DNA from: Candidatus Woesearchaeota archaeon
Lineage (GTDB): Archaea; Nanobdellota; Nanobdellia; Woesearchaeales; DSVV01
Direction: 5' to 3'
Length of the DNA: 38,593 bases
NCBI GenBank assembly: GCA_016935125.1
Contig: JAFGRM010000043.1
Span: 1 to 38,593, forward strand
In this document: positions 1 to 38,593 of the stretch, one piece after another
How positions within the stretch are numbered: position 1 is the first letter of the stretch
Layout of the letters: each line of letters begins with the position of its first letter
Made by a program: the position numbers and the translations under genes
Notes under the pieces: model-generated
What the model saw: only the letters and a program-made list of their open reading frames with translations
The model's database searches: none
Told to the model about the DNA's origin: nothing

Positions 1-112
1 AAACTTGATATAAATACAAGAAAATTAATTTAACTAACTAAAGATTAACTACTTAATGTTAGTTTATTTTACAACAAAAGATTTATATACTAAATATGTT
101 AAAAGATTTTGC

Positions 113-406
113 ATGCATGATTATGAAGGCTTTATCAAACATGGCAACAGGATGCTGATCTACACGTATTCTACCAAGCACCTGCTGAAAAAAGATAAAG
201 TAAGGTTCTATTATGCCCTAAAAGGCAGGGATGGCAAATCTGGAGTCGTAAAGAGCATGAAGATTGTCCACCTTGGAAGGACTGTCCTCATGATCCACGA
301 ACGTTATGATGAAGATATCCAGCAGTTCATGAAAGTATGGAACCTGCCTTACACAAGAAGAAAAGCGGTTGTAGACGAAGAGTTAATGAGAGGTGGTCCT
401 CCATGA
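113..406 (+). CDS. Small basic hypothetical protein, possibly a ferredoxin-like (Cas2/VapD-like) fold
   Basis: ORF with TATA-like TTTATATA at 82-89 upstream of ATG 113 (alternative ATG 152). Its stop overlaps the next start (ATGA 403-406). The fold is only a guess from the alternating beta/alpha pattern. Confidence 0.55.
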   Translation: MHDYEGFIKHGNRMLIYTYSTKHLLKKDKVRFYYALKGRDGKSGVVKSMKIVHLGRTVLMIHERYDEDIQQFMKVWNLPYTRRKAVVDEELMRGGPP

Positions 407-3400
407 AGCCCTCTTACTCCTCCATGAGAGATCATTCCATAACAACTGCAGGAATCATTGTGTTTATCTCAGTTACCCTCATGTTGGTTATCCTTGCATC
501 AGCTTCTGCAATCGCCATACAATACACAGTCTGCAGCACAGGATGCAACTTCACCACCATAACAGAAGGCCTTGATAACATCTCTGGCTCTGCAAACACG
601 CTCCTCATAAACGGGTCTGGATCCTATCAAATGGCAGGCACAACAACATCCCCTGTCAATGCCTCATCCAGCTCAGGCGCTATCGAGATCAGCGCCCATG
701 ATGTTGTCCTCGACTGCAACAACACAAACATCACAGGCAACAGCTCAGGATACGGCATCTATGCCTACGCAAGCAACATAACGATAAGGAACTGCAGGAT
801 CGACAGCTACGCATCAGGCATATTCCTAAATGATGTCAGCGGCAGCTCAAGCATCATCAATGACACCATATCCAGCTGCTCATACGGGATAAGGCTGACG
901 AACACAAACAGCTCAGCCATAGTTAGAAACACAATAAGCTCTGCACTGACAAGGGCGATCCTGTTCAACTCAGCAGTAAACAACAGTGTCATCAGCTCAG
1001 CCATAACATCATCTGCTGGCGATGTTGAATCTGCTGGCAGCGGGACTACAAACAGGCTAATCAACACGACATTCGACTCGACCAAGCTAACATTTTCTGA
1101 GAATGCCAATTTGTATGTAAACTGGTTCGTGACTGCATATATCAATGATTCATATGGCAACCCGGTAAACAACACGACAGTGAACATAACTGACACATAC
1201 TCTTCGGCAGTAAGCCTGCTCACTACAGACGCAGACGGATATACAGAGCAGGTAAACATAAGCCAGTACATGATAAACAATACAGGCAGGCTTTATTTTT
1301 CAAACCATACGTTCCATGCAGACAACGGGACAAGCTCGGCAACAGCAGCAGTGAACATAACAGGATCAATGACAGTGGGGCTGACATTTGATGTGATGGC
1401 AGCTTCTCTGAGCATAAATTACCCGCAGAACAACTCAAACCTCGGAAACGACACAGAATGGGTGATGCTGAACATAACGACAGATGAAGATGCATACTGC
1501 AGGTACAGCAACAGCAGCGAAAGCTTTAACTTCAGCTCAGAAGGACTTTTGTTCACGACAACCGGCGGGCCTGTGCACGGGATAAACTATTCAGGCCTTG
1601 CGCCGAACACCAACTATACTATATATTACAAGTGCAACGACAGCGCAGGAAATATCAACAGCCCGGGCATCATGCACAGGTTCAGCGTCAATATGACACC
1701 TGACACGAGCCTGCCTATAATAAGCAACATCTCGGCCGACAGGACAAACACCACTGCAACAATAATATGGGATACTGACGACATGAGCAACTCGACAGTC
1801 TATTATGGCACAAGCGCATCAGCACTGTCATCCAGCGCATCGAACTCGACCATCACAAGCGCACATTCAGTTACCTTAAGCGGGCTCTCATCAAACACTA
1901 CCTATTACTACAATGTAAGCTCATGCAACGCATTTGGCTACTGCAACACCTCAACCACAGGCAGTTTTACAACGCTTGACCTTACACCGCCAGTAATATC
2001 TGCTGTTAGCACTGCCGCAACATCTATCTATTCCGCAAGGATAACCTGGACCACTGAAGAGGGCGCGACAAGCACTGTCAGGTATGGGACAGCTTCAGGG
2101 ATCTATACTGCAACAGCAAGCAACTCAAGCATGCTTACAAGCCATTCTATGAACATCAGCGGCCTTGCAGCATCAACAACATATTATTACAGGGTGAACA
2201 GCACAGACGCAGACGGCAACAGCATAGAGAGCGGCGAATACAGCTTCTCGACACTTGCCGAGCCAGACTTGACAGCGCCGACAATAACATTTTCCATAAC
2301 AAATATGTCCACAGTCGCAGAGTGGAGAAACATCCTGTTGCAGGTCACGACAAACGAGGCGGCAACATGCATAGTTGACGCACAGAAGCTCGGGATTACT
2401 ACATCAACAGCTGACCTTGCCATGGCTTCATCATCATCGACAGGCTACCTTGTGCATACAAGGTATTTCAATGCAAGCGCTGACTCAGTAGGGATTGACA
2501 ATTATTTCACAGTCAAATGCACAGACTCAAACATGAACTCTGGGACAAACGTAATCTTCTTCAGGCTCTATGACACGACCCTGCCCACTCTTGCATTCAG
2601 TGCTCCCACTCCTCAAGACTCTGGGCACACAAGCAACCAGACACTTGCAGTAAGCGTCACTGCAGGCGAACCCCCTTATACAGGCTACCCAAAGATTAAG
2701 GTGGACAGCGCGGCTGCTGCATCCATGACAGCCGGCAGCGGGCTTGGCTACACATATACATCAGGGACCCAGGCAGAGGGGGACCATACGTTCATAGTCT
2801 CGATGCGCGACGCAAAGGGAAATGAGATAAACTATACAAGGACATATACCATAGATATCACAGAGCCGGAGATCACTGTATACTTTCCAGATGGAAAAAA
2901 GATAAAGAACTGCAACGAAGTCACGCTGAATGTCAGTCTTGATGAAGAGGGAAGCTGCGAATACGAGCTGTTCGAAGACCTTGAGGATGATTATGACGAC
3001 TGCGTAACAGATTGCGACGATGACTATGACGACTGCGTCGAAGATGCCAATGAAGAGGATACGACTGCTGAAAAGACAGCGGCAAAAGCCATATGCACAG
3101 ATGATAAGGAATCATGCGAAGAGACATGTGAAGATGACAGGTATGACAGCAAGAAAACAGGCTCATTGAAGCTTGAATACGGCATCTCTGACTGCTATGA
3201 CAACTGCGACGACCTTGAGGACGACTGCAAGGACGCATGCAGCGACACAAGGTCATTATGCTATGCTTCTGCATCTACAAGCGAGGCAAGGGAAGACTGC
3301 GAGGATGATTATGACGACTGCAAGGATGACTGCAGCGACGACCTGGATGACTGCATAGATGAATGCGACGACGAGGAGGAGTTCAATCTCTTCAAGAGCC

Positions 3401-5082
3401 TTGACACTACCTGCTTCTCAGACGGAAGCTACATGATAACATACTCCTGCCTGGACCTTGCCTTTAACCTGGTAGAGGAGAATGTCTCATTCGAGATCGA
3501 GGACACTACACCGCCTGTCATCCTATCTCAGGAGCCGAACGGCACGACGATTTACAGCTCATCTGCAACCCTCAGGGCATACACAAGCGAGGACTCATTA
3601 TGCAAGTTCTCAGAATCTGACAAGAGCTACGCTTCTATGGAATACTACTTCATCCAGACAGGCACTGCCCACAGCTTTACAATGAATAACCTAAATGACG
3701 GGGATTATACATATTACGTCAGGTGCAATGACACCAGAGGCAACGTGATGGCCTCTTCAGGCGTGATCAGGTTCACAATTGACTCAACTAGCATCTCGAG
3801 CAACCTCGCTGTCAAGTCATTCGCGACAATCGAGGCGAACACCTCTGCCACATTTAAGCCTGACAAGCCAGAGATCGCAATAACTGAGCTTGATATTATT
3901 CTAAACGAGAACGTCAACAACGCAAAGTTCAGCATAAGCAAGGCTGCTGACAGGGGATCTGTCCCTGCACCTGCTGACACGCCCTACCAATACATAAACA
4001 TCGAAAAAGAGGGTGTGATGAACAGCCAGATAAAAAGCATAATAATACAGTTCAAGGTCGACAAGGCCTGGCTCAGCTCAAACAGCCTCAATTCAGAGCA
4101 TATATACCTAAGCAAATACACCACGCAATGGAACGATATACCTACAACACAAGTAAGCGAAGACAGCGCATACTACTATTATGAGGCTGAGGTAAGCGAC
4201 CTGAGCTTCTTTGGCATAATGGCCAAAAAGCCTGTAGAGCAGGCCGCAGATCAGCAGGCAGCTGACAGCACACCTGGGCAGGCAGAAAAGATACCTGTAG
4301 ATGGAGACTCCTCTAATGCAGCAGCTGGAACAGGAGAAGAGAGCAAGGCTCCAGATGTCGAAGAGCCTGTCGAGATCAGCGACAAAGGAGGCTCATCGCT
4401 CCTTATATGGATACTCCTTTTGTGTGTTGTGGTTGTGGGAGGCGGTCTTGCCTTCTATTTTGTCTACATGCATAGACACCCCCAACAAGACTCCTCGGCA
4501 AGTCCGCAGATACAACCAACACGGGATTCTATGGCTGCAGCAGGCACAAGCCCTGTTGCAGCTGTTTCCTCCTCTTCTGAGGACACAGGTGCTTATGGAG
4601 GTTCCCTTTCTTCTGAGGGGCCTGATGAGGTTGCAGCATATATACATGAATCACTAAAGTCTGGCGCAGCCCCTGAGGATGTAAGAAGGATCCTTGTCGA
4701 AGCTGGCCATGATGAGAACAGGATTGACATGCTCTTGGACCAGGTCTCAGCCGACAATGCAGACAATGAGCTGGTGAACTACATCAGCGCATCTCTTGCA
4801 AGAGGACAAAAGCCTGATGATGTAATGAGCACGCTTGTTGATGCAGGCCATGACCCTGCAAACATCAAAGCATTGATGAATCCGCTAACAGAACATTATG
4901 AAAGGCTCTTTTCTGACAAGGAACTTGTAGACTATGTCTATAAGTGCCTGAGTGAAGGGCTTTCTGGCAAAGAGATAGAAAAGCTTCTTGTTGATGCAGG
5001 CCATCCTGCTGAAGACATGAAGATGCTCATAGATAAGGTAAAGAACGAAAGATGGTTTATCCAATCAGGCAGATCAGAATAA
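403..5082 (+). CDS. Giant cell-surface/S-layer-like protein: signal peptide, parallel beta-helix, Fn3/Ig-like repeats, Cys/Asp-rich insert, PGF-pre-PGF domain, TM anchor, repeated cytoplasmic helical domain
   Basis: RBS GAGGTGG and ATGA coupling favour start 403. Hydrophobic N-terminus; LDCNNTNITG/NITIRNC beta-helix motifs; Fn3-like W-TD..STV.YG..H.V.L.GL...T.YYY repeats; YQYINI..IQFKVDKAW..SFFGI (PGF-pre-PGF); TM LLIWILLLCVVVVGGGLAFYFVY; many N-x-S/T sequons. Confidence 0.85.
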   Translation: MKPSYSSMRDHSITTAGIIVFISVTLMLVILASASAIAIQYTVCSTGCNFTTITEGLDNISGSANTLLINGSGSYQMAGTTTSPVNASSSSGAIEISAHDVVLDCNNTNITGNSSGYGIYAYASNITIRNCRIDSYASGIFLNDVSGSSSIINDTISSCSYGIRLTNTNSSAIVRNTISSALTRAILFNSAVNNSVISSAITSSAGDVESAGSGTTNRLINTTFDSTKLTFSENANLYVNWFVTAYINDSYGNPVNNTTVNITDTYSSAVSLLTTDADGYTEQVNISQYMINNTGRLYFSNHTFHADNGTSSATAAVNITGSMTVGLTFDVMAASLSINYPQNNSNLGNDTEWVMLNITTDEDAYCRYSNSSESFNFSSEGLLFTTTGGPVHGINYSGLAPNTNYTIYYKCNDSAGNINSPGIMHRFSVNMTPDTSLPIISNISADRTNTTATIIWDTDDMSNSTVYYGTSASALSSSASNSTITSAHSVTLSGLSSNTTYYYNVSSCNAFGYCNTSTTGSFTTLDLTPPVISAVSTAATSIYSARITWTTEEGATSTVRYGTASGIYTATASNSSMLTSHSMNISGLAASTTYYYRVNSTDADGNSIESGEYSFSTLAEPDLTAPTITFSITNMSTVAEWRNILLQVTTNEAATCIVDAQKLGITTSTADLAMASSSSTGYLVHTRYFNASADSVGIDNYFTVKCTDSNMNSGTNVIFFRLYDTTLPTLAFSAPTPQDSGHTSNQTLAVSVTAGEPPYTGYPKIKVDSAAAASMTAGSGLGYTYTSGTQAEGDHTFIVSMRDAKGNEINYTRTYTIDITEPEITVYFPDGKKIKNCNEVTLNVSLDEEGSCEYELFEDLEDDYDDCVTDCDDDYDDCVEDANEEDTTAEKTAAKAICTDDKESCEETCEDDRYDSKKTGSLKLEYGISDCYDNCDDLEDDCKDACSDTRSLCYASASTSEAREDCEDDYDDCKDDCSDDLDDCIDECDDEEEFNLFKSLDTTCFSDGSYMITYSCLDLAFNLVEENVSFEIEDTTPPVILSQEPNGTTIYSSSATLRAYTSEDSLCKFSESDKSYASMEYYFIQTGTAHSFTMNNLNDGDYTYYVRCNDTRGNVMASSGVIRFTIDSTSISSNLAVKSFATIEANTSATFKPDKPEIAITELDIILNENVNNAKFSISKAADRGSVPAPADTPYQYINIEKEGVMNSQIKSIIIQFKVDKAWLSSNSLNSEHIYLSKYTTQWNDIPTTQVSEDSAYYYYEAEVSDLSFFGIMAKKPVEQAADQQAADSTPGQAEKIPVDGDSSNAAAGTGEESKAPDVEEPVEISDKGGSSLLIWILLLCVVVVGGGLAFYFVYMHRHPQQDSSASPQIQPTRDSMAAAGTSPVAAVSSSSEDTGAYGGSLSSEGPDEVAAYIHESLKSGAAPEDVRRILVEAGHDENRIDMLLDQVSADNADNELVNYISASLARGQKPDDVMSTLVDAGHDPANIKALMNPLTEHYERLFSDKELVDYVYKCLSEGLSGKEIEKLLVDAGHPAEDMKMLIDKVKNERWFIQSGRSE

Positions 5083-5381
5083 GAAAACCAGAATGGAAAA
5101 ACAAGAATAAGAAAACCAAACTGGAAGAACCAGACCAAGAGAGGAAAATAACCTAAGAATCCTCTTAAAATCTTCTTAACCCGCACCTTTGCATCTCTAT
5201 CTATTCTATTATTCTGCCAAACCTTGATTAGGTTAGTGAGGATTAGTGTAGATATTATGTTAGAGAGGACAATAATGATACAGACTGCAACAGACATACA
5301 CTGTTACCTCTAAAGAATGCTACATAAAGTTTTAATAATAATGCAGTTATAATGATTTAAAGTTTTTGTAGTGGTGGTAAT

Positions 5382-6245
5382 ATGGGGCTTTTTGGATTTG
5401 GAAAGAAAAAGAATGAAGAGCAAGCATCTCAGCCAGACAGCAATGTGAATATGCTTGACCCACCTCCAGCGCCTGCAGAGATGGGTACGTTTGGAAAGAT
5501 AGAAGATACAAGATCAGGCATGGATCCTATATTTTCTGAGGTGGAGCAGACAGCAGTAGACAAGCAGTTCCAGACCCCTGAAGAGTTGCCGACAGACTTC
5601 CTGCCAGATGAGATCAGTGTAGAAAATCCAGAGCCTATGCCTGAATCGGATGAGATAAGTAGCAATCAAGCAGCACCACAAGAGCCAGGTCCAGAGCTAG
5701 CTGCACTCCAGAAGGAACCTGCTGCCACACAGCTTGGAGAGCTTAATCAAGAACCATCATCAGCAGGAGCAATTGAAATTGAAGGCAAAGAAGGTACAGC
5801 TGGCGTAGCACAGGCACCAAGAGACATAGAAGCAGTCCAGCTATTCAAAGGGAAAGACCATGGTTACGATGAGCCGGCCATGCCCGGCGAGCTGCCAAAA
5901 TATGAGCCTACCACATCAAACTTTGACATCAAGAACGAGATTATGTCTGAGATCAGGTCAGCAAAAGACTTTGAGAACCATATCCAGAACATCAAGGCAA
6001 CAGTTGACCAGGACAGCTTCAACAGATTCAAAAGAACACCTTATCTAAACTATAACCAGTTCAAGGAGATGGTCAATGTAATCAACTCCATCAGTTCAGA
6101 ATCACAGGTCGGACAGGACGCAATTCTCAGGATCATCGAGATAAATAAGGACATGGATTCCTATTACAGGTCATGGCGTGAAGACCTTGATTATTTTGAG
6201 AAAAAGATAATTAAGCTGGATGGAGTAATATACAAAGGTGATTAG
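5382..6245 (+). CDS. Hypothetical protein: MGLFGFGKKK N-terminus, acidic Pro/Glu-rich linker, C-terminal coiled-coil domain
   Basis: RBS GGTGGT upstream; clean 287-aa ORF; C-terminus resembles the next protein. Confidence 0.8.
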   Translation: MGLFGFGKKKNEEQASQPDSNVNMLDPPPAPAEMGTFGKIEDTRSGMDPIFSEVEQTAVDKQFQTPEELPTDFLPDEISVENPEPMPESDEISSNQAAPQEPGPELAALQKEPAATQLGELNQEPSSAGAIEIEGKEGTAGVAQAPRDIEAVQLFKGKDHGYDEPAMPGELPKYEPTTSNFDIKNEIMSEIRSAKDFENHIQNIKATVDQDSFNRFKRTPYLNYNQFKEMVNVINSISSESQVGQDAILRIIEINKDMDSYYRSWREDLDYFEKKIIKLDGVIYKGD

Positions 6246-6247
6246 AA

Positions 6248-6487
6248 ATGGTCGATTCAGATGTTCATGAACAAGCGGTTTTTGTCAAGATAGATGAATA
6301 CAAAGAAGTTATTGATTTGTTTGAGAAGCTAAGGACTAAACTTGCCCAGGCAAAAGACACACTCAATAAGATTGTTGAACTCAAAAAAGAGGAGCAGACC
6401 GAGATTGACCTATGGAACAACAGCATAAAAGAGATAGAGAAGAAGCTGCATTTCATAGACCAAACACTAGGCGAAACAGAGAATTAA
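6248..6487 (+). CDS. Small coiled-coil hypothetical protein
   Basis: RBS AGGTGA; 2 nt after the upstream stop; VFVKIDEYKEV followed by heptad repeats. Confidence 0.8.
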   Translation: MVDSDVHEQAVFVKIDEYKEVIDLFEKLRTKLAQAKDTLNKIVELKKEEQTEIDLWNNSIKEIEKKLHFIDQTLGETEN

Positions 6488-6501
6488 TGAGGTTTTAGTA
6501 T

Positions 6502-6903
6502 ATGACAAGCCAAAATGAGATCTTTTACGTGCGAATAAGCGACAGCAAAAAAGTCAGGAAGACTCTGCTTGAGGCATCAAGAGAAATTATACTTATCCTG
6601 CAGAGATATGAGATGTTCAAGCGGCTGCGAGAAGCAAAACTAGAACTCATGGAAGACCTGTCAAACCAGTTCAAGGAAATCCATGAGATCACATCAAAGA
6701 TGAAGATAGAGATGCCTAAAGTCAAGTTTGCACATCAGGCTAAAACAAAGAATATCAAACCTGCTCAGGAAAAAGAGGTAATTCCTAAGGCAAAAGCTCC
6801 CAGGGCAAAGAAGCATAATCTTGAGAAGGAAGAGGAAGCTGAACTAAAAAGGCTTGAAGTTGCAATAAATGAAATAGAGAAAAGGCTTGAGAAGATGAAC
6901 TGA
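6502..6903 (+). CDS. Coiled-coil hypothetical protein
   Basis: RBS GAGGT; operon-like spacing; FYVRI strand followed by helices. Confidence 0.8.
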   Translation: MTSQNEIFYVRISDSKKVRKTLLEASREIILILQRYEMFKRLREAKLELMEDLSNQFKEIHEITSKMKIEMPKVKFAHQAKTKNIKPAQEKEVIPKAKAPRAKKHNLEKEEEAELKRLEVAINEIEKRLEKMN

Positions 6904-7033
6904 TTGCTATTTCTTATTTTCTGTTTCTCAATATAATTTTATATATTTATCGATTAGACAGGATTAAAGGTTAACACTTTTCAATAATTTTATAAACTAT
7001 TTGCGGGTTCTGGACTTAACCAAACCTTATCTT

Positions 7034-7174
7034 GCGGGGGTGCCGGAGTGGCCAAACGGGACAGACTCAAGGCATTTGAGTGCAGAGTGCTGCAGGATGC
7101 AGTTCGATGAAGATATCATTTGTGGGCCATCTGTTGGCTTAGTGCCTACGAGGGTTCGAACCCCTTCCCCCGCA
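7034..7174 (+). tRNA. tRNA-Leu(CAA) with a 57-nt intron at 37/38 (7072-7128)
   Basis: Acceptor GCGGGGG/CCCCCGC+A; anticodon stem ACAGA/TCTGT; anticodon CAA 7068-7070; long variable arm; T-arm GAGGGTTCGAACCCCTT; BHB central helix CTCA/TGGG. Confidence 0.95.
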
Positions 7175-7388
7175 CCTTAACCTTTTATTCTAACAGTGCT
7201 CTACACAATATTTGTGTAGTATTCAGTACTCTATACATAATATTCTTGTGGTTCTCTGATAGGCTAAAACAGAAGCAGACTACCTGTCCGAAAAAGGGAA
7301 ACTGAAAACAATGGCAAAAATTGCCGACAGCCAAAAAAAACAGGCATATCCAATACATTTTAATATCAGAATGCTGGATTTTATTATC

Positions 7389-8084
7389 ATGACAATAAAA
7401 GAGAACCTCGATAAGGTATATGACAAGATCAGGGCAGCAGCTGAAAGGTCAGGAAGAAAGGCAGAAGATATAATGCTTGTTGTCGTAACAAAAAGCGCGA
7501 CAGCAGAGCAGGTTGATGAAGCGATTGGCTGCGGAGCAGCTGTTATAGCAGAAAACAGGATTCAGGCAGCAGAAGATAAGTTCAGGTCGCTTGACAGCCT
7601 GACTAAAAAAGGAAAAGCGCCTGCCCCGGAAAAGCACATGATCGGTCACCTGCAGACAAACAAGGTCAAGGCTGCAGTCAGGCTTTTTGACCTTATCCAG
7701 TCTGTAGACAGCATAAGGCTTGCAGAAGAAATCGACAGGAGAGCCAGTGACATAGGCAGGGAGATGCCTGTATTTATCGAGATAAACCTATCAGGCGAAG
7801 AACAGAGGTATGGCATCCGACCAGAGGATCTAGATGCGTTCTACAAGAGCCTATCAAGGCTGAAAAATCTCAAGGTCACTGGCCTTATGGGCATTGCACC
7901 GCACATCCTTCCTGAAAAGACCAGACCGTATTTCAGAAGGATCAAGAAGCTTTTTGACAGGCTCGGGCTAAGATGGCTCTCTATAGGGATGAGCAATGAT
8001 TATGAGATAGCAATAGAAGAAGGCTCTAACATGGTCAGGATAGGGACTGCAATATTTGCTGAACAAGAGAGACAAGCCATGTAA
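7389..8084 (+). CDS. yggS: YggS/PLPBP family pyridoxal-phosphate homeostasis protein
   Basis: Motifs VVTKS, AENRIQ, HMIGHLQTNKVK, IQSVDS, LSIGMSNDYEIAIEEGSNMVRIGTAIF. ATG 7389 fits the family N-terminus (track start 7311). Confidence 0.93.
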   Translation: MTIKENLDKVYDKIRAAAERSGRKAEDIMLVVVTKSATAEQVDEAIGCGAAVIAENRIQAAEDKFRSLDSLTKKGKAPAPEKHMIGHLQTNKVKAAVRLFDLIQSVDSIRLAEEIDRRASDIGREMPVFIEINLSGEEQRYGIRPEDLDAFYKSLSRLKNLKVTGLMGIAPHILPEKTRPYFRRIKKLFDRLGLRWLSIGMSNDYEIAIEEGSNMVRIGTAIFAEQERQAM

Positions 8085-8156
8085 AAACTATCTGGCAGCC
8101 ATCTCCAACATCTAATCTTATACACACAAATTCTTGCATACATATAGAAGAATAAC

Positions 8157-8242
8157 CTAAATACTACTAAACATACACATAAATATTACTAAACATACAC
8201 ATAAATATTACTAAACATACACATAAATACTACTACACATAC
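8157..8242. repeat. Intergenic tandem repeat, 22-bp unit ACTAAACATACACATAAATA(T/C)T, about 3.5 copies
   Basis: Directly visible head-to-tail copies with no spacers. Confidence 0.85.
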
Positions 8243-8318
8243 AATAGAAATGAGTATTCCAATATAGACTTTGGACTTCCAATATACTTTTAAAAGCATA
8301 TCAAAAAGATAGTTGCCT

Positions 8319-8480
8319 ATGAAAGACGAAAATGAAAAATTTGTAAATTTTATGCTTGACAGCGCAAAAAAGAAATTTGATCCTATGCCTCCTGAGAAAA
8401 GACGCGAGCTCACTGATGAAGAGCAGGAAAACGTCGACAATTTCCTAAAGGACCTCAAGCGTGGAATAATAAACAGGTGA
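8319..8480 (+). CDS. Small 53-aa hypothetical protein MKDENEKFVNFMLDSAKKKFDPMPPEKRRELTDEEQENVDNFLKDLKRGIINR (not in ORF track)
   Basis: ATG 8319 to TGA 8480; TATA-like TTTTAAAA about 25 nt upstream; protein-like charged helical composition. Confidence 0.6.
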   Translation: MKDENEKFVNFMLDSAKKKFDPMPPEKRRELTDEEQENVDNFLKDLKRGIINR

Positions 8481-8510
8481 TTCATGAGCAAATGCTCACA
8501 TATGGTCTTC

Positions 8511-9623
8511 TTATTTGCGGAACAGTTCCTGGATATCTTTCTTGAACCGAAGAAAGCTGTCCTCTTCGATCGCCTGCCTCATCCTCTCAATAAACCTCTG
8601 CATGAAGTATATGTTATGGTATGTCGCAAGCCTTTTTCCTACACCTTCCTTGTTCTTCAGAAGATGCCTTATGTATGCCCTGCTGAAGTTCTGGCAAGCA
8701 AAACAGCGGCATCCCTCTTCTATCGGGCCAGTGTCTTCTGAATACCTCTTCTGGCCCAGCCTCAACCTGCCTTTGAATGTAAAGAGCGTGCCGTGCCTTG
8801 CATTCCGTGTCGGAAAAGTGCTGTCAAAGCAATCATAGCCCATGGCAACTGTCTCCAACATATCAGCAGGGTTTCCTACGCCCATAACATAATGCGGCTT
8901 CTCTTTTGGAAGAAGAGCAGAAGTCTTCTGTAAAACATCATACATCGACTCGATCGGCTCGCCTATCGCAAGCCCTCCCTGCGCGATCCCGTCAAACCCA
9001 AGCCTTACCATGAACTCTATGCTCTTTTTTCTCATGTCATAGTCAAGCCCTCCCTGTGCAATGCCAAACAGGAGCTGCTTATCTTTCTGGTCGATCTCAT
9101 CATGATGCACCTTGCATCTCCTTGCCCACGAGTGAGTCCTAAGCGTCTTTGAACGCACTTCTCTTATGCTGTCTCCTGCATGAGGTACATCATCAAGGCA
9201 CATCGCAATATCTGACCCGATTGTGTGCTGAACATCCATTGCTTTTTCTGGTGTTATCTCATATGTGATACCATTGAAAGGTGACCTGAAAAATGCAGCT
9301 TGATGCGTGCTTTTCATTATCATATCGTCATCAAGGGACTGGAACCCGCCGCTGTCAGTGAACACCACTTTATCCCAGTTCATGAGCTTATGGATACCTC
9401 CTGCCCTTGATATCAGGTCAAGACCTGGCTGCCATGAGAGGATAAGTGAGTTTGATATGACAGCTTCTGTGCCAATCTTGCCTAAGTCTTCTGAATCAAG
9501 ACACTTTACGCTGCCTTTTGTAGCAACAGGCATATAGAAAGGGGTCTTTATCCTGCCATGCGATGTCTGAAGCTCGCCTACGCGCGCCCCTGTCCTGCTG
9601 TCCTCAGCTAAAATCTTATACAT
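8511..9623 (-). CDS. tgt: Queuine tRNA-ribosyltransferase (bacterial/eukaryotic-type tRNA-guanine(34) transglycosylase)
   Basis: ARVG..TPFYMPVAT, TDSGGFQ, LFGIAQGG, GGLAIGE, YVMGVG, DCFDSTFPTRNARHG, Zn site CRCFAC..H; 370 aa with no PUA domain. Confidence 0.93.
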   Translation of the reverse strand: MYKILAEDSRTGARVGELQTSHGRIKTPFYMPVATKGSVKCLDSEDLGKIGTEAVISNSLILSWQPGLDLISRAGGIHKLMNWDKVVFTDSGGFQSLDDDMIMKSTHQAAFFRSPFNGITYEITPEKAMDVQHTIGSDIAMCLDDVPHAGDSIREVRSKTLRTHSWARRCKVHHDEIDQKDKQLLFGIAQGGLDYDMRKKSIEFMVRLGFDGIAQGGLAIGEPIESMYDVLQKTSALLPKEKPHYVMGVGNPADMLETVAMGYDCFDSTFPTRNARHGTLFTFKGRLRLGQKRYSEDTGPIEEGCRCFACQNFSRAYIRHLLKNKEGVGKRLATYHNIYFMQRFIERMRQAIEEDSFLRFKKDIQELFRK

Positions 9624-9728
9624 AAGAAAGCGGATAAGCGCACCTGATTTATATTTTTCTATTCAGATGCGTTTCTAAAGCTCTTTGCCAATCAACTATA
9701 AGATTTTAAATCTACAATAATTAATCTT

Positions 9729-10571
9729 TCACTTCAATAAGGCCATGCACATTTTCTTATGCCTGCATCCTTTACATTGCATCTTATCATGAGGCCAGAT
9801 CAGGATATTTCCCTGATGCTGCTTTTCAAACAAGAACCTATCATGATATGATCCTACAGCACAGAAGGGAAGCTTTTCAAACAGGATGTCTGGTTTTTTT
9901 GTCCTGCTGTTTAAGATTTCCATTGCCTTTTTTATGTTTTCAACAACAGAACCAAATGGGGGTATGAGTTCATGCCTGTTTTTCATCCTCCCCTGGTCAA
10001 CCAGCCCTGATATCTTGATGCAGCTTGCACCTAAATCGCATAACAATCCAGCAGTCTCTGGCAGATCAACAGTGTTCATGCTTGTAAGGACAATAGTCAC
10101 TGTAAGAGGTATCTCTCTTGCGACCAGGTTCTTGAAGCCTGATATTGTCTGATCAAAACTGCCAGGTGTTTCTGTTATCCTGTCATGGATCTCTTTTCTG
10201 TTGCTGAAAAGAGTGCTCACGACTTCTGCGTTTATTTTCAAGAGCGAATCAGCTATGCATTCTTTTGCATACACCCTTGCATTCGTGTGAATCATACATG
10301 ATATATGCTCTTTTGACAGGTATTCAAGAACTGAAAGCATATTGCTGTTAAGATAAGGCTCTCCGCCATAGATAACTATTCTTTTCCTGCCATCCCTTGT
10401 AAGGTTGCAGATCTCAGCTTTTATCTCAGCCATGCTCTTTGAGATGTCAAGACCTGGCACTTTGTCCTGACAAATTATACAATTATTGTTACATCTGTTT
10501 GTAAGCCAGAGAATGTCATTTGATCTGAAAAAATCATCCTTCATATCCTGTTTATCATGCATATCCTGCAC
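9729..10571 (-). CDS. Radical SAM protein with C-terminal Cys cluster (HxsC/SPASM-twitch-like)
   Basis: CNNNCIIC motif, YGGEP, HTNAR, HDRIT..PGSF, LPFC, C-terminal CKGC..C. Start uncertain (GTG 10571 or a downstream ATG). Confidence 0.85.
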   Translation of the reverse strand: MQDMHDKQDMKDDFFRSNDILWLTNRCNNNCIICQDKVPGLDISKSMAEIKAEICNLTRDGRKRIVIYGGEPYLNSNMLSVLEYLSKEHISCMIHTNARVYAKECIADSLLKINAEVVSTLFSNRKEIHDRITETPGSFDQTISGFKNLVAREIPLTVTIVLTSMNTVDLPETAGLLCDLGASCIKISGLVDQGRMKNRHELIPPFGSVVENIKKAMEILNSRTKKPDILFEKLPFCAVGSYHDRFLFEKQHQGNILIWPHDKMQCKGCRHKKMCMALLK

Positions 10572-10738
10572 ATAATTGTTCAGATATATAAAACATACTT
10601 ATGATTTATATGAAACAAATTGATGATTAACATAAAACATACTGACTATCCCCCAGCCGACTGATCATGGTAAATCAATCATGGACAATCAATCCTACAG
10701 AAATACAAAATAGCCATTACACAATTTTCCAAAACCTA

Positions 10739-10746
10739 TTTAAATA
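10739..10746 (+). promoter_or_regulatory. Archaeal TATA box TTTAAATA about 23 nt upstream of asnS (probably leaderless)
   Basis: TATA consensus with A-rich BRE-like sequence upstream; no RBS before ATG 10769. Confidence 0.55.
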
Positions 10747-10768
10747 ATACAATAAATCCAGATCTTGC

Positions 10769-12070
10769 ATGGCTGAACAATATCTCTCAATAAAAAAAGC
10801 GACTGAAAGGGAAGGAAGCATTGTATCTGTCCGCGGCTGGATACACAGGGAGCGCGGCTCAAAAAAGCTGAGGTTCATAGTCTTAAGGGACGTTACTGGG
10901 ATAATCCAGTGCGTAATCGAAAAGAGCATTGTCGGAGAAGATAAATTTGCTGCGATAGAAAAGCTTCAGGTCGAGGCATCGGTCTCTGTTACAGGAAAGA
11001 TAAAAAAGGACGAGAGGGCGCCTGGCGGATATGAGATATCTGTAACATGCTTTGAGATCATAGGGAACTCTGACACATTTCCAATAACAAAAGACCAGTC
11101 TGCTGAGTTCCTTTCTGACATGAGGCACCTGTGGATAAGGTCAAGAAGGATGCAGGCAATACTCAAGATAAGGTCGACAGTATTCGGAGCCATACATGAT
11201 TATTACAGGAAGCTCGGGTTCTATGAGTTCCAGTCGCCGATATTCCAGGCCACGCAATGTGAAGGCGGATCAGACCTGTTCGAGGTCAAATACTTTGACA
11301 GGATAACATACCTTGCGCAGACCTGGCAGCTCTATGCAGAAGCAGGGATATTCTCTCTTGAGAAGATATACTGCATAGCACCGTCGTTTAGGGCAGAGAG
11401 ATCCAGGACAACAAGGCACCTTACTGAATACTGGCATGCTGAGATGGAGGCTGCCTGGTTCAGTTTTGAGGATATGATCGATAACGGTGAAGGCCTGATC
11501 AAACATATTGTAAAGGCTGTGCTCGACAATAACAGCGAAGAGCTTGATCTCCTTGAGAGGGACACAGGCAAGCTTACGCCCACGATCGAAAAGCCATTTG
11601 TCAGGATGAGATATGACGATGCAATAAATATTCTCAATGAGAGATGCGATATGAAGATAAAATGGGGCAAGGACCTGAGGACAATAGAAGAGGACAAGCT
11701 CACAAGGCTCTATGACGTGCCGATCATAGTCACGCATTACCCTAAATCTGTCAAGGCGTTCTATATGCAGGAGGATTCCAAAAACCCGGATGTTGTACTT
11801 GGCTGCGATTTTCTCGCTCCAGAAGGATACGGCGAGATCATAGGCGGCTCGCAGAGGGAAGCTGACAACTCAAGCATCATCCGAAGGCTAAAAGAGCAGG
11901 GAGAAGACCCAAAAAACTATGAGTATTACCTTGACACAAGGCGATACGGCTCAGTCCCTCATTCTGGATTCGGCTGCGGTGTTGAGCGAGTCATAACCTG
12001 GATATGCGGAATCGACAATATCCGTGATTCAATACCTTTCCCAAGGACAATGCTTAGGACCAGGCCATAA
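10769..12070 (+). CDS. asnS: Asparagine--tRNA ligase
   Basis: OB-fold VRGW..LRDVTG.IQ, RHLWIRS, EGGSDLF, YLAQTWQLY, PSFRAERSRTTRHLTEYWHAEME, PEGYGEIIGGSQRE, RRYGSVPHSGFG.GVER. Confidence 0.93.
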   Translation: MAEQYLSIKKATEREGSIVSVRGWIHRERGSKKLRFIVLRDVTGIIQCVIEKSIVGEDKFAAIEKLQVEASVSVTGKIKKDERAPGGYEISVTCFEIIGNSDTFPITKDQSAEFLSDMRHLWIRSRRMQAILKIRSTVFGAIHDYYRKLGFYEFQSPIFQATQCEGGSDLFEVKYFDRITYLAQTWQLYAEAGIFSLEKIYCIAPSFRAERSRTTRHLTEYWHAEMEAAWFSFEDMIDNGEGLIKHIVKAVLDNNSEELDLLERDTGKLTPTIEKPFVRMRYDDAINILNERCDMKIKWGKDLRTIEEDKLTRLYDVPIIVTHYPKSVKAFYMQEDSKNPDVVLGCDFLAPEGYGEIIGGSQREADNSSIIRRLKEQGEDPKNYEYYLDTRRYGSVPHSGFGCGVERVITWICGIDNIRDSIPFPRTMLRTRP

Positions 12071-12223
12071 ACCACAAAACCGGCCAGATGCAGTAAAAAA
12101 GAGAATAAGAACATATCTTTTTCCATGCACCTGTAACATCACTAGACTTCTATTGGCATACAGGCAATAAATGCCCTATAACATATACTGCAACAGTTGC
12201 CGCTGTATACATGTCCTGTCCAC

Positions 12224-14824
12224 CTATATCGTAAGGACAAAGTTTGTATTGGTATTGTTGCTCTTGTCCTTGCACGCAAAATAGAGCTCGCTTGGCCCTG
12301 AACTAACATTTACTTCAGCAGAGCATGGGTAAGAGCCAAGCGGGTAGCCGACATTATAGATCACGTCTGACTCAGCTGCTGAACAGTTGATCTCAAGCAT
12401 GTCATCGTATACAACATTAGAAAATGCATATCTGCATGAGCTGAATGGCTCATTAACAAGTATCCCGAACGTGTTTAGATTATCCCTAAGGATCATAGGA
12501 GGCTTTATGATATCAAGGATCTCTGGTGGGATATTGTCAGATGCTGGCGCATCCATATTGAATATGAGGATAGACTCCTCATCATTAGAGAAGCCTGAAC
12601 TGTCATAACACTTGACAAAGACCAGGAGATAGTCCATGGCAGTAAAGTTTACCGAAGGAAGCCTCATCGTCACATCGTATTCTGTCTTATAGCTGTAATC
12701 ATTCAACATTATCTCAGGCAGGGATATTGGCAGTGATGTCCCGCCTGTGCCATATCCAGGAGGATACATGCTGAGCTTGCATCTTGTCGGCTTGCTTGTC
12801 TCGATGACAAAACTTATCGGCTGATATGGATGGAGCCTGGGCGTGATGTTGTATTCTGTCCCTCCGTAATAATCATTGTAGCCTTCTATATAATCATAAC
12901 CGCTCTGGATCTCTTTGAGGTATACCTCTGGCAGGTCAAAAGCGCTGATGCTATCCAGAGTGCATTCCCCATCTGAATAGACGCAATTCCTCCCAAGGCT
13001 CCTGCATTTGTATTCTGTACATGGATGGACAAGCGATGCACTGCAAAGACTGCACATGTTCACTGTCGGTGCAAGCCATTGGTCGCATATCGCATCGCCT
13101 GAGCCTGCGCCATGAGGGATATTTGCTGAGCTCTCTATGTTGGTATTTGTGATGTCAGCATGCAGGACAAACTCATCTCCTCTTTTTACATAACCATCAT
13201 CCCAGTATGCCCAAAACTCTGGAGTGATGTCCTGGTTATAATAGCCTAGTGTTGTCAGCTCATCAGCTATATTCCTATAATTGCCGCAATCACCGCTTCT
13301 CTGGCAATAGAGCAACGCAGAATGCCCCCAACTTACCGGGAAATTATTGCCATAAAAGTCCTTGGTCATGCTTGCGACATTGCATATATCTTTAGCATCA
13401 TCCTCCCAGAACTTGAATCCAGGAGAGACTGTAGGATGGCATTTCATCTCTGTCCAGATATAGTCTGCCCATGAGCAGTCGCGGACAAGGGTATCCTCGC
13501 AGTCACTCTGTGTGGTCTGTTCATTGCAGTCATACCACCGGTTCAGCCTGCAGCCTGACACCCTGTAGTATTTCCCGAACTCTTCAGCTGAATCCTCTGC
13601 ACACAGCTCTTCACGATAATCACGGCACTCTTCAACGTATTCTACCCCATTTATGCAAGAATGGAGATAATGCCTTGAGCCCACATAATCCTTGCCGTTG
13701 CCGACCATGCTCTCATAACTGCACCACGAATCTCCGTGCTTTCTCGAGCCGCCTGTGTAATTGTTGTCTACATAATCATAGACATTGCTGCAGTCCAGGT
13801 TTATGCAATGCGCATTCAGGCATCTCAGGTCATCCTTATGGAACACACCGCCCATTGCCAGGCAATCGTTTTCAGTTGTCAGCTGGCAGTTATAGTTGTT
13901 CTCACAGCAGCCTTCAACAGTCGGCTCGATGTATTTTTCGCATGTGCAGGCTGCAGAATCAACGTATCTGTTCGGGCTTTTGCACAAGGACTTCTCAACA
14001 TTCTTGAAGCACAGCCCGTCTTCTCTGATACAGCAGCCGCCCTGCTTGTACCTGATAACCTCTTTTCCGACTGTATCTACACCCTTGATCGCAAAATTGA
14101 AAACAAGCATCCTCCTGAAATCAGGAAGGTAGTGCTTCAGCTCGTAGATCGTGTCAGGGTAGGGCTTATGCTTCTCGACCATTATGCAGCCGCCCTGCTC
14201 AAGCATGAAATCCTCCTTGTTGAAGTAGCCATCTGAGGCTTCAGCATTGACAATGTCAATGGACGCGGCATAGAGCCTTCCGAGAGGGATTGCGATGCTC
14301 GCTGAAAAATCCTTGACATTCTTGACAGATTCTCCGCGTTCAAGCCCTATAGGGTAACTTAGCCTTATAAACACAGAATTGTTGCCAACTGTAAAATCCG
14401 CCTCTGGCTCGCCCTTTGTCACCTTAAAGCCCTGCTCCTGGTATGGGTCCAGGTTGGTACACAGCTTTATCCTCTCTTCAAATTCCTCTTCTAGCTCAGC
14501 CTCGATCTCATCCCTTGACAGCATGTTGTTGCGGTAACCAAAACCACTCTCATAATAGGCTAATATGTTCAGCCGGGTATTATCATAAGAAACATTTGAG
14601 TCTGGCTTAAGGCTTCCGCCTTTCTCTGCTATCTCAAAGATAAGCGGCTCTGCAACCTGGGTTATGCATGTCTGCACAAAATCTGTTATTGTGTCCGCAC
14701 CTTCAACATCAGAAGGGATATCAGTGTCCTGCGTGCTTGTGAACAGGTAATAGCCAAATGCAACTGCAGCAATAAGGGCTATCCCTAATACGATAAACAA
14801 AGTAATCTGACCCCTTTTTGACAT
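12224..14824 (-). CDS. Large Cys-rich surface protein with class III (prepilin-like) signal peptide
   Basis: MSKRG|QITLFIVLGIALIA; many Cys including GCC repeats; C-terminal Ig-like repeats; TTTAAATA upstream on the minus strand. Confidence 0.85.
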   Translation of the reverse strand: MSKRGQITLFIVLGIALIAAVAFGYYLFTSTQDTDIPSDVEGADTITDFVQTCITQVAEPLIFEIAEKGGSLKPDSNVSYDNTRLNILAYYESGFGYRNNMLSRDEIEAELEEEFEERIKLCTNLDPYQEQGFKVTKGEPEADFTVGNNSVFIRLSYPIGLERGESVKNVKDFSASIAIPLGRLYAASIDIVNAEASDGYFNKEDFMLEQGGCIMVEKHKPYPDTIYELKHYLPDFRRMLVFNFAIKGVDTVGKEVIRYKQGGCCIREDGLCFKNVEKSLCKSPNRYVDSAACTCEKYIEPTVEGCCENNYNCQLTTENDCLAMGGVFHKDDLRCLNAHCINLDCSNVYDYVDNNYTGGSRKHGDSWCSYESMVGNGKDYVGSRHYLHSCINGVEYVEECRDYREELCAEDSAEEFGKYYRVSGCRLNRWYDCNEQTTQSDCEDTLVRDCSWADYIWTEMKCHPTVSPGFKFWEDDAKDICNVASMTKDFYGNNFPVSWGHSALLYCQRSGDCGNYRNIADELTTLGYYNQDITPEFWAYWDDGYVKRGDEFVLHADITNTNIESSANIPHGAGSGDAICDQWLAPTVNMCSLCSASLVHPCTEYKCRSLGRNCVYSDGECTLDSISAFDLPEVYLKEIQSGYDYIEGYNDYYGGTEYNITPRLHPYQPISFVIETSKPTRCKLSMYPPGYGTGGTSLPISLPEIMLNDYSYKTEYDVTMRLPSVNFTAMDYLLVFVKCYDSSGFSNDEESILIFNMDAPASDNIPPEILDIIKPPMILRDNLNTFGILVNEPFSSCRYAFSNVVYDDMLEINCSAAESDVIYNVGYPLGSYPCSAEVNVSSGPSELYFACKDKSNNTNTNFVLTI

Positions 14825-14962
14825 TCTGCAGATAATTTTAGCTATTATCCTATTTAAAGCTATCTAAAAGAGGATGATGCCCTCTTAAAAGAATATGAAG
14901 CTCCCTTAAAAGAGGATGAAGCAAGCTGGCATATGATAAAGCCACAACCTGCAGCAGAAAAA

Positions 14963-15013
14963 GCATGACCGATAATTTTAAGCATGACCGATAATTTTAA
15001 ATATCTGTTGTCA
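14963..15013 (+). promoter_or_regulatory. Duplicated BRE/TATA-like block ATGACCGATAATTTTAAATATCTGTTGTCACAA (partial tandem copy here, full second copy at 15529-15561)
   Basis: The same block lies upstream of both lipoprotein paralogs and contains CCGATAA plus TTTAAATA. Confidence 0.6.
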
Positions 15014-15112
15014 CAAGAAGATAGATATGAAGATAGGTATAAAAAAGAAAATGACAGATATGAGTATGAAAAAAATATGATGGATATGGATATGAAAAAG
15101 AAAATGGTGGAT

Positions 15113-15418
15113 ATGAAAAATACAAAGAGAACATATGTTCTGGCAACGCTTGCCATTCTTACTGCTGTTCTTATCATCTCTACTGCATGTGATGACGAAA
15201 AACAAAGGATAGACCAAAATAATAACGATCAGCTCGAGACAAGTGCCAGGATAGAGATGGAAGAAAGCCTCAGGAAGGATAATTACACATACCAATCATG
15301 CATCGACTATGGTGGTGTGTGGGATGAAGCCACATTACGTTGCGAATTTGAGACAAATACAACCACTGCAAGTAATGAAATGTTTTATGGCGGCGGTGAT
15401 GGATATGGTGACAATTAG
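15113..15418 (+). CDS. Putative lipoprotein, paralog 1
   Basis: RBS GGTGG; MKNTKRTYVLATLAILTAVLIISTA|C lipobox-like site; SCIDYGGVW motif. The track start (14984) lies in the promoter block. Confidence 0.75.
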   Translation: MKNTKRTYVLATLAILTAVLIISTACDDEKQRIDQNNNDQLETSARIEMEESLRKDNYTYQSCIDYGGVWDEATLRCEFETNTTTASNEMFYGGGDGYGDN

Positions 15419-15612
15419 TGATTCCTCTTGAGAAGAAGGAGAAGGTAGTTCAGGTGAAGGTGGTGTCAGCTGTTAGGCTCTCAGCCAAATTACTCTTGCC
15501 CGAACTCAAGATTTCAAAAGTTTCCTAAATGACCGATAATTTTAAATATCTGTTGTCACAAAAGATAGATATCAAAACAGATATAAAAGGTATGAAAAAA
15601 AATAAGGTGGAT

Positions 15613-16506
15613 ATGAATATGAAAAAGAACATGGCAGATATGAAAAATACAAAGAGAACATATGTTCTGGCAATGGCTGTTATGGTTGCCGCCCTTCTAA
15701 TAATAACTACAGGATGCGATGAAGAGAAGGAAAAGATAGATGCAGACAACAACAAGCAGCTGAATACAGATTCTCAAAACGAACTATTCAGTGCCCTTAG
15801 GGAGGCTGAAACTACTGCATTATCACAGGAATCATGCCTTGATATGGGGGGGGTATGGAATCCAAACGCTACCCCTCACTGCGATGTCCAGTCAAATATA
15901 GAAACTGGCTTGAGCTGCTCTTATGTGGAATCTCCACAGCCAGAATACTGCTACAGGGCATACTCTGGCGAAGCTATCCAGTGCTTTTACAAGGGAAAAA
16001 CTGATTCAGACAACCTCTGCAGAAATGGTTACATATGCGGCCCAGGCAAGATGATGAGCATGAAGATCGCAAAAACAGAGGATGAAGAAGAATACACTTA
16101 CCCTGGCGGATCTCAATCCAACACATTTGACCCGGAGTATTATCAGGTCTGCCAGGCACAGATGGGCGGCTGCCAGGGGCTCTCACATGCTGAATGCGAA
16201 GAGTCGATAGAATGCTTCCTAGAGATCATACAAGAAGGCGACCAGAAGTATTATACATGCAAGCCTGAGACAATAAACGACGGCTGCCACCACATAAGCA
16301 AGGCAGCATGCGAAGAGTCGACAGAATGCTTCCTGGAGATGATAGAGCTAGATGGAAAAGCCTCTTTCACATGCAAGCCTGAGACAATAAACGACGGCTG
16401 CCACCATATGGGCAAGGCAGCATGCGAAGCCTCAGAAAACTGCTCTATCGAAAGGACAGTTAACACAGAAAAAGGCGAAATCAAGGAAAAGTGCGTGCCT
16501 AACTAA
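15613..16506 (+). CDS. Putative Cys-rich lipoprotein, paralog 2, with C-terminal repeats of about 38 aa
   Basis: RBS AGGTGG (alternative ATG 15640); ITTG|C lipobox-like site; SCLDMGGVW; repeats GC....A.CEES.ECFLE......CKPETIND. Confidence 0.8.
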   Translation: MNMKKNMADMKNTKRTYVLAMAVMVAALLIITTGCDEEKEKIDADNNKQLNTDSQNELFSALREAETTALSQESCLDMGGVWNPNATPHCDVQSNIETGLSCSYVESPQPEYCYRAYSGEAIQCFYKGKTDSDNLCRNGYICGPGKMMSMKIAKTEDEEEYTYPGGSQSNTFDPEYYQVCQAQMGGCQGLSHAECEESIECFLEIIQEGDQKYYTCKPETINDGCHHISKAACEESTECFLEMIELDGKASFTCKPETINDGCHHMGKAACEASENCSIERTVNTEKGEIKEKCVPN

Positions 16507-16549
16507 GAACTACTAAGAACTGTAACTGTTGATAGTCTCAGCATCACAG

Positions 16550-17773
16550 TCAACTAAGACCATAGTAATCGTCAAGCACTAGAACATCTATATCTTCTGT
16601 TTCCTTTGCTATATACAGCTTTCCTTCGCCTATCTCAGTTATCTTCTCAGCAAGCTCTGCGCCCTTGTTGTCCAGGTTTATACCTATGAGCGATATTGTT
16701 ATCCCTGCTGCCTTTGCGACTGATGCTGCCTTAAGGGTGTCCTCCTGTGGATTCTCACCGACTGTTGGCAGCGCATCTGTAAGAAGTATCAGGTGTTTTG
16801 CTGAATCATCATCTGGGAATAGCTCGATGGAGCTCTTGATCGTCGCTGCGATATCTGTCTCGTTTGATGCACGTATCCTGGATATCTCAGAGAGAAGCAT
16901 CGGAAAATCAGCTGACGGCATGATCCTTGTCCTGACATCCTTGCCGAACACGATAAGCCCTACCTTGTCCTTTTCCTCTATCGCCTTAAACGCAAGAGCG
17001 ACACCTGCTCTCTTGCAGTTCTCGATCTTTTTCCCTTTCATAGAGCCAGATGAATCAACTGCATATATAACATTGACCCTGCCTTTTGACATATGGGTAT
17101 AAGACCTAAAGTCTATCGCTGATGCCTTGCCGTGCCCCCTGCGAAGCGCTGTCTTAATAGTCATCCTCACTGCAAAATCCCTGTATGAATCATCTTTCTT
17201 GTATGGCCTTATCTCCTGCTTTTCTCCATACGAGTTCTTCTTCTTATGCAACTTCTCTCCAATAAGGCCTTTTGGGGCAAGCCTGTTAAGCTCTTCAGAA
17301 TAAAGCACGATCGATGCCAGCTCATAGCCCTTCTCTGTCAAAGACATGCTCTTGTCGATGAGCTTCCTCTCTTTCATGCCCTCTATGCGCTCTGCAATCC
17401 TCTTCTTCAGCTCGCGCTGGAACTCAGGGATGCTAACATTCTTTTCAATATAATCAGGGTCATAACCAAAAAGCGCCCGGATGATCTTTTCGCCGTATAT
17501 ATGCTTTGCCATAGAATAATCCTTGACAAGCTTTTCAAACATCATGTCTGGCGTAAAAGAGCTGAACCCTGAATTGATCGCATCGTTTAATAGCTTTCCG
17601 TCATCTATAGTCTGCTTGTCGTTTTCCAGAACTGAATTCATAAGCTTGTCCTGCTCAGATTGCTTGTCAAGCTTGCCTGTAAGCTCTTCAGCTGAAGAGA
17701 GCTTCTCCTTTTTTAGGTCTAGCTTTTCTTGGGATAGATCCCTGCTACCGGCAACCACCCTGCTCCTCATCAT
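16550..17773 (-). CDS. vWA (MIDAS) domain protein, ChlD/BchD-like
   Basis: IYAVDSSGSM (DxSxS), ETDIA, LILLTDA. Start uncertain; overlaps the AAA+ gene. Confidence 0.88.
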   Translation of the reverse strand: MMRSRVVAGSRDLSQEKLDLKKEKLSSAEELTGKLDKQSEQDKLMNSVLENDKQTIDDGKLLNDAINSGFSSFTPDMMFEKLVKDYSMAKHIYGEKIIRALFGYDPDYIEKNVSIPEFQRELKKRIAERIEGMKERKLIDKSMSLTEKGYELASIVLYSEELNRLAPKGLIGEKLHKKKNSYGEKQEIRPYKKDDSYRDFAVRMTIKTALRRGHGKASAIDFRSYTHMSKGRVNVIYAVDSSGSMKGKKIENCKRAGVALAFKAIEEKDKVGLIVFGKDVRTRIMPSADFPMLLSEISRIRASNETDIAATIKSSIELFPDDDSAKHLILLTDALPTVGENPQEDTLKAASVAKAAGITISLIGINLDNKGAELAEKITEIGEGKLYIAKETEDIDVLVLDDYYGLS

Positions 17774-18809
17774 TGACAATATCAGGATACTTGTCCTGGA
17801 TGAATCTGTCGAATTCCTGCTCGATCAGCTCTCTTGGCTCCTTTAGGTACTTTACTGATGGCTTGAGCTTGATCCTGTGGGCAAGGACTGAGACAACGAC
17901 ATCTTTTAGGTCAGGATAGCTGACAACATCGTTTCCGTTGAGATATGCGTTTGCCTGGGCACGCTCATAAAGCCCGATTGTCGCCCTGACAGAAGGTACC
18001 TTCTCAAGGCTCTCCTCTTCCCGAAGCTCGCGGATGAACCCTACAATTATCTCTTTTATCAGCTCAGGCGTCTCGACCATGTTGCATCCCTTGCTGACCA
18101 TGACATCCTTTTCGATCTGGTTTGTCTCAGGGTAGGTCATATAGACCACATCAAACCTGTCAAGGAGCACGTCTGACAGCCTCTCTGTATTTATGTCGAC
18201 AGGGTTCATAGTGCCGACAAAGATGAAATTTGTCTCGATATCTACATCATAGCTGCCAATGGTCGCCCTGCCCTCTTCAAGCACCTGCAGGAGCGCGTTC
18301 TGAAGCTTTTCAGGGCAGCGGTTCAGCTCGTCGAAAAAGAGCACAGAGTTATTGGCCTTGAATATCTTACCTGGGGTAAATGCCTCTATGCTGAGCGGCC
18401 CGTATTCCATCGCCTTTATAGGGTCTATGTCACCTATCAGGTCTTCTGCAGATAGGTCAGGACTTCCCTGTATCCTTACAAAACGCTGCTCGCCCTTTAT
18501 TATTAGCTGTGATTTTGTCTTCCCTGACCTGCATGCAGGACAGACAGGGTTGGCAGGGTCGCATTTGAACTCGCAGTCGTTAACTGTTATCTCAGGAAGA
18601 AGCTTTGCAATGTTTTTTGCAATGGTCGTCTTGCCGATTCCTGGCTGGCCGAATATGACAATATGCCTGTTCATAAGAAGCGCGGACTTGATCTGCTTTT
18701 TTGCAGTCTCCTGGCCCAGGATGTCAGTGAATATGTCATCCCTGCTCCTGAATATCTCTGCCAATGAATTCCTTATTTTCGGTTTGATGTTTTTGTTGTC
18801 CATTTTCAT
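17745..18809 (-). CDS. AAA+ ATPase, ChlI/MoxR family
   Basis: DILGQE, Walker A GQPGIGKT, CEFKCDP..PVCPAC insert, EDLIGDID, Walker B FFDELNR, QNALLQVLEEG, LLDRF, VLAHR. Confidence 0.92.
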   Translation of the reverse strand: MKMDNKNIKPKIRNSLAEIFRSRDDIFTDILGQETAKKQIKSALLMNRHIVIFGQPGIGKTTIAKNIAKLLPEITVNDCEFKCDPANPVCPACRSGKTKSQLIIKGEQRFVRIQGSPDLSAEDLIGDIDPIKAMEYGPLSIEAFTPGKIFKANNSVLFFDELNRCPEKLQNALLQVLEEGRATIGSYDVDIETNFIFVGTMNPVDINTERLSDVLLDRFDVVYMTYPETNQIEKDVMVSKGCNMVETPELIKEIIVGFIRELREEESLEKVPSVRATIGLYERAQANAYLNGNDVVSYPDLKDVVVSVLAHRIKLKPSVKYLKEPRELIEQEFDRFIQDKYPDIVNDEEQGGCR

Positions 18810-19002
18810 ATACCTTTTATCAAAAATATCAGAGGAGTTTTTCAAGGTTTTAAAAGTTTACTGAAAAGGATGCAGTTCTTTTGAATGTTGCCAGAATATG
18901 CCAGATGATTGACAGAAGCTGCGAAACACTGATTTAAAAAACATGATGCAAAAAAAGCATGAGGGTTCTTCATGACCGTTGTATGAACATGCATAGTCGT
19001 GC

Positions 19003-19100
19003 AGTCATGCATGGTTAGGCATATTCGTGCGTAGTATTACATGGTCATACATAGTCATGCATGGTTAGGCATATTCGTGCATGGTATTGCATGGTCATGC
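19003..19100. repeat. Intergenic 50-bp tandem duplication built from degenerate 10-bp subunits
   Basis: AGTCATGCATGGTTAGGCATATTCGTGC at 19003 and 19053. Confidence 0.8.
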
Positions 19101-19105
19101 ACAGC

Positions 19106-20233
19106 TCAGAAAAGGACCTGCAAAAGAGAGCCTATGCTTCCAAGCACAAAGCCTGTTGCAAGCCCTGATATCAGAAGCATGATGACAAAAAAAGAGCACC
19201 CTCCTGCCTGTATCATTATCTCCCTGAATATTATGCTCTCAAGCGCCTTTGTTTTCTGCATATTGGCCTTGTCATAATTGAGCGCATTAAAAGAGATTAT
19301 AGATGTTGTGTTTGTCATGCCATAGACAGAATCTATCACAAAGACATGCAGAGGTGTGGAAACAAACAGCCTGATAAACCACACAAAAGAATCTGCAACT
19401 GAGCTAAGCCTAAGAACAAGCCTTCTTCTCATGTCACTTACCTTACCTGAAAGATATGGTATTATCAGGGAAAAACAAAGTGAGATCGAAGTAACCAGCC
19501 CTACACCTGTAAAATTCCCAAAGACATTCATAAATATGAAAATGGGCCATATGATCTTATGCGCCCTTGACTGCAGGCCCTTGCCCATCAATGCAAGATA
19601 GTCCCTGAAGCTGCGGCCCTTGAATATCTCATAGAATCTCAAGGGCATCTTCTGGTGGTTATCATCAGAAAAGAATAGTGGGATGGTTGATATGAAAAGA
19701 AGTATCGAGACAACAGCAAACATGAACTTGAACCCGAAGATCGCAAGCATTATGCCGCCTATAAAAGGTCCTGCAACATTTGACAATGACACCAATGTCT
19801 GTAGTATGCCAAGCTCCCTGCCTCTTACCCTCTTTGTGCTGAAAATCGAAAAATCAGTATGATATCCTACCCAAAAGAGCCCGTCATTGACTCCTGCCAG
19901 AATCGCCACTACGTAAAGCGGCCAACCGAAGCCTTCCAGTGAATAGAGCATGAGATAAAACACGATGACTACAGGGGTGCTTGCAGCAATCGAATGCTTG
20001 AACCCATATCTTGACGATATGAACCCTGCAGGAATCGTTGCCAGTGCATGAGAGATGTTCAGGATGATATAAAATATAAATATCTCTTTTAATGCACAGC
20101 CAACGCTCAAGAGATAGATAGGGATAAAGATAGTTATCATCGACAGGGCAAATGATCTGATTGCCATGCTGGAATACAGCTCATTCAGCTTCTCGTTCCT
20201 GAAGAACTGCATGAAATTGTGGTGCTCAAGCAT
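19106..20233 (-). CDS. MFS transporter
   Basis: About 11-12 hydrophobic segments; MFS motif A-like GFISSRYGFK and GKVSDMRRR; AGPFIGG. Confidence 0.88.
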   Translation of the reverse strand: MLEHHNFMQFFRNEKLNELYSSMAIRSFALSMITIFIPIYLLSVGCALKEIFIFYIILNISHALATIPAGFISSRYGFKHSIAASTPVVIVFYLMLYSLEGFGWPLYVVAILAGVNDGLFWVGYHTDFSIFSTKRVRGRELGILQTLVSLSNVAGPFIGGIMLAIFGFKFMFAVVSILLFISTIPLFFSDDNHQKMPLRFYEIFKGRSFRDYLALMGKGLQSRAHKIIWPIFIFMNVFGNFTGVGLVTSISLCFSLIIPYLSGKVSDMRRRLVLRLSSVADSFVWFIRLFVSTPLHVFVIDSVYGMTNTTSIISFNALNYDKANMQKTKALESIIFREIMIQAGGCSFFVIMLLISGLATGFVLGSIGSLLQVLF

Positions 20234-20404
20234 GACTAAAACCTGACCCCAAATTTATATAAATGTTTCTAAACCCAGCATTTCCATTTAGAGATACTTG
20301 GTTATGGCAAAAACCTTTATATATCCCCTGTTTTTCTCAAGAACCAGATAGGCCATGCACGTAAGACAAGCCATGCACAAGCCATGCAAAATAAGCCATA
20401 TTAC

Positions 20405-20559
20405 GGGGCTGTAGTATAACCTGGCTAGAATAGCTGGCTCCAGTTTTGGAGCGATGAGCTGCAGGAACCCTGCGGCGATGAATAAAGCTGCGGTCTGTTG
20501 AAGCCTTACCGCTTCAAGGAAGAGACCAGCGGATCTGGGTTCGAATCCCAGCAGCCCCA
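20405..20559 (+). tRNA. tRNA-Trp(CCA) with an 81-nt intron at 37/38 (20444-20524)
   Basis: Acceptor GGGGCTG/CAGCCCC+A; anticodon stem GCTGG/CCAGC; anticodon CCA 20440-20442; T-arm CTGGGTTCGAATCCCAG; followed by a T-run terminator. Confidence 0.95.
20444..20524 (+). ncRNA. Putative intron-encoded box C/D guide RNA for tRNA-Trp positions 34 and 39
   Basis: TGGAGC-G-ATGA puts D+5 on C34; GGTCTG-TTGA puts D+5 on C39; C-like CGATGA lies between. Euryarchaeal tRNA-Trp introns are known to guide these two positions. Confidence 0.65.
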
Positions 20560-20648
20560 TTTTTTTTATATTGAGTTCTGGGTTCTGTTTGGAATGGTTT
20601 TGAGTTTTGTGTTAGATTGTTTTGGGTTTAGGGTTTTTCTTATCGTAC

Positions 20649-20727
20649 TGGAGCTTTATGCTCTAGTAGCTGCATCTCCGTGGCTGCGGCGGAAAACGCA
20701 GGTGAGAATCCCAGCAGCCCCATTTTT
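20649..20727 (+). repeat. Degenerate partial duplicate of tRNA-Trp (22-bp exact copy of the 3' end and terminator, plus intron-like words)
   Basis: GAATCCCAGCAGCCCCATTTTT at 20543-20564 and 20706-20727. Confidence 0.75.
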
Positions 20728-20769
20728 CTTTATAGTCTTGATAATTTATAAAAATCTGAGGCATTTCGT

Positions 20770-21726
20770 TCAAACCCCACAGGGAAAGGTATTCACGACA
20801 ATGTCCTTAAACACAGGGATAAGCTTGTAATCAGATATTATCCTGTTCTTGTCCCTAAGCTTTGTGAATGTGTCCTGAAACTGCTCATAATCATCGCATC
20901 TGGCGTGCAGCAATAGGTTGAATTCACCAAAAAGCTTCCAATACTGGGTAAAATCATTTATCTGATAGACTTGGGAGAGAAGCCTTCTTTCCTGCTCTTT
21001 TGAAAAGTTCCTGTACCTGATCAGGGCTAAAAATGCCTTCTTAATCCTGATATTGTGAAACATCCTGTAGCCTACAACTATCTTTCTCTCCTCAAGCTTT
21101 CTTATCCGCTCTTTTACTGTCTGACAGCTGCATCCAAGAGCCCTGGACATCTCTGCAACAGGCATCCTGCAGTTATCCTTTATTATCCCAAGCAGCCTGA
21201 AATCAAGATTATCGATATCTATGTTCTCTTTTGAAAGCTCGTATGAGACCTTTCTTTTTAGCACGAGCTTGTCAGTCTTAAGAAAAGGGTGGTTGAAAAG
21301 CTCATGCCTTATTACCTGAAGTGTTATATGGTCGCCGAAGACGTTTGGAAACATCCTGTTCAGCTCCTCGAGAAAATCCTCAATCTCCTCTATATTCCTA
21401 ACGACTAACTGGACCATTATGTCATAGAACGACCCAATCTTAGCAGCCCACCACATCTTCTTATGCTTGCTAAAATATTCCATGACCGCAGTCTCGTTTT
21501 CAGGCATGTTCTCTATCCTAAAAAAGACATGATATTCGTAATAGCCGAGCTTCATGTAATTTATCAGTGCAGCGAACTTTTTGATCTGGTTTTCATTCTT
21601 TAGCTTCCTTATCCTGTAATTAATCGTCTGTTGTGGGATATCAAGCTTTTTTGACATCTCACTCTGGCTGATCCTGGGGTTGTCATCTATCAGGTTCAGT
21701 ATCTTTTTATCAATTTTATATAACAT
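20770..21726 (-). CDS. Lrp/AsnC family regulator with two tandem HTH+RAM units
   Basis: IDKKIL..DNPRISQSEMSKKL...TINYRIRKL and LDFRLL..DNCRMPVAEMSRALG...TVKERIRKLEE. Confidence 0.9.
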   Translation of the reverse strand: MLYKIDKKILNLIDDNPRISQSEMSKKLDIPQQTINYRIRKLKNENQIKKFAALINYMKLGYYEYHVFFRIENMPENETAVMEYFSKHKKMWWAAKIGSFYDIMVQLVVRNIEEIEDFLEELNRMFPNVFGDHITLQVIRHELFNHPFLKTDKLVLKRKVSYELSKENIDIDNLDFRLLGIIKDNCRMPVAEMSRALGCSCQTVKERIRKLEERKIVVGYRMFHNIRIKKAFLALIRYRNFSKEQERRLLSQVYQINDFTQYWKLFGEFNLLLHARCDDYEQFQDTFTKLRDKNRIISDYKLIPVFKDIVVNTFPCGV

Positions 21727-21778
21727 TTTTGGTAGATAAGCAACAAAAATATATAAAATTTTTTATTATTACCAAAAA
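21726..21778. promoter_or_regulatory. 9-bp inverted repeat TTTTTGGTA/TACCAAAAA bracketing the TATA box of the Lrp gene (putative operator)
   Basis: Arms at 21726-21734 and 21770-21778; minus-strand TTTATATA lies between them. Confidence 0.45.
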
Positions 21779-21928
21779 GAGATTGAATAGATTTATATAG
21801 TTCTCTAATATATATCTTTGACATAGTTATCTTTGGCAGTGTTATCTTTTAAGTGTCTTTTGTAGTGGTACCATTTGCAGCGTGTTTTTGCATCTGAAAA
21901 ATAAAGGGGTTCTAAGAGGTGGTTGGAT

Positions 21929-22390
21929 ATGATTGACCGTAAGGGATTTATCATATTGTCCCAACTGAGGAAAAATGCGCGGGAAAGCCTTACGAAAATG
22001 AGCAGGAAAACAAATATTCCGGTTTCGACAATATTTGAAAGATTGAATAGCGACGACAATGCCATCAAGAAGCACACCACCATAATAGACTTCAATAAGC
22101 TGGGCTACCTTACCATAGTAAATGTGCTCCTAAGCGTCAAGAGGAGCAATAAAGAAGAGCTGCAGTACTACCTTATGAAAAACAGGAATGTCAATTCTCT
22201 GTACAAGATCGCTAATGGCTATGATTTTCTTTTTGAGGGCATATTCAAGGACATGTACGAGCTTGAGTCATTCATGGATGACATAGATGAAAACTTCCAG
22301 ATAAAGTCAAAGCAGGTTCTCTACCTGTTAAAAGAGATAAAAAGGGAAGATTTCCTCTCAAGCCCGGAATTCGTCGAATGTGTTGGATAA
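21929..22390 (+). CDS. Lrp/AsnC family regulator
   Basis: RBS GAGGTGG; LRKNARESLTKMSRKT..PVSTIFERL; IDFNKLGY; NVNSLYKI.GYDF. Confidence 0.9.
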   Translation: MIDRKGFIILSQLRKNARESLTKMSRKTNIPVSTIFERLNSDDNAIKKHTTIIDFNKLGYLTIVNVLLSVKRSNKEELQYYLMKNRNVNSLYKIANGYDFLFEGIFKDMYELESFMDDIDENFQIKSKQVLYLLKEIKREDFLSSPEFVECVG

Positions 22391-22432
22391 TATTTTTAAA
22401 TACTGCTGCATTATCGCACTATAGGTGGAATT

Positions 22433-23362
22433 ATGGCTGAAGATGAAAAAAAGAGCACTCTTTTGGGGCTGTCGATAAATGATATTGCAGATGATATGCT
22501 GATAGTATTTGGAGAAGACGCAACCAAGGTGCAGAACCGCCTGATCAGGCTAGGCTATGACATAGAGAATATAAACTCCTCGCGTGAGTTCCATACATTC
22601 AACGCTTCAAACAAGGACTATAGCTTCCCGCTGATCGTTGCAGGCCTGGGCTCTGCATCTGTTGAATGCGTCCTTAGTGAGATAGGCATGAAAAGACAGG
22701 AAAGGGTCGACCAGCTGACTGCAGGTATGAAAGAGGCTGAAGCTGAAAAAATCGATAACGACTATAAGATAAACCTTTATCTGGCCGGCACATGCGGCGC
22801 ATCAAAAGATTATACATTAGGCGAGACAGTCATCCTTACCATGGGCAGGATCAACAATAACGGCTCGTCGTGGTTCTACCAAAGCGGAAGGAAAAGGTTG
22901 TTCGGGCCATCTGCTGGCCTGCTCAAAAAAGCGAATGAAGACCTTGGCATGAAGGTGGGTAATATCTTCTCATCAGACGCATTCTATGGGTTTGGGTGCA
23001 TATTAAAGGACAATCAATTGGAATACTCTGGAGCACCCCTAAATGCCGAAGACACAAAGCACAAGGGATTTGAAAAATTCAAAGAGCTCTACAACAGCAA
23101 AGAACCTTATCTCATCGATATGGAAACAGCTGTATTCTACATGTTATGCCAGAGATTGAAAGGGCTGGAAGGCATAGCGATCAAAGGCGTATCAAATTTT
23201 GTGCCGTTTGATGTAGACAATGCAATAACACATAGCAATGAGAGGCTCGCGCTTGAATCATCAATCGACAGCTGCGTAAAGCTGATCGAAAGCTCTTTTA
23301 TGGGCAGGGAAGGTGCAAGGGATTATGATTCGGCAGATCGGTCCAGAAATAGAATATATTGA
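22433..23362 (+). CDS. Nucleoside phosphorylase family (PNP/UDP fold) protein
   Basis: AGLGSAS, LAGTCGA, SSDAFY, IDMETA, GVSN; RBS AGGTGG. Confidence 0.8.
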   Translation: MAEDEKKSTLLGLSINDIADDMLIVFGEDATKVQNRLIRLGYDIENINSSREFHTFNASNKDYSFPLIVAGLGSASVECVLSEIGMKRQERVDQLTAGMKEAEAEKIDNDYKINLYLAGTCGASKDYTLGETVILTMGRINNNGSSWFYQSGRKRLFGPSAGLLKKANEDLGMKVGNIFSSDAFYGFGCILKDNQLEYSGAPLNAEDTKHKGFEKFKELYNSKEPYLIDMETAVFYMLCQRLKGLEGIAIKGVSNFVPFDVDNAITHSNERLALESSIDSCVKLIESSFMGREGARDYDSADRSRNRIY

Positions 23363-23413
23363 AGATCATAAAGATAAAAAGGGATCATAAAGACAAAAAA
23401 GATATGGGGAAGA

Positions 23414-23992
23414 TCACAAAACAGAAAAAATCTTTCTTTCCTCTCTTAATACAGCCTCAAGATTTGCCCGTGTTGCAGGGTTTTGGGGCACAAACCTGCA
23501 CGCGGATCCCTTTGTATCTGCAACAGAGATATCATACGTCCCAATCCTTCTTGCAATATCTATCGCCTCTTTCTTGTCAAAGCACAGCAAAGGCCTGAGC
23601 ACAGGGATCCCTACTGCGTTGTCAAGCACAGATAGGTTCTCGAGCGTCTGGCTTGCGACCTGGCCAAGGTTTTCGCCAGTGACTATGTAGCCTGCCCTTA
23701 TCCTTTTTGCAAGGGCCTCAGCTTCCCTGTACATCGCCCTTTTGCACAATACGCATGTCAGCCTGCGGTTGGCATTTTCAGCTATCCTCTTTAGATCTGG
23801 CATAAAATCCTTTATCACCAGCTCTGAACTGCTGTTGCCATCTATCTTGACCTTGATCTGCCTGACCTTCTTAAGATCAGTTGGGTTTGTGTTGAGGTGC
23901 AGGTATGTCAGTTCGACACCCTGATTTTTCATGAGCCAGCTTGCAACAGGGCTGTCAATGCCTGTGCTCAAAAGAGATACTGCCTTATTCAT
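23414..23992 (-). CDS. thiI: Short ThiI-like protein (PP-loop catalytic domain only, no THUMP/NFLD or rhodanese domain)
   Basis: LLSTGIDSPVA, CVLCKRAMYR.A, VTGENLGQVASQTLENL, VLRPL..DK.E, IGTYDIS..C...P..PAT. Start at ATG 23992 or GTG 24013. Confidence 0.85.
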   Translation of the reverse strand: MNKAVSLLSTGIDSPVASWLMKNQGVELTYLHLNTNPTDLKKVRQIKVKIDGNSSSELVIKDFMPDLKRIAENANRRLTCVLCKRAMYREAEALAKRIRAGYIVTGENLGQVASQTLENLSVLDNAVGIPVLRPLLCFDKKEAIDIARRIGTYDISVADTKGSACRFVPQNPATRANLEAVLREERKIFSVL

Positions 23993-24031
23993 CTTATTAT
24001 TTATAGTAATCACCTTTTATTAAAATACATC

Positions 24032-24490
24032 TCACAATAGTTCTATGGGATCACCCTGCCTGATAATACCCCCTTTTAACACCCTTGCAAAGATCCCTTC
24101 TCTTGGCATGATGCATGAGCCTACCTTTTTTGATATCTCACAGCCTGCATGGCATTCCTTGCCAATCTTTGAGACCTCAAGCATAGCATCCCTTATCCTA
24201 AGTCTTGTTCCGATCGGCAATGTGTGTAGGACAATGCCTGATGTTGTGATATTCTCTGCAAAAGCACCAAAGCTAAGGCTGTCTGGACCGAGTTTCCTGC
24301 AGATCTTTTCAAGGTTCTCTTCCTTGAATCTTTCATAAGATTCGCAGGCAATAAGAGATAGCTGCCTGTCTCCATCGCCTGCATGCGCATCATGCTCAAT
24401 TCCCTGCTCTTCAAGAAGCCTTGCCTCAGTGACAGGCTGTTTTGCTGTCCCTCTCATACTGCTTACATTTATCGAGACTATTTCTGCCAT
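24032..24490 (-). CDS. Stand-alone MOSC domain protein
   Basis: GIEHDAHAG..RQLSL, GAFAENITT.G, IGKECH..C.I....G.CIMPREGIFARVL.GG.I..GD. Confidence 0.9.
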   Translation of the reverse strand: MAEIVSINVSSMRGTAKQPVTEARLLEEQGIEHDAHAGDGDRQLSLIACESYERFKEENLEKICRKLGPDSLSFGAFAENITTSGIVLHTLPIGTRLRIRDAMLEVSKIGKECHAGCEISKKVGSCIMPREGIFARVLKGGIIRQGDPIELL

Positions 24491-24677
24491 CTTATCTTCT
24501 CCCTGTTGATTGCTTCAATCTTTCAACAGTAATCCTTAACTATCAACTTCCAACAGTAACCCTGAACCATAGATCTAAAAAAGTAATCCTGAACATCAAC
24601 TTCCCACAGCAATCATTGACTATCAATCTTCAAAAAAATAATCTAGGCCATAAATCCCCAACAAACTTTCTTGATCA

Positions 24678-25928
24678 TCAAAAAAGGCTTACCTCTACAA
24701 CATCGCCTTTCCTTACCACTTCAGTATTCTCATCGATGCATATGAAGCCGTCTGCATCAGAGAGTGTCGTTATCGCGCTTGACCCTTTCATTACTGGGGA
24801 GGCTGTAAAGAAAGGGCTGCTCGTGTCAAGCCCATTTTTCTTTGCCTCTGAAACCTTAAGCCTTACAGGCAGGAACTCAAACCTCCCTATTGTCGATGCG
24901 ACCTTCCTTTCCAGCACGGCATAAGCCTTCTTTAGCCTGAATTCTGATCCCATCATCCTGTAGATTGCAGGAAGCACCAATGAGTATACATTTGAAAGCG
25001 CCGACGTGGGATAGCCTGGCAGCCCTATGACAGGCGAAGACCTGACCTTTCCCACAAGAACAGGCTTACCTGGCTTTGATGCGATACCATGCACAAGGAC
25101 ATCTCCTATCTGCCCGACAGCATCCAACATGAAATCCTCGCCGCCCAAAGAGGAGCCTCCTGAAAAGATGAGCAGGTCTACATCATCTATCCCTGAAAGG
25201 ATCGCCTTTTTTATATCGCTGACATTATCACTGACCAGCCCAAGGCAATGGACATTGCAGCCATGCTCTTTTAACGTATCAACTACAGTCCTTGTATTGA
25301 TATCATATACCTTGCCTGGCAAGAGCGCCTGTCCCGGGCTTAAGACCTCGTTTCCTGTTGAAAAATAAGCGACTGAAGGTGCCTTGCTTACCTTGACGCA
25401 CCTTATGCCAACAGAAGAGAGCACACCGAGGTACCTGGGGTTAAGCCTTGTGCCCTTGCTAAAGATAAGCTGGCCTGACCTGACATCACTCCCTGCCGAA
25501 ATTGTGTTCTCACCTGGCGCACATGCCTTATAGAACACTATGCTGCCATCCTCCTTTTCTGCATACTCTATCATCAAGACTGCATCAGCACCCTTTGGCA
25601 GGGGAGCGCCGGTCGTAAGCTCGATGCATTCACCTTTCCTTACCTCTTTTCTCGGGATAACCCCTGCTGTAACAGACTCTATGACCTTAAGATGCTTTGG
25701 GCTGGTGTTCGACGCGCCGAAAGTATCTTCTGCAATGACAGCAAACCCATCCATCGCGCTCTTCTGGAAATGAGGCACATCTATCGATGACTTTATGTCC
25801 TCGGCAAGAACCCTTCCATCCGCATCTTCAAGACTGACAGTCTCTCTTCCTGTCTTTCCAGCCACATCCTCGATTATCCTTGATGCTTCAGCAAGCGATG
25901 CTAGCTTTCCAAAACCATGTTTTGTCAT
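24678..25928 (-). CDS. moeA: Molybdopterin molybdenumtransferase
   Basis: GRVLAEDI..DVPHF.KSAMDGFAV, TGAPLP.GADAV, STGNEV, YDIN, SGGSS.G..D, KPGKP, GLPGYPTSA. Confidence 0.95.
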   Translation of the reverse strand: MTKHGFGKLASLAEASRIIEDVAGKTGRETVSLEDADGRVLAEDIKSSIDVPHFQKSAMDGFAVIAEDTFGASNTSPKHLKVIESVTAGVIPRKEVRKGECIELTTGAPLPKGADAVLMIEYAEKEDGSIVFYKACAPGENTISAGSDVRSGQLIFSKGTRLNPRYLGVLSSVGIRCVKVSKAPSVAYFSTGNEVLSPGQALLPGKVYDINTRTVVDTLKEHGCNVHCLGLVSDNVSDIKKAILSGIDDVDLLIFSGGSSLGGEDFMLDAVGQIGDVLVHGIASKPGKPVLVGKVRSSPVIGLPGYPTSALSNVYSLVLPAIYRMMGSEFRLKKAYAVLERKVASTIGRFEFLPVRLKVSEAKKNGLDTSSPFFTASPVMKGSSAITTLSDADGFICIDENTEVVRKGDVVEVSLF

Positions 25929-26082
25929 CTTCAACCTTTCTTATTCAACCCTTTATAATCCAACTCGTTTTCATCTGATACATCATCAGACCTGCCATTA
26001 TATTTTCCTGTATATTTCCCAGCAGATTCTGCATCCAGTCTTTCATGTTGCCTTTCATATTGTCCATATTGTTCTTCAACCA

Positions 26083-26649
26083 TCATCTCTCCCCCAGATG
26101 CGTTATTATGTGCCCTGCTTCAGGCATGATAAGGTTTTCCATCGCAAGCCTGCATGCGCGTGGGCTGCCAGGAAGGCAGAAAACCGCCTTTTTGCCGACT
26201 ATACCTGCAGTCGCCCTGGAAAGATACGCTGCAGGGCCTATCGATGAGAAACTAAGCTGCATAAACAGCGGATTGAAGCCAGCAAGCTCTTTTTCAAACA
26301 ACGGCCTGACTGCCTCTATCGTCACGTCTGAGCCAGATATTCCTGTTCCGCCGTTTGTTATGACAACATCAATGTTTGGGTCCCTGCAAAATTTCTTGAC
26401 AATGCTCAGTATCATCCGCCTGTCGTCATGGACCACAACATGGAACAGTACGCTGTGCGCATCTGAACCTATCAACTCTTTTATGGCCTTTCCGCTCATG
26501 TCATCATCGATGGCCTTGCTGCTGGAAACAGTGACGACTGCAAAATTCAGCCTCATCTGCACTGCCCCCTTGTGTTCTCCTGTCGTATCAATATCTGCTT
26601 CTGGCTTTTTTTCTGGTGTAGTGTTTTTTTCCTGCGTTGCATTTATCAT
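26083..26649 (-). CDS. moaB: Molybdopterin adenylyltransferase MoaB/MogA
   Basis: VVTVSS, D.SG, DVVITNGGTG....DVTIEA, LSRATAG, FCLPGSP. Start may be downstream (MRLNFAVV). Confidence 0.9.
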   Translation of the reverse strand: MINATQEKNTTPEKKPEADIDTTGEHKGAVQMRLNFAVVTVSSSKAIDDDMSGKAIKELIGSDAHSVLFHVVVHDDRRMILSIVKKFCRDPNIDVVITNGGTGISGSDVTIEAVRPLFEKELAGFNPLFMQLSFSSIGPAAYLSRATAGIVGKKAVFCLPGSPRACRLAMENLIMPEAGHIITHLGER

Positions 26650-26701
26650 GATTCTTACCTCACTGCATCTCTCATTATATTAACTTGCTATGTTAGCCAA
26701 C

Positions 26702-27136
26702 TCACAGTCTCTTTGCCTTTTCCTTTACTCTTATCCCTGAAATCATAGTGTTCGGATACTGGCCGTCTGCGTCTTTTTCAAGATACTTTACCATGTCCCA
26801 TACTGTAGCAAGGGCAGCAGCAACACCCACCAGCGCCTCCATCTCAACACCTGTCTTTGCTGTCGCAGCAACCCTGAGCTTTGCATAAACCTCATCTGAG
26901 CCCACCTTGAACTCACAAGAAACATCCTCAACAGCTATCTGGTGGCAGTGCGGGATAAGCTCAGGTGTCTTTTTTACTGCAAGGATCGCCGCAATCTCTG
27001 CTGCAGCCAGCGGATCGCCTTTCTTAACATCGCCTGACAAGATAAGGTCTACAGTATCCCTGCCAAGTGTGATCTTCCCTTCTGCAACAGCTGTCCTCAG
27101 GACAGGCTTTTTCCCTGATACATCAGCCATACCCAT
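26702..27136 (-). CDS. moaC: Cyclic pyranopterin monophosphate synthase
   Basis: MADVSGK....RTAVAEG, KKGD, KKTPELIPHCH, TGVEMEAL, WDMVK. Confidence 0.95.
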   Translation of the reverse strand: MGMADVSGKKPVLRTAVAEGKITLGRDTVDLILSGDVKKGDPLAAAEIAAILAVKKTPELIPHCHQIAVEDVSCEFKVGSDEVYAKLRVAATAKTGVEMEALVGVAAALATVWDMVKYLEKDADGQYPNTMISGIRVKEKAKRL

Positions 27137-28175
27137 ATTTATCCCTCGCCTTGACCGCTTTTGCCAGCGCACAAGCTCCCTTAAACTCAAATACCTCATC
27201 CTTTCTCATAAGGCATGGCATAATCCTGCCATGGCAGTCTATCCTGACCTTATTGCATCTGCTGCAGAAATCTGGACTCGGCCTCACCACCTCTACAAAT
27301 ATGCCGTCCATGTAATATCTCATCCTTCCCTGCATAGCCCTTTTTCTAACAGACTCTGATCTCTGCCTAAGCTCATCCTCAATATCCATTAGAGGATAAA
27401 AATAGCTCTCAAAGATACCCATGTCACCTAACCTCACAAGCTCTATCAGCTGGAGGTTGATGCCTTTAGCTGCGCAAAAATCTATCATCGGCCAGATCTC
27501 GCCATCATTTATGCCTCTTAACACGACCATGTTGAGCTTTACCTGAAGTCCTGCACGGACTGATTCAAGCATGCCTTTTTCAAGGCGTACTGCATTTTTC
27601 GGAAGCTGGCTGCTAAGCGTAAGCGTATCACAGCCTATGTTGACGTGATTTAGCCCTGCATCTGCAAGCTCGCATGCGCAGGAATGAAGCAATGTGCCGT
27701 TTGTAGTCAGGCCTATGTCTTCATAACCGAGCATGTCCGCATACCTGACTATCTCTGCAATATCTTTCCTTAGAAGGGGCTCGCCGCCAGTAAGCTTAAG
27801 CGAGCTGATGCCTGCCTTTTTTGATTCTGAAAGGATCTCAAACACCTTTTCTGTGCTGACCTCATGCATGTTTCCGGCATCTCCTGTAGTATCCTGTGTA
27901 TTCCCTTCCTTATGGCAATAGAAGCAGTCAAGGTTGCACCTTTTAGTCAGGGAAAGCCTTAGATGGTCCACATGCCTTCCTACTGCATCGATCATCTTTG
28001 CATCTGTCATCGTTGCATCTGTCATCGTTGCATCTGTTATCGTTGCATCTGTTATCGTTGCATCTGTCATCGTTGCATCTGTCATCGTTGCATCTGTTAT
28101 CGTTGCATCTGTTATCGTTGCATCTGTTATCGTTGCATCTGTTATCGTTGCATCTGTCATCGTTGCATTGATCAT
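27123..28175 (-). CDS. moaA: GTP 3',8-cyclase with N-terminal pentapeptide-repeat extension
   Basis: D..GR....LRLSLT.RCNLDCFYCH.EG, LTGGEPLLR, TTNG, KLNMVV.RG.N, FCSRCNKVR..G...PCL. Canonical N-terminus at ATG 27995; ATG 28175 is coupled to the modE stop. Confidence 0.93.
   Translation of the reverse strand: MINATMTDATITDATITDATITDATITDATMTDATMTDATITDATITDATMTDATMTDAKMIDAVGRHVDHLRLSLTKRCNLDCFYCHKEGNTQDTTGDAGNMHEVSTEKVFEILSESKKAGISSLKLTGGEPLLRKDIAEIVRYADMLGYEDIGLTTNGTLLHSCACELADAGLNHVNIGCDTLTLSSQLPKNAVRLEKGMLESVRAGLQVKLNMVVLRGINDGEIWPMIDFCAAKGINLQLIELVRLGDMGIFESYFYPLMDIEDELRQRSESVRKRAMQGRMRYYMDGIFVEVVRPSPDFCSRCNKVRIDCHGRIMPCLMRKDEVFEFKGACALAKAVKARDKYGYG
27996..28175 (-). repeat. 15-bp in-frame tandem repeat AT(G/A)ACAGATGCAACG, 12 units, encoding (M/I)TDAT
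   Basis: 180 nt directly visible; first and last units slightly degenerate. Confidence 0.95.
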
Positions 28176-28534
28176 TTTATGCTCACAACCGCATCTTCAT
28201 ATTTTTTTAACAGCTCTTTTCCAAATGGGTTAAGCGTTGTACTGCCGCCTGCGTCTTTCCCGCCTTTTGAGGTCACTATTATCTTTTGCTTCAGCCTGGA
28301 CTCGATCCTCTTTATGTAGTTATATGCTGTCTTGTATGAAAGCCCGCACGCTTCTGCGCTCTTCTTAAGCGAGCCAGTCTGATCTATGCATCTTAAAAGC
28401 ATGTATCTGCCCTTGCCTAGAAGTGGTCTCCCCATATAATCCAGCCATATCTTATATTTATAGCCAACATTCTTCAGTTTGGCTGGTTTCAGTTCAAGGC
28501 TGTCCTGTCCTTTATAATCAATCCTTATTCCCAT
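28172..28534 (-). CDS. ModE-like winged-HTH regulator (DNA-binding domain only, no TOBE domains)
   Basis: KIWL....LLGKGR..LL..I..TGSL..SA...GLSYKTAY.YI...E......I...KGG...G...L...G..LL; heads the Moco operon. Confidence 0.88.
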   Translation of the reverse strand: MGIRIDYKGQDSLELKPAKLKNVGYKYKIWLDYMGRPLLGKGRYMLLRCIDQTGSLKKSAEACGLSYKTAYNYIKRIESRLKQKIIVTSKGGKDAGGSTTLNPFGKELLKKYEDAVVSIK

Positions 28535-28547
28535 CCCTAAAAGATGC

Positions 28548-28577
28548 TACCGATATGTATTTAAATTCTTTTCGGTA
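28548..28577. promoter_or_regulatory. Putative ModE-box-like operator overlapping the BRE/TATA of the Moco operon
   Basis: TACCGA-N18-TCGGTA inverted repeat; CG-N20-CG spacing; left half CGATATGTA; minus strand reads CCGAAAAGAATTTAAATA. Confidence 0.5.
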
Positions 28578-28716
28578 ATAACAAAGAACAAACAAGAACA
28601 AAGAATAAACAAGAACAAAGAACAAATAAGAAGTAAATTTATATAGAAGTTAGATTATAATTATACAAGAGATAGGCAAATAGCAGTAAAATTATAGGGA
28701 AAAAAGGGGTTTAACA

Positions 28717-29238
28717 ATGGTCAAGTACGCTGAAAACTGGTTTGAAAGCCTTATAAACAAGCTTGTCCTGATCTCGCTTCTCGTGATAATCGCACAGCTT
28801 GTGCTTGAACTGGGATTCAAGATAGAATTCACAAAGAGCTATACCCTGATCAGCGATTCTATAATAAACAGCATCTTTATAATAGATCTTGTGCACATAT
28901 ACCGAAAAAAGGATTCTGTAAAGACATTTTTAACCCAAAACTGGCTTGATATAATAGCATGTATCCCGCTAAATTCCCTGTTTAGGGCTGTAAAACTTGT
29001 CAGGATCGCCAGAGTTGCGAAGATAGTCGCAAGACAGGGAAAAGCAACAAAGCTTCTCCCTACAGCAACAAAACTCAAAAGATTCTCTCTAGTGCATACG
29101 ACAAAGCTGTTCTCAAAGGAGACCGAGGTTGACATGCATATTGACTTTACAAAGGACAAGATCATTGACCTTAAGCTCTCAAAGCTTGATCATGAGATGA
29201 ACAAGATATACAACATAATCAACAATTACAGGTATTAA
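28717..29238 (+). CDS. Ion-channel voltage-sensor-like protein (S1-S4) without a pore domain
   Basis: D.IINSIFIIDL, FL..NWLDIIACIP, S4-like FRAVKLVRIARVAKIVAR; no selectivity filter or further TM helices. Confidence 0.75.
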   Translation: MVKYAENWFESLINKLVLISLLVIIAQLVLELGFKIEFTKSYTLISDSIINSIFIIDLVHIYRKKDSVKTFLTQNWLDIIACIPLNSLFRAVKLVRIARVAKIVARQGKATKLLPTATKLKRFSLVHTTKLFSKETEVDMHIDFTKDKIIDLKLSKLDHEMNKIYNIINNYRY

Positions 29239-29244
29239 GGCAAT

Positions 29245-30357
29245 ATGACCCAAGAGATAATTACAGGCGTCGACAAGCTGGTCCAGATAATCGATACTGC
29301 AGGAGGCAGGATCAGCCTAAAGGATGCTATGAAGCAGATGAACGTCTCAAAGCAGCTCATAGAAGAATGGGCAAATACCCTTGAGGAATCAAAGAGCATC
29401 TGCATCGAGTACAAGCTCTTCAACACATACCTAGTTAGGGGTGTGAGCAAAACCGAGCTGTTGAAGAAAGCAAAGGACCTTACATTAAAAGAAGAGGCGT
29501 TTGAACAGAACCTACAGGTAAACATCAGGGATTTTGAGTCAGAATCAGAAGGCCTCAAGGACATAGAAAAAGAGTTCGATGTCCTGGGCGATGAGCTGAA
29601 GAAAAAGCGCAGCGCAATAGAGCAGGAGCTCAAGCACCTCTATGAGTTCGACAAGCTCAACAAGACATTTGAAGAGGAGCTTGCGAATGTTGACAAGAGG
29701 TCAAAAGTCTATATAAAAGATATAGAAAAAGAGATCAACGACAAGAAGAACGAGTACAGCAGGCTCCTGTCTTTGATCGACAAGGAAGCCCACGAAGTCG
29801 ATGAGAAAAGCAAGAGGCTCAACGAGTTCTTGACAAAAGCCGAGCTGCTGAACAAGGAGATAAACGACTCAAAGAAAAGGATCTCAGAACTCCAGGCTGC
29901 AACAAAGAACATAAAGCCGATAATAAAGAACCTTGAGTCCAGCACGGTAAAGACGCTCTTAAAGGCACAGGAAGATGCTGTGAAGAGGATCTCTGACAAA
30001 CAGAAGGCCTTTTTGAACGAGATAATGATCAAGAGAAGGTTCATGAAGATAGGGCTAAAAGAGAACCAGATGATAAAGCAGAAGATAGATCATTTCTTCG
30101 CAAAACAAAAGCAGCTTGAGAACAGGTTCAACAGGCTAAAGGACGAGAAGGCAGCAATCTCTAAAGAGCTTAACGATATCATGAAGCTTGCAGACGAGTA
30201 CAAGGTCATTGCAAAGAGAAAGGACGTCACAAAAGAATTCAGCAATCTCCAGGAACGCTCCCAGCAGCTCAACGCAAGAAGAGCAAGATTCAGGCACGAT
30301 ATGAGTGAGATGAGAACATCAGTCAAGGGAAAGAAGGCAAAAAACAAGAAAAGGTAA
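29245..30357 (+). CDS. Long coiled-coil protein with N-terminal winged-helix-like domain
   Basis: TGVDKLV..ISLKDA...VS..LIEEWA..LEE...I.IEY, then about 300 aa of heptads; no ATPase motifs. Confidence 0.8.
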   Translation: MTQEIITGVDKLVQIIDTAGGRISLKDAMKQMNVSKQLIEEWANTLEESKSICIEYKLFNTYLVRGVSKTELLKKAKDLTLKEEAFEQNLQVNIRDFESESEGLKDIEKEFDVLGDELKKKRSAIEQELKHLYEFDKLNKTFEEELANVDKRSKVYIKDIEKEINDKKNEYSRLLSLIDKEAHEVDEKSKRLNEFLTKAELLNKEINDSKKRISELQAATKNIKPIIKNLESSTVKTLLKAQEDAVKRISDKQKAFLNEIMIKRRFMKIGLKENQMIKQKIDHFFAKQKQLENRFNRLKDEKAAISKELNDIMKLADEYKVIAKRKDVTKEFSNLQERSQQLNARRARFRHDMSEMRTSVKGKKAKNKKR

Positions 30358-30499
30358 AGGCAACATAACTGCCACATTCTCTTATCACTATCCATTCCTT
30401 GACCCCTTAAAATTTCTAATGTTGGACATCATATAAAACCAAAAGAATTATAACCATTAATGCCAATTCCCATATGGAAAAGAGGAACAGGCATACAAC

Positions 30500-31171
30500 A
30501 TGGGCCCAAAAACCAAAAAACAGAAAGAAAAAGAGGTCATCCTTGTGATCTGTGCGCATAATGACGACCATATACTTGGCGCTGGCGGCACTATTGCAAA
30601 ATACATAAAGGAAGGCAAGGATGTCATAGTGGTTATATTCTCGTACGGCGAGACATCTCATATGTGGCTCAAGAGAAAAGAAGCAGTCAAGATGAGGGTC
30701 AAGGAATCACACAGGGCTGACAAGATATTCGGCGTCAACAAGACCTATTATTACGGGCTTGCAGAAGGGAAGTTTGAAGAAGAGTTCGAAAAGAGGGACC
30801 TGAATAAGAGGCTGAACGCGCTAATAAAGATTCTGCGGCCAATAAAGATATTCACGCATTCGCTCGATGACCCCCACCCAGACCACAGAGCGGTCTACAA
30901 CATCCTCAACAGGACAATGGATAGGACCAACTACAGGTGCGATGTCTATTCATTTGACATATGGAACCCATTCAACATAAGGAAAAGGAACAGCCCGAAA
31001 CTTGTTGTTGACATAACTGATACCTATAAGCTGAAGATCAGGGCATTCAGCCTGCACAAGAGCCAGTGGATGACCAAGATCATCATGATGCCGCTCACTT
31101 ACATCAGGGCTTTTGCAAACGGGCTAAACAGCGAGGTAAAATACGCAGAGGTGTTCTACAAGCTAAGATGA
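30500..31171 (+). CDS. PIG-L/LmbE family N-acetylglucosaminyl deacetylase
   Basis: ILVICAHNDD..LGAGGTI, R.KE, IFTH...DPHPDH, VDIT..K..A...H.SQ. Confidence 0.9.
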   Translation: MGPKTKKQKEKEVILVICAHNDDHILGAGGTIAKYIKEGKDVIVVIFSYGETSHMWLKRKEAVKMRVKESHRADKIFGVNKTYYYGLAEGKFEEEFEKRDLNKRLNALIKILRPIKIFTHSLDDPHPDHRAVYNILNRTMDRTNYRCDVYSFDIWNPFNIRKRNSPKLVVDITDTYKLKIRAFSLHKSQWMTKIIMMPLTYIRAFANGLNSEVKYAEVFYKLR

Positions 31172-32334
31172 AAAGAGAGAGGGATGAAAAAGGAAGTATG
31201 GAAAACAAGGAAGACAGGAAAAAAAGGATCCTCATCGCGACTGACGGCTTTCTTCCGAGATGGGATGGGATAGTCAGGTTCCTGCTTGAGATAGTCCCAA
31301 GGCTAAAGGAAAGATATGATATCAAGATAGCTGCACCGACATTTGAAGGGGAATACAGAAACCCACTCGACGTCGATGTGTTAAGGTTCAGGCAGCTTAG
31401 GCTCAGGTTCGGTGACATCTATTTCAGCTTTGTCCGTGCAAAGGACCTTGAAGAAAGTGTCTTGTGGGCAGACATTGTCTTTGTCCAGTCGCTAGGCACG
31501 ATAGGCATGGCGGCGATCAATGCAGCACACAAAAAAAAGCCTATCATCGCATTCACGCACCTGATCGAATGGGACATATCGACAAAAAGCCTCAAGAGGT
31601 TCAAAAGGATAGTCAATGCCCTGACAAAAGCTATCGCAAAGAGGTACTACAACAGATGCGACCTGCTCATCCATCCAACAGAAGAGGTAAAGGAGATATT
31701 CTGGAAGAACAGGATACATAAGAAGAGTGAGGTCGTTGTCCTTGGCACAGACACTAAAAAGTTCAGGCCTGCTGCTGACAAGGATGCTGCAAAAGAAAGG
31801 CTGAACTTAAACCCAAAGCATCTGGTAATAGGCTATCACGGCAGGATAGGTAGGGAAAAGGACCTCCTTACATTATACCGCGCGTTCAGGAAGCTTGAGA
31901 AGAGCAATGAGAACATCCGCCTCCTTATCGTCGGAAAAGGCGTAAAGGAGCAGGAGAGGATGTTCAGCTCAGACAGGAACATAATCCTACCAGGATCAAA
32001 GCTTGATGTTGTGCCATACCTACAGGCGATGGACATCTATGTCCTGCCGTCCCTTACAGAGACTACATCCCTTGGCACGATGGAAGCGATGTCGTGTGAG
32101 CTTGCAGTCATAACGACAAAAGTAGGATATATAAAAGAGTATATAGAAGAAAGGGAAAACGGGATGCTATTCCCGTTCGGAAACTCTATGAGGCTCGCAA
32201 TGAAGATCCAGCTTCTTATCGACAACCCAGAGCTCAGGCAAAGGCTTGGCAAGAACGCACGCATAACAATCCAGAACAGGTTTAACTGGGAAAAGACTGC
32301 TGAAGAGCTGACAGAGATCATAGGAAGATACTAA
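31168..32334 (+). CDS. Glycosyltransferase family 4 (GT-B)
   Basis: ILIATDGFLPRWDG, GRI.REK, IVGKG, DIYVLPS.TET......EAMS. ATGA coupling at 31168. Confidence 0.92.
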   Translation: MKRERDEKGSMENKEDRKKRILIATDGFLPRWDGIVRFLLEIVPRLKERYDIKIAAPTFEGEYRNPLDVDVLRFRQLRLRFGDIYFSFVRAKDLEESVLWADIVFVQSLGTIGMAAINAAHKKKPIIAFTHLIEWDISTKSLKRFKRIVNALTKAIAKRYYNRCDLLIHPTEEVKEIFWKNRIHKKSEVVVLGTDTKKFRPAADKDAAKERLNLNPKHLVIGYHGRIGREKDLLTLYRAFRKLEKSNENIRLLIVGKGVKEQERMFSSDRNIILPGSKLDVVPYLQAMDIYVLPSLTETTSLGTMEAMSCELAVITTKVGYIKEYIEERENGMLFPFGNSMRLAMKIQLLIDNPELRQRLGKNARITIQNRFNWEKTAEELTEIIGRY

Positions 32335-32449
32335 GGCAGAACAGACACAGATATAAAAAACATCCAACCATAAAAACAGAAGGCCAATGGGTGATTTAAG
32401 AGATTAAAGAAATATCTGCATCAACGATCATAACCATGAAGGCCTCAGG

Positions 32450-33058
32450 TCATTTTTTCTTAAAAGACACCCTGCTGTCAAGCGACTTGCTTATCACAAT
32501 ATCCTCAACACTGCTGCTGAATACAAGAGGCATGTCACACCCCTCTGGATTCATAAAGGACATCTGCTTGTCTTCAGTGTAATGCTTGCATACTGCATTC
32601 TCGCAGTTGATATACTCAAACGGTTTTGCAACCCTGTATATCCAGCTTATCTTCTGGGCACTGCAAAGGCAGATGCAGGGCTCATCCATGGGGCAATGGA
32701 TGACATCGCGCGTTATCTGAAGCTTGATAGTCCTTGGAAACATGGGTTCTCTGCATTCGCCTTCAAGGGTGCGGACGCCGGGGTTAAAGCCTACAACCAC
32801 ATAATCGCTGCTCAGCTGAAGATTTAGTTCTGTAGACTCACCTGTCTTCAGGCTTTCAACAGAAGAGTAAAATTCCATGAAGCCTTTCATCACACCACCC
32901 TCTTTTTCTCGGTCTATGAAGACATCAAAAAGCCCGCTTATAAAGGCGCTTATCGCAAGCAGGGCCATGACCGCAAGAACAAGCCCTATTACAGTATTAA
33001 GGCTAAGGCTCATGTCCCCTCTTTTCTCTCTGCTGCTTTTCTCTATGCTACACATCAT
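32450..33058 (-). CDS. Pilin-like protein (class III signal KRG|DMSLSLNTVIGLVL), Cys-containing
   Basis: Basic-G site then a hydrophobic stretch of about 20 aa; CICLC motif. Start uncertain. Confidence 0.75.
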   Translation of the reverse strand: MMCSIEKSSREKRGDMSLSLNTVIGLVLAVMALLAISAFISGLFDVFIDREKEGGVMKGFMEFYSSVESLKTGESTELNLQLSSDYVVVGFNPGVRTLEGECREPMFPRTIKLQITRDVIHCPMDEPCICLCSAQKISWIYRVAKPFEYINCENAVCKHYTEDKQMSFMNPEGCDMPLVFSSSVEDIVISKSLDSRVSFKKK

Positions 33059-33200
33059 AAAATACCTTGCTATACCTTTGTACCTTGCTTCACCTTGCTT
33101 CAAATCATAGGCAATTACAAATTACAGGTTATATAGTTGGCAATAACATTTAACCAGTTGTATCATTGGCAATAGCAGTTTATATTACAGGCAACAACAG

Positions 33201-33500
33201 TCAATCCTCGCTGTCATCACCCTTGCCATAATATTTTTCAGGATCGTTGTCGTCGCTGTCACATACGATCGTCTTTCCATCTACTGTTATTGTAGCCTTT
33301 TTGTAGCCGTCATTGTCAACATCTGTGTCATCAGCTGTTGCCATGCACTTGTTCTTGATAGTAATGTCATTGTTTATCAGCCCTATGCTTCCCATGAACT
33401 TTGAAAAGACCCCACCTGATATGAACATCAATATCAGGAGTGTTGCTAAGGCAAGGACAGCCATGATTATAAACCAGTTTACCTCAGCTTTTTTCCCCAT
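33201..33500 (-). CDS. Small pilin-like protein (KKA|EVNWFIIMAVLAL) with acidic DxDxDG loop
   Basis: RBS GAGGT; class III signal; DVDNDGY...CDSDDNDP is a Ca-binding-like motif. Confidence 0.8.
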   Translation of the reverse strand: MGKKAEVNWFIIMAVLALATLLILMFISGGVFSKFMGSIGLINNDITIKNKCMATADDTDVDNDGYKKATITVDGKTIVCDSDDNDPEKYYGKGDDSED

Positions 33501-33558
33501 CTTTTACCTCTGTTGATCTTACTCCAACCAATCTTAGTGTAATTTATCTTAGTGTAAT

Positions 33559-34158
33559 TTATCTTGCTGTGATTGATCTTATCGTAACTACTTTGCTTTT
33601 TCCCTTTTTGCAGCAGACAACCCCTTCATTATCACCGCAGTCAGCAAAAAGCTGGTATTGCGCATCACATCTCTTTGTTGTGCATTCCCCTCCTGCAAGT
33701 GAGCATGCAGTGACACAGCATACAGTACTACTGCTTGTGCTTCCTGTACTCTCATCATTGCTGCATCTGTAGTCCATAATACGGCCGTCGTAGTTTTCAC
33801 ATGCAGTCTTATCGATGCAGTCTCCACGGCCTGTTGTCTCACAGTTGTTCAGCTCGCCTGAGAACAACCCGAACCTGCCTGAAAAGACTATAAGAAGCAC
33901 GATCAGGACTGCAAGCGCAATAACAGCCATGACAATAGTATTCATGCCCATCTCTATGCCTCTCTTATCATTGAACAACCTCTTATCACTCAACCCATCA
34001 AATAAGTTAGTGAACAAGCCATTGGACAACCTGCGATTGTTATTCTTCTTCATGGTTCTCATGGTTTCTATGGTTTTCATGGTTTTCATTGTTCTAGTGG
34101 TTCTTATGGTCTCTATGGTTCTCATCTTTTTCATATCCATCCTTGATGACACATCCAT
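33559..34158 (-). CDS. Pilin-like protein (KRG|IEMGMNTIVMAVIAL) with two six-Cys domains and a repeat-extended leader
   Basis: RBS GAGGTG; class III signal; two C..C..C..C..CC units. Confidence 0.8.
   Translation of the reverse strand: MDVSSRMDMKKMRTIETIRTTRTMKTMKTIETMRTMKKNNNRRLSNGLFTNLFDGLSDKRLFNDKRGIEMGMNTIVMAVIALAVLIVLLIVFSGRFGLFSGELNNCETTGRGDCIDKTACENYDGRIMDYRCSNDESTGSTSSSTVCCVTACSLAGGECTTKRCDAQYQLFADCGDNEGVVCCKKGKSKVVTIRSITAR
34054..34125 (-). repeat. 9-bp degenerate tandem repeat, 8 units (MRT/IET/MKT), in the prepilin leader
   Basis: ATGAGAACC, ATAGAAACC and ATGAAAACC variants in tandem. Confidence 0.75.
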
Positions 34159-34178
34159 CCTGATGACACCTCACTCTC

Positions 34179-35006
34179 TTATGGGACATCTGCCTTAGCA
34201 GCATCAGTGCTGCAAGGCCTATTAAGGAATACCTTCCTAAGATTGAAGCTCACTGGCTCCTTGCAATCACCCCATATCCATCTATGGCTAGGATTAAACC
34301 AGCCAACCTGCTCTTTACAGTATTCCTCATTTAAAACCTTTACCCTGTTATCAGAAGTTATGCCTTCAACCCGCAGCAGCTGTTTTGTCTCAACCCCTGA
34401 ATTATCCTCGTTTGGAAGGTTCTCGAGAGAATACTCAGTCATGTCGTCTTTTGGCACTGTCAGCTTGAGCACGTTTATGCCCATCGGCGGCTTGTCGCTG
34501 ATCAACAGATATATAGGTGTGCCTGAACTGACAATGCTCTTGAAGATATATGACTTCCCTTCAGAGGTTGTCATCTCCTGTATGCATTCTGCATGGTTTA
34601 TATCTGCTATTATATGCATCTGCTCTATAGTCACGCTCGCTTTTGTATATTTGGCATCATCCCTCAACGCCTTGTTGAAACCATCAAAGCCCTCAATATA
34701 TTCATCAATCCTCTGCTGCTCTGCTCTTGAAAGGTCCCCACCTGGCGATGCCTCTCTTACCTTATCACATGCCTTGTCAAAAGCCTGTATCTTAGAAAGC
34801 GGCTTGCAGGCAGCCTCTGCAACCTGAAGCCCGAGCCTCCCAAGCATGCCTCCTACTCCAAGCGACCACATTATAACCAGGATCAACGCGAGTGCAAGGC
34901 TTACAAGTACCCAGTTCGGGCCATCTGCCCTCTTGTTCCACCTCAAGCCACACCTACTATTCAGGGCCTTGTTCTTGTTTTGGCCAGGCCAAATCAGGGA
35001 TATCAT
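34179..35006 (-). CDS. Pilin-like protein (KRA|DGPNWVLVSLAL)
   Basis: ATGA-coupled to the upstream small gene; basic-A site then a hydrophobic helix. Confidence 0.75.
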   Translation of the reverse strand: MISLIWPGQNKNKALNSRCGLRWNKRADGPNWVLVSLALALILVIMWSLGVGGMLGRLGLQVAEAACKPLSKIQAFDKACDKVREASPGGDLSRAEQQRIDEYIEGFDGFNKALRDDAKYTKASVTIEQMHIIADINHAECIQEMTTSEGKSYIFKSIVSSGTPIYLLISDKPPMGINVLKLTVPKDDMTEYSLENLPNEDNSGVETKQLLRVEGITSDNRVKVLNEEYCKEQVGWFNPSHRWIWGDCKEPVSFNLRKVFLNRPCSTDAAKADVP

Positions 35007-35149
35007 GACCACCCCCTGAGAAAATCAAGGAACCCATTCTGGAATTTTCCAGTATTTGCTATTATGACCATAATTATCAAGAGTATGAGAAGCGTTATTA
35101 TAAGCCCGACAAGCCACATAGGCATATCCCCTTTCTTGTTTTTTATCAT
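35003..35149 (-). CDS. Mini pilin, 48 aa, MIKNKKG|DMPMWLVGLIITLLILLIIMVIIANTGKFQNGFLDFLRGWS (not in ORF track)
   Basis: Translated by hand; class III signal; stop overlaps the next start. Confidence 0.75.
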   Translation of the reverse strand: MIKNKKGDMPMWLVGLIITLLILLIIMVIIANTGKFQNGFLDFLRGWS

Positions 35150-35231
35150 TCTACATCATTCTTTTTTCATTGGTTTATATTATTTGCTCTTTGCATAGCT
35201 GCAGTACTATATATCATCTATATCATCTATA

Positions 35232-38593: not shown

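Follow-up and report, generated by a model that had tools for sequence, protein, structure and literature searches.

A conserved single-K-turn module in the tRNA-Leu(CAA) intron of a Woesearchaeota archaeon, a candidate cis-acting guide for methylation of C34

The intron of a tRNA-Leu(CAA) gene from Candidatus Woesearchaeota carries a conserved K-turn module with an antisense stretch that matches the anticodon arm of its own tRNA. We read this intron as a cis-acting, self-targeting, single-K-turn box C/D-like guide for Cm34, the pairing of which would compete with the splicing fold, and we put the probability of this reading at roughly 0.6. The gene lies in a stretch of 38,593 nucleotides (the window), which is contig C73 of a 1.26-Mb genome that is 93% complete. 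Two intron-bearing tRNA genes, tRNA-Leu(CAA) and tRNA-Trp(CCA), are located in the window. Both were missed by ARAGORN at default settings, which gave no tRNA in the window, and introns had to be allowed to find them. Rfam at the gathering score detected the tRNA-Trp and missed the tRNA-Leu. The principle of the tRNA-Trp intron appears in tRNA-Leu(CAA), elongator tRNA-Met and tRNA-Phe in a reduced form with a single K-turn, which is widespread within a large uncultured archaeal order.

Anatomy of the introns in the window

The features of the two genes are given below, with guide positions counted upstream from the box.

7034..7176, + strand: tRNA-Leu(CAA) gene with one intron at 37/38 (ARAGORN, introns allowed)
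7065..7071, + strand: Leu target, nt 31-37 (A31 7065, C32 7066, U33 7067, C34 7068, A35 7069, A36 7070, G37 7071), read from the sequence; faces the guide at 7076-7081
7072..7128, + strand: Leu intron, 57 nt (sequence, ARAGORN and intronless orthologue)
7076..7082, + strand: whole Leu guide element; guide TTGAGT 7076-7081 (positions 7..2 upstream of the box), antisense to nt 36..31, and spacer G 7082 (position 1, unpaired)
7078, + strand: Leu guide position 5, a G that pairs with C34
7083..7086, + strand: Leu D'-like box CAGA, with its GA abutting the hairpin; non-bulged strand of the K-turn
7087..7105, + strand: Leu hairpin, 19 nt, 8 positions with one U-U and a 3-nt loop; canonical stem of the K-turn
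7106..7113, + strand: Leu C'-like box, with the bulge GAU 7106-7108, the sheared-pair GA 7109-7110, then AGA
7123..7129, + strand: 3' side of the Leu splicing motif, read from the sequence; TGGG 7123-7126 pairs with C32-A35 (4-bp central helix), and the 3' bulge CC|A 7127-7129 contains the 3' splice site
20405..20559, + strand: tRNA-Trp(CCA) gene, intron 20444-20524 (Rfam tRNA 40.9 bits; ARAGORN)
20447..20483, + strand: Trp module, with guide TGGAGC 20447-20452, spacer G 20453, ATGA 20454-20457, 19-nt hairpin 20458-20476, GAU bulge 20477-20479, GA 20480-20481 and AT 20482-20483
20492..20524, + strand: second arm of the Trp intron only, GGTCT 20492-20496, then G, a hairpin at 20498-20517, GGAAG and AG

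The exon junction of the Leu gene is fixed at 37/38 by the intronless orthologue L025 (...ACTCAAG|ATCTGT...). In both introns the module is made up of 6 nt antisense to nt 31-36 followed by a single G, the box NNGA, a hairpin of 19 nt and GAUGA, the last being part of a GATGAA at 7106-7111 in Leu and at 20477-20482 in Trp. The antisense lies immediately 5' of the D'-type box, with the single unpaired G in between. The GA of the NNGA box adjoins the hairpin, the GAU bulges after it, and the GA that follows is able to form tandem sheared pairs. The outer hairpin bases also pair, which results in 8 bp in Trp and 8 positions with one U-U in Leu, and the bases past the sheared pairs are able to pair as well (C-G in Leu, U-A and A-U in Trp). 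As predicted from these pairings, the layout is that of an internal C'/D'-type K-turn, or of a circularly permuted C/D motif with the terminal stem closed by a loop.

Most of this anatomy had been proposed by a first-pass annotation. The Leu intron and the parts assigned to it were read directly at their coordinates, with the junction backed by the intronless orthologue, and the succession of antisense, one G, box, 19-nt hairpin and GATGAA was found in both introns as described. The fifth nucleotide upstream of the box, said to pair with C34, is indeed a G opposite C34 in both genes. The splitting of the hairpin into 3+5+3+5+3 nt was a misparse, since the outer 3+3 bases pair and the 3-nt bulge is actually formed by the GAU within GAUGA. 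A hairpin of 'exactly 19 nt' holds for the two window introns, but among relatives the stems vary from 3 to 8 pairs and the loops from 2 to 6 nt. The D-like and C-like boxes do form a covarying K-turn, but their register needed correcting.

Canonical archaeal box C/D guides have two motifs and guide duplexes of roughly 9-12 bp; sR47 of Pyrococcus abyssi has a full set of boxes. In the Leu intron, the tandem sheared G-A K-turn of a box C/D guide is present as one motif. A second K-turn or GA-GA motif or a terminal box C/D pair was looked for in this intron and none was seen; a covariance model built from the module (R1) gives one module per intron. No intron matched an Rfam C/D family at the gathering score, and matches at E up to 10 were at chance level only (e.g. 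SNORD66 with 15.8 bits against a gathering score of 32). Directly upstream of the tRNA-Trp gene (20350-20400), the word GCCATGCA occurs three times within about 40 bases, and an incomplete copy (AGCCAT) comes next.

Conservation and covariation among relatives

The Leu, Trp and elongator-Met genes were used to search 60 genomes of the same family and order, and the introns were extracted. Intronless genes (L025 for Leu; L074 and L089 with a CAU anticodon, L089 being the intronless Met orthologue), introns above 160 nt, matches off the expected tRNA position and identical duplicates (L010 is identical to L009) were dropped before counting. The sample then comprised 61 unique Leu(CAA), Trp and elongator-Met introns from the 60 relatives and this genome. 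The succession of guide, NNGA, hairpin, bulge and GA could be parsed in 55 of the 61 introns (Leu 14/18, Trp 21/23, Met 20/20). Among the parse failures, L011 has a degenerate antisense with the K-turn still there, L020 has a GGGUG guide and a mismatched stem, and L035 and L059 have a 2-bp stem with a UUCG loop, guide position 2 of L059 being a G opposite C31. The two others are L026, a 25-nt intron that lacks the module, and L065, an intron of 146 nt. In seven relatives (L012, L017, L021, L024, L028, L030, L032), the tRNA-Leu(CAA) gene is interrupted by another intron further upstream, within the anticodon stem or the D region, because of which ARAGORN mislabels these genes as Arg, Trp, Glu, Gly or Ser.

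The spread of the Leu module was assessed with a strict pattern (exon end, 1-10 nt, Leu antisense, N, NNGA), and the same pattern written backwards served as control. The strict pattern matched 94 of 401 genomes sampled from the phylum, corresponding to 71 of 281 genera, and the backwards control gave 3 matches. Two of the 94 genomes (G284 and G358) are unpublished; when both are left out, the count is 92/399. Thirty of the matches were fetched, and a full K-turn together with the tRNA-Leu 3' exon was found in 26, three of which (L135, L138, L139) belong to other orders in the class. The remaining four are three non-tRNA chance matches (L136, L137, L148) and, in L157, a short motif of atypical form.

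In 55/55 parsed introns of three tRNA families, C34 is faced by a G at position 5 upstream of the box, which is the box C/D register, with the target opposite the fifth base upstream of box D/D'. Position 1 is unpaired and is a G in 49 of the 55. Guide positions 2-7 and nt 31-36 form a mean of 5.73 out of 6 Watson-Crick pairs, and slid registers (-3 to +1) reach at most 1.58 pairs. The guide duplex, in which the 6-7 bases immediately before the box face nt 31-36/37, has 5-7 bp. The loop from target to guide ranges from 1 to 9 nt, with a constant spacing from guide to box. The antisense also changes in step with the anticodon arm, as the first-pass annotation had noticed for the two window introns, and nt 31, 35 and 36 are all tracked. 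Guide position 2 is a U with A31 in Leu and in 18 Met introns, and a C with G31 in all 21 Trp and 2 Met introns (L084, L087). In these two Met introns, an internal 'ACUC' copy of the target is unchanged while guide position 2 tracks G31. At nt 35-36, the pairs are AA with UU in Leu and CA with UG in Trp, guide positions 6-7 being UU for A35 A36 and GU for C35 A36, respectively. The Met guides are less well fitted: U36 is faced by a Watson-Crick partner in 6/20, by U in 13 and by G, giving a G-U pair, in 1, and on average these guides match the loop of Leu more closely than that of Met (5.55 vs 5.12 of 6).

The K-turn itself was compared in an alignment of 54 modules (MAFFT), in which GA...GA is invariant. 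The boxes in the 55 introns are AUGA (40), AAGA (6), CUGA (4), CAGA (2) and others (3), and the bulge is GAU in 38 and AAU in 10. Relatives such as L007 have a perfect CUGA and AUGAAGA, and the boxes of the window's Leu intron are CAGA and AUGAAGA. In the hairpin, 89.5% of cells are paired in the 54 sequences and both-side changes are seen in 7/7 pairs. The hairpin covariation score of 0.533, compared with 0.145 in shuffles, was reached by 0/500 shuffles, and slid partners gave no more than 0.156. The 4n-4b position is paired in 34/55 introns against a shuffle mean of 25.1. These shuffle statistics overstate the support, because the sequences are related and not independent. Nevertheless, there are 44 distinct stems in the 55 introns, which is hard to explain unless the predicted pairing is maintained. 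A loose K-turn expression run over the genome gave 2773 matches vs approximately 2140 in shuffles and was discarded as uninformative.

Taken from these comparisons, the case for more than chance is carried by conservation and covariation, the motif alone being insufficient. Chance resemblance, with no conserved element at all, could draw on the frequency of the loose motif in the genome, but it is refuted by the conservation, the covariation and the 3 control matches vs 94 genomes, and we regard its probability as negligible. Judged by sequence, the element is real and conserved, and selection acts on its pairing with its own anticodon arm at the box C/D register; the selection is argued from its conservation across many families of the order. 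The alignment of introns from relatives that the first-pass annotation had proposed came out in its favour for Leu, Trp and Met, with a conserved module and an antisense that tracks the anticodon arm.

Further tRNA hosts, competing folds and protein partners

When the genome was searched with R1, strong matches were obtained for Trp (39.5 bits), Leu (32.4 bits) and elongator Met (C80:133-168, 31.5 bits), all three of which are training sequences of the model. A fourth match of 16.5 bits lies in the 37/38 intron of tRNA-Phe(GAA). Weak matches outside tRNA genes (≤16.2 bits) appeared protein-coding by eye and were dropped. The two further tRNA genes are located outside the window:

C80:81-210, - strand: elongator tRNA-Met(CAU), miscalled as Ser by ARAGORN
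C64:43786-43938, - strand: tRNA-Phe(GAA), with two introns in this genome and the module in the 37/38 intron

In the Met intron of this genome, AUGAGU stands opposite nt 31-36, and CUGA follows right after the second GAUGA. The Phe intron was compared with seven Phe introns of relatives, the relatives named being L097-L100, L106 and L108. Beside the same K-turn, the Phe guide is complementary to the 3' splice junction and nt 38-43, and not to the anticodon loop. Beyond the junction, its partner is the 3' strand of the anticodon stem, with U39 opposite guide position 5. Duplexes of 9-10 bp are formed in L106 and L108, and in the latter a compensatory change has turned a G-C pair into C-G at intron position -1. 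Re-aiming to U39 is what a portable guide module predicts. The portability claimed in the first-pass annotation thus extends to elongator tRNA-Met and, with a different aim, to tRNA-Phe.

The second arm of the Trp intron is complementary to the 3' splice junction (-2,-1|38-40). It tracks the last two intron bases (AG/CU, AU/AU, UC/GA, UU/AA) and nt 38-41, and a covarying hairpin and GGAAG come after it. Only in Trp does complementarity to the 3' junction exceed that of shuffles; when the Leu and Met introns were searched for a guide to position 39, it was not above the shuffle level (Leu 3.89 vs 3.77, Met 3.74 vs 3.38). No conserved box follows the Trp second arm among relatives. A UUGA after the arm was considered as box D and rejected, relatives having UCAA or GCUC instead. 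A possible role of the second arm is to keep the 3' strand of the anticodon stem open.

At 37/38, the Leu precursor has the helix, 3-nt bulge, 4-bp helix and 3-nt bulge of a canonical bulge-helix-bulge intron, the 4-bp helix being TGGG with C32-A35 and the bulges A36-G37-G and C-C-A38. It differs from a canonical intron of this kind in the extra conserved K-turn and antisense, both of which compete with the splicing fold. Guide duplex and splicing helix are mutually exclusive, as they use the same anticodon-loop bases. In the known tRNA-Trp case, the guide pairing competes with the splicing fold in the same way. The computed energies of the two folds (ViennaRNA) are -19.2 vs -18.5 kcal/mol for Leu, -39.0 vs -40.9 kcal/mol for Trp and -17.4 vs -17.8 kcal/mol for Met, a gap of 0.4-1.9 kcal/mol. 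In relatives, the central splicing helix is often imperfect at C34, which is mismatched in 13/21 Trp introns, and the guide pairing is cleaner than the splicing helix.

The genome encodes fibrillarin (273 bits), a Nop-domain protein (176 bits) and L7Ae (98 bits). All three families named as partners in the first-pass annotation are thus encoded, but the Nop5 is incomplete:

C95:6548-7306 (L002:1486-2244), - strand: Nop5, 252 aa, outside the window

Residue 7 of this protein aligns to residue 113 of Sulfolobus Nop5, and the N-terminal domain of about 110 residues is therefore absent. This domain is the one that binds fibrillarin. No remnant coding for it was seen in the 265 nt upstream of Nop5, and a search of the rest of the 93%-complete genome with the N-terminal domains of two relatives gave nothing convincing. 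Pfam NOP5NT was uninformative here, as it falls below the cut-off in archaeal control genomes too. Across the order, the Nop5 open frames range from approximately 246 to 505 aa, and several genomes with a short frame (e.g. G050, G054, G032, G298) retain the intron modules. An AT-rich promoter-like stretch lies immediately upstream of Nop5. The fibrillarin gene is about 2 kb away from it, with two PRC-barrel-like genes and a membrane-protein gene in between.

Relation to known guides and interpretation

The closest known system is the box C/D guide in the intron of euryarchaeal pre-tRNA-Trp, found in Haloferax volcanii and as Pyrococcus sR50 (PMC4090602, PMC11408192, PMC7994747). In the passages cited, it is termed a unique example (PMC4090602) and is the sole case given for intron guides (PMC11408192, PMC7994747); the 2014 and 2024 reviews there have tRNA-Trp as the unique or only named tRNA with an intron guiding the modification of its own tRNA (PMC4090602, PMC11408192). 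The first-pass annotation knew of no guide in a tRNA-Leu intron, and the literature searched gave no report of one in a tRNA-Leu or tRNA-Phe intron. As far as the euryarchaeal guide is described in these passages, the Leu module shares with it the position in the 37/38 intron of its own target, the aim at C34 and the expected partners L7Ae, Nop5 and fibrillarin. It differs in that the host is tRNA-Leu(CAA), that there is one K-turn instead of C/D plus C'/D', and that Leu has a single short guide, no position-39 guide and no Rfam family match. The euryarchaeal arrangement of two guides, for positions 34 and 39 with their own boxes each, was found in none of the Leu, Met and Trp introns here. 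The Leu module works like the known tRNA-Trp intron guide, yet with one motif instead of two it falls short of full membership of that class.

Two other RNAs are related to the Leu module. Pyrococcus abyssi sR47 is a C/D sRNA acting in trans on C34 of tRNA-Leu(CAA) (PMC5558902), and in that description the target nucleotide and the tRNA species are identical to ours; sR47 is a separate, trans-acting RNA, whereas the guide proposed here lies inside the intron of its own target. The elongator tRNA-Met intron of Nanoarchaeum equitans is a stable, abundant C/D-like RNA, for which no target is proposed in the cited passages (Randau 2012, PMC3491384). It resembles the Leu intron as a non-Trp tRNA intron of a DPANN archaeon with C/D-like boxes and gives an RNA that is stable in cells, but the tRNA is Met and not Leu, those passages give no guide register, and the likeness is one of description.

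If the module acts as a guide, the K-turn would be bound by L7Ae, which would recruit Nop5 and fibrillarin. The guide would fold back on the anticodon loop in an intramolecular duplex that closes a loop of 1-9 nt containing the 5' splice site, and fibrillarin would then 2'-O-methylate C34. Because the guide duplex and the bulge-helix-bulge share anticodon-loop bases, the precursor would have to switch from a 'modify' fold to a 'splice' fold, and methylation would precede removal of the intron. The same module would serve tRNA-Trp and elongator tRNA-Met, which have C34, and would be re-guided in tRNA-Phe(GAA) to put position 5 at U39. By analogy, the guide reading is favoured by C34 of tRNA-Leu(CAA) being a known box C/D target in Pyrococcus abyssi, as given in the cited part of PMC5558902. 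The single K-turn, the duplex of 5-7 bp, the Nop5 that lacks its N-terminal domain and the mismatches at U36 of Met count against it.

The first three of these points keep a non-catalytic role for the K-turn alive. Here, it would be a structural element bound by L7Ae, which aids precursor folding or the splicing endonuclease or stabilises the excised intron, and the pairing would shield or time the anticodon with no methyl transfer. Such a role would sit well with one K-turn, a short pairing and a Nop5 deprived of its fibrillarin-binding domain. In the splicing fold, moreover, the K-turn tops the intron stem and an internal copy of the target ('CUC') pairs with the guide, and the Nanoarchaeum tRNA-Met intron RNA is, in the passages cited, stable and abundant (PMC3491384). 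It leaves unexplained, however, why the guide pairs with nt 31, a base that has to be released from nt 39 beforehand, and why, in L084 and L087, it tracks nt 31 of the tRNA rather than the internal copy. Nor does it account for the exact fifth-base box C/D register in 55/55 introns while the loop length varies freely, or for the same register on U39 in Phe. We consider a purely structural role unlikely, though worth keeping in mind. It is also conceivable that the module is mainly an intron core, mobile or inherited, which came to be distributed over tRNA genes, that any guiding is done in trans by the excised, possibly circular intron, and that the similarity to the anticodon is a remnant of the insertion site. 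The near-identical UUGAGUG-AUGA-G in Leu and most Met introns, even where it mismatches U36, the occurrence of the module in four tRNA species and the intronless orthologues for Leu and Met would agree with this. On the other hand, the guides of Trp and Phe have been adapted fully to their hosts, position 2 and nt 31 changed jointly in two Met introns, and conservation across many families of the order implies selection. A mere intron core seems to us quite improbable.

A wider version of the self-targeting guide reading, put forward tentatively and at less than even odds, is that Woesearchaeota-type DPANN archaea have a family of one-K-turn intron guides re-aimed between four or more tRNA species, namely at C34 of tRNA-Leu(CAA), tRNA-Trp and elongator tRNA-Met and at U39 of tRNA-Phe(GAA), with a 'methylate first, then splice' switch and a minimal RNP. 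If so, this RNP would consist of a single K-turn and, in this genome, a Nop5 that lacks the fibrillarin-binding domain. Functional guides of this kind would explain the retention of these introns by giving them a selectable function, and they would be movable and re-tunable between tRNA genes. They would also be a naturally minimal substrate with which to ask how large a part of the two-motif box C/D particle site-specific methylation requires.

Two protein-coding genes in the window are mentioned for completeness. A tRNA-guanine transglycosylase-like gene of 370 aa (8511-9623, - strand) adjoins the tRNA-Leu gene. Its two best named matches are Candidatus Woesearchaeota MAGs (47-50% identity) and the other best named matches are bacterial (35-44%); because the best named matches are bacterial apart from these two MAGs, the sequence suggests a bacterial type of enzyme. 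At 337-5082 (+ strand), a predicted surface protein of 1581 aa is encoded, which has repeats rich in Ser/Thr/Asn, an acidic block rich in Cys/Asp and a membrane anchor at its C terminus.

Follow-up and report, generated by a model that had tools for sequence, protein, structure and literature searches.

Organization of the locus

The window, that is, the whole 38,593-nucleotide stretch of Candidatus Woesearchaeota archaeon DNA that was analysed, carries seven co-oriented genes on its minus strand in the order modE-like, moaA, moaC, moaB, moeA, MOSC and short thiI, as reported in an earlier note on this DNA (Table 1). The probable start of moaC lies at about 27136, overlapping the moaA stop. 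Within the region encoding the MoaA N-terminus, a 15-bp tandem repeat is present at 27984-28168. MOSC and thiI are indeed closely spaced, with 39 bp separating the MOSC stop from the probable thiI ATG (23992) and 18 bp to an upstream GTG; given the 39-bp spacing, thiI may be co-transcribed with MOSC here. A promoter and terminator scan of the operon yielded 10 and 4 sites, respectively. Because these numbers equal those of shuffled sequence and the model used is bacterial, no transcript boundary was drawn.

Table 1. Genes of the operon and functionally related genes elsewhere in the genome
Feature	Position	Strand	Supporting match
ModE-type HTH regulator, DNA-binding domain only	28172..28534	-	TIGR00637, E 2e-16, below cut-off
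MoaA, GTP 3',8-cyclase	27123..28175	-	NF001199, above cut-off
MoaC, cPMP synthase	26702..27199	-	PRK12343, above cut-off
MoaB/Mog, MPT adenylyltransferase-like	26083..26649	-	
MoeA, metal insertase	24678..25934	-	
MOSC, stand-alone, PRK14499 (MoaC-MOSC) type, candidate MoaE replacement	24032..24490	-	PF03473, E 2.5e-13, above cut-off
ThiI/TtuI catalytic domain lacking THUMP, with PP-loop and CxxC + C	23414..24013	-	PF02568, E 2.3e-55, residues 9-195
PH1313-like, catalytically dead ThiI paralog, outside the window	G000:C52:2028-3023 (locus L009)		ThiI_fer, THUMP and weak ThiI domains
Ubiquitin-like carrier, 64 aa, GG end	C17:1751-1945		ThiS, 24.2 bits, cut-off 22.5
ThiF/MoeB E1-like activator	C17:1946-2659		ThiF, E 1.8e-55

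Relatives repeat the order modE-moaA-moaC-moaB-(tupABC)-moeA-MOSC, with orthologs of the ModE-type protein as the first gene, and the operon is therefore not a chance assembly. The terminal position of thiI is not repeated: this gene lies beside MOSC in 0 of 10 operons of relatives.

The reported lack of moaD, moaE and moeB is true of the operon, not of the genome as a whole. Contig C17 encodes a ThiS/SAMP-type sulfur carrier and a ThiF/MoeB enzyme, which leaves MoaE as the only one of these proteins that was not found in the genome. The 64-aa carrier was recovered by a scan for short frames ending in GG; a genome-wide search with the ThiS family missed it, returning only a weak stretch within a 726-aa frame. 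This carrier/ThiF pair may serve TtuA instead of, or as well as, cofactor synthesis. The same contig encodes a candidate client, a GAPOR-like protein of the AOR family (429 bits against a GAPOR_Arch cut-off of 1300, E 2.9e-128, the sole family matched). A client of the DMSO reductase family was also sought in the genome, and none was found.

MOSC as a candidate substitute for MoaE

The cysteine motif described for MOSC is present as C113-H114-x2-C117 together with C126, and H36, C113, C117 and C126 are invariant. A sequence search of the PDB gave no match to MOSC; its predicted structure (pLDDT 92) matches the folds of YiiM and YuaD (TM 0.73-0.75) and mARC1. In the genome, which is 93% complete, PF02391 returned 0 matches for MoaE at E 0.1. 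A hidden divergent MoaE was not found either, the best hit of a custom profile built from 6 MoaE-like proteins having an E-value of only 0.24. Across the order, where genomes are incomplete, 13 are moaC-positive: 11 have MOSC without a MoaE match, 1 has MoaE without MOSC, and 1 has neither. All 11 MOSC genomes also match AOR-family or molybdopterin oxidoreductase proteins (weakly in G366, partially in G229). In a wider sample of similarly incomplete genomes, 38 of 48 with MOSC lack a MoaE match and 10 of 48 carry a weak, divergent MoaE-like gene. MOSC lies near moaC at 56 of 80 loci, and PRK14499 represents a MoaC-MOSC fusion; ThiI occurs at just one of the 80 wider MOSC loci, as a full-length gene 4 kb away.

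These gene patterns are consistent with a model in which the six non-ThiI genes would form a mobile operon that makes a pterin cofactor, most likely of the tungsten type, for the GAPOR-like enzyme. The three-Cys MOSC protein would probably perform the MoaE step from cPMP to molybdopterin, with sulfur supplied by the C17 carrier/ThiF pair or by sulfide. We give even chances to a tungsten-type pterin operon with MOSC in the role of MoaE. The idea itself is not new, as Dehalobacter MOSC genes have already been proposed in print to replace molybdopterin synthase (PMC4751268). A competing reading, which we rate as plausible at somewhat under an even chance, is that MOSC is a cofactor-binding carrier, a sulfurase or a small Moco/Wco enzyme in the manner of YiiM or mARC, with the MoaE step carried out by an unrecognised protein or encoded in unassembled DNA. 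Its fold is like that of YiiM, YuaD and mARC1, solved MOSC folds are Moco-binding proteins, surveys class MOSC proteins as molybdoenzymes (PMC6147048), and the weak MoaE-like genes in 10 of 48 genomes point the same way. However, MoaE is absent from all 11 MOSC genomes of the order despite their pterin-enzyme matches, the sole MoaE-bearing genome lacks MOSC, most of the wider genomes also have no MoaE match, and MOSC is often close to moaC or, in PRK14499, fused to MoaC.

A short ThiI and a separate THUMP-bearing paralog

From its probable ATG, the short ThiI has 192 aa (199 aa for the full open frame). The catalytic motifs claimed for it are all there: STGIDS at 16-21, C87 and C90 (CVLC), and the distal C172. 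Across 100 sequences, C87, C90, C172 and D20 are invariant and S16, G18, I19, D20 and S21 are conserved in at least 90%, so a PP-loop motif for ATP binding is present. When 30 short ThiI proteins were inspected, all 30 kept CxxC and the distal Cys, and 7 deviated from the S[GSTA]GxDS pattern of the PP-loop. The 199-aa frame has no THUMP and no NFLD Pfam match, and MOSC lies directly upstream. Its best PDB match is Thermotoga maritima ThiI (4KR6, E 1.5e-29), and its best NCBIfam match is PRK08349, a 'hypothetical protein' family (E 4.2e-59, 199.8 bits, below the cut-off of 251). In an unrooted tree of PP-loop domains (25 short forms, 17 full-length forms without CxxC and 3 with it), the short forms occupy one side of a branch with support of 92/93, which is below threshold, and the three full-length CxxC rows are too few to show their origin.

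A stand-alone THUMP protein, sought as the earlier note had suggested, was found on contig C52, as the sole THUMP match in the genome. Its best PDB match is PH1313 (1VBK, E 1.4e-34), which it resembles in combining NFLD and THUMP with a shortened PP-loop domain devoid of catalytic motifs; the PP-loop motif and CxxC are both absent. The same holds for its family, in which none of the 30 best-scoring of 102 partners keeps the PP-loop, CxxC or QVxSQ motif. The CxxC helix is missing, and E11, K15, G16 and N18 are invariant. Since NFLD and THUMP sit on the C52 protein and not on the same chain, the short ThiI is not a canonical member of the TtuI/ThiI class with CxxC + C, and would be member-like only together with its partner.

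Co-occurrence across relatives

The division into short and full-length ThiI followed open-frame length and covered the 150 matches listed out of 189. Among the 'short' frames, three end at contig edges (G349, G052, G057) and another, G381, is a fusion. The genomes compared are kin and not independent, and Fisher tests on them are descriptive only. Among the matches listed, a separate THUMP partner is present in 102 of 111 short-ThiI genomes (76/80 and 26/31) and in 0 of 38 full-length-ThiI genomes, 37 of which match the partner search, always at the full-length ThiI frame itself. Genomes without a ThiI match have the partner in 3 of 50 cases. Four families (f21, f91, f116 and f131) contain both ThiI forms, and partner presence splits alike in all of them. 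The partner search gave no match in 9 of the 111 short-ThiI genomes among the matches listed, six of which are 93-99% complete (G255, G186, G332, G153, G044, G053). Five of five short-ThiI genomes picked from the class of G401 have the partner, in small genomes that partly overlap the order sample and do not extend the range.

The earlier note had proposed a joint replacement of molybdopterin synthase by MOSC and the short ThiI, with ThiI as the new partner of MOSC. ThiI chemistry replaces a carbonyl oxygen with sulfur, and is thus formally suited to a joint route in which ThiI would adenylate cPMP and insert sulfur from its Fe-S site; the two genes are adjacent, co-oriented and 39 bp apart here, and no MoaE match exists in the genome. 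Distribution argues strongly the other way. The short ThiI is missing from 7 of 11 MOSC-positive moaC genomes, two of which (G014, G135) carry full-length ThiI and five of which (G066, G084, G187, G364, G388) have no match at E 1e-15. Conversely, the short ThiI occurs widely in the absence of Moco genes (among the matches listed, no moaC match was obtained in 108 of the 111 relatives that have it), and it tracks the THUMP protein instead. With the 0-of-10 adjacency noted above, the joint route is extremely unlikely, and the MOSC-ThiI partnership was rejected on distribution and neighbourhood; the MOSC half of the proposal survives as a hypothesis drawn from gene patterns.

A milder version, in which the short ThiI is a tRNA enzyme subunit everywhere and has here also been recruited to supply sulfur to MOSC, would fit the tight spacing and the open active site that a THUMP-less domain may offer. 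Moreover, short thiI adjoins thiF in four genomes (G366, G285, G303, G224), which indicates an association with sulfur-relay genes. However, the arrangement with MOSC occurs in one genome only, and the genes lie apart both in the same-family relative G366 and in the genome whose MOSC is the closest (L157, 62%). Considering that the neighbours of short ThiI differ widely over 29 loci, a chance neighbour is to be expected, and such a dual role is very improbable.

A predicted split tRNA sulfurase

Gene clustering and structure prediction both bear on the pairing of short ThiI with its partner. The two genes start no more than 5.4 kb apart in 10 genomes. In G088, whose pair (L261) is free of a low-complexity insert, they overlap head to tail; in six genomes (G092, G155, G224, G325, G164, G286) they border iscS-iscU or sufBC-like genes beside ttuA. 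The predicted heterodimer scores 0.84, above a mark reached by 116 of 157 solved pairs and 2 of 215 mismatched pairs; the best control, short ThiI with an unrelated protein, scores 0.38, itself above the 0.32 floor. Runs share at least 81% of contacts, with a partner pLDDT of at least 84. The modelled interface takes in residues 11-18 of the partner and 116-125 of the short ThiI, two loops that contact each other between the subunits of 4KR6. The score may reflect resemblance to ThiI homodimers of solved structure (4KR6, 2C5S).

We consider it likely that the short ThiI and the C52 protein are the two subunits of a split [4Fe-4S] tRNA U8 sulfurase (TtuI/ThiI), a heterodimer in which the short ThiI provides catalysis, while gene patterns and docking would by themselves leave the RNA target unnamed. 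A gene duplication would have come first. One of the copies was then reduced to the PP-loop domain and its three Fe-S cysteines, and the other retained NFLD-THUMP and a dead, shrunken PP-loop domain, a division observed as a pattern in the sequences; the dead domain would now serve as a docking surface. Such a pair would exploit the in-trans dimer arrangement of ThiI. By extension from the TtuI enzymes of Methanococcus maripaludis and Pyrococcus furiosus, it would use ATP to adenylate U8 and exchange O4 for sulfur held at the open iron of the three-Cys [4Fe-4S] cluster. The position of thiI after MOSC here would be a lineage-specific rearrangement unrelated to the cofactor genes. A literature search found no report of a split or heterodimeric ThiI-TtuI.

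The paralogs might instead share a pathway without forming a U8 heterodimer, for example if the short ThiI acts as a homodimer, if another position or RNA is modified, or if the dead paralog serves as a chaperone or adaptor for tRNA, in the way that Tan1 does for Kre33. The short ThiI retains its own dimer surface and reaches the control score with an unrelated chain, PH1313 was solved as a self-dimer with no shown activity (PMC9957541), and nine short-ThiI genomes have no partner match. On the other hand, the pair substitutes for full-length ThiI one for one (no full-length genome has an extra partner among the matches listed), the partner retains the NFLD lysine loop that reaches the active site of the other subunit, and THUMP serves to measure out position 8 (PMC4041423). 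These alternatives are accordingly improbable next to the split sulfurase.

Significance

The locus may, if tentatively, touch two undescribed enzymes: a heterodimeric [4Fe-4S] tRNA sulfurase, occurring in more than one-quarter of the sampled genomes of the order and giving PH1313 a function, and a MoaE-independent MOSC molybdopterin synthase. In the latter, the three invariant cysteines of MOSC, perhaps an Fe-S or metal site, would install the dithiolene, by a route that is probably used in many MoaE-less anaerobes. How anaerobes without MoaE synthesize molybdopterin is a question raised in Geobacter and Dehalobacter genome papers, and the way in which MOSC and MoaE nearly exclude each other, along with the invariant residues, points to a protein for this step. 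If the split sulfurase is real, a catalytic partner would provide a job for the 'dead' PH1313 family, which has a crystal structure and no known activity, and would offer a clean case of an in-trans homodimer split into two specialised subunits. It would also correct the annotation of both genes, currently labelled 'ThiI' or 'hypothetical'.

Comparison with known systems

Like the MoaC-MOSC fusion (PRK14499) and the MOSC genes of Dehalobacter (PMC4751268), the MOSC gene described here belongs to a Moco cluster without moaD and moaE; it differs in being stand-alone, in a small-genome archaeon and with a GAPOR-like candidate client. The [4Fe-4S] TtuI enzymes of M. maripaludis and P. furiosus share with the short ThiI a PP-loop domain with CxxC + C, the lack of a rhodanese domain and an expected dimer (PMC9825150). 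However, every TtuI is described as a single chain comprising NFLD, THUMP and the PP-loop domain (PMC9825150), whereas NFLD-THUMP resides here on a second, dead paralog. In the T. maritima ThiI homodimer (4KR6), the PP-loop domains form the interface; the tRNA is gripped by the NFLD-THUMP module of one subunit, and its U8 is thereby offered to the PP-loop domain of the second subunit (PMC4041423). Modification in trans would be common to both systems. The T. maritima enzyme is a homodimer that has two sites and one catalytic Cys, in contrast to the asymmetric, one-site pair proposed here. PH1313 of Pyrococcus horikoshii, with NFLD, THUMP and a shortened PP-loop domain without conserved residues, resembles the C52 protein and has no activity or partner described (PMC9957541). 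PRK08349, a family of 198 positions to which no function is assigned, covers the whole length of the short ThiI, but below its cut-off. Pairing of a catalytic with a non-catalytic paralog is known from the tRNA-modifying enzymes ADAT2-ADAT3 and Ncs6-Ncs2. The role of Ncs2 has been termed unclear (PMC5372739). Both of these pairs are eukaryotic and catalyse other reactions, and their likeness to the proposed archaeal pair is one of analogy rather than homology of arrangement.

The operon and its host genome

The seven co-oriented genes described in the earlier note (modE-like, moaA, moaC, moaB, moeA, MOSC and thiI; minus strand) were confirmed in the window with correct identities. The 1.26-Mb host genome, G000, is 93% complete. 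Most of the closest protein relatives carry Woesearchaeota/Nanoarchaeota source names, so the host is probably a woesearchaeal-type archaeon. The moaC match exceeded the cut-off in 13 of the 401 genomes of the order, where the pterin-cofactor pathway is rare. The proposed lack of moaD, moaE and moeB held in part: in this incomplete assembly MoaE was found neither by a Pfam search at E 0.1 (0 matches) nor with a profile built from six MoaE-like sequences, but contig C17 encodes a GG-ending carrier and a ThiF/MoeB enzyme (Table). A weak ThiS match originated from a 718-aa protein (L001, G000:C78:9721-11877) which, by eye, resembles a long RelA/SpoT.

The repeat in the moaA frame encodes approximately 11 DAT(I/M)T units ahead of the normal N-terminus, as though the start of the gene had been expanded. 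There are 28 tandem-repeat entries across the window (1-38593), many of them intergenic, and low-complexity inserts also occur in the C52 ThiI paralog and the TtuA N-terminus; G000 seems prone to short repeat expansion.

Table. Features of the window, of other G000 contigs and of loci from sampled relatives
Feature	Location	Remark
Protein with fn3/purple-acid-phosphatase-N and Ig-like domains	window 337-5082	1581 aa
Queuine tRNA-ribosyltransferase	window 8511-9623	
MoxR-type AAA ATPase and vWA protein	window 16550-18845	side by side
Short ThiI (THUMP-less)	window 23414-24013	
148-bp gap	window 25934-26083	no tup genes
15-bp tandem repeat in moaA frame	window 27984-28168	12.3 copies, 95% identical
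ThiS/SAMP-type carrier	C17	64 aa; directly precedes ThiF/MoeB gene
ThiF/MoeB enzyme	C17	immediately after carrier
Acetate kinase- and phosphotransacetylase-like genes	C17	between ThiF/MoeB and GAPOR-like genes; named by eye
GAPOR-like AOR-family enzyme	C17	623 aa; 2.4 kb beyond carrier/ThiF pair
TtuA/NcsA-like protein	C32	
Cysteine desulfurase and IscU	C15	
Dead ThiI paralog (partner)	C52:2028-3023	331 aa; NFLD, THUMP, degenerate PP-loop domain
Extended Moco operon (G135)	L069:4063-13130	adds fdhD, mobA and a molybdopterin oxidoreductase of the formate-dehydrogenase type, including Fe-S and flavin subunits
MoaA-MoaC fusion (G187)	L016:682-1926	415 aa; could be assembly read-through
THUMP-less ThiI fused to C-terminal class I methyltransferase domain (G381)	L050:90-1583	
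Intein with LAGLIDADG domain interrupting IscU/NifU (G155)	L255:3176-4690	

MOSC in genomes without MoaE

Among the 13 moaC-bearing genomes of the order, 11 possess MOSC and show no MoaE match. Of the others, G249 has an isolated moaC with neither gene, and G104 has moaD-moaE-moaCB without MOSC. This latter cluster, located on a 1.8-kb contig (L010) and containing the sole MoaE of the 13 genomes, may have been acquired separately or may have been misassigned during binning. A GAPOR-like enzyme was matched in 10 of the 11 MOSC genomes (weakly in G366, partially in G229), and in the eleventh the operon itself encodes a molybdopterin oxidoreductase; molybdopterin should therefore be needed in all 11. 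ThiF is present in 12 of the 13. In five relatives (G014, G066, G084, G187 and G388), tupABC-like genes lie between moaB and moeA, pointing to tungsten; a TupA query had no match in G000. The extended operon of G135 is unusual for the lineage. PMC11237513 reports that its archaeal set yielded no MoaA-MoaC fusion.

Across prokaryotes, 80 MOSC loci contained moaC in 56 cases and moaA in 51, and one MoaE query matched none of them. At genome level, 48 of the first 50 genomes from this set of 80 were scored, and a MoaE match was absent in 38 and weak in 10 (E 6e-10 to 1e-6); the five weak matches inspected are short divergent proteins away from the MOSC operon. Loci L237-L241, from MOSC-bearing anaerobes, encode divergent MoaE-like proteins that stand alone and measure 120-141 aa; none of these 3-kb loci contains a further Moco gene. 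MOSC, predicted to adopt the YiiM/YuaD fold, has four residues invariant in 71 sequences (H36, C113, C117 and C126) that may form a sulfur-transfer or Fe-S site.

These patterns add support to the view that MOSC replaces MoaE, already suggested in print, to which we give roughly even chances. MOSC is proposed to replace molybdopterin synthase in Dehalobacter (PMC4751268), incomplete synthases are noted beside mosC in Geobacter (PMC2700814), and other surveys place the action of MOSC at a later step or count it among the molybdoenzymes (PMC1779556, PMC6147048); the literature searched yielded no experimental test.

The short ThiI outside the Moco context

The earlier note proposed that MOSC and the short ThiI, its neighbor in the window, may together replace molybdopterin synthase. 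MOSC without MoaE does recur as described, but the ThiI component does not. The short ThiI has 1109 relatives of similar length and was matched in 188 of the 401 genomes; among the 150 matches listed, one is G000 itself, 111 lie in frames too short for THUMP and 38 are full-length, with 39 weaker matches outside this classing. Only 3 of the 111 short-ThiI genomes have moaC, leaving 108 without it. In 10 relatives with a MOSC operon, MOSC is never followed by thiI: what comes next is GAPOR-like in three, PFOR-like (by eye) in one, fdhD-mobA-oxidoreductase in one and unrelated in five; one of the 80 wider loci has a thiI, full-length and 4 kb away. The short ThiI is thus not tied to Moco genes, and joint replacement of the synthase is highly improbable. 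That it moonlights locally for MOSC in the G000 lineage is also quite unlikely. At the closest MOSC relative (L157, 62%), the short ThiI and its partner are on other contigs.

A putative two-gene TtuI

A separate THUMP-bearing protein does lie elsewhere in G000: the C52 paralog is the sole THUMP match, with PH1313 as its best solved relative. Among the ThiI genes of G000, that of the window alone encodes catalytic motifs. Using a profile built from seven dead-paralog proteins (one unpublished), a separate partner was matched in 102 of the 111 short-ThiI genomes and in none of the 38 full-length-ThiI genomes, 37 of which match at the full-length gene itself. It was also matched in 3 of the 50 genomes lacking a ThiI match (all such among G001-G100), two being 86-87% complete and one match being a 477-aa frame. 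Excluding seven genomes flagged unpublished, the counts are 97/106 and 0/36. The short ThiI is therefore widespread without Moco genes and tracks a separate THUMP protein, which corresponds in part to the outcome that the earlier note had named as contrary to its proposal, a widespread short ThiI making s4U with a separate THUMP protein.

The PP-loop, CxxC and QVxSQ motifs are retained in 0 of the 30 best-scoring partners; the short proteins keep CxxC plus a distal Cys in 30/30 and a strict PP-loop pattern in 23/30, and the losses are complementary. In 10 genomes, two of them unpublished, no more than 5.4 kb separates the two genes, and in G088 they overlap head to tail. The order in G224 is short thiI, thiF, HTH, iscS, iscU, partner, GG-carrier and ttuA, which G092 and G155 resemble, and sufBC-like genes lie between the pair in G325, G164, G286 and G230. 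Such clustering with Fe-S genes and ttuA is a tRNA-thiolation context.

A predicted complex of the two proteins scored 0.84 versus 0.38 for the best control (the pass mark is reached by 116/157 solved and 2/215 mismatched pairs), with at least 81% of contacts agreeing between runs and partner pLDDT of at least 84. This model supports binding, although the score may reflect likeness to solved homodimers, since ThiI homodimers have been solved. Its interface includes partner residues 11-18 and short-ThiI residues 116-125.

Comparison with known ThiI systems

According to PMC4041423, the T. maritima ThiI dimer interface is made by PP-loop domains; NFLD and THUMP of one subunit bind RNA and so position U8 at the opposite subunit's PP-loop domain. 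NFLD loop 12-21 packs against loop 289-297 of the opposite subunit, with Lys17 directed into the active site there. In the partner family, E11-K15-G16-N18, matching this loop, are invariant and the CxxC helix is deleted. The short ThiI would thus act as the catalytic half and the partner as the RNA-binding half, working in trans. The chemistry proposed for the pair is that of full-length CxxC + C TtuI, an enzyme dependent on a [4Fe-4S] cluster (PMC9825150). As s4U levels are unchanged in T. kodakarensis sulfur-carrier mutants (PMC11323500), it is likelier that the GG carrier supplies TtuA and the pterin than that it supplies this pair.

No report of a two-gene ThiI was found in the literature searched (mostly open-access main texts), including passages of PMC2948915, PMC11237513, PMC5372739, PMC7694415 and bioRxiv 10.64898/2026.08.09.743744, and PMC13144720 contained nothing pertinent; the supplementary alignment of PMC9825150 may bear on novelty. 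PH1313 activity is described as unconfirmed in PMC9957541, a question that a split enzyme makes testable. Taken together, the short ThiI and its partner probably constitute a split TtuI, a variant of the known enzyme.
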